Positions 1 to 64,000 of a stretch of 64,000 nucleotides of DNA are shown one piece after another. Position 1 is the stretch's first letter, and every line of letters begins with the position of its first letter. The stretch lies in the NCBI GenBank assembly GCA_902558545.1, contig CACEEJ010000003.1, positions 2,050 through 66,049 of the forward strand. The letters are read 5' to 3'. This DNA comes from an uncultured Pelagibacteraceae bacterium. Lineage in GTDB: Bacteria; Pseudomonadota; Alphaproteobacteria; Pelagibacterales; Pelagibacteraceae. Both the position numbers and the translations under genes were made by a program. The notes beneath the pieces are model-generated. The model ran no database searches. It saw only the letters and a program-made list of their open reading frames with translations, and was not told where the DNA came from.

Positions 1-590
1 ATTCAGCCGATGTTAATCAAGCACAAGTAAGAGATTTATTAAGACCTTATATGTTAAAATCTATTCCTGAGAATTTTCTTAATGGTTTCAATTATGATGA
101 TTTTTATGTAAATCCAACAGGTAATTTCGTGATTGGTGGTCCCGATGGAGATTGTGGTCTTACGGGTAGAAAAATTATTGTCGATACATATGGTGGTGCT
201 GCACCTCATGGAGGTGGTGCTTTTTCAGGAAAAGATCCAACTAAAGTTGATAGATCGGCAGCTTACGCGGCAAGGTATATTGCTAAAAATGTTGTGGGTT
301 CAAAAATTGCTGAAAAATGTTTAATTCAATTAGCTTATGCAATTGGTGTATCAAAACCACTTTCTATTTACGTTGATTTATTTGATAACGACATAGATAA
401 AAATAAATTTGTTGTCGAAAAGATTAAAGAAAATTTTGATTTAAGCCCTAGAGGCATCAGAGAAATGTTAAATTTAAATAAACCAATATATGAAAAAACA
501 GCTGCCTATGGTCATTTTGGTAGGACACCTGAGGAAAATGGTTCATTTTCATGGGAAAAAACTGATAAAACTGAGGTTTTTTCCAAATAG
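1..590 (+). CDS. metK: S-adenosylmethionine synthetase, 5'-truncated by window edge
   Basis: Motifs [39 protein letters not shown] and AAYGHFGR; frame stays open upstream of 51 to the window start. Confidence 0.98.
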
Positions 591-647
591 TTTCTGTTGA
601 ATTAAAAATAAACTTTACTATATTGCCATTACATTATTGAACTTTAC

Positions 648-674
648 AAAATGGGCTTTAGCCCATTTTTTTTT
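648..674 (+). promoter_or_regulatory. rimP-leader-like hairpin/attenuator upstream of nusA
   Basis: AAAATGGGC-TTTA-GCCCATTTT followed by a T-run, 15 nt before the nusA ATG. Confidence 0.65.
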
Positions 675-689
675 GGAGCAAACAAAATT

Positions 690-2243
690 ATGTTGAATAA
701 AAGAGCAGATAAACTTGAATTATTAAGAATTGCTGAAGCCGTAGCTTTAGAAAAATCAATTGATAAAGAACTTATCATAAGTTCTATGGAAACGGGCATT
801 GCTAAGGCTGCAAAATCAAAATTTGGACAAGAAAATGAAATTAAGGTTTCTATTAATAGAGACAATGGAGATATTGAGCTTTTTAGAAAATTGATAATTG
901 CGGAAAATCCTGAAAATTCAAATACTGAGATAAAATTGGAGGATGCAATTAATTTAAATGAACTAAATAAAGACAAGTCTATTGGTGACGAAGTATTACA
1001 ACCACTTCCTTCATTTGATTTTGGAAGAATAGCCGCACAAACTGCAAAGCAAGTAATTAGTTTTAATGTAAGAGAAGCTGAAAGAGAAAGACAATTTAAC
1101 GACTTTATAGATAAAAAAGACACAATTTTAAGTGGAATTGTAAAAAGATTAGAATTTGGAAATGTAATTGTTGATCTAGGAAGAACCGAGGCAATAATTC
1201 AAAAAAATGAATTGATACCTCGTGAAAATATTAAAGCAGGCGATCGTATAAAAGCTTTTTGTTACGATGTAAGAAGAGAACCTAGAGGACAACAAATATT
1301 TCTTTCTAGAGCTCATCCTAAATTTATGGAAAAACTTTTTGTGCAAGAAGTTCCTGAAATCTATGATGGTTTAATTGAAATTAAATCTTCTTCTAGAGAT
1401 CCAGGAAGTAGAGCTAAAATATGCGTTAAAGCAGTCGACACATCTCTAGATCCAGTAGGAGCTTGTGTAGGTATGAGAGGTTCAAGAGTTCAAGCTGTTG
1501 TAAATGAGCTTCAAGGAGAGAAAATTGATATAGTTAATTGGTCAGAGGATCCTGCTATTTTGGTTTCAAATGCGCTATCTCCAGCTGAAGTACAAAGAGT
1601 TAACGTTGATAGTGAAAGAAAAAAACTTGATGTAATTCTAACTGAAGAAAATTTAAGTAAAGCAATTGGAAGAAGAGGTCAGAATGTTAGACTTGCAACC
1701 AAACTTTTAAATTTTGAAATCAATATAATGACAGATGCAGAGGATTCTGAAAGAAGACAATTGGAATTTAAAGAAAAAACAGAGAACTTTGTAAAAAATT
1801 TAGAGTTAGACGAAACATTGGGTCAACTACTTGTTGCTGAAGGATTTTCAACTATTGACGATATCAAAGATAGTTTAGCTGAAAACTTAACGAAGATTGA
1901 AGGTATAGAAGAAGATACTGCTAAAGCGTTAATAGAAAGAGCCAAAGAGTTTTATGAAAAGGATCAGGAGGATATTTCCCAAAGAATTAAAGAATTAGGT
2001 CTTGAAGATGCCTTGATTGATTTAAAGGGATTAACCCCTGGAATGTTAGTCACACTTGGTGAACAAAAAATTCTAAGTTTAGAAGATTTTGCAGATTTAG
2101 CATCTGATGAATTAACTGGTAGTTATGATGTGGTTAAAGGTGAGAGAGTCAAAATCCAAGGTTATTTGGAAGATTTTGCTCTATCAAAAGAAGAAGCGGA
2201 TGAACTAATTATGTCTGCGCGAAACATTGTTTATAAAGATTGA
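690..2243 (+). CDS. nusA: Transcription termination/antitermination factor NusA
   Basis: FGRIAAQTAKQVI, S1/KH domains, DPVGACVGMRGSRV, AIGRRGQNVRLA; ATG 690 preferred because ATG 651 lies in the leader hairpin. Confidence 0.97.
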   Translation: MLNKRADKLELLRIAEAVALEKSIDKELIISSMETGIAKAAKSKFGQENEIKVSINRDNGDIELFRKLIIAENPENSNTEIKLEDAINLNELNKDKSIGDEVLQPLPSFDFGRIAAQTAKQVISFNVREAERERQFNDFIDKKDTILSGIVKRLEFGNVIVDLGRTEAIIQKNELIPRENIKAGDRIKAFCYDVRREPRGQQIFLSRAHPKFMEKLFVQEVPEIYDGLIEIKSSSRDPGSRAKICVKAVDTSLDPVGACVGMRGSRVQAVVNELQGEKIDIVNWSEDPAILVSNALSPAEVQRVNVDSERKKLDVILTEENLSKAIGRRGQNVRLATKLLNFEINIMTDAEDSERRQLEFKEKTENFVKNLELDETLGQLLVAEGFSTIDDIKDSLAENLTKIEGIEEDTAKALIERAKEFYEKDQEDISQRIKELGLEDALIDLKGLTPGMLVTLGEQKILSLEDFADLASDELTGSYDVVKGERVKIQGYLEDFALSKEEADELIMSARNIVYKD

Positions 2244-2253
2244 GTGATGAGGT

Positions 2254-4473
2254 ATGGAGAAAAAAACAAAATTAACAATTTCAGGCTCAGCCAAAAAATC
2301 AATCAAGAACATTGAGATTGCTAAATCTCAAGGAAAAAATTCTGTAGTAATTGAAAAACAAATTGGAAAATTCTCGAGTAGAGGTGGGTCATTTAGATCT
2401 AGTACGAATAAGCAAAGAGTCACCTCAACTTTCAACAGAGGAGCACCATTAAAAACTTCATTTAACCCTAAATCACCCTCTATAACAAACGATTTTGAAA
2501 AGAGAAAACTAGCAGAACAAAGAGCTACAAAACGACTTAAAGGAGATAGTGAAAACAAAGATAGAAAAGCTTTAAAAGCAGGAACAAAAAAGAGAGAGCT
2601 AAAGTTAACTGTATCAAGAGCACTAAGTGATGAGATTGATGCAAAACAAAGAAGTTTAGCATCAGTTAAAAGAGCAAGACAAAAAGAAATTAAAAATTCT
2701 ACAAAAGATGATTCTCAAGAAAATTTAAAACCGATTAAAAGAGATATTAATATTCCTGAAGCAATTACAGTAAGAGAACTTGCAAATAGAATGGCTGAAC
2801 AATCAAGTAATGTAATTAAGCATTTGTTTGGTATGGGTGTCACTGTGACTATCAATCAGACATTAGCTGCAGATACTGCGGAATATTTAGTTAAAGAATT
2901 TGGGCATAATCCAATTAGGGAAGAGAAAGCAGAAGAAATAATCCAAAAAATAAAAGCTTCAAGAACAGAAAATTTAAAAAATCGACCACCAATAGTTACC
3001 GTCATGGGTCATGTGGATCATGGTAAAACATCTGTTCTAGATGTACTGAGAAGTGCGAACGTGGTTTCAGGAGAATTTGGTGGAATAACCCAACACATTG
3101 GAGCTTATCAAATTGAAAGCCAGGGTAATAAATTAACATTTATTGATACCCCAGGTCATGCTGCATTTACAGAAATGAGAGCAAGAGGATCAAAATTAAC
3201 AGACGTGGTTGTTTTAGTAGTCGCTGCTGATGATGGAGTTAAACCTCAAACAGTTGAGTCCATTAAACATGCTAAAGCTGCAAATGTTCCAATAGTTGTA
3301 GCAATAAATAAATGTGATCTACCAGAGGCAGATCCTCAGAAGATAAAAAATCAATTATTAGAGCACGAATTAATTGCTGAAGATTTATCTGGTGATACTT
3401 TAATGGTTGAGATTTCAACTAAAACAAAACAAAACTTAGATAAATTAGTAGAGTCAATAATACTACAAGCAGAGATTTTAGATCTTAAAACGGATTATGA
3501 ATCTAAAGCTACAGGCATAGTTTTAGAGTCAAAAATTGATGTTGGCAGGGGTCCAGTTGCAAATATAATTGTTACTACCGGAACACTTGAGAAAGGTGAT
3601 TTTTTTGTAAGTGGTTTAAAATGGGGAAAAGTAAGAGCGATTATTAATGACAAAGGTCAAAATATTAATAAAGCCTCACCTTCAACTCCTGTTGAAATTT
3701 TAGGTATAAATGGAGCAGCAAAAGCTGGAGATGATTTTATTGTTCTAGATACTGAAAAAGAAGCCAAAACATTGAGTGAAAATAGAGCTCAAGAAAGCAA
3801 AGATGGAAAAAATCCATTAACTTTTGCAACTCAAGATTCAGCCTTTTCAGATCAATCTACAGAAGAATTAAATTTAATTATTAAATCTGATGTGCATGGA
3901 TCATCGGAAGCAATTAAAAATGCAATTAGTCAAATTAAACATGATGAAGTTAAACCTAAAATTATTCTAGCAGATATTGGAATGGTGACAGAGACGGATG
4001 TTACATTAGCTAAAGCTTCAAATGCAGTATTAATAGCTTTTAATGTTAAACCAAGTAAGGAAGCAAAAAAACTTGCTGAAAATGAGAAGATAAAAATATC
4101 TTCTTACAATATTATTTATGAAGTTTTAGATTATATTAAACAAAGAATGTCAGGGTTATTGGCACCTGATGTCCAAGAAAAAATTACTGGAACTGCACAA
4201 ATTTTAGAAATATTTAAAGTTTCAGGTGCTGGAAAAGTTGCTGGTTCAAAAGTAACAGAGGGTGAAATTAATAGCACTTCAGATGTAAGAATTATTAGAG
4301 ATGGTGCTATTATTTATACTGGAAAAATCTCAACAATATTTAGAGAAAAAAACCAAGTGAAACAAGTAAGTGGCGGTCAAGAGTGTGGAATTACAATTAA
4401 GGATTATATGGATTTTCAAAAAAATGACACAATAGAAGCATTTAGTGTTACATCTACTGAAAGGTCAATTTAA
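2254..4473 (+). CDS. infB: Translation initiation factor IF-2
   Basis: RPPIVTVMGHVDHGKT, DTPGHAAF, NKCD GTPase motifs; follows nusA. Confidence 0.98.
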   Translation: MEKKTKLTISGSAKKSIKNIEIAKSQGKNSVVIEKQIGKFSSRGGSFRSSTNKQRVTSTFNRGAPLKTSFNPKSPSITNDFEKRKLAEQRATKRLKGDSENKDRKALKAGTKKRELKLTVSRALSDEIDAKQRSLASVKRARQKEIKNSTKDDSQENLKPIKRDINIPEAITVRELANRMAEQSSNVIKHLFGMGVTVTINQTLAADTAEYLVKEFGHNPIREEKAEEIIQKIKASRTENLKNRPPIVTVMGHVDHGKTSVLDVLRSANVVSGEFGGITQHIGAYQIESQGNKLTFIDTPGHAAFTEMRARGSKLTDVVVLVVAADDGVKPQTVESIKHAKAANVPIVVAINKCDLPEADPQKIKNQLLEHELIAEDLSGDTLMVEISTKTKQNLDKLVESIILQAEILDLKTDYESKATGIVLESKIDVGRGPVANIIVTTGTLEKGDFFVSGLKWGKVRAIINDKGQNINKASPSTPVEILGINGAAKAGDDFIVLDTEKEAKTLSENRAQESKDGKNPLTFATQDSAFSDQSTEELNLIIKSDVHGSSEAIKNAISQIKHDEVKPKIILADIGMVTETDVTLAKASNAVLIAFNVKPSKEAKKLAENEKIKISSYNIIYEVLDYIKQRMSGLLAPDVQEKITGTAQILEIFKVSGAGKVAGSKVTEGEINSTSDVRIIRDGAIIYTGKISTIFREKNQVKQVSGGQECGITIKDYMDFQKNDTIEAFSVTSTERSI

Positions 4474-4841
4474 TGGCAGATAGAATAGGAAAACCAGTAT
4501 CACAAAGACAGCTTAGAGTTGGAGAAATGATTAAGCAGTCTTTAAGCATGATTTTTATTAGAAATGAGGCTAAAGTGCCGAATTTAGAAACAAATACTAT
4601 AACGGTTACTGAGGTTAAAATGAGTCCAGATTTAAAAATAGCTAAAGCATATGTGCTTCCATTAGGAGGAAAAGATGCAGAGGAAACAATTAATGTTTTA
4701 AAGGAATACTCGTTTTTAATTAGAAAAATTTTATCACAAAAAGTGGTTATGAAATTTTTACCAAAATTACTTTTTAGAAAAGACGAATCTTTTGAGTATG
4801 CGGAAAAAATAGAAAACTTAATAAAACAAACAAATAAATAG
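4473..4841 (+). CDS. rbfA: Ribosome-binding factor A
   Basis: SQRQLRVGEMIK, TVTEVKMSPDLKIAKAY, PKLLFRKD; follows infB. Confidence 0.95.
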   Translation: MADRIGKPVSQRQLRVGEMIKQSLSMIFIRNEAKVPNLETNTITVTEVKMSPDLKIAKAYVLPLGGKDAEETINVLKEYSFLIRKILSQKVVMKFLPKLLFRKDESFEYAEKIENLIKQTNK

Positions 4842-4853
4842 GAAGAAAGAGGC

Positions 4854-5102
4854 ATGAATAAAAAGGCACAAGAATTAGCAATGCACGATAAAGATACTGG
4901 ATCTTCAGAGATTCAGATCGCTTTGCTAACAGAGAAAATTGAAACTCTCTCTAAACATATTAGGCAATTCAAAAAGGACAAACATTCATCTGTTGGATTG
5001 TTGAGAGCGGTAAATAGAAGAAAAAAATTGTTAGAATACCTAAAGAAAAATAAAATGGATTCTTACAAAAATGTACTGTCGAAATTGAATTTAAGAAAAT
5101 AG
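4854..5102 (+). CDS. rpsO: 30S ribosomal protein S15
   Basis: DTGSSEIQIALLT, KKDKHS, GLLRAVNRRKKLLEYL. Confidence 0.96.
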   Translation: MNKKAQELAMHDKDTGSSEIQIALLTEKIETLSKHIRQFKKDKHSSVGLLRAVNRRKKLLEYLKKNKMDSYKNVLSKLNLRK

Positions 5103-5117
5103 AAGTCAAGATAGATA

Positions 5118-5162
5118 GAACGGAATGGAACGAAACGAACGAAACGAAATGGAAATGAAATG
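5118..5162 (+). repeat. Imperfect tandem (R)AAYG repeat ending in the pnp start codon
   Basis: GAACG GAATG GAACG AAACG AACG AAACG AAATG GAAATG AAATG. Confidence 0.75.
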
Positions 5163-7232
5163 TTTAAAGTATACAAGAAGGAAATTGAAGTAGCGGGAAA
5201 GAAGATAAGTTTAGAAACAGGTAAATTAGCAAGACAGGCAGACGGTGCAATAATTGCAACATGTGGAGAGACAGTTGTATTAGCAACAGTAGTGGGAGCA
5301 AAAAAAGTAAATCCTGATATGGATTATTTTCCATTATCTGTAAATTACCAAGAAAAATATTATGCAGCTGGAAAAATTCCAGGTGGATATTTTAAAAGAG
5401 AAGCAAGGCCAACTGAGAGTGAAACATTAATCTCCAGATTAATTGATAGACCAATCAGACCTTTGTTTCCTGATGAATTTAAAAACGAAGTTCAGTTGTT
5501 ACCAACTGTAATTTCTTATGACAAAGAAAATGAGCCAGATATTTTATCAATCACTGCTTCATCAGCAGCATTAGCTATATCAGGAATGCCATTTATGGGT
5601 CCTGTAGGTGCTTCAAGAGTAGGTTTTATAGATGGAAAATATGTTTTAAACCCATCTAAAGCAGAATTAGAAAAATCAAAATTAGATTTAGTCGTAGCAG
5701 GTACAAAAGATGCTGTGCTTATGGTTGAATCTGAAGCAAGTGGTTTAACAGAAGAAGAAATGTTAAACGCAGTTAAATTTGGACATGAAGGATTTGTTCC
5801 TGTAATTGAAATGATCGACGAACTTGCAAAAGAATGCAGAAAACCTGAGTGGACTGTTGAAAAGAAAGATTTATCTGAAGTTAAGAAAAAACTTGAGGAA
5901 ACTTTCACGGAAGATCTTAAGAAAGCTTTTGCAACAAGAGATAAACAAGATAGATCTAATCAGATTTCAGAGATTACTGATAAAGCTAAAAAACTTTATG
6001 AGGAAGATGAAAACTACACAGATCTTGATGTTAACAGTCAGTTAAAAAATCTTGAAAAATCAATTGTTAGAACAGATATTCTGAAAAATAAAAATAGAAT
6101 TGATGGTCGAGGATTGTCAGATGTAAGACCTATTTCTTGTGAAGTGGGTGTTTTACCAAGAGCCCACGGTTCTGCATTATTTACTAGAGGCGAAACCCAA
6201 GCAATTGTTGTAGCAACTTTAGGAACATCTGATGACGAACAAAGAATTGAAAGTTTAGATGGATTACAAAGAGAGCGATTTATGCTTCACTATAATTTCC
6301 CTCCTTTTTCAGTTGGAGAAACTGGAAGAATTGGAACTGGTAGAAGAGAAATTGGTCATGGTAAATTAGCATGGAGAGCAATCAACTCTTCATTACCAAC
6401 AAAAGAAGCATTTCCATATACTTTTAGAGTAGTTTCAGAGATTACAGAGTCTAATGGTTCTTCTTCAATGGCTACTGTTTGTGGAACATCTTTAGCATTA
6501 ATGGATGCAGGAGTTCCAATTAAAGAACCAGTTGCAGGTATTGCAATGGGTTTAATTAAAGAAGGTGATGATTTTAGTGTGTTATCAGACATTTTAGGTG
6601 ATGAAGATCACTTGGGTGATATGGACTTTAAAGTTGCTGGAACTAAAGATGGAATTACTTCTCTTCAAATGGATATTAAAATCACAGGTATTACATTTGA
6701 AATTATGGAGCAGGCATTAAGCCAAGCTAAAGAAGGAAGAGTTCATATATTAGGAGAAATGAATAAAGCATTATCAGCTTCAAGATCTGATGTTGGAAAG
6801 CACACTCCAAAAATGGAACAAGTTAATGTAGATAAAAAAGACATTGCTGCAGTAATTGGAAAAGGTGGTGCAACAATCAGGGAGATAGTTGAAAAATCAG
6901 GAGCAAAAGTAGATGTAAATGACGAAGGTGTAGTAACAGTTGCTGCTCCAGATGAAGAGTCTAGAAACATTGCTATGCAAATGATTAAAGACATCACTGC
7001 AAAAGCTGAATTGAATAAAATTTATTCAGGAAAAGTAATGAAGATTATGGAATTTGGTGCATTTGTTAATTTCTTAGGAAAACAAGATGGACTGGTTCAT
7101 ATTTCAGAACTTGCAGATAAAAGAGTAGCTAAAGTTACTGATGTTGTCAAAGAAGGCGACGAAGTAAAAGTTAAAGTGATTGGTTTCGATAGAGGTAAAG
7201 TTAAACTTTCTATGAAACAAGCTGCTGAGTAA
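5160..7232 (+). CDS. pnp: Polyribonucleotide nucleotidyltransferase (PNPase)
   Basis: [47 protein letters not shown]; KH and S1 domains. Confidence 0.98.
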
Positions 7233-7252
7233 TAGTATAAATTAAAATTGTT

Positions 7253-7285
7253 AACCCCTGGAATGAGAATTCTGGGGGTTTTTTT
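7253..7285 (+). terminator. Intrinsic terminator after pnp
   Basis: AACCCCTGGAAT-GAGA-ATTCTGGGGGTT plus T-run. Confidence 0.85.
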
Positions 7286-7304
7286 AACTAAATTAAACTA
7301 TATT

Positions 7305-8090
7305 TTAAGTAATATTTTTAGGATCTGGCATTCCAACCTTGTTATATCCAGCATCTACATAGTGAATTTCACCAGTAACACCGTTTGCAAGGTCGCTTAA
7401 TAGATATAACGCTGAATTTCCAACATCATGAATATCCACGTTTCTCTTAAGAAAAGAATGATCCTCATTCCATTTGTATAAGAATTTTGCATCTCCAATT
7501 GCAGAAGCAGCTAATGTTTTGATAGGGCCAGCACTTATTGCATTTACTCTCATTCCTTTAGCTCCAAGATCTCTTGCTAGATATTTAACACTTGCCTCAA
7601 GGGCTGATTTACAAACACCCATTACATTATAATTTGGAATTGCTTTATTAGACTCGTAAGTTAAAGTTAATAAACTTCCATTTTTTTTTATTACTTTTGA
7701 AGCTTCTTTTGCGACTTCAGTAAATGAAAAGCATGAAATTAACATACTTCTTAAAAAGTTTTCTCGTGTCGTATTTAAATATTCACCTGATAACTCTGAT
7801 TTATCAGAGAAAGCAACTGCATGAACCACAAAATCAATTTCACCCCATTGAGACTTGATATCCTCAAATAATTTTACTACTTCCTCTTTTTTTTCAACAT
7901 CACAACTAAATGTAACGTTTGAATTTAATTTTTCTGCTAAAGGAACAACTCTTTTTTTAAGAGCATCACCTAAATAAGTAAATGCTAGTTCTGCTCCTGC
8001 TTCTGCAAGTTTCTGAGAAATACCCCAGGCGATAGATCTTTCATTGGCAACACCCATGATTAATCCTTTTTTACCTTTCATTAAACTCAT
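7305..8090 (-). CDS. fabI: Enoyl-ACP reductase
   Basis: GKKGLIMGVANERSIAWGI, YNVMGVCKSALE, RVNAISAGPIKTLA. Confidence 0.96.
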   Translation of the reverse strand: MSLMKGKKGLIMGVANERSIAWGISQKLAEAGAELAFTYLGDALKKRVVPLAEKLNSNVTFSCDVEKKEEVVKLFEDIKSQWGEIDFVVHAVAFSDKSELSGEYLNTTRENFLRSMLISCFSFTEVAKEASKVIKKNGSLLTLTYESNKAIPNYNVMGVCKSALEASVKYLARDLGAKGMRVNAISAGPIKTLAASAIGDAKFLYKWNEDHSFLKRNVDIHDVGNSALYLLSDLANGVTGEIHYVDAGYNKVGMPDPKNIT

Positions 8091-8093
8091 AAA

Positions 8094-9305
8094 TTAAACC
8101 TTTTCAAAAATTAAAGCTGCGTTAGTTCCACCAAAACCGAAACTATTTGACATTACTGTATTTAAAGTTGTACCTATTTCAGTTTTTGCAACTATTGGAA
8201 ACTTTTTAGCATCATCATCCATATCTGTAATATTTGCTGATCCTGTTATGAAATTATTTTTCATCATTATCAAACAATAGATTGCTTCATGCACTGAAGC
8301 AGCTCCCAGAGGATGACCTGACAAAGATTTTGTTGAACTTATTTTTGGTACGTCCTCTCCAAAAGTTTCTTTAATAGCATTAAGCTCAGTTATATCTCCA
8401 ACTGGAGTAGAAGTTCCGTGAGTATTAATGTAATCAATTTTATTTTTAGCGGTTGACATTGCCATTTTCATACATCTAACAGCACCCTCACCTGATGGTG
8501 CTACCATATCGTATCCATCTGAAGTTGCTCCATAACCAGTTAATTCTGCATATATTTTAGCCCCTCTTGCTTTAGCATGTTCGTATTCTTCAAGTACTAA
8601 TACGCCTGCACCACCTGCAATTACAAACCCATCTCTAGTTTTATCGTAAGCTCTAGACGCAGATTGTGGAGAGTCATTATATTTTGATGATAAAGCTGTC
8701 ATAGCATCAAACATTGCTGTCATCGCCCAATGAATTTCTTCACTTCCACCTGCAAAAATAACATCCTGTTTACCCATTTGAATTAATTCCATAGAATTTC
8801 CTATGCAATGTCCACTAGTTGCACATGCAGAACTCATTGTGTAGTTAGTTCCTTTAATTTTAAATGGTACGGCAAGTGTTGCAGAAGCAGTGCTGGCCAT
8901 TGTTCTTGGAACAATAAAGGGCCCCATTAGTTTTGGAGTTTTAGCTCTTGTTTTGTCTGCTGCAAGTATTACATTTTCAATTGATGGGCCACCGGAACCC
9001 ATTACAATCCCAGTTTTAAAATTGCTCACTTCACTTTCTTCTAACCCAGAGTCCTTAATTGCTTCTTTCATTGCAATATAATTATAAGCTGATCCTGAAC
9101 CCATAAATCTAATTGTTTTTCTATCGATATGATCCTCTAGTTTAATATTTGGTTTACCATGAACATGGCTTTTCAGGTTATGCTCTTTGTACTCTTCTGC
9201 AAAAGAAATTCCTGATTTTGAATTTAATAAAGATTGATGAACTTCTTCTTGATTATTGCCTAGACAAGAAACTATTCCTAAACCGGTGATAACTACTCTT
9301 CTCAT
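8094..9305 (-). CDS. fabB: 3-oxoacyl-ACP synthase I
   Basis: [34 protein letters not shown]; in the fabA-fabB-fabI operon. Confidence 0.95.
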
Positions 9306-9805
9306 TATTTAAATAAACCTACTTTTAAACTTTCTGCCGAATATATTTTTTTATTATCTGCAAGAACAATCCCATTTGCAAGCCCAACAGTTGTTCCTCC
9401 AGGAGACATAATTTTTTTCATATCTATTTCATATCTTACATTTTTTACACTCTGTAATACTTCGCCTGTAAATTTCACAGTACCCACTCCTAGAGCTCTT
9501 CCTTTTCCAGGATTTCCTAGCCAACCTAGAAAAAAACCTACCAGTTGCCACATAGCATCTAAACCTAGGCACCCTGGCATAACTGGATCTTTTTTAAAAT
9601 GACAATCAAAAAACCAAAGATCATCTTTAATATCTAATTCAGCTTTTAAAGAGCCTTTATTAAACGCTCCATTATTTTCATTGATTTCCGTTATTCTGTC
9701 AAACATAAGCATTGGCGGGAGTGGTAATTTTGCATTACCAGGACCAAAAAGATCACCATTCCCACAAGTTATTAGATCATCATAGGAGTATGAGTTTTTT
9801 TTCAT
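9305..9805 (-). CDS. fabA: 3-hydroxydecanoyl-ACP dehydratase/isomerase
   Basis: [38 protein letters not shown]. Confidence 0.96.
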
Positions 9806-9874
9806 ATTAGAGCACCCTTAATACTTGATTTAATCCTAATATAATATAATAAAACACTATATTTTTGTTCATAC

Positions 9875-9891
9875 TTTAGAATAATTATAAA
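9875..9891 (+). promoter_or_regulatory. Putative ICE (Irr box) upstream of irr
   Basis: TTTAGAATAATTATAAA versus ICE consensus TTTAGAA-N3-TTCTAAA (1 mismatch). Confidence 0.65.
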
Positions 9892-9896
9892 AAACA

Positions 9897-10325
9897 ATGC
9901 CAAAAAACTGTAATTTTATTGAAAAATTGAGAGAAGTTGGGCTTAGACCTACTAAACAAAGAATAAAAATGTGTGAAGTTTTGTATAATAGAGAAAAAAC
10001 TTTCCATTTCACAATTAACGATTTGGTTAAATTGTTATCTGAAAAAATGAATGAAAAGATATCTCTAGCCACAGTTTATAACACAGTTCATGCATTTGAA
10101 AAAAAAGGATATTTAAAAGAAATTTCAATCGATAGTCATAAAAGTTATTTTGATACAAACACCTCAGCACATCATCATTTTTTTGATGAAGATACGCATG
10201 AGCTAATCGATTGTGATGAGAGCGATATAGACAAAATAAATATTAGAAAAAATATTACAGGAAAAAAAATAAATTCTGTTGAAGTGTTAGTTAGAGTTGC
10301 GAGTGATAATCAAACTCAAAAATAA
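9897..10325 (+). CDS. irr: Iron response regulator Irr (Fur family)
   Basis: GLRPTKQR, ISLATVYNT, YFDTNT-HHHFF; no CxxC; divergent from fabA as in other alphaproteobacteria. Confidence 0.88.
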   Translation: MPKNCNFIEKLREVGLRPTKQRIKMCEVLYNREKTFHFTINDLVKLLSEKMNEKISLATVYNTVHAFEKKGYLKEISIDSHKSYFDTNTSAHHHFFDEDTHELIDCDESDIDKINIRKNITGKKINSVEVLVRVASDNQTQK

Positions 10326-10354
10326 TTTAATTAAATCATACACTTAAAATCTAC

Positions 10355-10371
10355 ATTATAATAATTCTAAA
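10355..10371 (-). promoter_or_regulatory. Putative ICE (Irr box) upstream of rubrerythrin
   Basis: ATTATAATAATTCTAAA; reverse complement TTTAGAATTATTATAAT. Confidence 0.6.
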
Positions 10372-10374
10372 CTG

Positions 10375-10389
10375 TTGACATACTGTCAA
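10375..10389. promoter_or_regulatory. Palindrome TTGACA-N3-TGTCAA overlapping a consensus -35
   Basis: TTGACATACTGTCAA directly after the ICE-like site. Confidence 0.55.
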
Positions 10390-10430
10390 TATGCATTATA
10401 TGGTTTGTTAATCATTAAAAAGGAGAAAAA

Positions 10431-10847
10431 ATGTCTTTAAAAGGAAGTAAAACAGAAGAAAATTTAAAAGAAGCATTTGCTGGTGAAAGTCAAGCAAATA
10501 GAAGATATCTTTATTTCGCACAAAAAGCTGACATAGAAGGTTACAATGATGTAGCTGCAGTTTTTAGATCAACAGCCGAAGGTGAAACTGGTCACGCACA
10601 TGGTCATTTGGAGTATCTAGAAGAAGTTGGTGATCCAGGAACTGGTATGCCAATTGGTGAAACAAAAGCAAATTTAGCTTCGGCAGTACAAGGCGAAACT
10701 CATGAGTATACTGATATGTACCCTGGAATGGCTAAAACAGCTAGAGAAGAAGGCTTTGAAGAAATTGCTGACTGGTTTGAAACTTTAGCTAAAGCTGAAA
10801 AATCACACGCTGGTAAATTTCAAAAAACTTTAGAGTCTATTAGCTAA
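10431..10847 (+). CDS. Short rubrerythrin without rubredoxin domain
   Basis: [35 protein letters not shown] di-iron ExxH motifs; strong SD AAGGAG. Confidence 0.93.
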
Positions 10848-10856
10848 TAAAATTTC

Positions 10857-10881
10857 TTAGTGGGCGACTAACGCCCACTAA
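10857..10881. terminator. Intergenic hairpin after rubrerythrin
   Basis: TTAGTGGGCG-ACTAA-CGCCCACTAA perfect 10-bp stem; no U-tract on the + strand. Confidence 0.6.
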
Positions 10882-10911
10882 AAACAATTCGAATTTCAAA
10901 TAACAAAATAT

Positions 10912-12243
10912 ATGAGCAAAGAAGGAAGTTTAGGTGCACCTATACGACATCCTATAGATTTTGAGCATCCTGATTTTTTAAATCCTGAAAAATTAGATGC
11001 TGAAATGAGAAGAGTGTTTGATATTTGTCATGGATGCAGAAGATGTTTTAATCTCTGCGATTCATTTCCTAAACTATTTGACATGATTGATGAGTCTAAA
11101 AATGAGGATGTTGAAAGCTTATCTAGTGATCAATTTGCTCCTGTCGTTGATGCATGCACTTTGTGCGATATGTGTTTTATGACTAAATGCCCATATGTTC
11201 CACCTCATGATTTTGATTTGGATTTTCCACATTTAATGCTGCGATATAGAACGGCTCAAAAAAAATTAGGTAAATTACCAAGCGTACCAACACAATTAGC
11301 TCAAATAGATCGAAACGCTAAAATTGGTATTATGTTCTCAAAAATAGTTAATTGGGCATCAAATATTAAAAATAAATTAATTAGAAAAATCTTAGAACTA
11401 ATTACTGGAATAGATAAAAGAGTTCAGTTACCAAAATATAACTCAGAAACTTTTTCTAATTTTTTTAAAAAAAATAAAGATAAGATAAATTATCTAACAC
11501 CTTCTAAAGATAGAAAAGTAGTTATTTATTCAACTTGTTTTGTAAATTTTAATAAAAAAAATACGGGTGTTGCTGCTTTAAAAGTTTTGAAAAAAAATGG
11601 TGTAGAGGTTCAAGAAGCTTATCCTGGTTGTTGTGGGATGCCATTTTTAGAGCAAGCAGATCTCCCTAAAGTTGTTGAACAAGCAAAAAAAGTTTCTAAG
11701 GATTTAATCGAATGGATTGATAAAGGATATAAAGTAGTAACTTTAACAGCAAGTTGTGGATTGATGTTAAAATTCGAATGGCCTTTGTTATTACCAAACG
11801 ATGAAAAAATAAAAAAATTATCTGCAAATGTTATGGATATTGATGAGTATGTTGTTGATATAGCAAACAATGAGGGATTAGCAGAAGGATTAAATGAGAT
11901 TGATGGAGGAGTAACCGTGCATCATGCTTGTCATGCTAGGGCACAGAACATGGGTATTAAAGCAAGAGATATGTTAAAATTAATACCAAACGTTAAAATT
12001 GATGTTGTTGAAAGATGTGCGGGTCATGGAGGAACTTTTGGAGTAATGAAAGAAACTCATGATTTAGCAAATAGAGTTGGAAGACCTACAGCTAGACAAA
12101 TAAAAACTAAAAATAATAAGTATATGGCTTCTGATTGTCCTTTAGCTGGTAAACATTTAAAACAGTTAGAAGTTGATACAAACATATCTAATGATGAGGC
12201 ACTACATCCTATCGAATTGATGGCAAAAAGTTATAACTTATGA
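10912..12243 (+). CDS. Rubrerythrin-associated Fe-S oxidoreductase (GlpC/HdrD-like, CCG domain)
   Basis: CHGCRRCFNLC, CTLCDMC-KCP, CCGMP, SCG, HHACH, SDCP. Confidence 0.88.
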   Translation: MSKEGSLGAPIRHPIDFEHPDFLNPEKLDAEMRRVFDICHGCRRCFNLCDSFPKLFDMIDESKNEDVESLSSDQFAPVVDACTLCDMCFMTKCPYVPPHDFDLDFPHLMLRYRTAQKKLGKLPSVPTQLAQIDRNAKIGIMFSKIVNWASNIKNKLIRKILELITGIDKRVQLPKYNSETFSNFFKKNKDKINYLTPSKDRKVVIYSTCFVNFNKKNTGVAALKVLKKNGVEVQEAYPGCCGMPFLEQADLPKVVEQAKKVSKDLIEWIDKGYKVVTLTASCGLMLKFEWPLLLPNDEKIKKLSANVMDIDEYVVDIANNEGLAEGLNEIDGGVTVHHACHARAQNMGIKARDMLKLIPNVKIDVVERCAGHGGTFGVMKETHDLANRVGRPTARQIKTKNNKYMASDCPLAGKHLKQLEVDTNISNDEALHPIELMAKSYNL

Positions 12244-12839
12244 TCATGCCGAGAGAGAAAAGAGAAATTCAGAAAGAAGACATCATACCTTTAGATGTTT
12301 ATATAGAAAAGAGACGCGAATTAAGAAAAAATATTGTTGATTATAAAAAAAATAGAAGAGTTGCTTTAGGTCCTTACGCCACATTTTATTTTGAAAGTTA
12401 TGAAACAATGTTAGCTCAAGTACAAGAAATGCTATATATTGAAAAAGGTGGAGATGAGCAACTTCAGGATGAGTTATCTGCTTACAATCCTTTAATACCT
12501 AATGGTAAAGAACTAACGGCAACTTTAATGTTTGAAATAGATAACCCTATTTCAAGAGCTGCGTTTCTTGGAAAAGTTGGTGGAATAGAAGAAACAGTAT
12601 TTATGAAAATAAAGGGTGAGAAAATTAAAGCAGTCCCTGAAGAAGATGTTGATAGAACTTCTGCTGAAGGAAAAGCTTCTTCAGTACATTTTATTCACTT
12701 TAATTTTACTGATGATCAAATAGAAAAATTTCAATCTAATAGCTCAGAAATTGAGCTTGGTATTGATCATAAAGAATATTCTCATAGCACAAAATTATCT
12801 AAGGAAAATATAGCCTCTTTATCTGCTGATTTTAATTAA
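12240..12839 (+). CDS. DUF3501 family protein
   Basis: QVQEMLYIEKGG, AYNPLIP, TLMFEI, KASSVHF; usual third gene of this cluster. Confidence 0.8.
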   Translation: MIMPREKREIQKEDIIPLDVYIEKRRELRKNIVDYKKNRRVALGPYATFYFESYETMLAQVQEMLYIEKGGDEQLQDELSAYNPLIPNGKELTATLMFEIDNPISRAAFLGKVGGIEETVFMKIKGEKIKAVPEEDVDRTSAEGKASSVHFIHFNFTDDQIEKFQSNSSEIELGIDHKEYSHSTKLSKENIASLSADFN

Positions 12840-13291
12840 TTTAGTCCCCAAATATTATCTGTTTTAATCCAACCTTCAAATTCTTCTGATGTAATTTTGC
12901 ACCAATCTTTTTCACACTTTTCTATAATTAGTAATCTCCCTTCTTTGATTTGAGCAACTGGCTTAGCAAAAGATGTAGGTTTCTTAAATAAAACTTTATC
13001 TTTTGTGGCTATTACTGAATTACTTTTTTTTAATTGTGAAATATGAATCCATCCGCTGTTATTTTTAAAATCAATAATTCGTCTAAAATTTTCTTTTTTA
13101 TCGATTTGTTTTAAAGGTAGATTTATTTTCTTGTAAACATACTTGACGTCAGATTCAAAACTTGGTCCATAGCGTACGTTCACCTTATTTTTTTTAAGAG
13201 AAACAAATATTTCTCCTGCATTACTTGAGGTAATAAAGAATATTAAAAGAAAGTATATAAAAATATTATTTATTAGATTTTTTATTTTCAC
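12836..13291 (-). CDS. Exported bacterial SH3-domain protein
   Basis: Signal peptide; FVSLKKNKVNVRYGP, GWIH, WCKI-GWIK repeats. Confidence 0.82.
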   Translation of the reverse strand: MKIKNLINNIFIYFLLIFFITSSNAGEIFVSLKKNKVNVRYGPSFESDVKYVYKKINLPLKQIDKKENFRRIIDFKNNSGWIHISQLKKSNSVIATKDKVLFKKPTSFAKPVAQIKEGRLLIIEKCEKDWCKITSEEFEGWIKTDNIWGLN

Positions 13292-14033
13292 TTTTCTTTG
13301 TTTTATTTAATTTAACTTTTCTAAAGCTTAAATTTAATAAATCTATAATAAGAATAAATCCATTTAAATTTTGACCAATTTTTAATATTTTTTTTAATAC
13401 TTCATTAGCTAGCATTGTTCCAATTGTTCCTGCTACTGGTCCCAATATTCCTTCATATTCACAGTTTAATATTTCATCAGTAATAACTTCCTCTTGATAG
13501 AAGTCTCGTAAAGAAGGAGTATTTTTATCTACAAAATCAAAAGTAAAAATATGACCATCAAATTTACTAATTGCTCCAGTCACAAGAAATTTTTTATATT
13601 TTAAACTTAAATCATTTATTAAAAATTTACTTTCAAAATTATCAGTACCATCAATAATGAAGTCATAATTTTTTATTATTTTTTCAAATTTTACTCTATT
13701 CATTTTAAAGTTATAAAGATTTATTTTTGTTTTTGGATTTATTCTATTTAGTTTTTTTTTGGCAATTATAACTTTTGAGTGATTTAAATCTTTTTCATCA
13801 TATAAACTTTGTCTATGAATATTTGATAGGCTAACGATGTCATGATCAACAATTCCTAGTTTCCCAATGCCAGATCGGGTCAAAAAATCAGCCGCTGGAC
13901 ATCCTAGACCACCCATCCCAATTATTAAAACCTTCGAGTCTAGGATTTTTTTTTGTCCTAATGGACCTATGTTTTTTAAAATTATTTGTCTAGAAAATTT
14001 ATCTATTTCTTTTTTGCTTAAATTTTTGCTCAT
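13266..14033 (-). CDS. HesA/MoeB/ThiF family adenylyltransferase
   Basis: FSRQIIL, IIGMGGLG, DHDIVSLSNIHRQ, DGTDNF. Confidence 0.88.
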   Translation of the reverse strand: MSKNLSKKEIDKFSRQIILKNIGPLGQKKILDSKVLIIGMGGLGCPAADFLTRSGIGKLGIVDHDIVSLSNIHRQSLYDEKDLNHSKVIIAKKKLNRINPKTKINLYNFKMNRVKFEKIIKNYDFIIDGTDNFESKFLINDLSLKYKKFLVTGAISKFDGHIFTFDFVDKNTPSLRDFYQEEVITDEILNCEYEGILGPVAGTIGTMLANEVLKKILKIGQNLNGFILIIDLLNLSFRKVKLNKTKKSENKKSNK

Positions 14034-14467
14034 TTTCCAGTAGAGCCAAAACCACCTTCTCCTCTAATTGTTTCTGGTAGATCATCAGTTTCCTCAAGAT
14101 CCATTTTAATTACAGGAGTTAAAATCATTTGTGCTATTCTATCTTTATTATTTATTAAAAAATCACTTTTACCGTGATTAAAAAGGATTACTTTTATTTC
14201 TCCCCTGTAATCACTATCAATAGTTCCAGGTGCATTTAAAACACTTATACTATTTTTTGCAGCTAAACCAGATCTTGGTCTTATTTGGATTTCGAAATCA
14301 CTAGAAAATGCTACTGTAAGACCTGTTGGAACTAAACATGATGAGTTTGGTTTAAGATTAATAGGTTCTTTTACTAATGCCATTAAATCCATACCTGATG
14401 CACCTTCTGTTTTGTAAGCAGGTAATTCAACTGCAGGGTCTAACTTTTTGATAAGAACTTTTGCCAT
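14030..14467 (-). CDS. dut: dUTP diphosphatase
   Basis: ASGMDL, RPRSGLA, GTIDSDYRGE, RGEGGFGSTG. Confidence 0.97.
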   Translation of the reverse strand: MAKVLIKKLDPAVELPAYKTEGASGMDLMALVKEPINLKPNSSCLVPTGLTVAFSSDFEIQIRPRSGLAAKNSISVLNAPGTIDSDYRGEIKVILFNHGKSDFLINNKDRIAQMILTPVIKMDLEETDDLPETIRGEGGFGSTGK

Positions 14468-15672
14468 TAATTTAATTGATCAATTATTCTATCAACTATT
14501 TCATCAGAAATTCCAGATTTTTTTTTGTAAGGAAGTTTTTCTTTTTTAATGTCTCTGTTTTTATAATGAATTGTTACCTCGTTATAATCAGAATTAAATC
14601 CTATGTCTTTATTTGATACATCATTAGAAATTATCCAGTCGCAATTTTTCTTATTTAATTTTTCCTCTGCATTTTTATCGATCTGATTAGTTTCTGCTGC
14701 AAATCCTATTACAAGCTCAGGTCTCATGGAGTTATGGTTAGACACATAATTAAGTATATCTATATTTTTTTCTAGGTTTAAATTTAAGTTATCTTGTTTT
14801 TTAATTTTATTTTCATATTTTTTATGAATTTTAAAATCAGCTACCGCAGCAGAAAAAATTGCTACATCAACAGGTAAATTTTCTTGAGTGGCAACTAACA
14901 TTTCATCTGCTGTTTCAACTTTTATAAGATTAATATCTTTAGTTATTTGAAGATTAGTTGGACCTGATATTAATGTTGTATCAAAACCTTTTTTGGATAA
15001 CGATTTTGCCAATTCATATCCTTGTTTGCCACTTGATTTATTCGTAATAAAACGAACTGGATCTATGTACTCATTAGTTGGACCGGCTGTAACTAATGCT
15101 TTAAATTTTTTATTATTTTTTTGAGTTAAGAAATATTTATCAATTTCTCCAGCAATTACTGATGGGTCTGACATTTTACCCTCTCCATATTCACCACATG
15201 CCATGTCACCGACCTCTGGACCAATTAGTTTATATCCAAACTCTTTTAATTTTTTTATATTTGTTTTAGTAGTTGTATGCTCCCACATTCTTACATTCAT
15301 TGCTGGTGCTAAAATAATGTCTTTATCTGATGCCAAAATAACAGTGGATGCTAAATCATCAGTTGTTCCTTGAGCCAGTTTCGAGATAGTATTTGCCGTT
15401 GCAGGTGCAATTACAATTATATCTGCCCATCTTGAAAGTGAAATATGATCCATTTCAGCCTCATTTTCTACACTAAATAAATCACTATAAACTTTACCTT
15501 GAGAAAGTGATGTTATTGAAAGTGGAGTTACAAACTCTTTTGCACTTGTTGTAAGAATTGTCTTTATTTCTGCACCATTTTTTTTAAACAGCCTAATTGT
15601 TTCAAGACTTTTATAAGCAGATATTCCTCCACAGATAATAAATAGTATTTTTTTATTTAACAAATTTTTCAT
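14467..15672 (-). CDS. coaBC: Phosphopantothenoylcysteine decarboxylase/ligase
   Basis: GGISAYKS, APATAN, PAMNVRM, TAGPT-IDPVRFITNKSSGKQG, GFAAET. Confidence 0.96.
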   Translation of the reverse strand: MKNLLNKKILFIICGGISAYKSLETIRLFKKNGAEIKTILTTSAKEFVTPLSITSLSQGKVYSDLFSVENEAEMDHISLSRWADIIVIAPATANTISKLAQGTTDDLASTVILASDKDIILAPAMNVRMWEHTTTKTNIKKLKEFGYKLIGPEVGDMACGEYGEGKMSDPSVIAGEIDKYFLTQKNNKKFKALVTAGPTNEYIDPVRFITNKSSGKQGYELAKSLSKKGFDTTLISGPTNLQITKDINLIKVETADEMLVATQENLPVDVAIFSAAVADFKIHKKYENKIKKQDNLNLNLEKNIDILNYVSNHNSMRPELVIGFAAETNQIDKNAEEKLNKKNCDWIISNDVSNKDIGFNSDYNEVTIHYKNRDIKKEKLPYKKKSGISDEIVDRIIDQLN

Positions 15673-15680
15673 CTGCAGAA

Positions 15681-17249
15681 TTAAAATACTATAAGGCCAA
15701 AAATTACAAGAAGTAATAAACCAATAATAGATTGATTTCTAAATGCTATCATTTCTGATTTCTTATCATTCAGAGCGGTGTAAGAATTTGAATTTTGTGG
15801 AATTTGACCACTAGCTAAAAACGTTAATGCTTGATTTGCTTTATCCATAATCTCAGGAAATTCTGGTAAACGTTTAATCACTTCAGATGTATTTTTTAAA
15901 GTTTCATTTAAATTATTAATTGGATCTTTGGTTTCTTTAAGCCAATTTTCTAGTACAGGCTTTGAAGTTGTCCAAATATTTGTGTTTGGATTTAACTTTC
16001 TTGCTACACCTTCAACAACAACCATAGTTTTTTGCAACATTAATAATTGAGGTTGAGTTTGCATATTAAACTTTTCTGTTACATCAAACAATTGTTTGAG
16101 TAATTTACCTCCCGAAATATCTTTTACTTCCTGACCAAATATAGGCTCACCAATTGATCTCAAAGCTTGAGCTAGATCATCGATTGGTACTTCTTTTGGA
16201 ACTAATCCAGCCACTAAATGAACTTCAGCTACTTTACGATAATCTCTTTGAATAAATCCAAATAAAATTTCTGCTAAAAACCTTTTACTAAGTTTGTCTA
16301 ACCTGCCCATAATCCCAAAATCTATAGGTACAATTTGGCCACTATTATCAACAAAAATATTTCCTTGATGCATATCCGCATGAAAAAAACCATCTCTTAC
16401 AGCATGTCTTAAAAAATGTTGGATAATATCTTCAGCTATTTTATTAGTATCTAAATTTCTTTTCTTTAGCTCCTCAGCTTCTCTTATTGAAATTCCATCT
16501 ATCCAATCCAAAGTCATTACATTTTCACTAGTAAAATTCCAATAAATTTCAGGAACTTTAAATCCAGCATCATTTTTAGTGTTTTCAGCATATTCATTAG
16601 CCGCAGCAGCTTCGAATCTTAAATCCATTTCAAGATTAGTTATTTCTTTAAGTAAAAAAACAACTTCAACAAGTTTTAATCTTTTTGTTTTTTTTACAAA
16701 TGACTCAATAATAAATGCAAATAACATCATTGCATCTATTTCTTCATTGAATATTTTTTTTATATTTGGTCTTAAAATTTTTATTGCTACATCTTTAATT
16801 GTTCCATTATCATTTATTTTTGCTTTATGAACTTGTGCAATTGATGCAGCAGCAACTGGTTCACTTAAATCAATTATTGAATTAAATGCATCAACTCCAA
16901 GATCTTCTTTAATAATTTCTTTTGCTTCATGAATTGAAAAAGGGGGTAATCGATCTTGAAGTTTTTCTAGCTTTAAAGATAATTCTTCTCCGATTATATC
17001 TGGTCTAGTAGCAAGAAATTGACCAAGTTTGATGAAAGTTGTACCCATAGATTCTAATGACCTAGATAGTCTTTCACCATCATCCTCAATTAAATTACTT
17101 TGTACCTTTTTTTCAAACGAAATAGATAAAATTTGGAATAATATTGTTACAGCTAAAGGAGGTTTTTTAAATTTTGATGCAATTTTTAAAATATCTGATT
17201 TTGCAATTTTTCTTCCTAATTTAAATAAAGTAATAAGTTTTTTAATCAT
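15681..17249 (-). CDS. ubiB: Ubiquinone biosynthesis kinase-like protein UbiB
   Basis: FIKLGQFLATRPD, AAASIAQVH, FFHADMHQGN, DFGIMG; start at ATG 17249 overlapping the ubiE stop. Confidence 0.95.
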   Translation of the reverse strand: MIKKLITLFKLGRKIAKSDILKIASKFKKPPLAVTILFQILSISFEKKVQSNLIEDDGERLSRSLESMGTTFIKLGQFLATRPDIIGEELSLKLEKLQDRLPPFSIHEAKEIIKEDLGVDAFNSIIDLSEPVAAASIAQVHKAKINDNGTIKDVAIKILRPNIKKIFNEEIDAMMLFAFIIESFVKKTKRLKLVEVVFLLKEITNLEMDLRFEAAAANEYAENTKNDAGFKVPEIYWNFTSENVMTLDWIDGISIREAEELKKRNLDTNKIAEDIIQHFLRHAVRDGFFHADMHQGNIFVDNSGQIVPIDFGIMGRLDKLSKRFLAEILFGFIQRDYRKVAEVHLVAGLVPKEVPIDDLAQALRSIGEPIFGQEVKDISGGKLLKQLFDVTEKFNMQTQPQLLMLQKTMVVVEGVARKLNPNTNIWTTSKPVLENWLKETKDPINNLNETLKNTSEVIKRLPEFPEIMDKANQALTFLASGQIPQNSNSYTALNDKKSEMIAFRNQSIIGLLLLVIFGLIVF

Positions 17250-17953
17250 TAAATTTTCCAACCACTATGAATTGAAACAATACCACCAGAAAGATTTCTA
17301 TATGAACATTTATGAAAATTATTTTTTTCCATCAACTCTATTAATTCATCTTGATTAATAAATTGTTCAATACTTTTGATTAAGTATTCGTAAGGTTCTT
17401 TTTCTCCAACTACAAACTGACCAATAATAGGAATGAGTTTTGAATAATTTTTATATACAAAATCAAGATTTGAATTTTGAATCTTAGAAAATTCCAGACA
17501 TAGATAGCGTCCCCCAGGCTTTAAAACTCTATAGGCTTCTGAAAGTGCTTTATTTAAATTTTTTGTATTTCTTAGCCCAAAGCTAATAGTGTAATAGTCA
17601 AATGAATTGTCTGTTATTGGTAATTTTTCTGCTGGAGAAATAACCCATTTTACATTTTTGTAATTAGATAATTTTTGCTTTCCTTGACTAACCATTCCTT
17701 TATTAGGGTCTACACAAGTAATTTCAGCTTCTTTATTTGTGCTATCTAAAAATAACTTTCCAACATCCCCCGTCCCACACGCAACATCTATTAATTTTCT
17801 ATTAACTCTTGGATTCATCATATTGATTAAACTTTTTTTCCAATATCTATGTACACCCATAGACATAAAGTCATTCATTAAGTCATATTTGTTGTAGACC
17901 TGATTAAACACATTTTCTACAAGTCCTTTTTTATTTTGAAGATTTTGTTGCAT
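17249..17953 (-). CDS. ubiE: Ubiquinone/menaquinone C-methyltransferase
   Basis: YDLMNDFMSMGVHRYWK, DVACGTGD, YTISFGLRN, RVLKPGG. Confidence 0.95.
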   Translation of the reverse strand: MQQNLQNKKGLVENVFNQVYNKYDLMNDFMSMGVHRYWKKSLINMMNPRVNRKLIDVACGTGDVGKLFLDSTNKEAEITCVDPNKGMVSQGKQKLSNYKNVKWVISPAEKLPITDNSFDYYTISFGLRNTKNLNKALSEAYRVLKPGGRYLCLEFSKIQNSNLDFVYKNYSKLIPIIGQFVVGEKEPYEYLIKSIEQFINQDELIELMEKNNFHKCSYRNLSGGIVSIHSGWKI

Positions 17954-17982
17954 AAAAAAATATATATTGAATATAGTATCAA

Positions 17983-18846
17983 ATGCCAGAATTACCAGAA
18001 GTAGAAATTGTTAGACAATCCCTTCATAAAAAGATCAAAAAAAAAAGCATAAAAAAAGTAATAATCAGAAACAGGAATTTAAGGTTTAAAATACCAAGTG
18101 ATTTTGAAAGTTTTCTTAAAAATAAAAAAGTAATTGAAGTTAGTAGATTTTCTAAATATTTGATTATCCATTTTCAAAATGAAGATTATTGTTTAATCCA
18201 TTTAGGAATGTCAGGAACAATTCATATTCTTGATAAGAAAAAGCCTCTAAAATTTACGAATACTAGTTTTTATCACTCACCTTTTTTACCTAAAAAACAC
18301 AATCATGTAGAGTTTGTATTTGATAGCTTGAAAGTAATTTATAATGATCCAAGACGTTTTGGATTTTTTGAAATAATTAAAAATTATCAAGATTTAAAAA
18401 AAAGATTTAAATCAATGGGACCTGAACCATTTAATGGCAAATTTAACTTAAATTATGTAGTTAATTATTTTAAGAAAAAAAATAAGGATATAAAAAGTTT
18501 CTTACTTGATCAGAGATTTGTTTCTGGAATAGGTAATATTTATGCAAGTGAAATTCTTTTCGCGTGTAAAATAAATCCATTTAAAAAGGCAAAAAGACTT
18601 AACAAAAATGAATGTCTAAATATTATTTTAAATTCTAAGAAAATACTTCAACAGGCAATTAATAAGGGAGGTTCAAGTATAAGAGATTTTAAAGATATTT
18701 CAGGAAACAAAGGTAACTTTCAAAAAGAGTTTAAAGTTTATCAGCAAGACGGTACTGGTTGTAAGCGTACGCAGTGTAAGGGTATTATAAAAAAAAAAAT
18801 AACATCAAATAGATCAACTTTTTTTTGTATTTCTTGTCAAAAATAG
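17983..18846 (+). CDS. mutM: Formamidopyrimidine-DNA glycosylase
   Basis: N-terminal MPELPEVE, HLGMSG, DPRRFG, GIGNIYASE, C-terminal zinc finger. Confidence 0.96.
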   Translation: MPELPEVEIVRQSLHKKIKKKSIKKVIIRNRNLRFKIPSDFESFLKNKKVIEVSRFSKYLIIHFQNEDYCLIHLGMSGTIHILDKKKPLKFTNTSFYHSPFLPKKHNHVEFVFDSLKVIYNDPRRFGFFEIIKNYQDLKKRFKSMGPEPFNGKFNLNYVVNYFKKKNKDIKSFLLDQRFVSGIGNIYASEILFACKINPFKKAKRLNKNECLNIILNSKKILQQAINKGGSSIRDFKDISGNKGNFQKEFKVYQQDGTGCKRTQCKGIIKKKITSNRSTFFCISCQK

Positions 18847-18858
18847 TTAAATATTTAG

Positions 18859-18887
18859 TTGACCACTTTAAATTCTCAAGCTATACC
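18859..18887 (+). promoter_or_regulatory. sigma70-type promoter of rpsT
   Basis: TTGACC-17 nt-TATACC followed by GC-rich CCTGCGC, 9 nt before the ATG. Confidence 0.6.
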
Positions 18888-18896
18888 CCTGCGCAG

Positions 18897-19157
18897 ATGG
18901 CAAACACAAAATCAGCAATTAAGAGAATTAGAAGAATTTCTAAACAAACAGCGGTAAATAAAGCTAGAAAGAGCAGGTTTAGAAACGCTCTTAAGAAAAT
19001 GAACCTTCTAATTGATGGTAAAAAGAAAGATGAAGCTCTTAAATTTCTACCAAAGTTAAACTCTGAGTTGATGAAAATTGCAAAAACAGGAATAATAAAA
19101 AAACAAAATGCTTCTAGAAATGTTTCTAGAATAACAAAAAAAATTGCTGCAATCTAA
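18897..19157 (+). CDS. rpsT: 30S ribosomal protein S20
   Basis: MANTKSAIKRIR-NKARKS-NASRNVSR; true start is ATG 18897. Confidence 0.96.
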   Translation: MANTKSAIKRIRRISKQTAVNKARKSRFRNALKKMNLLIDGKKKDEALKFLPKLNSELMKIAKTGIIKKQNASRNVSRITKKIAAI

Positions 19158-19260
19158 ACGTTAGTTTAAATTTTCAAACAACTCCTGATATCTACATTAT
19201 ATATTTAAGTTTTGCATTAAGTTACTATATTTAGATTTAGTAAATATTTGGATTATCATC

Positions 19261-19330
19261 ATTCAATCTATATTTGATTTAATTTTAATTCAATCAATTA
19301 ATTGATTCAATCTATATTCGATTCAATTTA
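19261..19330. repeat. ATTCAAT direct-repeat array with central palindrome upstream of dnaA
   Basis: ATTCAAT at 19261, 19288, 19305, 19321; ATTCAATCTATATTYG twice; palindrome AATCAATTAATTGATT at 19292-19307. Confidence 0.7.
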
Positions 19331-19468
19331 TAATTTTAAATTTAAGTTTAATTTAAAAATTTTTTTTAAATATAAATCACAATCATAGATTTTATTTTTT
19401 TTTAAATTTCTTTATTAACTTGTTGCAAATTTTTTTAAATAGTTCTAACTGAGATTTCCCCTTAAGTT

Positions 19469-20887
19469 ATGAATAAATTAACAAATACAAAAAATATTAA
19501 TAATTTTTCTCCTGAAAGTTTCGAATGGAAAAAAGTACAGAATGAAATGAAAAATAAACTAGGCTTAGAAGTTTATGAGAGCTGGTTAAAAAAGATTTCT
19601 TTTGTTGAGGAATTCAATAATTACTTATTATTATCAGTTCCAACAAGATTTATCAGAGATTGGATTACATCAAGGTATTTAGACCAAATATTAAAGATAA
19701 TTAAGTTATATAAGAAAGACATTATTAGAATTGAGTTCAAAATAGTTGAAAAAGCTCAAGATATCACTTTAAAGGAAAATAATATTAAAGAGAATAATAC
19801 TAATGAAAACGTTTCATTTATAAAAGACTCTTATCTTCAGTATAATCGAATTGATCCAAATAAAAGATTTGATAATTTTATTACAGGTTCAAGTAACAAA
19901 TTAGCTTACGAAGCTTCTTTAAAAGTTTCAGAAAATATATCTCATTATAATCCACTTTATATTTATGGTGGTGTTGGGATGGGAAAAACTCACTTATTAA
20001 ATTCAATAGGTTTAGAGCTTAAAAAAAATAATAAAGTAATGTTTATTTCTGCTGAACGTTTCATGTATCAGTTTGTAAAATCAATTAAATCAAACGACAT
20101 GGTTAAGTTTAAAGAATATTTTAGAAATACAGATATTTTAATAATCGATGATATCCAGTTTATAAGTGGAAAAGAGGCTATGCAGGAGGAGTTCTTTCAT
20201 ACATTTAATGCATTACTTGATAAAGGATCTCAAATAATAGTATCAGCTGATCGAGCACCAAACAAATTATCAAGGATTCAAGAAAGAATTAAATCAAGAT
20301 TTTCAGGTGGATTAGTTGTTGATATTCAAAAGCCAGACCTTGAGCTAAGAAAAAAAATAGTTGAAAAAAAAACTGAAGAATTGAATGCTTTGTATTCCGA
20401 ACATTTACAAGTTTCTAGAGAAATTCAAGATTTTATAAGTAATGAAATAACCGGAAGTGTAAGGGAACTAGTTGGAGCAATAAACAGAGTTGTTTCATTT
20501 TCAAGAATCTATAACAAAGCCCCAAATCTTGCTGAAACTAAAGTAGTTTTAAAGGATTTATTAAATTTAGCAGAAAATAAGGTTACAATAGATCTAATTC
20601 AGACAATTGTTTGTAAGTTTTTCAAAATCAGCAAAAATGAAATGCTATCATCTAGAAGATCAAGATATTTAGTAAGACCTAGGCAAACGGCAATTTATTT
20701 AACTAAAATTTTAACTTCAAAATCATTACCTGAAATTGGAAGAGAATTTTCTAACAGAGACCATACAACAATAATTCATTCCGTAAAAACTATTGAAAAG
20801 ATAAAAGAAAAAGATCCTGAGATGGTTGATAATATAAATAAATTAAAAAACCAGATTTTATATAATAATAAAGAAAATGAAATTTAA
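19469..20887 (+). CDS. dnaA: Chromosomal replication initiator DnaA
   Basis: NPLYIYGGVGMGKTHL, IDDIQF, QEEFFHTFN, RDHTTIIH. Confidence 0.98.
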   Translation: MNKLTNTKNINNFSPESFEWKKVQNEMKNKLGLEVYESWLKKISFVEEFNNYLLLSVPTRFIRDWITSRYLDQILKIIKLYKKDIIRIEFKIVEKAQDITLKENNIKENNTNENVSFIKDSYLQYNRIDPNKRFDNFITGSSNKLAYEASLKVSENISHYNPLYIYGGVGMGKTHLLNSIGLELKKNNKVMFISAERFMYQFVKSIKSNDMVKFKEYFRNTDILIIDDIQFISGKEAMQEEFFHTFNALLDKGSQIIVSADRAPNKLSRIQERIKSRFSGGLVVDIQKPDLELRKKIVEKKTEELNALYSEHLQVSREIQDFISNEITGSVRELVGAINRVVSFSRIYNKAPNLAETKVVLKDLLNLAENKVTIDLIQTIVCKFFKISKNEMLSSRRSRYLVRPRQTAIYLTKILTSKSLPEIGREFSNRDHTTIIHSVKTIEKIKEKDPEMVDNINKLKNQILYNNKENEI

Positions 20888-21989
20888 CATTAATCAACAG
20901 GATCTTCAGCAAGCATTAAATTATTGCCAAGGAGTTATTGAAAAAAGAAGCACATTACCAATACTTTCTAATATTTTGTTAGATGCAAGCAATTCAAAAC
21001 TTACTATCACTGCGACTGATCTAGATTTAATATTTATACATCAATTAAATAATGTAGAAATTCTAGAGGAGGGCAAAACAACCACAACTTCCTCAATAAT
21101 GTATGATATTATAAGAAAGTTTAACTCAGGAAAAAAAATAAATCTTTCTCTAACAGATATAAGTAAATTACAAGTAGAGTCTGAAAAATCTATTTTTAAT
21201 TTGAATTGCATAAGTGCAACAGAGTTTCCACTGACAGACGAAAATTTTAATCAAAATGAATTTATAATTAAATCAAAACAATTATTGAAATTATTAAATA
21301 AGTGTAAATTTTCAGTCTCTAATGACGAAACAAGGCATTACCTAAGTGGAATTTATTTTCATCAAACAGAAGTTGAAGATAAAAATTATTTAACAGCAGT
21401 TGCAACTGATAGTCATAGAATGTCTATTTCAAAAATTCGATTAGAGGAAAAAATTGATTTTGATCCAATAATTTTACCTAAAAAAACAATTTTTCAACTT
21501 TGCTCTTTATTAGATAGCTATGATGGAGATGTGAAAGTTTCAAATGTGAAATCAAAAATAAAATTTGAATTAAATAATAGTATTTTAATTTCGAAACTTA
21601 TTGATGGGAAATTTCCTAATTACATTCAAGTTATACCTAAAAATAATCAAAAAAAATTAGAAATAGACTTAAAATTATTTTTAAATTCAGTTGATAGAGT
21701 AGCATCTGTTTCATTAGATAAAAAAGATGGTGTGAAATTCAATTTATCTAAAGACACTTTAGATCTGTCAGTAAATAATACTAACAGTGGTGATGGTAAA
21801 GAAACTTTAACCGTTAAGTTTGATCATGATTTAGAGATAAGTTTTAACTCTAGATATTTGATAGATGTTGCTTCACAATTAGATGGAGATATAGTTGAAA
21901 TTTTCCTTAATGATACTGGTTCACCAGCACTGATAAAAGATCCGGGTGATTTCGATAGTATTTTTGTTGTTATGCCTATGAAGGGCTAA
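20877..21989 (+). CDS. dnaN: DNA polymerase III beta clamp
   Basis: TLPILSN, ATDLD, ATDSHR, LIDGKFP, C-terminal VVMPM. Confidence 0.97.
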   Translation: MKFNINQQDLQQALNYCQGVIEKRSTLPILSNILLDASNSKLTITATDLDLIFIHQLNNVEILEEGKTTTTSSIMYDIIRKFNSGKKINLSLTDISKLQVESEKSIFNLNCISATEFPLTDENFNQNEFIIKSKQLLKLLNKCKFSVSNDETRHYLSGIYFHQTEVEDKNYLTAVATDSHRMSISKIRLEEKIDFDPIILPKKTIFQLCSLLDSYDGDVKVSNVKSKIKFELNNSILISKLIDGKFPNYIQVIPKNNQKKLEIDLKLFLNSVDRVASVSLDKKDGVKFNLSKDTLDLSVNNTNSGDGKETLTVKFDHDLEISFNSRYLIDVASQLDGDIVEIFLNDTGSPALIKDPGDFDSIFVVMPMKG

Positions 21990-22687
21990 TTAATTAAATC
22001 TAACTCTGAATAAATATTTTTTTCAAGAATTTGAATAAAATTTTCCTTTGTTAACCCAGAAGGAATTGGTTTTAGAATAGAGATTGTAATTGTTTTATTA
22101 GATTTCTTTTTACCTTTTTTAGGCCACACATATCCAGAGTTAATTGCAACTGGCTGACAAGCAACATTTAGCTGTTCATAAATTCTCGAAGCACCTTTTT
22201 TAAAAGGTGGTCTTTCATCTGGAAGAACTCTAGTTCCTTGAGGAAAAATAATTAAAGGTCTATTAGAAATAGCCATCATTTTTGAAATATCATCGAAAAA
22301 ACCCAAGTTATCTTTTGTAACTTTGTTTCTTTTTATTGAAATTGATCCTATTTTTTTTAAGTACCAACCAAATATTGGAATTAACAATAATTCTTTTTTT
22401 AGAATAAATACAGGTGAGTTAAAGATAGTTTGTAAATAAAAAGTTTCAAACATTGATTGATGAGATGCTGCTATAAAAAATTTTTCATTATTAATAATAT
22501 TTTCTTTTCCTTTGATTGAAATTTTTACTGACAGAACAAACCTTAAACAAAAACTGGCCCAATGGCCCATTAATTTACCTCCCATCAAAACTACCTGTTT
22601 AGGTAAAAAAAATGATGGTAAAAAAATTATTGAAATAAAAATGATTCCAGTGAAAAACAATATTGAAAATAAAAAGTTTCTTATCAT
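21986..22687 (-). CDS. plsC: 1-acyl-sn-glycerol-3-phosphate acyltransferase
   Basis: HQSMFET, KKEL-IPIFGW, IFPQGTR, FKKG. Confidence 0.88.
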   Translation of the reverse strand: MIRNFLFSILFFTGIIFISIIFLPSFFLPKQVVLMGGKLMGHWASFCLRFVLSVKISIKGKENIINNEKFFIAASHQSMFETFYLQTIFNSPVFILKKELLLIPIFGWYLKKIGSISIKRNKVTKDNLGFFDDISKMMAISNRPLIIFPQGTRVLPDERPPFKKGASRIYEQLNVACQPVAINSGYVWPKKGKKKSNKTITISILKPIPSGLTKENFIQILEKNIYSELDLIN

Positions 22688-22699
22688 TTTTGTCAAAAG

Positions 22700-23914
22700 C
22701 TAAATTATATCTTTATGCTTTTGTCTTTTTCTTATTACTTTAATTTTTGATCCTTTTATTAATAATTCTATTGGTTTAGGTCTTAAATTATAATTTGAGC
22801 TAAGTGACATTCCATAAGCACCCACATCACATATTGCTATTAAATCTTTTTCATTCAAAACTTGAAATTTTTTTAATGTAACAAATTTATCTGTACTTTC
22901 ACAAATAGGACCTACAAATTCATATGGTTTTTTAGATGTTTTGTTAGATTTTGTAACAGGTAAAGTTTTATGAAATGCACCATACAAAGCAGGTCTCATT
23001 AAATCATTCATTGCGGCATCTAAAATTATAAATTTTTTACTTCCGCTATCTTTAATATAGATTATTTTTGACACTAATGTCCCGGTATCACCAATAATTG
23101 ATCTACCTGGCTCAAATATAATTTTAACTTTATGTTTTCTTAAAAATTTGAGAATAGCTGTGTTATATTTTTTATAATTAAGTTTTTTATTTTTATCAGT
23201 GTAAGTAATACCCATACCTCCACCTAAATCTATAAATTCAAATTTATGATTTGTTTTACTTAGAATTTGACTGACCGCTTTAAGCATTTTTTCATAAGGT
23301 CTATGGTCTAAAATTTGACTGCCTATATGAACGCTTAGACATTTTAAATCAATATTTTTTGAATTTTTGCAATAATTTATAATTTCATAGAATGTATTTT
23401 TATTTACACCAAATTTATTTTCTTTTTTCCCAGTGGATATTTGACTTAATGTTTTTGCATCTGTATTGGGGTTTAGTCTTACGCCAATTTTTATTCTTTT
23501 ATTTTTTGATTTTGCTATTCGATTTATTTCTTTTATTTCACTTAAAGACTCAGCGTTAAGAAGCAAAATTTTTTTATCAATAGCAAAGCTGATTTCACTT
23601 GTTGTTTTACCAACACCAGAAAATACTATTTTGCTTGGATTAATTCCTGCTTTTAGTGCCATCATCAGTTCTCCTACCGAAACAACATCAGCACCTAATC
23701 CAAATTTTTTAATTTCTCTAATTATATTAATATTTGTGTTGGATTTAACCGCAAAGCAGATAAGTGGTGAAAAAGATCTGAAGTTTTTTTTAAAATTATT
23801 AATATTTTCTTTTAATTTAGAATAGGAGTAAGAATAAAATGGAGTTCCAAATTTATTTGCAATTTTTTGGAGATTAATTTTTTCTATTGTTAGTGTTTTA
23901 TTTATGTATTTCAT
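22700..23914 (-). CDS. lysA: Diaminopimelate decarboxylase
   Basis: FAVKSN, HIGSQI, DLGGG, EPGR, GPICES, GAYG. Confidence 0.96.
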   Translation of the reverse strand: MKYINKTLTIEKINLQKIANKFGTPFYSYSYSKLKENINNFKKNFRSFSPLICFAVKSNTNINIIREIKKFGLGADVVSVGELMMALKAGINPSKIVFSGVGKTTSEISFAIDKKILLLNAESLSEIKEINRIAKSKNKRIKIGVRLNPNTDAKTLSQISTGKKENKFGVNKNTFYEIINYCKNSKNIDLKCLSVHIGSQILDHRPYEKMLKAVSQILSKTNHKFEFIDLGGGMGITYTDKNKKLNYKKYNTAILKFLRKHKVKIIFEPGRSIIGDTGTLVSKIIYIKDSGSKKFIILDAAMNDLMRPALYGAFHKTLPVTKSNKTSKKPYEFVGPICESTDKFVTLKKFQVLNEKDLIAICDVGAYGMSLSSNYNLRPKPIELLIKGSKIKVIRKRQKHKDII

Positions 23915-24045
23915 TAAGCTAAGTTAACTGAAACTTTTTTTATTTCTGCTTTTTTATCTGGGTCTACGTATTTAGGATCACCTTTTTTTCCACAAGAAAT
24001 AACGGCACAAAATAACAATATAATTATGGTAAAATTTTTAATCAT
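23914..24045 (-). CDS. 43-aa small lipoprotein (LppL/LptM-like), not in the ORF track
   Basis: MIKNFTIIILLFCAVISCGKKGDPKYVDPDKKAEIKKVSVNLA; lipobox plus CGxKG; overlaps the argH stop and the lysA start. Confidence 0.85.
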   Translation of the reverse strand: MIKNFTIIILLFCAVISCGKKGDPKYVDPDKKAEIKKVSVNLA

Positions 24046-25433
24046 TTTTCTCTTTTATATTTCATTATCATTTTTTTAATATTATCAAAAGAAGTTCCAC
24101 CATAAGATTTTTTCGAATTAATTGAATTTTTTAAATTAAATACTTTTAATACATCTTCTTTAAGTTTGGGTTCAATTTTCTTTAACTCATCTAAAGTTAA
24201 TTCATTTAACTTCTTTTTTCTTTTTTCAGCCAAATTAACTACGGCAGCAGTTTTTTGGTATGCTTTTCTAAAAGACATTGAGTGATTTTTCACAAGATAG
24301 TCAGCTAAATCAGTTGCTGTAATGTATCCAAAATTAGCAAGTTCTAACATTTTACTCTTATTTGGATTACAATTTTTTAATATTTCATCAAAAATTTTTA
24401 AACAATTATTTAAATTGTCATTAGATTTGAAAACAATCTCTTTATCATCTTGTAAATCTTTAAAATAAGATAATGGCAAGCCTTTTAAAATTGTTAGCAT
24501 CGATAACAAATTTCCATAAGCGCTTCCTGATTTTCCACGCAAGTACTCAAGAAGATCAGGATTCTTTTTTTGTGGCATTATTGATGATCCAGTAACAACT
24601 TTATCAGATAAATTGATCAAGTTAAAACCATCAGAATTCCAAATAATTAAATCTTCAGCGATTCTAGAAATATGCATAGCACACACAGATGAGGCGTATA
24701 AAAAATCCAATACAAAATCTCTATCCGAAACTGTATCAATAGAATTATTTGTGGGTACTTTAAAACCAAGTTTTCTAGTTGTATAATTTCTATCAATATT
24801 AAATGATGTTCCTGCTAATGCCGCTACACCCAACGGATTTTCATTTAAACTGTTTAAATTATTTGAAAATCTTTTTTTATCTCTATTAAACATTTCTACA
24901 TAAGACATTAAATAATGTGCAAAAGAGATAGCTTGGGCATTTTTAAGATGTGTAAATCCAGGCATAATAGTCTCAACATTTTTTTCAGCTAATTTGATTG
25001 TGCTCTTAATAACTTTATTAATATTATTATTTATTTCGTTAGTTGAATTTTTCATCCAAATTTTAAAATCAGTAATTACTTGATCATTTCTTGATCTTCC
25101 AGTGTGAACATAGCCAGCTTCTTCACCTATAATTTGAAAAAGTCTCTTTTCTATATTGATATGAATATCTTCATATTTTTTGTTAAACTCAAATTTATTG
25201 TTTGTGATTTCCTTATCAATTTTTGCTAGCCCATAAACAATTTTATTTTTTATTTTAAATGAAATTATTTTTTGTTTAAAAAGCATTTCAACATGAGCAA
25301 TTGATCCCTGAATGTCTTCTTTATAAAGTCTTTTATCAATATCTATTGAATTACCAACTTTTTGAAACAAACTTGACACATTTTTTTTTATCCTTGTGTT
25401 CCAGATTGCTTGGTTGTTTTTATTTTTTGCCAT
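24042..25433 (-). CDS. argH: Argininosuccinate lyase
   Basis: HTGRSRNDQ, MPGFTHL, GSSIMPQKKNPD. Confidence 0.97.
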   Translation of the reverse strand: MAKNKNNQAIWNTRIKKNVSSLFQKVGNSIDIDKRLYKEDIQGSIAHVEMLFKQKIISFKIKNKIVYGLAKIDKEITNNKFEFNKKYEDIHINIEKRLFQIIGEEAGYVHTGRSRNDQVITDFKIWMKNSTNEINNNINKVIKSTIKLAEKNVETIMPGFTHLKNAQAISFAHYLMSYVEMFNRDKKRFSNNLNSLNENPLGVAALAGTSFNIDRNYTTRKLGFKVPTNNSIDTVSDRDFVLDFLYASSVCAMHISRIAEDLIIWNSDGFNLINLSDKVVTGSSIMPQKKNPDLLEYLRGKSGSAYGNLLSMLTILKGLPLSYFKDLQDDKEIVFKSNDNLNNCLKIFDEILKNCNPNKSKMLELANFGYITATDLADYLVKNHSMSFRKAYQKTAAVVNLAEKRKKKLNELTLDELKKIEPKLKEDVLKVFNLKNSINSKKSYGGTSFDNIKKMIMKYKREK

Positions 25434-25457
25434 GATATTTAATTATACCTATTTAAC

Positions 25458-25967
25458 ATGAGATTTTTAATAATATTTATTTTTTTGATAACAAATGTTG
25501 TAGCTGAAGATCTACCTGAAATTAAAAATATTGTTATCCATAAAGCACTAAAAACATATGATAATGTTATTTTTTTAGACAAAAAAGATCAAAAAATTAA
25601 TATCAATGATTATAGAGGCAATTTATTGGTATTAAACTTTTGGGCAACTTGGTGTGAACCTTGTAAAGAAGAAATGCCATCGTTAGACAAACTTCAAGCT
25701 AATCCAGAATTGGATAAAATTAAAATTTTTGCAATCAATATTGGTAAAGAAAATTCAGACAAAGTTAATAAATTTTTTAAAGATTTTAATATCAAAAATT
25801 TCGAACCTTATTTCGATCCACCTACTACATTAGCAAAAATGTTTTCTTTAAGAGGTGTCCCTACATCAATTTTAATTAATAAAGAGGGCCAAGAATTTGC
25901 TAGGATAATTGGTTCAATTGATTTTGAGGATAAAAATTTTGTTAATTGGATAAAAAAATATAACTAA
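25458..25967 (+). CDS. TlpA-family thiol:disulfide oxidoreductase
   Basis: LNFWATWCEPCKEEMPSL; N-terminal signal/anchor; divergent from argH. Confidence 0.9.
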   Translation: MRFLIIFIFLITNVVAEDLPEIKNIVIHKALKTYDNVIFLDKKDQKININDYRGNLLVLNFWATWCEPCKEEMPSLDKLQANPELDKIKIFAINIGKENSDKVNKFFKDFNIKNFEPYFDPPTTLAKMFSLRGVPTSILINKEGQEFARIIGSIDFEDKNFVNWIKKYN

Positions 25968-26167
25968 TTTTTAAAAAAATAAGCGAAGCCAACTAAAGCA
26001 ATAATAGCAATAAATTGTAAAATAACTCTTAACTGCATTAATTTATTTGAATATTTCTTACTTGTCTCTCCTCCCTTAAAAAGAGTCCCTATACCTAAGA
26101 TTAAAACTACTCCAACAGCTATCAAAAGAGCAATTGATAAAACTTTTACTAATATTCCTGAAATCAT
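25964..26167 (-). CDS. Twin transmembrane helix small protein (HIG1-like)
   Basis: Two hydrophobic helices flanking SNKLMQLRVILQF; ATG 26167. Confidence 0.8.
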   Translation of the reverse strand: MISGILVKVLSIALLIAVGVVLILGIGTLFKGGETSKKYSNKLMQLRVILQFIAIIALVGFAYFFKN

Positions 26168-26216
26168 TTTTTTATTATAGATTGTGTTTTGACATAAAAA
26201 ACATAATTTATCTACT

Positions 26217-26867
26217 ATGACATTTTGCCTAGATTCAATAATTATTAAACCAGAAAATGGTGTTGAAATCAAAAATGCAGTTATTTTACTTCATGGTTAT
26301 GGAGGTGATGGAAAAGATATAAGCATGCTATCTTTAAACTGGAAGAGACATATGCCTAATACAATCTTTATTTGTCCTAATGGTCACGAACCATGCGCTA
26401 TAAATCCATCTGGTTATCAGTGGTTTGATTTAACTAAAGAGGACTCTGATTACATATTAGAGCAATCAATTAAAGCTGAAGAGGTTTTAAAAAAATTTAT
26501 TAATGAAATAAAAAAAGAGTTTAAGTTATCAAATAATCAAATCTGTTTATCAGGATTCAGTCAGGGCTGCATGATGTCTTTAAATGTTGGCCTTACATCT
26601 GAAGAAAAATTTTTATGTATAGTTGGTTTTTCTGGAAAAATAATTAATCAAAAAGATTTGAAAAACAGAATCAAAAATAATACTGAAACATTACTTATAC
26701 ATGGTGAAGCAGATCAAATTGTCTCATCAACACATTTACTAGAAGCAAAGGATTTTTTAATTAGAAATAATGTTAAAGTTGATACATTATTAATAAAAAA
26801 TTGTGATCATCATATTCCTATTGAAGCATCAAGTACAGCTTTAAATTTTATCTTAAAAAAAATTTAA
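26217..26867 (+). CDS. Phospholipase/carboxylesterase
   Basis: LLHGYG, YQWF, GFSQG nucleophile motif, HGEAD, H triad. Confidence 0.9.
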   Translation: MTFCLDSIIIKPENGVEIKNAVILLHGYGGDGKDISMLSLNWKRHMPNTIFICPNGHEPCAINPSGYQWFDLTKEDSDYILEQSIKAEEVLKKFINEIKKEFKLSNNQICLSGFSQGCMMSLNVGLTSEEKFLCIVGFSGKIINQKDLKNRIKNNTETLLIHGEADQIVSSTHLLEAKDFLIRNNVKVDTLLIKNCDHHIPIEASSTALNFILKKI

Positions 26868-26915
26868 CATCTCTTATTATTGATAAATTTGTTTAACTAA
26901 GTTAAAATTATATCA

Positions 26916-27485
26916 ATGAATAACTTTATTGAACAAAATGTTTCATTAGAAAAGTGTCCAGCATTAGTACTTAACGCTGACTACAGACCTTTGAGTTATT
27001 ACCCTTTATCTTTATGGTCATGGCAGGATACAGTTAAATCAGTTTTTCTTGATCGAGTTATTATTGTCAGTAATTATGATAGAACTATAAGAAGTCCATC
27101 TTTTAATATGAAATTACCAAGTGTCATTGCATTAAAAGATTATATTGTTCCTCAAAGCAAGCCAAGTTTTACTAGATTTAACGTGTTTCTAAGAGATAAA
27201 TTTTCATGTCAATATTGTGGAAGCAATGAGGAGTTAACTTTTGATCATTTATTGCCTAGATCAAAAGGGGGTGAAACTAATTGGAATAATGTTGTAACAG
27301 CTTGTTCTGCATGCAATGTAAAAAAGGGAGGAAAATTATTAAAACATTCGGGTATGAAATTATATCAGCACCCTTATCGACCATCTACAGAGGATCTACA
27401 CAAAAATGGTAAACATTTTCCACCAAATTTCTTACATAAAAGCTGGATGGATTATCTATATTGGGATGTAGAGTTAGAGGCTTAA
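26916..27485 (+). CDS. HNH endonuclease (conserved alphaproteobacterial type)
   Basis: [42 protein letters not shown]. Confidence 0.9.
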   Translation: [189 protein letters not shown]

Positions 27486-28015
27486 ATTTTCTCAGAAATA
27501 TTTATTGCAATTTTTGATCCAGTTTTAATAATTTTATCTAATATCAAGTATGGGCCTTCTTTTGTTGCACCCTTTTCATAAGCAATATCTTTATGATTTA
27601 ATTCATCTTCTCTAAATTTTATTATTTTTTTTTTAAGTTTTGGTTCACTTTTATCAAGTTGTTTTATTTGGTTTAAATAATGTTCATCTATCACCTCTTC
27701 AACAGAAGCAGTGCAAAGCATAGCTGCTTTCTTTCCAAGCAAAGTTGAACCAAACCCTAATCCTACACCTAATAAATCCCATAAAGGTAAAAATTTTGTC
27801 GGTTTTATATTTCTTTTTTTAATTTCTTCTTCAAAAAAATCAGAATGTTCTTTTTCATGAACTTTCATTTCTTCAATTACTTTTTTTAAAGCTTCATCTT
27901 TAACTAATGTGTTTAAAGCAAGCAACTGTCCTTCATAAATTTTAACAGCACCACGCTCCCCAGCATGATCAACTCTAATAAATTCTTCTATTTTCTTTTT
28001 ATTTATTGTTGTCAT
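27482..28015 (-). CDS. coq7: Demethoxyubiquinone hydroxylase (Coq7 family)
   Basis: IRVDHAGERGA-IYEGQ, EKEH, VEEVIDEHY, DELNH. Confidence 0.9.
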   Translation of the reverse strand: MTTINKKKIEEFIRVDHAGERGAVKIYEGQLLALNTLVKDEALKKVIEEMKVHEKEHSDFFEEEIKKRNIKPTKFLPLWDLLGVGLGFGSTLLGKKAAMLCTASVEEVIDEHYLNQIKQLDKSEPKLKKKIIKFREDELNHKDIAYEKGATKEGPYLILDKIIKTGSKIAINISEKI

Positions 28016-28484
28016 AACTTAAATAAGTTTTTGTTGTAAAATATACTATTAATATTGATATTATAATATTGTAACTTGTAAGAGATAATCCTAACATTTT
28101 AAATGTAACATCTTTGCAGCTTACATTTTTTTCTTGTAACTGTCTTAATATGTCTTCTTTTGATAGTAAATTGGAGCCATTTTTTAAATCGCAAACCAAT
28201 GATTCTTTAATAAAACCTTGCTCAATACCCAAATGATATAAAGATAAAATAGTAGCAGCTAAAAAAATTAAAATAAGAGAAAGAATGAAATATTTTTCAA
28301 GATTTATAAATTTATAATTTAATATAATAATTATTAATGCTAATAGGTAAGGAATTCTTTCAAGTATGCACAAGTTGCAAGGTTGATGACCTAGAATATA
28401 TTCAATAAAAAATGCTGAAGCTAAAGCAATAATGCTAATTAAAAAAATTAACTTTAATGTTATTGTTTTGCTTATCTCAACCAT
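27999..28484 (-). CDS. Disulfide bond formation protein B family
   Basis: PCNLCILER, transmembrane helices, second Cys pair. Confidence 0.85.
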   Translation of the reverse strand: MVEISKTITLKLIFLISIIALASAFFIEYILGHQPCNLCILERIPYLLALIIIILNYKFINLEKYFILSLILIFLAATILSLYHLGIEQGFIKESLVCDLKNGSNLLSKEDILRQLQEKNVSCKDVTFKMLGLSLTSYNIIISILIVYFTTKTYLSYDNNK

Positions 28485-29082
28485 TAAATTTAAAAAATAA
28501 ATAAATAATAATAAATATTATAACTATAATAATTCCAATTATGGTGAACCATTTTGATCCATGTTTTTCCATGAATTCTGTAAATAACTCCCCAAATTTA
28601 TAAGACAAATAAGCAACTATAAAAAATCTCAGGCTTCTTGAAATTAAGCTAACAATTATAAAAATAGGAAGATTAAAAGCAATTAAACCACTTGAAATCG
28701 TAAAGGCTTTATAGGGTAATGGTGTAAAGCCCGCTAAAAAAAGAATACTCAGCCATGCAAGGAATCCACTCCCTTGAGACATGCTTAATTTTAAATTTTC
28801 AACTTTATCTTGATAACCATAAAATTCGATTAAATACATTGCTAAATCAAAAAATAAATAACCTATCAAATATCCAAAAATCCCTCCAAGAACTGAAAAT
28901 ATTGATGCTATTAAAAATATTTTCAAATATTCCTTTTTTTTAGCAATTACCATTGGAATTATCATTGCATCTGGAGGTATAGGGAAAAAAGAACTTTCAA
29001 TAAAAGATACAAGCCCTAAATAAAAATTCGAACTTTTATGCGCAGCTAATTCTAAACATTTTTTGTAAAGTGTTTGAAACAT
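28477..29082 (-). CDS. YqaA/DedA (SNARE-associated) membrane protein
   Basis: SFIESSFFPIPPD, GFTPLPYK, SRSLRF. Confidence 0.88.
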   Translation of the reverse strand: MFQTLYKKCLELAAHKSSNFYLGLVSFIESSFFPIPPDAMIIPMVIAKKKEYLKIFLIASIFSVLGGIFGYLIGYLFFDLAMYLIEFYGYQDKVENLKLSMSQGSGFLAWLSILFLAGFTPLPYKAFTISSGLIAFNLPIFIIVSLISRSLRFFIVAYLSYKFGELFTEFMEKHGSKWFTIIGIIIVIIFIIIYLFFKFNG

Positions 29083-29143
29083 TTTTTGGTTTTAATATAA
29101 ATTTAGTTCTTATACTATTAAATATAATTTAATTGAATACCAA

Positions 29144-29228
29144 GGGCGAATGGCGGAACTGGTAGACGCGCACGACTCAAAATCGTGTTTCGCAAGAAGT
29201 GAGAGTTCGATTCTCTCTTCGCCCACCA
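29144..29228 (+). tRNA. tRNA-Leu(CAA)
   Basis: Acceptor GGGCGAA/TTCGCCC-A-CCA, anticodon arm CACGA-CTCAAAA-TCGTG, long variable arm, GTTCGATTC. Confidence 0.96.
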
Positions 29229-29235
29229 AGAAACT

Positions 29236-30966
29236 ATGAATTTAGATAATTTAAATAATTTGATAGAATTATTTGCTAATCAAGCAAATAAACAAAATAA
29301 AAGAGATATTTTTTTAGAATGGCTAAACCCAAGTAATAAAAAAACATACACATGGGAACAAACTGAAAAGAATATTTTAAAATTATCAAAAGTTATCAAA
29401 GAAAATATAGAAGAAGGCGATAGATGTCTTTTAGTTTCGGAGAATAGACCTGAGTGGTTCGTTTCTGATTTAGCTATAATGCTAGCTGGTGGAATTACAG
29501 TTCCAGCATATACAACTTATATAGAAGATGATTATAAGTATTTGATAGAAGATTGTGAACCCAGCTTAATTATTGTTTCAAATAATGAAATGTTAAAAAA
29601 ATTAAATAATATAATTAATGAAAAAGACTTTATTAAAAAAGTTATAACTATGGATGAAATAGCTAAGGTAACAAATAATTTAAGTTTAAATAACAAAGAA
29701 AAATATTTAGATTATAATTCTGTTTTAAAGAATAATTTATTAGAGGAAGATAAAATCGAAAATAATAAATTAAATAGAAAGTCTCCAGCATGTATAATTT
29801 ATACTTCAGGAACTGGAGGAAATCCCAAGGGTGTAATTTTAAGTCACGGTGGAATTTTAAATAATGTTGTTGGATCGTGTGAAATTACAAAACCATTATT
29901 TAATTCAAGACCAGTATTTTTAACTTGGCTTCCGCTTTCTCATTCTTATGAGCACTGTCTTCAATTTGTACAGATAGCAGTAGGAGCTAGAGTATTCTAT
30001 GCTGAAAAAATTGAAAAACTTCTAGAAAATATATCTGAAGCAAAGCCTACAATTATGGCAGCTGTCCCTAGGTTCTACCAAAACCTATACAATAAGATAA
30101 ACATGAATTTAAAAAAACAGACAGGTTTAAAAGCAAAATTAATTGATGCAACAATTCGTTTGGGAAGAAAAAAACTATTAAATCAAAAAATGACTTTTTC
30201 TGAAAAATTACTTAATTTCGTAGTTGATAGATTAGTGAGAAAAAAAATTAAAAAACAGTTCGGTGGGAATTTGAAAGCCTTCGTTTCAGGTGGTGGTGCT
30301 TTAGATAAAGAAATAGGTGAATTTTTAAATGCTATAGGATTACCGACACTTCAGGGATACGGTTTAACAGAAACATCACCAGTAGTAAGTTGCAATCCAA
30401 TACATAAAATTAAAGTGGAAACTGTAGGACCTCCATTTAAAGGAAATGAAGTTAAAATTGCTGAAGATGGAGAAATTTTAGTTAAAGGCGAAAATGTAAT
30501 GCTAGGATATTGGAACAAAAAAGAAGAGACTGACAAAGTAATTATAAATGGATGGCTTCATACAGGTGATATTGGAGAGATAGATCCAAATGATGGTTAT
30601 TTAAAAATTACCGATAGAAAAAAAGATATAATAGTAAGTGCTGGCGGAGATAACATTTCACCTGCTAAAATCGAAAATATGATTACAAATGAGCCAGAGA
30701 TAGATCAATGTATGGTTTATGGTGATAAAAAAAATTACTTAGTTGCTTTAGTTGTACCAAATAAAGATTTTTTAAATGAAAAAGAAAAAATAAATAAAGT
30801 AATTGAAAAAATAAATATAAAATTAACTTTAGTGGAAAAGATAAAAAGAATTCAATTAATAGATGAAAATTTTTCTATAGAAAATGGTTTAATGACACCA
30901 ACAATGAAAGTAAAAAGAAAAAAAGTTACTGAAAAATATAAAAATCAGCTAGAAAACCTTTATTAA
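29236..30966 (+). CDS. Long-chain fatty acid-CoA ligase (AMP-binding)
   Basis: IIYTSGTGGNPKG, GYGLTET, WLHTGDIG, DRKKD, TPTMK. Confidence 0.92.
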   Translation: MNLDNLNNLIELFANQANKQNKRDIFLEWLNPSNKKTYTWEQTEKNILKLSKVIKENIEEGDRCLLVSENRPEWFVSDLAIMLAGGITVPAYTTYIEDDYKYLIEDCEPSLIIVSNNEMLKKLNNIINEKDFIKKVITMDEIAKVTNNLSLNNKEKYLDYNSVLKNNLLEEDKIENNKLNRKSPACIIYTSGTGGNPKGVILSHGGILNNVVGSCEITKPLFNSRPVFLTWLPLSHSYEHCLQFVQIAVGARVFYAEKIEKLLENISEAKPTIMAAVPRFYQNLYNKINMNLKKQTGLKAKLIDATIRLGRKKLLNQKMTFSEKLLNFVVDRLVRKKIKKQFGGNLKAFVSGGGALDKEIGEFLNAIGLPTLQGYGLTETSPVVSCNPIHKIKVETVGPPFKGNEVKIAEDGEILVKGENVMLGYWNKKEETDKVIINGWLHTGDIGEIDPNDGYLKITDRKKDIIVSAGGDNISPAKIENMITNEPEIDQCMVYGDKKNYLVALVVPNKDFLNEKEKINKVIEKINIKLTLVEKIKRIQLIDENFSIENGLMTPTMKVKRKKVTEKYKNQLENLY

Positions 30967-31125
30967 AATATTTAATTTAAGTTGTTTATTAACCGCATAA
31001 ACATTAACTAAATTAATAAAAAAAAGTTTTATAAAAATAAAAAGTTAAAAAAAATTTTTATAAAATTTAACTTTTAATTAAAGAATTGACATAACTTATA
31101 GAAAAAAATAAAAATATGTTAACAG

Positions 31126-31142
31126 CGAATCAATTTGATTCG
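31126..31142. promoter_or_regulatory. Palindrome with two GANTC sites upstream of the polybasic ORF
   Basis: CGAATCAA-T-TTGATTCG; TTGACA at 31086-31091. Confidence 0.6.
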
Positions 31143-31166
31143 TTTAACTAAAAAAGGGAGCTAAAG

Positions 31167-31259
31167 ATGCCTAAGAAAAGAAGAAAAGCGGCAAAGAAAA
31201 CTAAGAAAAAAGCTAAGAAAAAAGCTAAGAAAAAAGCAAAAAAAAGAAGAAGAAAATAG
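31167..31259 (+). CDS. 30-aa Lys/Arg-rich protamine/histone H1-like peptide, not in the ORF track
   Basis: MPKKRRKAAKKTKKKAKKKAKKKAKKRRRK; SD GGGAG ending 6 nt before the ATG; followed by a terminator. Confidence 0.75.
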   Translation: MPKKRRKAAKKTKKKAKKKAKKKAKKRRRK

Positions 31260-31277
31260 TAACTTAGTATTCTTTAC

Positions 31278-31323
31278 AAAAAACGCTTCTCATTACAGTA
31301 GTGTGTGAGAGGCGTTTTTTTTT
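31278..31323. terminator. Bidirectional terminator between the polybasic ORF and carD
   Basis: AAAAAACGCTTCTCAT-loop-GTGAGAGGCGTTTTTTTTT with A-run and T-run flanks. Confidence 0.85.
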
Positions 31324-32227
31324 ACTCGTCAATTGGTTCGTCGTTATCAGAAATTGGCTCCTCTACAGGTAGTTCACTAGTTGGAGTTTTTGCAGCTGTT
31401 ACTGGTTGAGGCTGTCCACCTAAATTTCTTTTTAGTGCTTTATCCAATTTTTTTTGAGTATCCTCTAAAGAAACATTTAAAACAATCTGAAATTCAGACA
31501 AAATTCTTTCATAAGCCTTTTCAAATAGCTGTCTTTCACTATAAGACTGATCTACCATAAGATCATCACCTTTATTTAAATCTCTGACTACTTCAGCCAA
31601 TTCATATATTTTTCCAGAAGATATTTTCGCTTCATATTCTTGTGCTCTTCGACTCCACATTGATCTCTTAATTTTTGGTTTACTTTTTAATATTGAAATA
31701 CATCTGTTAACTTGATTAATAGTTGCTAACGGCCTTAAGTGAGATTGCTTGTTTACAGGGACCATTCCATTAGCTTTATCTTTTTCAAATTTAATAACAT
31801 ATGTTTCAACATCAATTCCACCAATATTAATTTTTTTGAACTCAGTAATTTGGCCTACGCCATGTTTTGGATAAACAACGTGATCTTTAATTTTGTATTC
31901 TCTTTTTTCGGTTTCTTGTTTTTTAACTTTTTTTATTTCAGGTTTAACTTCATTAGTTTTTGAAATTCTTAAATTATCTACTTTTGCTTCAGCTGTTGTT
32001 TCTGCAACTTTAACAGTTTTTTTTATTTTGTTTGCTTTAGGTAAAACTTTTTTAGCAATTTTTTTGGTTTTTTTTGAAATTGTTTTTTTAGCTTTTTTAG
32101 CTTTTTTAGCTTTTACAGTTTTTTTTGCTTTGACGACCTTCTTTTTAGAAACTTTTTTTTTCACTTTTTTGTCGGTTTTGCCTTTAAAGATTTTCTTTAA
32201 AATATTTTTCGTACTTATTTTGCTCAT
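31322..32227 (-). CDS. CarD/CdnL-family RNA polymerase-binding regulator with Lys-rich N-terminal extension
   Basis: [31 protein letters not shown]; ATG 32227 (start uncertain, overlaps fdxA 3' end). Confidence 0.9.
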
Positions 32228-32510
32228 TTTTAAATTTCTCGTGATCCGCTGGTGGATCTTTTTTTTCACTTATGTTAGGCCAGATTTCTGAATATTTTTT
32301 ATTGATCTCTAACCATTTTTCACTTCCAGGTTCAGTGTCTGCTTTTATGGCATCGACAGGACATTCTGGCTCGCAAACGCCACAATCTATACACTCATCG
32401 GGTTTAATTACAAGCATATTTTTACCTTCGTAAAAGCAATCAACTGGGCAGACATCAACACAGTCTGTTAGTTTGCACTTAATACAATTGTCGTTAACGA
32501 TATATGTCAT
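32184..32510 (-). CDS. fdxA: 7Fe-type ferredoxin
   Basis: [36 protein letters not shown]; fdxA-carD synteny. Confidence 0.93.
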
Positions 32511-32917
32511 TTTGAATTTTGTTTAATTTTTTCTTTAATATCGCCCATTGTTTTATTGTCAATATAAAGTAATCCCGCAAGTCGTCTCATTAAATTAGTT
32601 TCGTAAATATCAGCATCATTGTTTGAGTAAATTATAGACCATAAAGCCTCTACAATTTTAATTTTGTCTTGTTCAGATAAATTTTTTACTTCTCTAGTAA
32701 AATCTAAAATTTGATTTGAGTTTTCTTCAATTATTTTTGCATCTTCAATTGTTTTAGAAATATTTTCATCTTCTACACCAAGCTCTTTAAGTGTTTTTTT
32801 AATAATTACTTCCTCTTTATCAGTATAATTCTCATCTATTTTAGCTGCATGAATTAACAAAGCAGATACTTTTGTAAGAAAATTATTATTTTTTATTTCA
32901 TCTTTTTTAAAAAACAT
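32507..32917 (-). CDS. TerB family protein
   Basis: [28 protein letters not shown]. Confidence 0.75.
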
Positions 32918-32918
32918 T

Positions 32919-35399
32919 TTAATTTAAATTTAAATTCTTTAATATTTTAAATGGATTTTCATTTGAGATCTTCTTTGTACCAATTTTTTTAAATTTCTTA
33001 GTAGGACTATATTTAAAAAATATTTCTTTTTCTTTTTCAAATATTTTATAATTCATTTTTTGAAGTAATTTTTTAAAGTTATCTTTACTGCATCCTAAAA
33101 GATTTAACATTTCTGGAACTAATTTTATTTCAGAATTTTCTTTTGAACTAGAATTTATTATTAATACAAATAATCTTTCCAAAATATCAATTCTTACAAA
33201 AAAATTATCAAATCTTTCAAATCCACACAAAAGCATAAAATCTTTATTTTTTATTTCTTTATCTTCTAAAAAATTCAAACCGAAGGTTGGTGGTTTTAAT
33301 TGATGATATTTTTGATAAAAATTTTTCCATAATAATGTTCGTAAAGATACTGCTTCTGGCTTAATTAATTGATAAAGGAAAACATGATATCTCCCAAACT
33401 TTACTCCCAAGTCTCTAAGAATTTTTCTTTCATTTTGTTCTAATTTTTTTAGGTATTCAGAAACTTTATCTCTTTTTAATACCCCATTATTTTCATAGAG
33501 TTGGTAAGCCAATGCTTTAATCGATGAATTATTTTCTTTTATATTTTTTAAATCAATTAAACTTTTAAGCACATCATTTATTTTTGTGTGTATCCATTTG
33601 TTAATGTAATCGTTTAATTTTTGTTTATTATTTTGTTCAATAATATCATCAACTATTAAATCAAAATTAGGATTTAAATAGTCATTACCTGTTGTTAATT
33701 TGGCAATTGGAAAATCATTCCAATAAATTTTAAAGTCTTCATTCAAATTTATTAATCCTGTATCGATTATTGATTGAACACGTTTTTCTAATTCTGGACC
33801 AATTGTTTGTCTTGCAGCTTTTTTTAAAGATTTAATATCTGTTTCTAAAGCACCTTTTTTTAAATCTAGTTCTAATTTTAGTCCTTTTATCTTTCCGATG
33901 AATTGATCGTCAATTTTAACATCATTGTTTTGTAAAATTTCAGTTTTAAATTCCATATCTTGTTTTAAACCTCTAGCGAGCACGCTTGCTCTTTTGTCAA
34001 TAAAAGTTTTAGTAAGTTCTTCATGTAATCTATCTGAAAGTCTATCTTCTAAGTGTTTAGTTTTTTCAATCCAATAACTTTGATTTTCTACCCAATTATT
34101 TTTATTCGAAACATATGACCAAGTTCTGACATTTGCAATTCTATTTGATAAAGAATCTACATTTCCATATAATTTATCTAGTTTCATGAGCTGTAATCTC
34201 ATATAATCTTCAGAAATTAGTCCTTTTTTGCTAGTTAAAAATTTAAATACATTTCCAATAACTTCAAAATGATTTCCATAAGTTTTTTTAACAAAATCAG
34301 GTATTTGGCAACATTCCCACAAGAGCATTAAAGTATTCTTATCAAATTCTCTATTTAAAATTTTTTGATCTTTTAAAAAATATTTAAGTGCTTTTTCATC
34401 CTCACATTCATGAATTTTTCTTAGCCATTCTACCTGAGGTTTTTCTTCTAAACTTTTAATTAAACTAATTGGGTTATTGAAATTAAGATTTGAATTTCTC
34501 CAAAACAAAGTTCTTATTTCCTCAAATTTATGATTTTCTAATAATTCTACCTCTTCTGGAGATATTTCTTTACAATCACCAGTAATACCGAAACTTCCAT
34601 CGTTAAGGTACCTGCCAGCTCTACCGGCTATTTGACCTATTTCAGATAAATTTAATCTTCTTAATTTTTTTCCATCAAATTTCTTAACATTTGAAAAATA
34701 AACAAAATCTAAATCCATGTTTATTCCCATCCCAATTGCATCTGTTGCAACTAGGAAATCAACATCCCCAGATTGATACAATTCAACTTGAGCATTTCTT
34801 GTTTTTGGACTTAGTGATCCCATTACAATAGCGGCACCACCCTTTTGTCTTCTTATTAACTCAGCAATGGCGTAAACCTCCTCTGCTGAAAATGCAATGA
34901 TTGCTGTTTTTCTGTCAATTCTTGATATTTTTTTATGACCAGCGTAAGTAAGTTTAGATAGTCTTTCTCTATTTATAAATTCAATATCTCCATCTAATTT
35001 TGAAATAATATTTTTAATGGTACTTGAGCCCATTAGCATTGTAAGTTTTTCCCCCCTCATATTTAAAAGTCTATCAGTAAAAATATGACCTCTTTCATGA
35101 TCAGAGCACATTTGAATCTCGTCTACACCAACAAACTCAAGATGTTTGTCAATTGGCATAGACTCCACTGTGCATAAAAAATATTTTGCATTAGATGGTA
35201 TTATTTTTTCTTCTCCAGTTATAAGTGCAACTTTATCTAAACTTATTTTCTTGATTACTTTGTCATATACTTCTCTTGCTAATAATCTAAGTGGAAATCC
35301 AATCATTCCACTCTCAAAAGAAAGCATGGTTTCTATAGCAAGATGGGTTTTGCCTGTATTGGTAGGGCCAAGAACAGCTGTGATTTTATTTTTAGACAT
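32919..35399 (-). CDS. Suv3/MgpS-like ATP-dependent helicase
   Basis: LGPTNTGKT, PLRLLARE, DEIQ, ATDAIGMGIN, QIAGRAGR. Confidence 0.9.
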   Translation of the reverse strand: MSKNKITAVLGPTNTGKTHLAIETMLSFESGMIGFPLRLLAREVYDKVIKKISLDKVALITGEEKIIPSNAKYFLCTVESMPIDKHLEFVGVDEIQMCSDHERGHIFTDRLLNMRGEKLTMLMGSSTIKNIISKLDGDIEFINRERLSKLTYAGHKKISRIDRKTAIIAFSAEEVYAIAELIRRQKGGAAIVMGSLSPKTRNAQVELYQSGDVDFLVATDAIGMGINMDLDFVYFSNVKKFDGKKLRRLNLSEIGQIAGRAGRYLNDGSFGITGDCKEISPEEVELLENHKFEEIRTLFWRNSNLNFNNPISLIKSLEEKPQVEWLRKIHECEDEKALKYFLKDQKILNREFDKNTLMLLWECCQIPDFVKKTYGNHFEVIGNVFKFLTSKKGLISEDYMRLQLMKLDKLYGNVDSLSNRIANVRTWSYVSNKNNWVENQSYWIEKTKHLEDRLSDRLHEELTKTFIDKRASVLARGLKQDMEFKTEILQNNDVKIDDQFIGKIKGLKLELDLKKGALETDIKSLKKAARQTIGPELEKRVQSIIDTGLINLNEDFKIYWNDFPIAKLTTGNDYLNPNFDLIVDDIIEQNNKQKLNDYINKWIHTKINDVLKSLIDLKNIKENNSSIKALAYQLYENNGVLKRDKVSEYLKKLEQNERKILRDLGVKFGRYHVFLYQLIKPEAVSLRTLLWKNFYQKYHQLKPPTFGLNFLEDKEIKNKDFMLLCGFERFDNFFVRIDILERLFVLIINSSSKENSEIKLVPEMLNLLGCSKDNFKKLLQKMNYKIFEKEKEIFFKYSPTKKFKKIGTKKISNENPFKILKNLNLN

Positions 35400-35567
35400 T
35401 TCTATCTTTTGTGTTTCTTTTTTTTTACCTACCAGATATTGTTACTGCTAAAGAACAAAAATAGACTAAAACATGACCGAATCGTAAGGTAAAAAGTTCT
35501 CATTTTCTTTTTAAACTTAGTGAGATTATCATAAATAAGTTTAATCCTATAATAATAAAATAATTTA

Positions 35568-36794
35568 ATGTTAAAAAATTTAGTTAAAAATTTAAAGCCA
35601 TCATCTACACTTTTAATCAACGAGTCTTCAAAAAAATTAGAAGATCAAGGTAAGAAAATTTATAAATTTGGTTTTGGACAATCACCATTTAAAATACCTG
35701 ATGATGTTGTTGAAGAATTAAAAAATAATGCTTATCAAAATAAGTATTTACCTATGCAGGGTCTTGAGGAATTAAGAGAATCTGTAGCAAAATACTCATC
35801 TAAAAAGAAAAATTATAATTATAAGGCGCACAATGTAATAATTGGACCAGGGTCTAAAGAATTAATGTTTTTATTACATGTGATATTTGATGGTGAAATT
35901 ATATTGCCAGTACCTAGTTGGGTTTCATATGCACCACAAGCTATTTTAGGTAGAAATAAAATTCAAACTCTTCAAACAGTAAGAGAGAACAACTGGTTTC
36001 CTACTGGAGAGCAAATCGAGAAAATCATTTCAAAAGATAAAAATAAAAATTATTTATTATTTTTAAATTCACCGAATAATCCCTCTGGGCAGGTTTGTGA
36101 CAAACTAGAAGAAATTTCAGAAATTGCCAAAAAGCATAATCTTGTAATTTTATCAGATGAAATATATTCAGAATTAACATTTTCAAAAAATTTCAAATCT
36201 ATCTCAAGCTATTGTCCTGAAAAAACTATTATTAGTACAGGAATTAGTAAATGGTGTGGTGCAGGGGGATGGAGACTTGGTTATTTTATAATTCCAGATG
36301 AACTGAATAATATAAAAAATATGATCAATGTATTAGCTAGTGAAACTTTTTCTGCCGTGAGCGCACCTATTCAGTATGCAGCTATTAAAGCTTACGAAAA
36401 TGATCATTCAAATTATATTACAAAATCAATAAATATTTTAAATGCAGTTGGTAAACATGTTTTTTTAAATTTAAAATCAAATAAGGTATTGATTAATGAG
36501 CCTCAGGGGGGGTTTTATTTGATGCCAGAATTTTTAAACAATAAATTTAAAACTTCATCAGAAATGTGTAGCGATATATTAAATAGTACTGGAGTTGCTT
36601 TATTACCAGGTTCTGATTTTGGGTTTAATCCAGATAAAATGTTAGCAAGGTTAAGTTTTACAGATTTTGATGGACAAGAGTTTATGAACAATATTGATGA
36701 AACAAAAAAAATTGATGAAAATTTAATTAATAAGTTTGCACCAAAAGTAGTAGAAGGTGTTAATAAACTAAAAAATTGGTCAGAAAACTTATAA
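35568..36794 (+). CDS. Class I/II PLP-dependent aminotransferase
   Basis: GFGQSP, GPGSKE, NSPNNPSG, SDEIY, SKW-GAGGWRLG. Confidence 0.9.
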   Translation: MLKNLVKNLKPSSTLLINESSKKLEDQGKKIYKFGFGQSPFKIPDDVVEELKNNAYQNKYLPMQGLEELRESVAKYSSKKKNYNYKAHNVIIGPGSKELMFLLHVIFDGEIILPVPSWVSYAPQAILGRNKIQTLQTVRENNWFPTGEQIEKIISKDKNKNYLLFLNSPNNPSGQVCDKLEEISEIAKKHNLVILSDEIYSELTFSKNFKSISSYCPEKTIISTGISKWCGAGGWRLGYFIIPDELNNIKNMINVLASETFSAVSAPIQYAAIKAYENDHSNYITKSINILNAVGKHVFLNLKSNKVLINEPQGGFYLMPEFLNNKFKTSSEMCSDILNSTGVALLPGSDFGFNPDKMLARLSFTDFDGQEFMNNIDETKKIDENLINKFAPKVVEGVNKLKNWSENL

Positions 36795-36875
36795 AATCAC
36801 TCTGTACACCTACGATTATTTTTTGTTAGAATAAACTTATAAAAATAACGACATATAAATATAGAGGGGTAAACA

Positions 36876-37880
36876 ATGAAAAAAATAATCACATCTCTAT
36901 CAAGTGCTTTACTGATTTTATTCGCATCATTGTCTTTGACTACTGTTGCTAAATCAGCAGAGTTCTTTACGATAGGAACCGGCGGACCTACAGGAGTATA
37001 TTTCCAAACAGGGAACGCTATATGTAAAATGCTTCATAAATCAGCAATAAGCGCTGAACATGGTAGAAAAAAAGGTACAGCTAAAGCTTATAGATGTACT
37101 GCTCCATCCACTGGTGGATCTAACTACAACATTGGTCAGATAGCAGCTGGAGAATTCCAATTTGGTGTAGCACAATCAGACTGGCAGTATCATGCTGTAA
37201 ATGGTTCAAGTAAATGGGAAGGTAAACAATTTAGTGATTTAAGAGCAGTTTTCTCAGTTCACAATGAGCCTTTTCAAATTTGGGCTAGAAAAAAAGCAAG
37301 AATTAAAGATTTTGCAGATTTAGAGGGTAAGGTTGTTAACATTGGTAATCCTGGTTCAGGTCAAAGAGGAACTATGGAAGAATTAATGAAAGCAATGGGT
37401 GTTGATAATAGTTTCTTTAAATCAACAACTGAACTTACTTCTTCTGAACAAGTTAAAGCGCTATGTGACGGAAAAATAGATGCATTTGGTTATTCTGTTG
37501 GATTTCCAAATGGTGCTATGGAACAAGCAGCAACTTGTGCAGCTAAAGCATCTCCAATTAATTTAACAGGTTCTGAAGTTCAAGGTTTAATTGATGGTGC
37601 AGATTATTATGCACAGGCAGTAATACCTAAAGGAACTTATACAGGTCAGAAAAAAGATGCCACAACTTTTGGTGTAAAAGCTACTGTTGTTACCTCTGCA
37701 GACGTTTCTGAAGAGCTTGTTTATTTAGTTACAAAAGCTGTGATGGAAAATTTTGATGATTTCAAAAAACAACATCCAGCATTTGGATTCTTGGAAAAGA
37801 AAAACATGATTAAAGATGGTTTATCTGCTCCATTACATCCAGGAGCAATAAAATACTATAAAGAAGCTGGATTAATGTAA
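36876..37880 (+). CDS. TAXI-family TRAP solute-binding protein
   Basis: Signal peptide, TIGTGGPTGVYF, STGGS, QSD, GNPGSGQR, APLHPGA. Confidence 0.93.
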   Translation: MKKIITSLSSALLILFASLSLTTVAKSAEFFTIGTGGPTGVYFQTGNAICKMLHKSAISAEHGRKKGTAKAYRCTAPSTGGSNYNIGQIAAGEFQFGVAQSDWQYHAVNGSSKWEGKQFSDLRAVFSVHNEPFQIWARKKARIKDFADLEGKVVNIGNPGSGQRGTMEELMKAMGVDNSFFKSTTELTSSEQVKALCDGKIDAFGYSVGFPNGAMEQAATCAAKASPINLTGSEVQGLIDGADYYAQAVIPKGTYTGQKKDATTFGVKATVVTSADVSEELVYLVTKAVMENFDDFKKQHPAFGFLEKKNMIKDGLSAPLHPGAIKYYKEAGLM

Positions 37881-37897
37881 TCCAATTTTTATTAATT

Positions 37898-37933
37898 AAA
37901 AAGGCCTGGTAATTTTTACCGGGCCTTTTTTTT
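37898..37933 (+). terminator. Intrinsic terminator between TAXI receptor and permease
   Basis: AAAAAGGCCTGGTAA-TTT-TTACCGGGCCTTTTTTTT. Confidence 0.85.
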
Positions 37934-37951
37934 ATGGTATGAATAATTTTA

Positions 37952-40273
37952 ATGAGCGACTCAATCAGCAGTAAAATTAAAAATAAAATAAGCGAAGACT
38001 TATCACCAACTAGAAATATTACTGGTTTTCATTTAAAAATTGTTTCAGCAATAGCAATTATTTGGTCATTATTTCAACTTTGGTACGCTTCACCATTTCC
38101 ATTTATGCTAAATTTTGGAATGTTTAAGGGATTACCAGCAAGAGCAATTCATTTAGGTTTTGCTTTAACTTTAGCCTTTTTAATTTACCCAATCTCAAAG
38201 GGTAAGAAAATTTCGTTTTTTGATGTTTTGATCAGTTTTATGGGAGCGATATCGTGTCTTTATATTTATTTTTTTTATGATCAGTTGGTTGAGAGAGGGG
38301 GTGTTCTTTTAAATCTGAAGATATCAGAAACATTAAGTTTTCCATTAGAATTAATTTTAGGAGGATGTGGAATTTTAATTCTTTTAGAGGCCACTAGAAG
38401 AGCAATTGGTTTACCTTTGGTAATTATAGCCAGTTGTTTTCTATTGTTTTCATACTTTGGAAGGTATGCACCTGAAATAATATCGCATGGTGGTTTATCT
38501 TTAAATAGACTAGTAGGCTTCCAGTGGCTTGATCAAGAAGCAATTTTTGGAATTCCGATTGGGGTATCAGTAGATTTTATTTTCCTATTTGTTTTATTTG
38601 GTGCTTTGCTTGAAACTGCGGGTGGTGGAAAATATTTTTTAGATCTTGCTTTTGCAATGGTTGGAAAAATGAGAGGAGGACCTGCAAAGGCAGCAATATT
38701 AGGTTCAGGTATGACTGGATTAATTTCTGGATCTTCAATTGCAAACACAGTTACTACTGGAACATTTACAATTCCAATTATGAAAAAAACTGGTTTTTCA
38801 AAAGAAAAAGCTGGTGCTATCGAGGTTTCCTCATCAGTCAATGGTCAGATCATGCCACCTGTCATGGGCGCGGCAGCATTCGTAATGGCAAGTTTTATTG
38901 GTGTAACTTACTTTGAAATTGTTAAACATGCTTTCTTACCAGCAATTATTTCTTATATAGCATTATTTTATATTTCACATTTAGAAGCTTTAAAATTAAA
39001 TCTTAAAGGAATGGATGATGCAGATGTTCCTCATTTAAAAAAAACTTTTTTATCTGGGATACATTTTTTAATACCAATTTTTGTTTTAATTTATACTTTA
39101 GTTTATTTAAGATTTACTGCCTCTTATTCAATTTTTTATGCAACCATTACTTTGGTTTTAGTCAATTTAATAAATTTGTTAATTAAAAATGAAATTAAAA
39201 AAGATGCTCTTAAAGAATGGTTTAATCAAACAATAGTTGGTTTTGAAAAGGGTGCTTTAAATATGGTTGCTGTTGGTATAGCGATTGCAACTGCAGGAAT
39301 TATTGTTGGTGCAGTTGGATCTACAGGCTTAAGTACTAATTTAATAATAGTTATAGAATCTATAGCTAAAGATAACGTTACTATATTATTATTTTTGACA
39401 ATTATTTTGTGCTTACTTTTAGGAATGGGTTTGCCAACAACGGCAAATTATGTTGTTGTTGCTTCTTTAATGGCGACTGTGTTAGTGGATGTTGGTAATG
39501 CCTCAGGTTTTATTTTTCCGTTAATTGCAGTTCATTTATTTGTCTTCTATTTTGGCTTAATGGCTGATGTAACGCCACCAGTGGGACTTGCCTCTTATGC
39601 AGCTGCAGGAATATCTGGTGGAGATCCCTTAAGAACAGGGGTGCAAGCTTTTTGGTATAGTTTAAGAACAGGAATTTTGCCGATTGTATTCTTATTTAAC
39701 CATGAACTTTTACTTATTGGTATTGAAAATATTTGGCATGGATTGATTGTAATTATAACTTCTTTAATTGGGATTTTAGTATTTACCTCAGCCACTCAAG
39801 GATGGTTTATTAATAAACTTAAATGGTATGAAATAATTATTTTTTTAGTAATTTCTATTTCCTTGTTATCACCCGACTTTGTTTTAAACAAATTTTATCC
39901 AAAATATAATTATGAGGAAACTACTAAAATTAATTCAATGAAATTAGACTCAACAAAAGAAATTCAAATTAAAATAACAAGACCTAGTTTATACGGAGAA
40001 AGATATAAGTTATTTGTGATATCAAAAAATACTTTTGAGGATAAATTTACTTTAGAGGAATATGGAATTACATTAATTAAACAAGATGACAAAATTATTG
40101 TTGATAATTTGAAATGGAATGGAGAAGCAAAAAAAAGTGGTTTTGAAATTGGAGACTATATAAGTGAATTTAAAATTGAAAATTCAGATAGACCATCCAA
40201 AAATATCGTTTATCCTATAGCGATATTATTGTTAGTAGTATTTGGCTACTTTAACTTAAGAAGAAAAGAGTAA
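37952..40273 (+). CDS. TRAP fused 4TM/12TM permease
   Basis: GGPAK, SGSSIAN, GQIMPPVMGAAAF, GMGLPTTANY, TPPVGLA. Confidence 0.93.
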   Translation: MSDSISSKIKNKISEDLSPTRNITGFHLKIVSAIAIIWSLFQLWYASPFPFMLNFGMFKGLPARAIHLGFALTLAFLIYPISKGKKISFFDVLISFMGAISCLYIYFFYDQLVERGGVLLNLKISETLSFPLELILGGCGILILLEATRRAIGLPLVIIASCFLLFSYFGRYAPEIISHGGLSLNRLVGFQWLDQEAIFGIPIGVSVDFIFLFVLFGALLETAGGGKYFLDLAFAMVGKMRGGPAKAAILGSGMTGLISGSSIANTVTTGTFTIPIMKKTGFSKEKAGAIEVSSSVNGQIMPPVMGAAAFVMASFIGVTYFEIVKHAFLPAIISYIALFYISHLEALKLNLKGMDDADVPHLKKTFLSGIHFLIPIFVLIYTLVYLRFTASYSIFYATITLVLVNLINLLIKNEIKKDALKEWFNQTIVGFEKGALNMVAVGIAIATAGIIVGAVGSTGLSTNLIIVIESIAKDNVTILLFLTIILCLLLGMGLPTTANYVVVASLMATVLVDVGNASGFIFPLIAVHLFVFYFGLMADVTPPVGLASYAAAGISGGDPLRTGVQAFWYSLRTGILPIVFLFNHELLLIGIENIWHGLIVIITSLIGILVFTSATQGWFINKLKWYEIIIFLVISISLLSPDFVLNKFYPKYNYEETTKINSMKLDSTKEIQIKITRPSLYGERYKLFVISKNTFEDKFTLEEYGITLIKQDDKIIVDNLKWNGEAKKSGFEIGDYISEFKIENSDRPSKNIVYPIAILLLVVFGYFNLRRKE

Positions 40274-40276
40274 AAA

Positions 40277-40702
40277 TTACCCACCTGGACCTAAATTAGA
40301 AGGCTTTATTTTAATAATTTTCCATACTCCAGATGCAGAGGTAATTATTTTATCATTACATTTTAGCTCACAAAATAAAAATACAAGAGTATTTGTTTTT
40401 TTTAAAATTTTTGTATGTCCAATAATTTCATCCCCTACTTTTGAAGCGCCTATAAATTTTATATCTAAAGAGATAGTTACACATGGTGCATTTCCTGCAG
40501 CTCTATGCGCGGCTGTTCCTGCTCCTGCATCTATTAAAGCAGATAAATAACCCCCATGAGTTATTCCAGCAGCATTTAAATGATTTTCATTAATTATAGA
40601 TTTAAATTCATATTCATTTTCTGAAATAGCTCTAAATAAAACACCACCATTGTGTTTCATAAATCCAGGTTTAATACTTATTTGCTCAAATTTATTGCTC
40701 AT
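40277..40702 (-). CDS. PaaI family thioesterase
   Basis: HLNAAGITHGG-LID hot-dog motif. Confidence 0.88.
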   Translation of the reverse strand: MSNKFEQISIKPGFMKHNGGVLFRAISENEYEFKSIINENHLNAAGITHGGYLSALIDAGAGTAAHRAAGNAPCVTISLDIKFIGASKVGDEIIGHTKILKKTNTLVFLFCELKCNDKIITSASGVWKIIKIKPSNLGPGG

Positions 40703-40708
40703 AGTTTT

Positions 40709-40807
40709 TTATAATACAAAAGTTAAAATTAATAAAATTATTAAAATAATTATAAAAAAATAAATTACTGATTTTTGTAAAGATGCATTCAAAAGCCAAT
40801 TAAACAT
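40709..40807 (-). CDS. Possible 32-aa single-pass membrane peptide
   Basis: MFNWLLNASLQKSVIYFFIIILIILLILTFVL; AAGGAA upstream; fills the gap between tRNA-Arg and paaI. Confidence 0.5.
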   Translation of the reverse strand: MFNWLLNASLQKSVIYFFIIILIILLILTFVL

Positions 40808-40821
40808 TTTTGTTTCCTTTT

Positions 40822-40898
40822 TGGTGGACCGCCCAGAACTCGAATCTGGAATCTCCCGGTTCGTAGCCGAGCGCCTTATCCAATTTGGCCAGCGGTCC
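40822..40898 (-). tRNA. tRNA-Arg(ACG)
   Basis: Acceptor GGACCGC/GCGGTCC-A-CCA, anticodon arm CTCGG-CTACGAA-CCGGG, T-arm CCAGA-TTCGAGT-TCTGG. Confidence 0.94.
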
Positions 40899-40971
40899 TT
40901 TTTAATAATATATCCCATATATCAAAGTTTTTGATGTAATTTAACTTATAAAATATTATGTTAATTACTTT

Positions 40972-42159
40972 ATGAACAAAAATTCTAGCGATGTTGTTAT
41001 TACCTCAGCACTAAGAACTCCAATTGGTAGATACAAAGGGTCGTTAAAAAATCTTAGCGCATCAAAATTAGGATCAATAGCAATTAAAGAGGTAATTTAT
41101 AAATCAAAATTAGATTTAGAGGAGATTGATGAAGTAATAATGGGGCACGTTTTAACTTCTGGACTTGGTCAAAACCCTGCTAGACAGGCTTCAATCGGTG
41201 CAGGAGTACCAGTTTCTAAACCCGCTCATATTGTTAATCAGGTTTGTGGATCTGGATTAAGATCTGTTGTTTCAGGATATCAATCAATAAGTTTAGGAGA
41301 AAATAAAATAGTCATTGCAGGCGGTCAAGAAAATATGTCTCGAGCAACTCATGCAATTTATTATAGAGAAGATAAAAAATTTTCTGAAAACAAATTAGTA
41401 GATACAATGATAAAAGATGGTCTACTTGATTCATTTAATGATTATCATATGGGTGTTACAGCTGAGAACGTTGCTGAAAAATATAAAATTTCTAGAGATG
41501 AACAAGATAATTTTTCTTTAAATTCTCAGAAAAAAACAGAAAAAGCTTATAGCGAAAATAAATTTAAAGATGAGCTGATTAAATTACAAATTGAAGATGG
41601 TGATAAAAAATTTATTTTTGAAAAAGATGAACATCCTAGAGAAAATTTAAGTATAGATGATCTAAAAAAATTAAAAACAGTATTTAAAGAAAATGGGACT
41701 GTAACACCTGGAAATTCGTCAGGTATAAATGATGGTGCTGCGGCCTTAGTTTTAATGTCTAGAGAGCAAGCAGAAAAAAAATCATTAGAGTCATTAGTTA
41801 AAATTGTATCTTGGGCAACTTGTGGGGTTGAGCCTTCATTAATGGGACTAGGACCCATACCTTCAATTCAAGAAGCATTATCTAAAGCAAATTGGAAATT
41901 AGATGAAGTGGACTTATTTGAAATTAATGAGGCTTTTGCAGCACAAAGTATTGCGGTAATTAAAGAATTAAAAATCCCTGAACAAAAAGTTAATGTTAAT
42001 GGAGGAGCAATCGCTTTAGGTCATCCGATTGGAGCTTCTGGGGCAAGAATTTTGGTTACACTTGTCCATGAAATGATCAAGCAAGATAAAAAAAAAGGTT
42101 GTGCGGCACTCTGTATTGGTGGTGGTATGGGGATAGCTATGTGTATTGAGAGAAGCTAA
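40972..42159 (+). CDS. Acetyl-CoA C-acetyltransferase (thiolase)
   Basis: GQNPARQA, VCGSG, NEAFA, GHPIGASG, LCIGGGMG. Confidence 0.95.
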   Translation: MNKNSSDVVITSALRTPIGRYKGSLKNLSASKLGSIAIKEVIYKSKLDLEEIDEVIMGHVLTSGLGQNPARQASIGAGVPVSKPAHIVNQVCGSGLRSVVSGYQSISLGENKIVIAGGQENMSRATHAIYYREDKKFSENKLVDTMIKDGLLDSFNDYHMGVTAENVAEKYKISRDEQDNFSLNSQKKTEKAYSENKFKDELIKLQIEDGDKKFIFEKDEHPRENLSIDDLKKLKTVFKENGTVTPGNSSGINDGAAALVLMSREQAEKKSLESLVKIVSWATCGVEPSLMGLGPIPSIQEALSKANWKLDEVDLFEINEAFAAQSIAVIKELKIPEQKVNVNGGAIALGHPIGASGARILVTLVHEMIKQDKKKGCAALCIGGGMGIAMCIERS

Positions 42160-42285
42160 AAAGCTTAATATTCATTTATTTTTTTATTTTTTGTATAATA
42201 AAAATATAAGATTAACGAAAAAACCTTATTAATGTGATAAAATAAAATCCAATAATGTTTTTTTGGGTATATAAAACATTTAAAA

Positions 42286-45200
42286 ATGAGCGAAAAATTA
42301 CTTGTTCCTGACATTGGTGACTTTGAAAATGTTGAGGTTATAGAGATACTTGTAAAACCTGGTGATCAAATTAAACAAAATGATCCAATAGTCACAATTG
42401 AAAGTGATAAATCAAGTGTTGAAATTCCTTCTACCATTGCTGGAAAAGTAGATAGTTTAGCAGTTAAAGTTGGTGATAAAGTTTCTAAGGGAGATTTGTT
42501 GCTTAATCTTACACCATTATCAAAAATATCATTAGAAAGTACTCTTCCAAAAGATACAGAAAATATAATTCAACAAGCTGAAGAAGCAATGGCTGAAAAA
42601 AAAGAGGAAAAAAAAATTATATCTGAACCTATAATTGAAAAAAAACAATCTACAATTCAATTAGTTAATGGGGCTGATATTGATCCACTTGAAACTCAAG
42701 ATTGGCTGGAATCTTTATCTGCAGTTATTTCGAAAGATGGAAATCAAAGAGCTCATTTTTTAATTAAAGAACTAATTAACAAAGCTTATCGTGAAGGTGC
42801 AAATATTCCTTATACCCAAAATACTCCATACATTAATACAATACCTCCTGAGGCTGAAGTAAAGTCTAGTGGCGACCAAAATATTGAAAGAAGAATTAGA
42901 TCTTTAATTAGATGGAATGCAGCAGCAATGGTAGTTCGAGCAAATAAAAAATATCCTGAGCTTGGTGGACACATCGGTACATTTGCATCTGCTGCAACAT
43001 TATATGATGTTGGGATGAATCATTTTTGGAGAGCAAAAAATAATAAATTTGGTGGAGATTTAATATATTTCCAAGGACATAGTGCTCCAGGAATGTACGC
43101 AAGGGCATTCTTAGAGGGCAGATTAAATGAGAAACAATTAGATAGTTTTAGACAAGAGGTAAAGCCTGGAGGTTTATCTTCATATCCACATCCTTGGCTA
43201 ATGCCAAATTTTTGGCAGTTCCCCACTGTATCCATGGGGTTAGGTCCTATGCTTGCTATATATCAAGCTAGATACATGAAATATTTAATCAATAGAGGGT
43301 TTATTAAAGATGAAGGAAGAAAAGTATGGGCTTTTTTAGGTGATGGAGAAATGGACGAGCCAGAATCAATGGGAGCAATTGGGCTGGCTGCAAGAGAAAA
43401 TTTAGATAATTTAATTTTTGTAGTTAATTGCAACCTTCAAAGATTGGATGGTCCAGTTAGAGGTAATGGAAAAATTATTCAAGAACTTGAAGGAAGTTTT
43501 AGAGGTGCTGGTTGGAATGTAATAAAAGTTATTTGGGGATCATATTGGGACTCATTGCTTGCTAATGATAAAACTGGTCACTTAATAAAAATTATGAATG
43601 AAACCGTAGATGGTGAATATCAAGCAATGAAAGCAAGAGATGGTGCCTATGTAAGAGAAAAGTTTTTTGGAAAATCTCCTGAAACATTGGAATTAGTTTC
43701 AAGCATGTCTGATAAAGATATATGGCGGCTAAACAGAGGCGGACATGATCCTCATAAAGTTTTTGCCGCATATGATAAAGCAACTAAAAATCAAGGAAGT
43801 CCAACTGTAATTATTGCTAAAACTATTAAAGGTTACGGAATGGGAAAATCTGGTGAAAGTGTGAATACTACTCACCAAACTAAAAAATTAGATGTTGATG
43901 ATCTGATTTATTACAGAGATCGATTTGATGTTCCTTTAACAGATGAACAGGTGAGAAATATTGAATATTTTAAGCCTGATGAAAAATCACCTGAAATAAA
44001 ATACATTAAAGAAAGAAGAATTAAATTAGGTGGATTTTTACCTGAACGATCCACTTTTGCAAAACCAATTAAAGCACCAACCAAAGATATTTTTGATTTT
44101 ATGAAAGTATCGACTGGTGAAAAAGAAATGTCTACTACAATGGCACTTGTGAGAATGCTAACTAATTTATTAAGAGATAAAAATATATCTCCAAGATTAG
44201 TTCCAATTATTCCAGATGAAGCCAGAACTTTTGGCATGGAAGGTTTTTTTCAAAAAATTGGAATTTATGCACATGAGGGGCAAAAATATGAACCCGAGGA
44301 TGCTGCTCAATTAAGTTCTTATAGAGAAGACAAAAGTGGTCAAGTTTTAGAAGAAGGTATCAATGAGGCAGGTGCTATGTCTTCATGGATTGCTGCTGCC
44401 ACTGCATATACTAATCATGATATCGAAATGATCCCAATTTATATTTTTTATTCAATGTTTGGTTTCCAAAGAGTAGGAGATCTAGCTTGGGCAGCTGGGG
44501 ATAGTCAAGCTAGAGGATTTTTGGTAGGTGCAACAGCTGGAAGAACAACATTAGCTGGAGAAGGCCTACAACACCAGGATGGGCATAGTCATTTAATTGC
44601 ATCAACTATTCCAAATTGTGTAACTTATGATCCTACATTTCATTATGAATTAGCGGTAATTTTTCGAGAAGGTCTAAGAAGAATGCATGAGAAAAATGAG
44701 AATGTTTTTTATTATATTACAACAATGAATGAAAATTACTCACACCCAGAAATGCCAAAAGATAAGAATTGTGAGGAAGGCATTTTAAAGGGCATGTATA
44801 AAATAAAAGAATTTAACAAATACAAAAAAACTAAAATCCAACTTCTAGGATCAGGAACAATCTTAAGAGAAATGATGTCTGCTGCAGAGATTTTACAAAA
44901 CGATTATCAAATTGACAGTGAGATATGGAGTGTAACAAGTTTTAATGAATTAAGAAAAGATGGAATGGAGGTAGAAAGATATAATCTTTTGAATCCTGAT
45001 AAAGAACCTAAAAAATCTTATGTCGAACAATGCCTGGGCCAAACAGAGGGTCCAATTATGGCTGCATCTGATTATATGAGAATGAATTCAGATCAAATCA
45101 GACCTTATACTAATAAAAGCTTTTATTCATTAGGAGCAGATGGTTTTGGAAGAAGCGATACAAGAAAAAATTTAAGAAAATTTTTTGAGGTAGATAAAGA

Positions 45201-45324
45201 GCACTTGGTTGCGTACGGTTTAAGTATTTTGGCAAAAGAACAGCTTATTACTTCTAAATATGCAAAAGACGCAATGAAGAAGTATAATATTGATACCAAC
45301 AAACCAATTCCAACAAAATTATAA
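42286..45324 (+). CDS. aceE: Homodimeric pyruvate dehydrogenase E1 with N-terminal lipoyl domain
   Basis: N-terminal IESDKSSVEIP; DIDPLETQDW, GGHIGTF, SSYPHP, PTVSMGLG, GDGEMDE, GEGLQHQDGHS. Confidence 0.95.
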   Translation: MSEKLLVPDIGDFENVEVIEILVKPGDQIKQNDPIVTIESDKSSVEIPSTIAGKVDSLAVKVGDKVSKGDLLLNLTPLSKISLESTLPKDTENIIQQAEEAMAEKKEEKKIISEPIIEKKQSTIQLVNGADIDPLETQDWLESLSAVISKDGNQRAHFLIKELINKAYREGANIPYTQNTPYINTIPPEAEVKSSGDQNIERRIRSLIRWNAAAMVVRANKKYPELGGHIGTFASAATLYDVGMNHFWRAKNNKFGGDLIYFQGHSAPGMYARAFLEGRLNEKQLDSFRQEVKPGGLSSYPHPWLMPNFWQFPTVSMGLGPMLAIYQARYMKYLINRGFIKDEGRKVWAFLGDGEMDEPESMGAIGLAARENLDNLIFVVNCNLQRLDGPVRGNGKIIQELEGSFRGAGWNVIKVIWGSYWDSLLANDKTGHLIKIMNETVDGEYQAMKARDGAYVREKFFGKSPETLELVSSMSDKDIWRLNRGGHDPHKVFAAYDKATKNQGSPTVIIAKTIKGYGMGKSGESVNTTHQTKKLDVDDLIYYRDRFDVPLTDEQVRNIEYFKPDEKSPEIKYIKERRIKLGGFLPERSTFAKPIKAPTKDIFDFMKVSTGEKEMSTTMALVRMLTNLLRDKNISPRLVPIIPDEARTFGMEGFFQKIGIYAHEGQKYEPEDAAQLSSYREDKSGQVLEEGINEAGAMSSWIAAATAYTNHDIEMIPIYIFYSMFGFQRVGDLAWAAGDSQARGFLVGATAGRTTLAGEGLQHQDGHSHLIASTIPNCVTYDPTFHYELAVIFREGLRRMHEKNENVFYYITTMNENYSHPEMPKDKNCEEGILKGMYKIKEFNKYKKTKIQLLGSGTILREMMSAAEILQNDYQIDSEIWSVTSFNELRKDGMEVERYNLLNPDKEPKKSYVEQCLGQTEGPIMAASDYMRMNSDQIRPYTNKSFYSLGADGFGRSDTRKNLRKFFEVDKEHLVAYGLSILAKEQLITSKYAKDAMKKYNIDTNKPIPTKL

Positions 45325-46584
45325 TGTCAGAAACTGAGATTAAAGTACCTAATATTGGAGATTTTAAAGATGTTGAGGTTATTGAGGTATTAGTTACCGA
45401 AGGTCAATCAATTAAAAAAAATGATGCTCTAATAACAATTGAAAGTGATAAATCTAGCGTAGAAATACCATCAAATTTAGAAGGTAAAATTAAAAATTTA
45501 AAAATAAAAGTAGGAGACAAAGTTTCTGAGGGCGATTTAATTTTAACTGTAGATAGTGATTCAGAAGTTAAAAAAGAAGAGGTTAAAGAAAAAACAGAAA
45601 ATGAAAAAGAGTCAAAAAATATTGAGGTAATAAAACCTGAAATCCAAGAAAAAACATTTTCTAAAAATAATATTTCAGACATTTCATCAGCAAGTCCAAA
45701 AGCTAGAAAATTTGCTAGAGAACTTGGTGTAGATATTAATCAAGTAGCGGGAAGTCAGAAAGATGGCAGAGTTGTTGAAGATGATATTAAAAAATTTGTT
45801 TCATCTTATTCAAAAAACAACGTTGCAGTAAAAGATAGTAAACCAGATAAAATTAAACGAATTTGAACATTCTGATTTTGGTGAAATAGAAATTAAAGAT
45901 ATACCAAGAGTAAAAAAATTATCATCAAAATATCTTTCAAATTCATGGACAACAATTCCTCATGTTACAAATCATGATGAAGCCGACATAACAGAGATGG
46001 AAAGTTTTCGAAGTTCATTAACAGATATGTATACTGGAGAAAAAATTAAAATTACGCCTCTTGCATTTATAATAAAGGCTTTAGTTGCATCTCTTAAGAA
46101 ATTTCCTAGTTTTAATTCTTCTATCGACGAGATTGAGACTGGAAAAATGACTTTAAAAAAATATTACCATATTGGGATAGCAGTTGACACGCCAAATGGA
46201 TTAATGGTTCCAAAAATAAGAAATGCAAATAACAAAAAAATTTCTCTGATAAGTAAAGAATTAAAAGAAGTAAGCGAACTTTGTAGAAATTTAAAAATCG
46301 ATAAAAAAGAATTGTTTGGCGGCTCTATGACGATTACGAGTTTAGGTGGTATAGGGGGTTCATTTTTTACCCCTATAATTAATTATCCTGAAGTTGCTAT
46401 ATTAGGAGTAGGAAGATCAGAAAAAAAACAAATTTTTATGAATGGAAAGTTTCAAACTAGGACTATGCTGCCAATTTCTCTATCTTATGATCACAGAATT
46501 ATTGATGGTGCAGAAGCAGCCAGGTTTAATAATGATCTAAAAGAAAATTTAGGTAAAAATTTTGCCTATAAATTAGCTGTCTAA
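45324..46584 (+). CDS. aceF: Dihydrolipoamide acetyltransferase E2, interrupted by a frameshift near 45855
   Basis: First frame gives lipoyl (ESDK) and E3-binding (ASPKARKFARELG) domains; the +1 frame continues NEFEHSDFGEIE-IPHVT-SYDHRIIDG. Confidence 0.9.
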
Positions 46585-46590
46585 TTAAAA

Positions 46591-47484
46591 ATGAGTAAAT
46601 CCATATCATTATTTAGTGCCTTATTGTGCACTTTCATTTGGGGAACAACTTTTATTGCCCAAGATACAGGCATGGATAATATTGGCCCTTTTACATTTAA
46701 TGCTGTTAGGTTTTTTGTTGGGTTTTTAGCCATAATTCCACTTATGATTTTATTTGAATTAAAAAATTTTAAATCAGAATTTAAATTAGAAAAAAAAACC
46801 TTCATAATTTATTCATTATTAATTGGAATTTCTTTATTCTTAGGCTCAGCACTACAACAAGTTGCTTTGCTTTATACAGATGTTGCAAATGCTGCTTTTT
46901 TTACAATTTTTTATGTGCCAATGGTACCGATTATCATTTTTTTGTTTGGTAAAAAATCAATGCATTGGAGTGTATGGCCTTCTGTAATTCTATGTTTAAT
47001 TGGAGGATATTTATTAACAAATTTTCATGATGCAACAGTAAGATTAGGAGATACCTTAGTTGTTCTTGGAGCTCTATTTTGGAGTACTCATATCATTTTT
47101 ACTGGGATCATTATAACTAAATACAATCTGCCACTTACATTAGGAGCTGTGCAGACTTTAATTGTAGCTATTTTTTCATTTATAATTGGAATTATTTATG
47201 AAGAATTTATTTTAAGTAATATTTTAATTGAAATTTATTCAATTTTATATGCTGGGATTTTATCTGGTGGATTTGCATTTGTGTTACAAATTTATGCCCA
47301 GCGTAATATTACTCCAGCACCTGCAGCTATAATTTTTTCTCTTGAAGGTGTATTTGCGACTTTAGCTGCTTGGTTTATTTTAAATCAAATTCTAGATATT
47401 AATAATTTACTTGGATGCTTTTTTATTCTATGCGGGGTTCTCTTGTCTCAATTACTGCCTTTAATTAAAAAGAAATATACTTAA
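46591..47484 (+). CDS. DMT/EamA family permease
   Basis: FIWGTTF, FNAVRF, about 10 transmembrane helices, FSLEGVFA. Confidence 0.88.
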   Translation: MSKSISLFSALLCTFIWGTTFIAQDTGMDNIGPFTFNAVRFFVGFLAIIPLMILFELKNFKSEFKLEKKTFIIYSLLIGISLFLGSALQQVALLYTDVANAAFFTIFYVPMVPIIIFLFGKKSMHWSVWPSVILCLIGGYLLTNFHDATVRLGDTLVVLGALFWSTHIIFTGIIITKYNLPLTLGAVQTLIVAIFSFIIGIIYEEFILSNILIEIYSILYAGILSGGFAFVLQIYAQRNITPAPAAIIFSLEGVFATLAAWFILNQILDINNLLGCFFILCGVLLSQLLPLIKKKYT

Positions 47485-48245
47485 TAAATTAAACTAAATA
47501 AAATTAAAGCAATTATTATTCTATAAATTACAAACGCATTCATTGAAAATTTATTTATATAAATTAAAAAGAATTTAACTGTTAGAAAAGAAAAAATAAA
47601 AGAAGATATAATTGCAATAACTATTAAGTAGTTAAATTCAATTGATTGTTCAAAAACATTTTTCAAGCTTAAAACACTAGCTCCAGCCAATGCTGGGATT
47701 GAAAGTAAAAAAGATATCTTACTTGAATCTACTCTATTGAATTTTAAAATTCTCGCAGCCGTTATGGCAATTCCTGCCCTGCTCACTCCAGGTACAAGAG
47801 AGAAAATTTGGAAAACACCTATAAATATTATTGACTGAAAATTTAAATTTGAAGAAATTTTTTTATCAAATCGATTTTTGTCTGAGATGTATAAGATAAT
47901 TGCGAATATTAAAGTAGTCCATGCTATAATTTCTATATTTCTTAATTGATAAATAAAACCTGTATTATAAAGTATATATCCAACAATTATTAAAGGAATA
48001 GATCCAAGTATAATTAAACTTAAAAGCCTTTTATTTTTTCTAGTATCAAATAGTTCATCTCTAAAAAAATAAATTATTGCCATTAGGGATCCTAAGTGAA
48101 GGCTTATATCAATTAAAAGAGAACTGGACTTAAATTCATATAATGTCGAAACCAAAATTAAATGAGCAGAAGAACTAATAGGAAGAAATTCTGATATTCC
48201 TTGAATTGCAGAGAGAATTAAAACTTCTATAATATTTTGAAACAT
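47481..48245 (-). CDS. uppP: Undecaprenyl-diphosphate phosphatase
   Basis: QGISEFLPISSSAHL, PGVSRAG, SFLLSIP. Confidence 0.93.
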   Translation of the reverse strand: MFQNIIEVLILSAIQGISEFLPISSSAHLILVSTLYEFKSSSLLIDISLHLGSLMAIIYFFRDELFDTRKNKRLLSLIILGSIPLIIVGYILYNTGFIYQLRNIEIIAWTTLIFAIILYISDKNRFDKKISSNLNFQSIIFIGVFQIFSLVPGVSRAGIAITAARILKFNRVDSSKISFLLSIPALAGASVLSLKNVFEQSIEFNYLIVIAIISSFIFSFLTVKFFLIYINKFSMNAFVIYRIIIALILFSLIY

Positions 48246-48352
48246 TATTTCTTCGTAACTTATAAAGTATTTATTTAAAACAATTCGATTTAAGCATAAT
48301 AGCTATGCAATAATTAAAAACTTGTTTATTAGCGGTAAAAATTTAAAAATTA

Positions 48353-48371
48353 AGGTCAATATATATGACCT
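48353..48371. promoter_or_regulatory. Inverted repeat upstream of gltD
   Basis: AGGTCA-ATATATA-TGACCT. Confidence 0.55.
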
Positions 48372-48428
48372 ATTTTATGCTTTATATACATAAATCAGGG
48401 TATATTTTGCCGAAACTTAAATAATATT

Positions 48429-49868
48429 ATGCCAGATAAAATGCTTAAATTTGTTAAAATAGGTCAACAAACTCCACCTAAAAGGGAAGTTGATACAAGA
48501 AAGAAAGATTTTAACGAAATTTATGACGAGTATATCAATGAAAAAGCCAAAGAACAGTCAAGTAGATGTTCGCAATGTGGAGTACCTTTTTGTCAAGTTC
48601 ATTGTCCATTAAGTAACAACATTCCAGATTGGCTTAAACTGACAGCCGAGGGAAGATTAAAAGAGGCGTATGAATTATCCCAAAGCACAAACAATATGCC
48701 TGAAGTGTGTGGCCGAATTTGCCCCCAAGATAGATTATGCGAAGGAAATTGTGTAATTGAACAGTCTGGTCATGGAACAGTAACTATTGGATCAGTAGAA
48801 AAATATATTACAGATAATGCTTGGGCTCAGGGCTGGGTAAAACCAATTAAAGTAACGAATGAAAAAAATCAAAGCGTAGGAATTATAGGAGCAGGTCCTG
48901 CTGGTCTAGCTGCTGCAGAACAATTAAGAAAAAATGGTTATAAAATAACTGTCTACGATAGATATGATAGAGCAGGAGGATTATTAATTTATGGAATTCC
49001 AAATTTTAAATTAGAAAAAGAAGTTGTAGAGCGAAGAACAAAACTCTTAAAGGATGGAGGAATTGAATTTGTTCAAAATTTTGAAGTTGGTAAGGATGCA
49101 AGTCTAGACCAATTGAGAAAAAAACACGATGCAATTTTAATTGCTACAGGAGTTTATAAAGCAAGAGAAGTAAACTTACCTGGAAATGATCTTGATAATA
49201 TTTTTCCTGCAATGGATTTTTTAACAGCATCTAATAAAAAAGGTCTAGGAGATGACGTTGAGTTGTTTGATAAAGGAATTTTAAACGCAGAAGGTAAAGA
49301 TGTTGTTGTAATCGGAGGAGGTGACACAGCAATGGATTGTGTGAGAACTTCTATAAGACAGAAGGCAAAATCTGTTAAATGTTTGTATAGAAGAGATAAA
49401 GAAAATATGCCAGGATCTGCAAGAGAAGTTGCAAATGCAGAAGAAGAAGGTGTTGAATTTGTTTGGTTATCAAGTCCTAAAGAATTTAAAGGTACAAATA
49501 AAGTAGAAAAAATAATTGTAGATCAAATTAAACTAGGTGAACCAGACGACACAGGAAGAAGAAAGCCACAAGTACAAGAAGGCTCAAGTTACGAAACAAA
49601 AGCAGATATGGTTATTAAAGCACTAGGTTTTGATCCTGAGGATTTACCGAATTTATTTGATAGTAATGAATTACAAGTAACAAAGTGGGGAACTATTAAA
49701 ACAGATTTTGATACTATGGAAACAAATATAAAAGGGGTGTTTGCAGCTGGTGATATAGTTAGAGGAGCTTCATTAGTTGTTTGGGCGATAAAAGATGGAA
49801 GAGATGCAGCAGCTTCAATTAAAACTTATCTAGAGAGTAAATCTAAAGTGGAAAAAAGAGTGGCTTAA
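48429..49868 (+). CDS. gltD: Glutamate synthase small subunit
   Basis: RCSQCGVPFC-CP, CGRICPQ-CE, GAGPAG, GGGDTAMDC. Confidence 0.96.
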   Translation: MPDKMLKFVKIGQQTPPKREVDTRKKDFNEIYDEYINEKAKEQSSRCSQCGVPFCQVHCPLSNNIPDWLKLTAEGRLKEAYELSQSTNNMPEVCGRICPQDRLCEGNCVIEQSGHGTVTIGSVEKYITDNAWAQGWVKPIKVTNEKNQSVGIIGAGPAGLAAAEQLRKNGYKITVYDRYDRAGGLLIYGIPNFKLEKEVVERRTKLLKDGGIEFVQNFEVGKDASLDQLRKKHDAILIATGVYKAREVNLPGNDLDNIFPAMDFLTASNKKGLGDDVELFDKGILNAEGKDVVVIGGGDTAMDCVRTSIRQKAKSVKCLYRRDKENMPGSAREVANAEEEGVEFVWLSSPKEFKGTNKVEKIIVDQIKLGEPDDTGRRKPQVQEGSSYETKADMVIKALGFDPEDLPNLFDSNELQVTKWGTIKTDFDTMETNIKGVFAAGDIVRGASLVVWAIKDGRDAAASIKTYLESKSKVEKRVA

Positions 49869-52800
49869 TGAAAAATTATAAAAAGAATCTTCACCTTTTA
49901 AAAGAAAATAATGTTTATTCAGAAGATATGGAGCATGATGCTTGTGGTGTTGGTATAATTGCATCAACTGAAGGTAAAAAATCTCGTAAAGTTGTAGAGT
50001 ATGGTATTGAAGCGTTAAAAGCAGTTTGGCATAGAGGCGCTGTAGATGCCGATGGGAAAACTGGTGACGGAGCTGGAATTCATGTTGAAATACCAAAAGA
50101 TTTCTTCATTGAAAAGATAGAAGTGACAGGACACACACATGACAATTCTGAAATATGTGTAGGTATGATATTTCTGCCTCGGAATGATTATGCAGCACAA
50201 GAAAGTTGCAAAACTATTGTAGAAAGTGAATTAACAAAAAATGATTTTAGTATTTACGGTTGGAGACAAGTTCCAGTTAATCCAAAAGTTTTAGGAGAAA
50301 AGGCATTCCAAACAATGCCTGAAATTATCCAAGTATTGTTTAAACCTTATAATCCAGAATTAACAAATAAAGATTTAGAAAGAAAAATTTATGAAACTAG
50401 AAGAAAGATAGAAAATGAAGCTTTTAAAAAATCTTTAAACAATTTTTATATTTGTTCATTGAGTTCTAAATCTATCATTTACAAGGGGATGTTTTTAGCT
50501 GAAGCTATCTCAGATTTCTACCTTGATTTGAAAGATGAGAGATTTGTTTCAAGGTTTGCTATTTTTCATCAAAGATTTTCAACAAATACAGCACCTAGCT
50601 GGAATTTAGCTCAACCCTTTAGAGCTATAGCGCATAATGGAGAAATTAATACTTATAGAGGAAATAAAAATTGGATGAAAGTTCATGAACAAGAGATGAA
50701 CAGTCCCCTCTTTGACGATGTTGAGAACTTAAAACCTGTTATACAACAGGGAGCATCAGACTCTGCTGCATTAGACAATGTTTTTGAATTATTAAATATA
50801 TCTGGTCAGCCTGCGCCTTTGGCTAAGCTTATGTTAGTTCCAGACGCATGGTCTAAAAAAAATAAAACTCTACCAAAAGATCACCAACAATTATTTAATT
50901 TTTTGAACAGTACAATGGAGCCATGGGATGGACCAGCTGCCATTGCTGGAACTGATAATGAGTGGGTTATAGCTGCAAATGATAGAAATGGATTAAGACC
51001 TTTAAGATACGCAATTACAAAAGACAAATTATTATTTGCAGGTTCTGAAACAGGAATGATTGAATTAAATGAAAAAAGAATTTTGTCAAAGGGAAGATTG
51101 GGTCCCGGGGAAATAATTGGAGTTAGAATAGAAAAAGGTAAAGTATTTACAAACAAGCAAATAAAAGATTATTTAGCCAAAGAGTATAAACACTTTAATT
51201 CACAAATTATCGACCTAGATGATAAGTTAACTATTTCAGATGAAAAAAATTCTTTTTCGGGAGATGATTTAAGAAGAAGGCAATATACTTTTGGAATAAG
51301 TCTAGAAGATCTTGAGCTCATACTGCATCCTATGGCAGAAGATGCTAAAGAAGCAACTGGATCTATGGGGGACGATACACCATTGGCTGTTTTGTCAGAT
51401 AGGTATAGACCGTTGTACCATTTTTTTAGACAAAATTTTAGTCAAGTCACAAACCCACCAATAGATTCTTTAAGAGAAAACAAGGTTATGAGTTTGAAAA
51501 CAAGATTTGGAAATCTTGGAAATATTTTAAATTTTGATAATTTAACAAAGCAAAATATTTATGTTTTAAATAGTCCAATATTATCAAATTCTCAGTTTGA
51601 AAAATTTATAAATTTTTTTGGTAACAATTCATCAATAATTGATTGTACTTTTTCTGAGGAAGAAACTTTATTTGATTCAATTAAAAAAATTCAAAAAGAA
51701 GCTGAAATTGCAGTAAGACAGGGAGTTACTCAATTGATTTTAAGTGACAAAGGGCTTTCTAGCTTTAAACTTCCAATACCAATGCTTTTAGCAGTTGGAT
51801 CAATTAATTCATTCCTTATTGAAAAAAAACTAAGAGGATATGTATCAATAAATGTTCAATCTGGAGAGGCTTTAGATACACACTCTTTTGCAACCTTAAT
51901 AGGAGTTGGAGCAACTACTGTAAATCCATACTTAGCATTTGATAGTTTATTTCAGCGTCATGAAAAGAAATTATTTGGTCAATTTAGCTTTGATGAATGT
52001 GTAGAGAGATACATAAAATCAGTAAACGCAGGTTTATTAAAGATCATGTCTAAGATGGGTATTTCAGTTCTAAGTTCTTATAGAGGTGGATGTAACTTTG
52101 AAACCGTAGGTTTAAGTAGAACAATTGTTGCAGATTATTTTCCAGGAGTTGTCTCTAAAATTTCAGGTATTGGACTTACGGGTATAGAGAAAAAAATTAG
52201 AGAAATTCATAAAGAGGCATTTGAAAGTTCTGAAACCATATTGCCGATAGGCGGCATATATAGATATCGTAAAAATGGTGAAACTCATCAATATCAAGGA
52301 AAATTAATTCATTTACTTCAAAGTGCAGTAGGATCTAATTCTTATGATGCCTATAAAAGATATGCGGATGGAATATACAGCTTACCACCTATTAATCTTA
52401 GAGACTTAATTGATTTCAGAGAAAAAAAATTAAGTGGGCCAATAGATATTTCTGAGGTTGAGCCAATAGAAAATATCTTAAAAAGATTTGGAAGTGGAAG
52501 CATGTCTCATGGAGCTTTATCAAAAGAGGCGCATGAAACTTTGGCAACTGGTATGAATAGGATTAAAGGTGCTTCATGTAGTGGAGAGGGCGGTGAAGAT
52601 GCAAGTAGATTTAAAGTTTTAGATAATGGTGACAGCGCAAACTCAAGAGTAAAACAAATAGCTTCTGCAAGATTCGGAGTTACAGTTAATTATCTTAATA
52701 ATTGTAATGAGATAGAAATTAAAATTGCACAAGGCGCTAAGCCTGGTGAGGGAGGTCAGCTACCAGGATTTAAAGTTACAGAGGAGATTGCTAAACTTAG

Positions 52801-54373
52801 ACATTCAACTCCTGGAGTTACTTTAATATCACCACCACCACATCATGATATTTATTCAATCGAAGATCTTGCACAACTAATTTATGATTTAAAACAGATA
52901 AATCCTAAAGCAAGAATTGGAGTTAAGCTTGTTGCTTCCTCTGGAGTAGGAACAATTGCAGCTGGTGTAGCTAAAGCAAAAGCAGATATAATATTAATTT
53001 CTGGACATAATGGCGGAACAGGAGCAACACCACAGACTAGTGTTAAATATGTTGGAATACCATGGGAAATGGGTTTGACGGAAGCAAACCAGGTATTAAC
53101 TTTAAATAATCTTAGACATAAAGTTACATTAAGAACAGACGGTGGAATTAAAACCGGAAGAGATGTGGTGATAGCTGCAATGATGGGCGCTGAAGAATAT
53201 GGTGTTGCTACTACGGCTTTAGTTGCAATGGGCTGTATAATGGTAAGGCAGTGTCATTCAAATACATGTCCTGTAGGCGTTTGCACTCAAGATGAAAAGC
53301 TCAGAGAAAAATTTACTGGGACTCCAGAAAAAGTAGTTAATTTGTTTACATTTATAGCCAGTGAAGTAAGAGAAATATTAGCAAATTTAGGTTTTAAATC
53401 ATTAAATGAAGTGATTGGTAGGACAGACTTGTTAAAACAGGTTAGTAAAGGTTCTCCAAATTTAGACGATTTAGATTTAAATCCTTTATTTGTTCAGGCT
53501 GATACTGGAAATAATCCAAGGTATTGTGAGGATCAAGAAATAAATAGTGTACCAGACACACTTGATCAACAAATTTGGCCAGAAATTGAACAAGCTTTGG
53601 ATATTTCTGAAAAAATTGAGAAAGAATATCAAATAAAAAATACTCATAGGGCAGTAGGCACTAGAATTTCTCATCATTTGTATAAAAAATATGGTTATGA
53701 AAAACTTGATGAAAACTTTTTAGTTTTAAATTTTAAAGGATCAGCAGGTCAATCATTTGGTGCATTTTCTTCTAAAGGTTTAAAACTTGTATTAAAGGGA
53801 GATGCAAATGATTATGTTGGTAAAGGTTTGTCAGGAGCTACTATTTCAATAAAATTACCTGAAGAGAGTAATTTAGTTTCAAATGAGAATACAATTTTAG
53901 GAAATACTGTTCTTTACGGAGCTACTTCAGGAAAACTTTTTGCTGCTGGCCAAGCTGGTGAAAGATTTTCAGTTAGAAATTCTGGTGCAGTTACAGTAAT
54001 TGAAGGATGCGATTCTAATGGATGTGAATATATGACTGGTGGAACTGTAGTAATTTTAGGAGATGTTGGTGATAATTTTGCAGCTGGTATGACAGGTGGA
54101 ATGGCCTTTATATATGATAAATCTCAACAATTTGAAAAGAAAGTAAATCCAGAATCAGTAGTTTGGCAAAATGTAGAGACAGATTATTGGAAAGAATATT
54201 TAAAAAATTTAGTCAGTGAGCACTTCAAAGAAACTGAGTCTCAATTATCGAAAAAAATAATTGAAAACTTTGATGATGAAGTAAATAATTTTGTTCAGGT
54301 GTGTCCTAAAGAAATGTTGGATAAATTAAAAAATCCAATTACTTTAAAAAAAGATATAAAAAAAGTTAGCTAA
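49868..54373 (+). CDS. gltB: Glutamate synthase large subunit
   Basis: EHDACGVG, HQRFSTNT, EPWDGPA, QGAKPGEGGQL, CHSNTCPVG. Confidence 0.98.
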   Translation: MKNYKKNLHLLKENNVYSEDMEHDACGVGIIASTEGKKSRKVVEYGIEALKAVWHRGAVDADGKTGDGAGIHVEIPKDFFIEKIEVTGHTHDNSEICVGMIFLPRNDYAAQESCKTIVESELTKNDFSIYGWRQVPVNPKVLGEKAFQTMPEIIQVLFKPYNPELTNKDLERKIYETRRKIENEAFKKSLNNFYICSLSSKSIIYKGMFLAEAISDFYLDLKDERFVSRFAIFHQRFSTNTAPSWNLAQPFRAIAHNGEINTYRGNKNWMKVHEQEMNSPLFDDVENLKPVIQQGASDSAALDNVFELLNISGQPAPLAKLMLVPDAWSKKNKTLPKDHQQLFNFLNSTMEPWDGPAAIAGTDNEWVIAANDRNGLRPLRYAITKDKLLFAGSETGMIELNEKRILSKGRLGPGEIIGVRIEKGKVFTNKQIKDYLAKEYKHFNSQIIDLDDKLTISDEKNSFSGDDLRRRQYTFGISLEDLELILHPMAEDAKEATGSMGDDTPLAVLSDRYRPLYHFFRQNFSQVTNPPIDSLRENKVMSLKTRFGNLGNILNFDNLTKQNIYVLNSPILSNSQFEKFINFFGNNSSIIDCTFSEEETLFDSIKKIQKEAEIAVRQGVTQLILSDKGLSSFKLPIPMLLAVGSINSFLIEKKLRGYVSINVQSGEALDTHSFATLIGVGATTVNPYLAFDSLFQRHEKKLFGQFSFDECVERYIKSVNAGLLKIMSKMGISVLSSYRGGCNFETVGLSRTIVADYFPGVVSKISGIGLTGIEKKIREIHKEAFESSETILPIGGIYRYRKNGETHQYQGKLIHLLQSAVGSNSYDAYKRYADGIYSLPPINLRDLIDFREKKLSGPIDISEVEPIENILKRFGSGSMSHGALSKEAHETLATGMNRIKGASCSGEGGEDASRFKVLDNGDSANSRVKQIASARFGVTVNYLNNCNEIEIKIAQGAKPGEGGQLPGFKVTEEIAKLRHSTPGVTLISPPPHHDIYSIEDLAQLIYDLKQINPKARIGVKLVASSGVGTIAAGVAKAKADIILISGHNGGTGATPQTSVKYVGIPWEMGLTEANQVLTLNNLRHKVTLRTDGGIKTGRDVVIAAMMGAEEYGVATTALVAMGCIMVRQCHSNTCPVGVCTQDEKLREKFTGTPEKVVNLFTFIASEVREILANLGFKSLNEVIGRTDLLKQVSKGSPNLDDLDLNPLFVQADTGNNPRYCEDQEINSVPDTLDQQIWPEIEQALDISEKIEKEYQIKNTHRAVGTRISHHLYKKYGYEKLDENFLVLNFKGSAGQSFGAFSSKGLKLVLKGDANDYVGKGLSGATISIKLPEESNLVSNENTILGNTVLYGATSGKLFAAGQAGERFSVRNSGAVTVIEGCDSNGCEYMTGGTVVILGDVGDNFAAGMTGGMAFIYDKSQQFEKKVNPESVVWQNVETDYWKEYLKNLVSEHFKETESQLSKKIIENFDDEVNNFVQVCPKEMLDKLKNPITLKKDIKKVS

Positions 54374-55113
54374 ATTAATAATTTCAGCTCTTTTAAAATT
54401 ATATTTAACCATTTTTTATTTGATAAACTGTGATCACCTTTTTTTACAATATTTAATTTTTTCTTAGCTTTTGGAAATAATCTTAAAACTTTTCTTGAAT
54501 ATGAGACAGGAACTGCCTCATCTTTTTCACCATGAACCATTGTTACTTTAATATTTGAATTAATTTTTTTATTTAAGACTTTGTTTTTTCTTCCATCTTT
54601 TATTAATTGTAGAGTAATTGGATATTCATAATTGCCATGTTTTAATTGATAAATGCCCTTACTTATTGTTTCCTCTTTCATTTTTTTAGTAAATTTTTTC
54701 CACATTAAATTTTCTAAAAATTCAGGAGCAGCCCCTATTCCTAAAAATCCTTTAATCTGTTTTTCGAAAATTTTAAATTGATTGAGCGAAATCCATGAGC
54801 CCATACTCGAACCAATTAGCACAAATTCTTTTTTTTTAACATATTTTCTAATTAAAATTGACGTCTCTTTACTCCATTTTGAAATATTTCCATTTACAAA
54901 TTTTCCAGAAGATTTTCCATGACCAGAGTATTCTAGTGCTAAAAAACTTACTTTATTTTTTTTAGCAAATTTTAAAAAAGCATTCGGTTTTTTTCCTTCA
55001 AGATCTGACATAAAGCCATGCAAAAAAACTATAAAAGAACTATTTTTAAAAATTTTGGAAATATATCTAATTTTCTTTGTATTTGATATTTGGTGAAATC
55101 TGAAATTTGCCAT
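54370..55113 (-). CDS. Alpha/beta hydrolase
   Basis: HGFMSD, YSGHG, GSSMG, GDHSLS. Confidence 0.85.
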   Translation of the reverse strand: MANFRFHQISNTKKIRYISKIFKNSSFIVFLHGFMSDLEGKKPNAFLKFAKKNKVSFLALEYSGHGKSSGKFVNGNISKWSKETSILIRKYVKKKEFVLIGSSMGSWISLNQFKIFEKQIKGFLGIGAAPEFLENLMWKKFTKKMKEETISKGIYQLKHGNYEYPITLQLIKDGRKNKVLNKKINSNIKVTMVHGEKDEAVPVSYSRKVLRLFPKAKKKLNIVKKGDHSLSNKKWLNIILKELKLLI

Positions 55114-55155
55114 AATCATTTATAAGTTTTGTCTATTAATATATAATCATATCAA

Positions 55156-56310
55156 ATGTCATCTGATTTAAAAGTTTTACAAGTAATTCCAAAATTAGGT
55201 TATGGAGGAGCTGAAACAGGTTGTTATGATATTGCACATTATTTACCAGAAAATAATTGTAAATCATTTATTGTAACAAGCGGTGGTGAATTACTTAAAT
55301 TTGTAGATAGAAAAAAAGTTAAAATATTTAGACTTCCAGTGCAAAGCAAAAATCCTCTACTAATTTTAATTAATGCTTTTATCTTAATTGGAATAATTTT
55401 AGTTTATAATATTTCTCTTGTTCACGCGAGAAGTAGAGCACCTGCTTGGTCATGTTTGTTAGCAACAAAAATCACAGGACGAAAATTTGTAACTACATTT
55501 CATGGAACATACAATTTTAAGAGTAATATAAAAAAAATTTATAATTCAGTAATGACTAGAGCAGATTTAATAATTGCAGGATCTAATTTTATTTTTTCTC
55601 ATATTAAAAAAAATTATTCAAAATATTTAAATGAGAAAAAAAAATTAATGGTTATTTTTAGAGGAATAAACGTCGACTACTTTGACCCAACAACTAAAAT
55701 TGAAATTGACGAAAAAAAATTATTAAAAAAATGGGACATTGAAAAAGATAAAAAAATTATACTTTTACCTGGCAGATTAACTTCCTGGAAAGGACAGGAA
55801 GTTTTTATAGAGGCTATTAATTTAGTGAATATAGAACTGGGTTATGAAGCTTTTTATGCTGTCATTCTAGGCAGTGATCAAGGTAGAGATTTATATAAGA
55901 AAAAATTAATAAGACTTTCGGAGCAATACAGATTATCTAAACAAATAAGATTCATAGATCATTGTAAGGATATGGCATTAGCTTATAAAGTTTCTGATAT
56001 TATTGTTTCAGCCTCAACAGAACCAGAGGCTTTTGGTAGAGTTGCTGTTGAAGCACAATCGATGGAAAAACCAATTATAGCGAGCAACATTGGAGGTTCT
56101 AATGAAACAATAATTGATGAAAAAACTGGTTTTTTATATGAAGCAGGAAATGCTAAATCATTAAGTAATAAAATATTAAGAACTCTTAACATGGATGAAA
56201 CTCTATTAAAATCAATTGGTAATGAGGGAAGAAAAAACATAGTTCAAAAATTTAATGTTGAAAAAATGTGCTTTTCTACTTATTCAGAGTATAAGAGATT
56301 ATTAAATTAA
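55156..56310 (+). CDS. Glycosyltransferase family 4
   Basis: GGAE, HARSRAPAW, GRLTSWKGQ, EAFGRVAVEA. Confidence 0.9.
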   Translation: MSSDLKVLQVIPKLGYGGAETGCYDIAHYLPENNCKSFIVTSGGELLKFVDRKKVKIFRLPVQSKNPLLILINAFILIGIILVYNISLVHARSRAPAWSCLLATKITGRKFVTTFHGTYNFKSNIKKIYNSVMTRADLIIAGSNFIFSHIKKNYSKYLNEKKKLMVIFRGINVDYFDPTTKIEIDEKKLLKKWDIEKDKKIILLPGRLTSWKGQEVFIEAINLVNIELGYEAFYAVILGSDQGRDLYKKKLIRLSEQYRLSKQIRFIDHCKDMALAYKVSDIIVSASTEPEAFGRVAVEAQSMEKPIIASNIGGSNETIIDEKTGFLYEAGNAKSLSNKILRTLNMDETLLKSIGNEGRKNIVQKFNVEKMCFSTYSEYKRLLN

Positions 56311-58227
56311 ATGCCGATAATAACATTACCCGACGGAAACAATATTGATTTTCCTAATAAAGTTACTGGACTAGAAGTAGCTGAAAAAATTAGCAAATCG
56401 TTAGCTAAACAAGCCATGGTCATAAGTGTTGATGGTGAACTTAAAGATCTTGATTTTCTAATTGAAAATGATTGTTCTGTAAAAATTTTTACCTCAAAAA
56501 ATCCTGAGGGCTTGGAAACTATAAGGCATGACACGGCTCATATTTTAGCTATGGCTGTTCAAGAATTATTTCCTGGTACACAAGTTACAATTGGACCCGT
56601 GATTGAAAATGGATTTTATTATGACTTTGCTAGAAAAGAACCATTTACAGAGGATGATCTTGTTAAAATTGAAAATAAAATGAAAGAGATTGTCGATAGG
56701 AATGAAACAACAAAAAGAGAAGTTTGGGATAGAAACAAAGCAATTAGCCATTTTAAAAAAAAAGGAGAAATTTATAAAGCCGAGCTAATTGAAGCAATAC
56801 CTGAAAATGAAGATGTATCAATTTATTTTCACGGAGAATGGCATGATTTATGTAGAGGCCCACATTTATCCTCTACAGGTAAAATAGGGAAATATTTTAA
56901 ACTTACAAAAGTATCAGGAGCATATTGGAGAGGAGACTCTAATAATGAAATGTTGCAACGAATATATGGTACGAGTTGGGCAACTCAAAAAGAGCTAGAT
57001 GAATATTTAAAAAGAATACAAGAAGCCGAAAAAAGAGATCACAGAAAATTAGGTAGAGAAATGGATTTATTTCATTTTAGAGAAGAAAGCCCTGGCTCAG
57101 TATTTTGGCATGAAAGAGGATGGAGTTTGTTTCAAAAGCTCATTAACTACATGAGAAGTAGACAAGATGCAGCTGGTTATAAAGAGGTTAATACTCCAGA
57201 GGTACTAGATAGACAACTATGGGAAAAATCTGGGCATTGGGAAAAATATGGAGAAAACATGTATACTTCTGAAACACCAGATGAGAAAGTTTTTGCAATT
57301 AAACCAATGAATTGCCCTGGTCATATCCAGGTATTTAATCAAGGCTTAAAAAGTTACAGAGATCTTCCGTTACGTTTTGCTGAATTTGGTAAAGTTCATC
57401 GTTATGAGCCATCAGGCGCTTTACATGGGTTATTAAGAGTAAGAGCCTTTACTCAAGATGATGCCCATATTTTTTGCACAGAAGATCAAATTACTAGCGA
57501 ATGTTTAATTGTTACAAATCTAATACTAGATATTTATAAGGACCTTGGTTTTGAAAATGTGATTCTAAAATATGCAGATAGGCCAGAAGTAAGAGTTGGT
57601 GATGATTCAGTTTGGGATAAAGCAGAAGCCTCTTTGCTTGAAGCCGTTAAAGCTTCTAAATTAGAATATACTATTAATAAAGGTGAGGGAGCATTTTATG
57701 GTCCTAAAATTGAATTTGTTTTACGAGATGCTATTGGCAGAGATTGGCAATGTGGAACTTTACAAGTAGATTTAAATTTACCTGGAAGATTAGACGCTTC
57801 TTATGTTGATAAAGATGGTACTAAAAAAGTTCCTGTTATGTTGCACCGAGCATTATTTGGTTCTCTAGAGAGATTTATTGGAATTTTAATTGAAAACTAT
57901 GCAGGCAAGTTTCCATTTTGGATATCTCCTTTACAGACTATGGTAATACCTATTTCAGAAGAATTTAATGACTATGCAGTCGAAGTATCAAATAAAATTA
58001 AAAATTCGGGCATAAGTTCTGCGGTAGATTTAAAAAATCATAATTTAAATTATAAAATTAGAGATCATTCTTTAGCAAAAATACCGCTTTTATTAATTTG
58101 TGGTAAAAAAGAAGTTGACTCCAATTCAGTAACGATTAGAAGATTAGACTCTAATAAACAAGAAAATATGGGTATAGATCAATTCTTAAAAACATTCTCT
58201 GCTTTAAATAAAGCATCATCAAACTAA
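56311..58227 (+). CDS. thrS: Threonine-tRNA ligase
   Basis: TGS domain, DLCRGPH, RDHRKLG, KPMNCPGH, FYGPK. Confidence 0.98.
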   Translation: MPIITLPDGNNIDFPNKVTGLEVAEKISKSLAKQAMVISVDGELKDLDFLIENDCSVKIFTSKNPEGLETIRHDTAHILAMAVQELFPGTQVTIGPVIENGFYYDFARKEPFTEDDLVKIENKMKEIVDRNETTKREVWDRNKAISHFKKKGEIYKAELIEAIPENEDVSIYFHGEWHDLCRGPHLSSTGKIGKYFKLTKVSGAYWRGDSNNEMLQRIYGTSWATQKELDEYLKRIQEAEKRDHRKLGREMDLFHFREESPGSVFWHERGWSLFQKLINYMRSRQDAAGYKEVNTPEVLDRQLWEKSGHWEKYGENMYTSETPDEKVFAIKPMNCPGHIQVFNQGLKSYRDLPLRFAEFGKVHRYEPSGALHGLLRVRAFTQDDAHIFCTEDQITSECLIVTNLILDIYKDLGFENVILKYADRPEVRVGDDSVWDKAEASLLEAVKASKLEYTINKGEGAFYGPKIEFVLRDAIGRDWQCGTLQVDLNLPGRLDASYVDKDGTKKVPVMLHRALFGSLERFIGILIENYAGKFPFWISPLQTMVIPISEEFNDYAVEVSNKIKNSGISSAVDLKNHNLNYKIRDHSLAKIPLLLICGKKEVDSNSVTIRRLDSNKQENMGIDQFLKTFSALNKASSN

Positions 58228-58773
58228 GTGGCAGACTTCAAACAAAATTATTTTCAAAGAAGAACTAAGGACAGAGGTCCAAGATCTAATAATAGAATTT
58301 CTTCTCCTGATGTTCAGGTTATAGCAAGTGATGGAGAAAATCTTGGAGTGATGAATACTAATGAAGCTATTTCCATGGCAAAAAATCAAGGTTTAGATTT
58401 AATTGAAATAGCACCTAACGCGAATCCTCCTGTATGTAAAATAATGGATATGGGCAAATATAAGTATGATGCTCAGAAAAAAGCTAATCTTGCAAAGAAA
58501 AAACAAAAAATTGTTTCTTTAAAAGAAATTAAAATGAGACCTGTTACTGAAACTCATGATTATGAGTTTAAAGTCAAAAATGCTAAAAAATTTATAGCTA
58601 AAGGAGATAAGGTCAAATTTACTATAAGATTCAAAGGTAGAGAGCTTCAGCATTCCCATCTAGGAAATGAACTAATGGGTAAAATTAAAGAAGATATGAA
58701 GGATATTGGCAAGGTAGAATTGCATCCCAAGTTTGATGGAAAGCAAATGATCATGGTAATTCAGCCTTTATAA
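58228..58773 (+). CDS. infC: Translation initiation factor IF-3
   Basis: LDLIEIAP-PPVCKIMD, KEIK, GDKVK; GTG abuts the thrS stop (start uncertain). Confidence 0.95.
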   Translation: MADFKQNYFQRRTKDRGPRSNNRISSPDVQVIASDGENLGVMNTNEAISMAKNQGLDLIEIAPNANPPVCKIMDMGKYKYDAQKKANLAKKKQKIVSLKEIKMRPVTETHDYEFKVKNAKKFIAKGDKVKFTIRFKGRELQHSHLGNELMGKIKEDMKDIGKVELHPKFDGKQMIMVIQPL

Positions 58774-58786
58774 GCTTTAATAGAGG

Positions 58787-58815
58787 TTGTAAAATTATAT
58801 CTTTCTTTGTATAAG
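58787..58815 (+). promoter_or_regulatory. sigma70-type promoter of rpmI
   Basis: TTGTAA-17 nt-TATAAG followed by TCCGC. Confidence 0.55.
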
Positions 58816-58826
58816 TCCGCAGAATT

Positions 58827-59033
58827 ATGCCAAAACTAAAAACAAAAAGCTCAGCAAAAAAAAGATTTAAAATATCCGCTAAGGGTAAAGTTATTTCCGC
58901 TCAAGCAGGTAAAAGACATGGCATGATCAAAAGAACGAATTCACAAATAAGAAAACTTAGAGGCACTACAACATTGTCTAAACAAGATGGAAAAATTGTT
59001 AAGTCATACATGCCTTACAGTTTACGAGGTTAA
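58827..59033 (+). CDS. rpmI: 50S ribosomal protein L35
   Basis: [19 protein letters not shown]. Confidence 0.96.
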
Positions 59034-59035
59034 TC

Positions 59036-59392
59036 ATGGCAAGAGTTAAAAGAGGTGTAACTAGTAAAGCTAAACATAAAAAAGTTTTAAAAGCTGTAAA
59101 GGGTCAATGGGGCAGGAGAAAAAATACCATTCGAGTTGCTAAGCAAGCTATGGAAAAATCCATGCAATACGCTTACAGAGACAGAAGAAATAAAAAAAGA
59201 GATTTTAAATCATTGTGGATACAGAGAATCAATGCTGGAGTAAGAGCTGAAGGCTTAACTTACTCAAAATTTATCAATGGATTAAATAAATGTGGTATTG
59301 CAATAGATAGAAAAATTCTTGCTGAAATTGCTTACGATAGCCCAGAAGCATTCAAAACAATTGTACAAAAAGCTCAATCAGCTTTAAATTAA
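59036..59392 (+). CDS. rplT: 50S ribosomal protein L20
   Basis: [30 protein letters not shown]. Confidence 0.97.
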
Positions 59393-59435
59393 TCTTCGCT
59401 ATTGTTTTTATTTCTTAAGGAAATAATCTACTAAT

Positions 59436-60503
59436 ATGTCAGAGATAAAAAATATTAGAGATCAGTTTATATCAAAGCTTGAAAATGATCTGAGCACTGA
59501 TCAAATAAATGAAATCAAAACCGAACTCTTTGGTAAAACTGGTTTAATTTCATCAAAATTTAAAACAATAGGTTCGATTCCAGAGACTGATAGAAAAAAA
59601 TTTGCATCAGATTTAAATCAAGTTAAAGACGAACTTCAGAATTTGATAACTTCTAAAATTAATGAGATAGAAGGAAAAAAAATAAACGAAAAATTAGAAA
59701 AAGAAAAAGTTGATATAACTTTACCTGAAAGACCATTTGTTAGAGGAAAAGTTCATCCGGTATCACAAACTATTGATGAAATTTCATCTATTTTCTCTGA
59801 AATAGGATTTAGTGTTGAGGAAGGCCCCGATGTTGAAAATGAATATAACAACTTTACTGCTTTAAACACACCTGACAATCATCCAGCAAGAGATATGCAT
59901 GATACATTTTACTTGGATGAAAACAAACAGGTTTTGTTACGAACTCATACTTCACCAGTTCAAATCAGAACTATGCTAAAAGACAAACCTCCATTCAAGA
60001 TCATTGCTCCTGGAAGAACTTATAGATCTGATAGTGATCAAACACATGCACCAATGTTTCATCAAGTAGAAGGTTTGCATATTGATACAAATATTAATAT
60101 GGGGCATTTGAAAGGATGCTTGAATTATTTCATTAAAGAATTTTTTGAAGTAGAAAAAATTAAAATGAGATTTAGACCTAGTCATTTTCCATTCACAGAA
60201 CCATCTGCTGAAGTAGATATTGGTTATGAAATAAAAGATGGAAAAATAATTATCGGAGAGGGAGATATGTGGCTTGAAATTTTAGGTTGCGGTATGGTGC
60301 ATCCAAATGTCTTAAGAAATGTAAAAGTAGATCCTTCAAAATATCAAGGATATGCCTTTGGCATAGGTATAGACCGATTAGCAATGCTTAAATATGGCAT
60401 TAATGATTTAAGAGCTTTTTTTGATTGTGATTACAGATGGCTAAATCATTTTGGTTTTGATCCACTTGATGTTCCTTCAAATTACAGAGGTTTAAGCAGA
60501 TGA
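59436..60503 (+). CDS. pheS: Phenylalanine-tRNA ligase alpha subunit
   Basis: [34 protein letters not shown]. Confidence 0.98.
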
Positions 60504-62908
60504 AGATTACATATGATTGGTTAAAAGATCATTTAAAAGTAAGTGCTAAAGAAGATAAACTTCTTGAGAAACTAACAGACATAGGTCTTGAGGTTGAGAG
60601 CATAGAAAACTTATCTGAGGGGTTAGATTTATTTAAGGTAGCAAAAATTATAAAAACAGAAAAACATCCCAATGCAGACAGACTTAAAGTTTGTGATGTT
60701 GATGTTGGTAATAAAGAAATCAAAAAAGTTGTTTGTGGTGCTGCAAATGCAAGAGAGGGCCTTCTTACCGTATATGCCCCACCAGACGCAATAATTCCAA
60801 AAACTAAAACTAAACTTGTTGTTGCAAAAATAAGAGATGTTACATCTTATGGAATGCTCTGTTCCGAATCTGAATTGAATTTATCAGATGAAAGTGATGG
60901 GATTATTGAGCTGTCGTCATCGAAATATGCAAAAAATATTGGAAAAAATTATTTTTCTAAATCAAGTTCTAATCTTATCGATTTATCAATTACACCAAAC
61001 AGACCAGACTGTCTAGGTGTTCGAGGGATAGCGAGAGATTTATCAGCCGCAGGTTTTGGAAACTTAAAACCAGAAAAAGACAAAAAAATAAAATCTAATA
61101 AAAAACAGACTTTAAAAGTAAAAATAACAAAAGAAAAAAATCAAGGGTGTTTATCTTTTGGTAGCTGCTTGATAACTAACGTCAAAAATACAGAAAGCCC
61201 TCAATGGTTGAAAGATAAATTAATTTCTATAGGCCAAAAACCAATATCTGCAATTGTGGATATTACGAATTATGTAATGATTGATATTAATCGTCCTTTG
61301 CACGCATACGATGCTGACAAAATTGATAAGGGAATAATTGTTAGAAATTCAAAATCAGGAGAAGAATTTACTGCTCTAGATAATAAAAATTATAAGCTAG
61401 ATGATGGAATGTGTGTAATAAGTGATAACAAAGGTGTCTTAGGTCTAGGAGGAATTATTGGAGGTACAAGATCTGGTACAGAGCTACATACAAAAAATGT
61501 TTTATTAGAGTCAGCTTATTTTGATCCAAGATCAATTCGAAAAACTGCTAAGAAATTGAATATTGATACAGATGCTAAATTTAGATTTGAAAGGGGTATT
61601 GACCAGTTATCTATTGAAGATGGATTAAATAAAGCAGCTTTTTTAATTAGGGAAATTTGTGGTGGTGAAATTAGTAAAATAGATATTCAAAAAATTGAGT
61701 CCTATAAAAACAAAGTAATAAAATTTGAACTAAAAACCTTTGAAAAAATTACTGGTTTTAAAATTTCAACCAAAGAAATGATAACCATTTTAGAAAAACT
61801 TGGTTTTAAATTAAAAAAAGAAAAAAAATTATTTAAATTATCAGTCCCATCCTGGAGACCAGATATTGTTCAAGAGATTGATATAGTAGAGGAACTTGTA
61901 AGAATTAGTGGTTATGAAAAAATAAAAATAGAAAATCCTATTAAAGAAAGATCAAAAAATACATTAAATCCAACTCAAAAGTTATTTCATTTTCTTCAAA
62001 GGGCAGTGGCATCTAAAGGATATTTGGAAGCAATAACTTGGTCTTTTACAGACTCAAAATTTAACGATCACTTTAAAGAATCCAGTAAAGAAATAAAAAT
62101 TATAAATCCAATTAGCTCTGAGTTAGGTGTGTTGAGAAATTCTATTTTTTCAAATTTAGTGATGTACATAAGCAAAAACTTAGATAGAGGAATTAAAGAT
62201 TTATCAATATTTGAAATAGGGCCAATATTTTATGGTTTACAACCTGGAGAACAGAATACTGTTGTTTGCGGCCTGTCAGCTGGAAAAAAATCTAGACTTT
62301 CTTGGCTTGAAAAAGAGAGAAATATAGATGTTTTTGATATTAAAAGAGATGTTATACAAACTCTAGTAGAGGCTGGCTATGATTCAGAAAAATTTTATAT
62401 TGATGATGAAAGCCCTAATTATTATCATCCAGGAAAATCAGGCAGAGTATTTTTAAATAAGGGAAAAGATAAGGTAGCTGCTTATTTTGGCGAAATTCAT
62501 CCAAACATCATTAAAACGCTTGATATTAAAACAGAGTCTTTAGTTGGTTTCGAAATATTCCTAGATAATTTAAAACTGCCAAAAAAACCTTTAAAAGATC
62601 AAAAAACAAAGTATTCAGTTTCTGATTTTCAAAAATCTGAGAGAGATTTTGCATTTATTGTTGATAGAAAAATAAGTGTGCAAGATTTAGTAAGTGTCAT
62701 ATCAAATATTGATAAAAATTTAATTTCAAACATTAAAGTATTTGACGTTTACGAAGGAGATAATATTCCTGAAAATAAAAAATCAGTTGCTATAAGCGTT
62801 ACTATTCAATCATTGGAAAAAACATTAACGGATAATGATTTAGAAAAAACTAATAATTTGATAATAGAAACAGTTGAAAATAAAACTGGTGCTAAAATTC
62901 GTTCCTAA
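60500..62908 (+). CDS. pheT: Phenylalanine-tRNA ligase beta subunit
   Basis: HPNADRL, VVCGA, TPNRPDC, RFERG, VPSWRPD, RDFAF. Confidence 0.97.
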
Positions 62909-62916
62909 AATAATTA

Positions 62917-64000
62917 ATGAGTTCAATTGATAATATAAGAAATTTTGCAATAATTGCGCATATTGATCATGGAAAATCTACTATAGCTGATAGAATTATT
63001 CATAGTTGCGGTGGATTAACTGAAAGAGAAATGAAAGCTCAAGTTTTAGACTCTATGGATATTGAGCGTGAAAGAGGAATTACAATAAAAGCTCAAACTG
63101 TAAAGTTAAATTATAAAGCTAAAAATGGAAAAAATTATATTTTAAATATTATTGATACCCCAGGTCATGTAGATTTCAGTTATGAAGTAAGTAGATCTTT
63201 ATATGCATGTGAAGGTTCAATTTTGATCGTAGATAGTACACAAGGGGTAGAAGCTCAAACTTTAGCAAATGTTTACCAAGCTTTAGATACTAACCATGAG
63301 ATAGTACCAGTTTTAAATAAGGTTGATTTACCTGCATCAGATTTAGATAGAACAAAAAAACAAATCGAGGAAGTTATAGGAATTGATACTGAAAATGCAA
63401 TTCCATGTTCAGGTAAAACTGGAGAAGGAATAGAAGATATTTTAGAGCAAATTATTACAACATTACCAGCTCCAAAAGGAGAAAGTTCTGCAGATCTAAA
63501 ATGTTTATTGGTTGATAGTTGGTATGATACATATCTAGGTGTCGTGATTTTAGTGAGAGTGATAGATGGTAAACTTTCAAAACACATGAAAATAAAAATG
63601 ATGTCTACTAATCAGGAGTATATTGTTGAAAAAGTTGGAGTTTTTACACCAAAGCCAGTAGACATAAATGAACTAAAAACAGGTGAAATTGGATTTATTA
63701 CAACAGGAATTAAAGTTTTATCTGAAACAAAAGTTGGAGATACCATTTGTGATGCTTCAAAACCTTTAAAAGATGCTTTGCCAGGATTTAAACCAAGTAA
63801 GCCGGTAGTGTTCTGTGGGCTCTTTCCAGTAGATAGTTCTGAGTTTCAAAAACTTAAAGATGGTTTAGCTAAATTACAATTGAATGATGCAAGTTTTTCA
63901 TTTGAGCCAGAGTCATCATCTGCTTTAGGTTTAGGTTTTAGATGTGGATTTCTAGGATTACTTCATTTGGAAATAGTCACAGAAAGACTAGAAAGAGAAT
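62917..64000 (+). CDS. lepA: Elongation factor 4 (LepA), 3'-truncated by window edge
   Basis: Read manually: [64 protein letters not shown]. Confidence 0.96.

Follow-up and report, generated by a model that had tools for sequence, protein, structure and literature searches.

The window analysed here is a 64,000-nt stretch of SAR11 DNA in which a gene of the (long-chain) acyl-CoA ligase family and a convergent carD/cdnL gene enclose a short stand-alone ORF for a strongly basic peptide (Table 1). Both neighbours were used as synteny anchors; the top NCBIfam match of the ligase, PRK06187, lay under its cut-off. A preliminary description made from the letters of the window had proposed this ORF as a 30-residue peptide with 22 Lys/Arg and no acidic residue, and our translation agreed, giving 17 K, 5 R, 5 A, M, P and T. 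Among all 6,417 genomic ORFs of 15-80 aa that begin with ATG, this one had the highest K/R fraction, 0.73, with the runner-up at 0.62. The GGGAG Shine-Dalgarno (SD) sequence was found as described, and the spacer of about 200 bp with TTGACA was recovered as a gap of 200 nt between the ligase stop and the gene. A 12-nt repeat unit described for 31200-31247 held in part, as the exact 12-mer occurs only at 31212 and 31224, with variant units at 31200 and 31236. The terminator placed directly after the gene was negative in a strict terminator scan but was evident as a folding hairpin (0/200 shuffles), flanked by an A-run before it and nine T after it. A terminator-type hairpin followed the gene in 127/127 genomes (mean -15.4 kcal/mol), and the one in the window likely serves the convergent carD as well. 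A role as an attenuator leader peptide was ruled out because the next gene, carD, is convergent and no co-oriented downstream gene lies under the terminator.

Table 1. Features at the peptide locus and the distant RNA element discussed in the text (positions are those of the window unless a contig is named).
Feature	Position	Strand	Remarks
Acyl-CoA ligase family (long-chain), upstream neighbour	29236..30966	+	Pfam AMP-binding
-35 hexamer TTGACA, sigma-70-type promoter	31086..31091	+	TTGAC[AT] in 125/125 family and 41/41 sister-family loci
Putative weak A-rich -10	31109..31115	+	4/6 hexamer ending 31115, poorly conserved
Inverted pair of GAWTC methylation sites, GcrA-box context YGAKTCG on each strand	31126..31142	.	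also 5' RNA hairpin, z -5.29
Shine-Dalgarno GGGAG	31156-31160	+	
Predicted RF01814 pairing site (SD, spacer, start codon)	31156..31177	+	14-bp perfect core 31156-31169
Polycation CDS	31167..31259	+	30 aa Lys/Arg/Ala, ATG 31167, TAG 31259
Intrinsic terminator hairpin, A- and T-tails	31278..31323	.	folding z -4.29 (+), -3.49 (-)
carD/cdnL, convergent downstream neighbour	31322..32269	-	Pfam CarD_TRCF_RID + CarD_C
RF01814 'rhtB' hairpin	G000 contig C13, 26901-26955	+	outside the window

Several further features of the surroundings were recorded. CarD carries a lysine-rich N-terminal tail of about 110-120 residues (window 31900-32269, minus strand) and an acidic C-terminal tail, and two basic low-complexity tracts, the peptide gene and the CarD tail, face one another at the locus. 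Among core genes at 26916-27485 lies an ORF that is putatively HNH-endonuclease-like, judged by its motifs. The C-terminus of the ligase is only 54-63% identical to that of the window genome in many genus genomes whose CarD is more than 90% identical (L020-L063 as compared to L001-L018), and 64-79% identical in other genera; these identities hint at allele exchange just upstream of the peptide gene.

To assess conservation, 301 family genomes were searched at the DNA level with a query that contained the gene itself, and 90 loci were drawn from the best 150 matches listed. The gene was intact at 88/90 syntenic loci (87 found automatically and one more lacking the ligase anchor). In the other two (L016 and L069, genomes G203 and G009) the frame was broken by a one-base slip in an A-run. 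Both slips are in homopolymers, and sequencing error or phase variation could each account for them. The search was repeated free of this bias with the CarD protein as sole anchor, and the gene was present at 25/25 loci in the genus, 5/5 in distant genera and 4/5 in the sister family, where the fifth locus was cut by a contig end. Coding length, measured independently of frame, was a multiple of three in 129/131 genomes (one genome was measured only up to its first Ser codon), as compared to modulo 3 distributions of 59/36/36 for the 5' leader and 87/14/29 for the 3' gap. Of the changes between near-identical pairs, which are not independent of one another, 110 were synonymous and 63 altered the amino acid, mostly (55) by K/R exchange. 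Across 127 genomes there were 57 distinct peptides of 19-36 aa composed only of K, R, A, M, T, P and G (K 55%, R 20%, A 17%). Frame, SD and K/R bias were all conserved in relatives. The family and genus search tallies include two unpublished genomes, G223 and G068, on which no claim rests.

Codon usage was also examined, as the preliminary description had noted AAG codons interrupting the A-runs. KKK was written as nine A in 5/239 triplets here versus 123/280 genome-wide, and the mean longest A-run was 7.2 in family genes versus 9.2 when the Lys codons were permuted. This avoidance would be explained equally well by selection to prevent ribosome sliding and by selection to prevent replication slippage. 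A 16S 3'-end motif was sought in the assembly and was not found. Metatranscriptome contigs spanned the ORF in 4/4 runs examined (of 8 RNA data sets from 7 studies that contain it), with no information on strand or level, and RNA depth was highest over the ORF in all four; these runs are contigs chosen for containing the locus, from which no level can be derived. Taken by comparison, the 30-codon ORF is a genuine, conserved stand-alone SAR11 gene, and its peptide is almost certainly translated.

The gene adjoins carD across the Pelagibacterales. It encodes 19-50 aa in its own family, with forms of 31-50 aa at the same locus in other genera, and 40-99 aa in the sister family, where KKAAP-type repeats follow a short conserved head (41/41 pattern hits). 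Length differed in steps of repeat units, between 19 and 99 aa, and composition stayed constant, which favours a function of charge over one of shape. The sister-family long forms (L303, L354-L394) begin with an invariant 9-residue acidic/hydrophobic head ahead of the basic repeats. This head is missing from every short form; it may serve in partner binding or mark the protein for degradation. Among 29 other Alphaproteobacteria (including the unpublished G745) no such gene was found within about 1.5 kb of carD.

The peptide and its longer forms had no match in Pfam, NCBIfam, PHROGs or PDB, so that the search for an already characterised small protein family came back empty. Hc1 and HC2 profiles were likewise silent, as no Pfam family was matched by the 30-aa form at E up to 10 or by forms of 50-91 aa at E up to 1. 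Exact look-up of nine family sequences in a collection of 15 billion proteins found none present. The 30-aa form gave no result in the Atlas; the 85-aa form is present there as a hypothetical protein, and its nearest named cluster is HC2 (score 0.90, 23% of members), which serves as a lead only. A homologue search with the 85-aa form, limited by low complexity, returned two matches, both from the same unnamed family. By these searches the peptide belongs to none of the described families tested. In the literature searched, which was mostly open-access and included term look-ups in PMC11894785 and PMC5069961, neither the peptide nor its RNA pairing was mentioned in the text covered.

Low-complexity K/A/P/R repeats are a property of chlamydial Hc2, Pseudomonas AlgP, Bordetella BpH and the C-terminal tail of linker histone H1. 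The SAR11 peptide shares this low-complexity basic K/A/R/P composition, by which bacterial H1-like nucleoid proteins are recognised. It differs from Hc2 (PF07382), AlgP, BpH and the H1 tail in having no HMM match and being much shorter, the short forms being pure tail. The preliminary description had proposed a nucleoid-condensing or polyanion-binding H1-like peptide. The KKAAP-repeat orthologues of 40-99 aa argue for the H1-like part of this proposal; condensation we still infer.

A small basic peptide could also bind the ribosome or another RNA, in the manner of bS22, eL41 or bTHX, with the antisense RNA described below tuning its supply. It resembles bS22 and eL41 in size and K/R richness, and has 19-36 aa, a basic N-terminus, an Arg-rich end, a strong SD and its own promoter. 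However, a six-frame search of five genomes, in which controls were detected in 4/14, gave no match to PF08213 (bS22/COX24_C) even at an E-value limit of 10, and there was no Pfam or PDB match of any kind. Unlike these ribosomal proteins the peptide varies fivefold in length through repeat slippage and has no fixed interior residue, which would fit a shaped rRNA pocket poorly. We consider a ribosomal or RNA-binding role unlikely.

The promoter region was compared in the 125 family genomes with enough flanking sequence. Transcription was predicted to start near 31121. The promoter alone was not above chance (1 found versus 3.7 expected), and its support comes from the conserved -35 hexamer and not from the scan score. 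Downstream of the predicted start lies an inverted double box that is the sole such pair in the genome. The left box was present in 125/125 family promoters, its GAATC lying at a distance of 40-43 nt to the -35 hexamer, and likewise in 41/41 sister-family promoters; the right box was intact in 80/125. The YGAKTCG boxes are predicted near +7 and +17, positions that depend on the predicted start site. TGATTCG is reported as the GcrA consensus (PMC4647560), and GcrA boxes are reported to act at +5 to +30, with two in PmipZ (PMC9976885).

The genome has gcrA and a CcrM-like methylase gene, the latter scoring 577, below the equivalog cut-off of 830. The combination that marks a GcrA-activated promoter, a YGAKTCG box near the start together with gcrA and a ccrM-like gene, was present, with the start predicted only and the CcrM below equivalog. 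GAWTC was depleted about twofold (0.47, 0.49), as reported for SAR11 (PMC8919816), and GASTC was not (1.25, 1.38). The locus is like the Caulobacter GcrA/CcrM promoters such as PmipZ in carrying YGAKTCG in the +5 to +30 range, a weak -10, and gcrA with a ccrM-like gene (PMC9976885, PMC4647560). It differs in that the putative SAR11 box is inverted and doubles as an RNA hairpin. In a comparative study, likely control by GcrA was found for few genes of P. ubique (PMC7987155).

The GcrA-type box may be merely a 5' hairpin. At three loci from other genera (L298, L299 and L300, genera g14, g17 and g10) the left box was kept and its hairpin partner had moved downstream, which suggests that the box sequence matters independently of the hairpin. 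The odds that GcrA and CcrM act at the box are about even.

The composition of the peptide is compatible with DNA, RNA, ribosomes or polyphosphate as possible ligands. DNA as the main ligand, the weakest step of our reading, is only slightly favoured. By hand arithmetic, about 120,000 copies, each with a charge of +22, would be needed to neutralise a 1.3-Mb chromosome completely. This would be costly, making protamine-like packing unlikely and partial coating more plausible. The same cost can be turned in favour of a general polyanion buffer, an encoded polyamine substitute or a polyphosphate or RNA binder with no special role at the chromosome, and such a role also agrees with the conservation of charge and spacing only. 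Partial coating, however, takes far fewer copies, and the order-wide fixed GcrA-type box, if truly such a box, points to a link with the DNA cycle. A general buffer is in our estimation likewise improbable.

The genome was searched for copies of the start site. A single near copy was found, reversed, on contig C13, where 21/22 bases match. This copy is the loop of a hairpin (folding z -4.78) lying between DUF2805 and rhtB, and the element is a member of Rfam RF01814 'rhtB', a Pelagibacter family, scoring 81.1 bits against a cut-off of 55 over the full model (positions 1-83). In the published account of its discovery in 2009 the family is described as having a well-conserved loop, and a cis-regulatory or terminator role is proposed, without a target (PMC2704228). 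What is new here is a proposed trans target, tested by covariation. An Rfam scan of the gene region itself gave sub-cut-off matches only, a terminator look-alike and RF01814 on the reverse strand. A possible origin of the RNA is an inverted duplicate of the peptide gene's start region.

RF01814 was found over cut-off in 120/151 genus genomes and in 24/27 of the near-complete ones. It was over cut-off in 23/151 of the family sample, in this genus, g16 and g19, and in 1/151 class genomes, the window's own. Two 92%-complete genomes of the genus, G307 and G309, have the gene and lack an RF01814 match. At the DUF2805-rhtB site of 29 loci from other genera no antisense partner was found. No second identical start-site copy was seen among the matches listed in 40 genomes, and the 16 near copies from that listing were rejected as ordinary starts or chance. 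Apart from the gene, no start-site copy with fewer than 2 mismatches was found in five sister-family genomes. Weak RF01814 matches in genus g2 were discarded as lying inside mraY-like coding sequence, and six viral-contig matches to the RNA loop were discarded as unrelated start sites. On one IMG/VR contig (L399:601-618) an SD and a 12-residue ORF ending in five lysines match the RNA loop, which was taken as chance. No RNA was detected alongside the gene in most of the order, so repression would not be obligatory. A divergent antisense partner in other lineages is possible.

The loop pairs perfectly with the start site over positions -11 to +3 and partially to +9. When 3,779 start windows were ranked (ORFs of at least 80 codons, plus the peptide gene, which was added by hand), the gene was rank 1, at -32.5 versus -24.7 kcal/mol for the next. 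The predicted net pairing gain was -15.3 kcal/mol. The start site of the gene was the only exact loop match of at least 13 nt in the assembly, which is 83% complete. The RNA therefore has the unique extended complementarity to a ribosome-binding site by which trans-acting antisense sRNAs are recognised.

Covariation between the two partners was then examined. A first co-change was seen among the 20 most divergent RNAs, where four genomes had A at target position -1 and U in the RNA. The 401 genus genomes were then scanned for a non-G base at -1, which gave 62 matches in 45 genomes: 17 targets, 14 RNAs (13 by pattern and that of G445 by eye) and 31 chance matches. All 14 U-type RNAs were in genomes with an A target. 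The gene was present in 127 genomes, the RNA in 82 and both in 48; in three other A-target genomes (72-85% complete) the RNA was unassembled, and these were excluded from the 48. The -1 pair in the 48 genomes was G-C in 34, A-U in 14 and discordant in 0. Compensatory change between RNA and target was seen at position -1 only.

On a carD tree of 126 rows four changes of the -1 state were counted, and the hypothesis that A arose just once was rejected (p-AU 9e-5), indicating that the A-U state has at least two origins. Only two independent contrasts fell on well-supported branches; both were concordant, and the sign test was not significant (p 0.5). The tree is that of one linked gene, and the search pattern misses RNAs with further loop changes. 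Position +4 was C in 44/98 genus targets, the window genome included, with no matching change in the RNA, and a +4 mismatch was present in 16/48 genomes with both parts, which counts against the pairing model. The spacer from -7 to -2 was invariant in 98/98 genus genomes and varied in 24 genomes from genera in which the RNA was not found; three near genomes kept the spacer, and the RNA was not found in them. Three C-to-U variants of the loop would still allow G-U pairing. G019 has a loop variant of the RNA, and its target is not assembled.

The strand of the RNA was also assessed. The stem holds 13 G-U and 0 A-C pairs when read on the plus strand, and an extended -10 lies just upstream of the stem in 75/82 copies (shuffles: mean 2.7, max 9). 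The RNA is likely read from this strand. RNA contigs covered the RF01814 locus in 3/4 runs, giving neither strand, ends nor level. A U-tail followed the hairpin in only 34/82. An rhtB-like start codon lay within 40 nt of the hairpin in 65/82 and was absent there in 17/82. The close start means that the hairpin may be the leader of the rhtB mRNA. Opposite the hairpin (C13:26879-26920, minus strand) are an SD, an ATG and a 13-codon ORF upstream of DUF2805.

These features leave room for RF01814 to act as a cis leader or terminator of rhtB, or as a minus-strand start-site decoy upstream of DUF2805, with the co-change arising through one shared factor. The nearby rhtB-like starts, the weak U-tails, the minus-strand ORF and the role favoured by the discovery paper (PMC2704228) all speak for this. 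It is opposed by the non-canonical stem pairs, all 13 of which become mismatches on the minus strand, by the promoter motif on the plus strand and by the retention of the RNA in the 17 copies with no rhtB-like start within 40 nt. Moreover, rhtB sits directly behind DUF2805 with no hairpin in 13/29 loci of other genera (judged by eye), and the three loop variants preserve pairing. We regard a cis or decoy function as quite improbable. The RNA is very probably made from the plus strand and paired with the peptide mRNA, and this pairing would probably block 30S loading without Hfq, which was sought in five genomes and found in 0/5.

The arrangement is like that of HctA (Hc1) and IhtA in Chlamydia, with a highly basic H1-like product, a hairpin-loop RNA over the start codon and an organism without Hfq. 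The IhtA loop is reported to block the hctA start codon free of Hfq (PMC4355289), and HctA is reported to kill E. coli when IhtA is absent (PMC3469542). The two systems differ in their RNAs, as IhtA has 107 nt, three stem-loops and a 7-nt seed whereas RF01814 is a single hairpin, roughly 55 nt long, whose 14-bp core takes in the SD. They differ also in their products, the SAR11 peptide having no Hc1/HC2 profile match, a length of 19-99 aa and no globular part. SAR11 is not known to have a developmental cycle. The resemblance is likely convergent.

A small peptide with an antisense RNA over its ribosome-binding site also recalls a type-I-like toxin-antitoxin or dormancy switch, in which the peptide would stop transcription and translation once the RNA decays. 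In type I systems the peptide is hydrophobic and sits in the membrane, and the antitoxin RNA is encoded next to it or overlaps it. The SAR11 peptide, however, has no hydrophobic segment, its hydrophobic residues being limited to Ala, Met and Pro, and the RNA is on a separate contig and non-adjacent. The gene is core, syntenic and single-copy where seen, and is kept in many lineages where no RNA was detected. HctA does repress gene expression and kill E. coli (PMC3469542), a parallel on the side of a toxin, yet a switch of this kind seems to us highly improbable. That the ORF is an untranslated low-complexity spacer repeat, as its composition and the slips in G203 and G009 might suggest, is hardly credible given its frame, start, SD, stop, codon-position bias and synonymous excess, and the slips may be sequencing errors.

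Together these data suggest the following mechanism. Sigma-70 polymerase, perhaps aided by GcrA at the methylated box, would produce a short monocistronic mRNA. The hairpin RNA, encoded elsewhere, would present its C-rich anti-SD/anti-AUG loop and pair through the 14-bp core, and pairing over the SD and AUG would block initiation. A drop in the RNA or an increase in the mRNA would allow the peptide to be made and to bind polyanions by charge, most likely DNA. Repression would keep in check a polycation whose excess is likely harmful. RF01814, detected solely in this genus and two close ones, is a later addition to an order-wide gene and box. We give this reading as a whole, a DNA-coating polycation under RF01814 antisense repression with possible methylation-linked transcription through a GcrA-type box, a probability of roughly 0.55. 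A more specific version, that this is an independently evolved minimal counterpart of HctA/IhtA, an H1-tail peptide of 20-35 residues derived from ancestors of 85-99 residues that compacts the chromosome, is timed by methylation (GcrA/CcrM) and is silenced by RF01814, is tentative and rather doubtful.

Comparison gives good support to the gene and to the RNA-target link, and the control elements (the antisense RNA and the box), which were absent from the preliminary description, are the better-supported part as compared to nucleoid condensation. RF01814, a targetless Rfam family since 2009, gains a predicted target backed by natural compensatory change, which suggests Hfq-independent antisense control in trans in SAR11. 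The peptide is order-wide and nitrogen-rich (about 2 N per residue by hand arithmetic) and has been retained by a streamlined cell; it is absent from exact look-ups in a large gene-call collection, and trypsin would shred it. If the likeness to HctA/IhtA holds, this would be an Hfq-free trans sRNA with a defined target in a highly streamlined free-living genome, and if the peptide binds DNA, it would be a candidate answer to the packing and timing of the chromosome in a very small cell.
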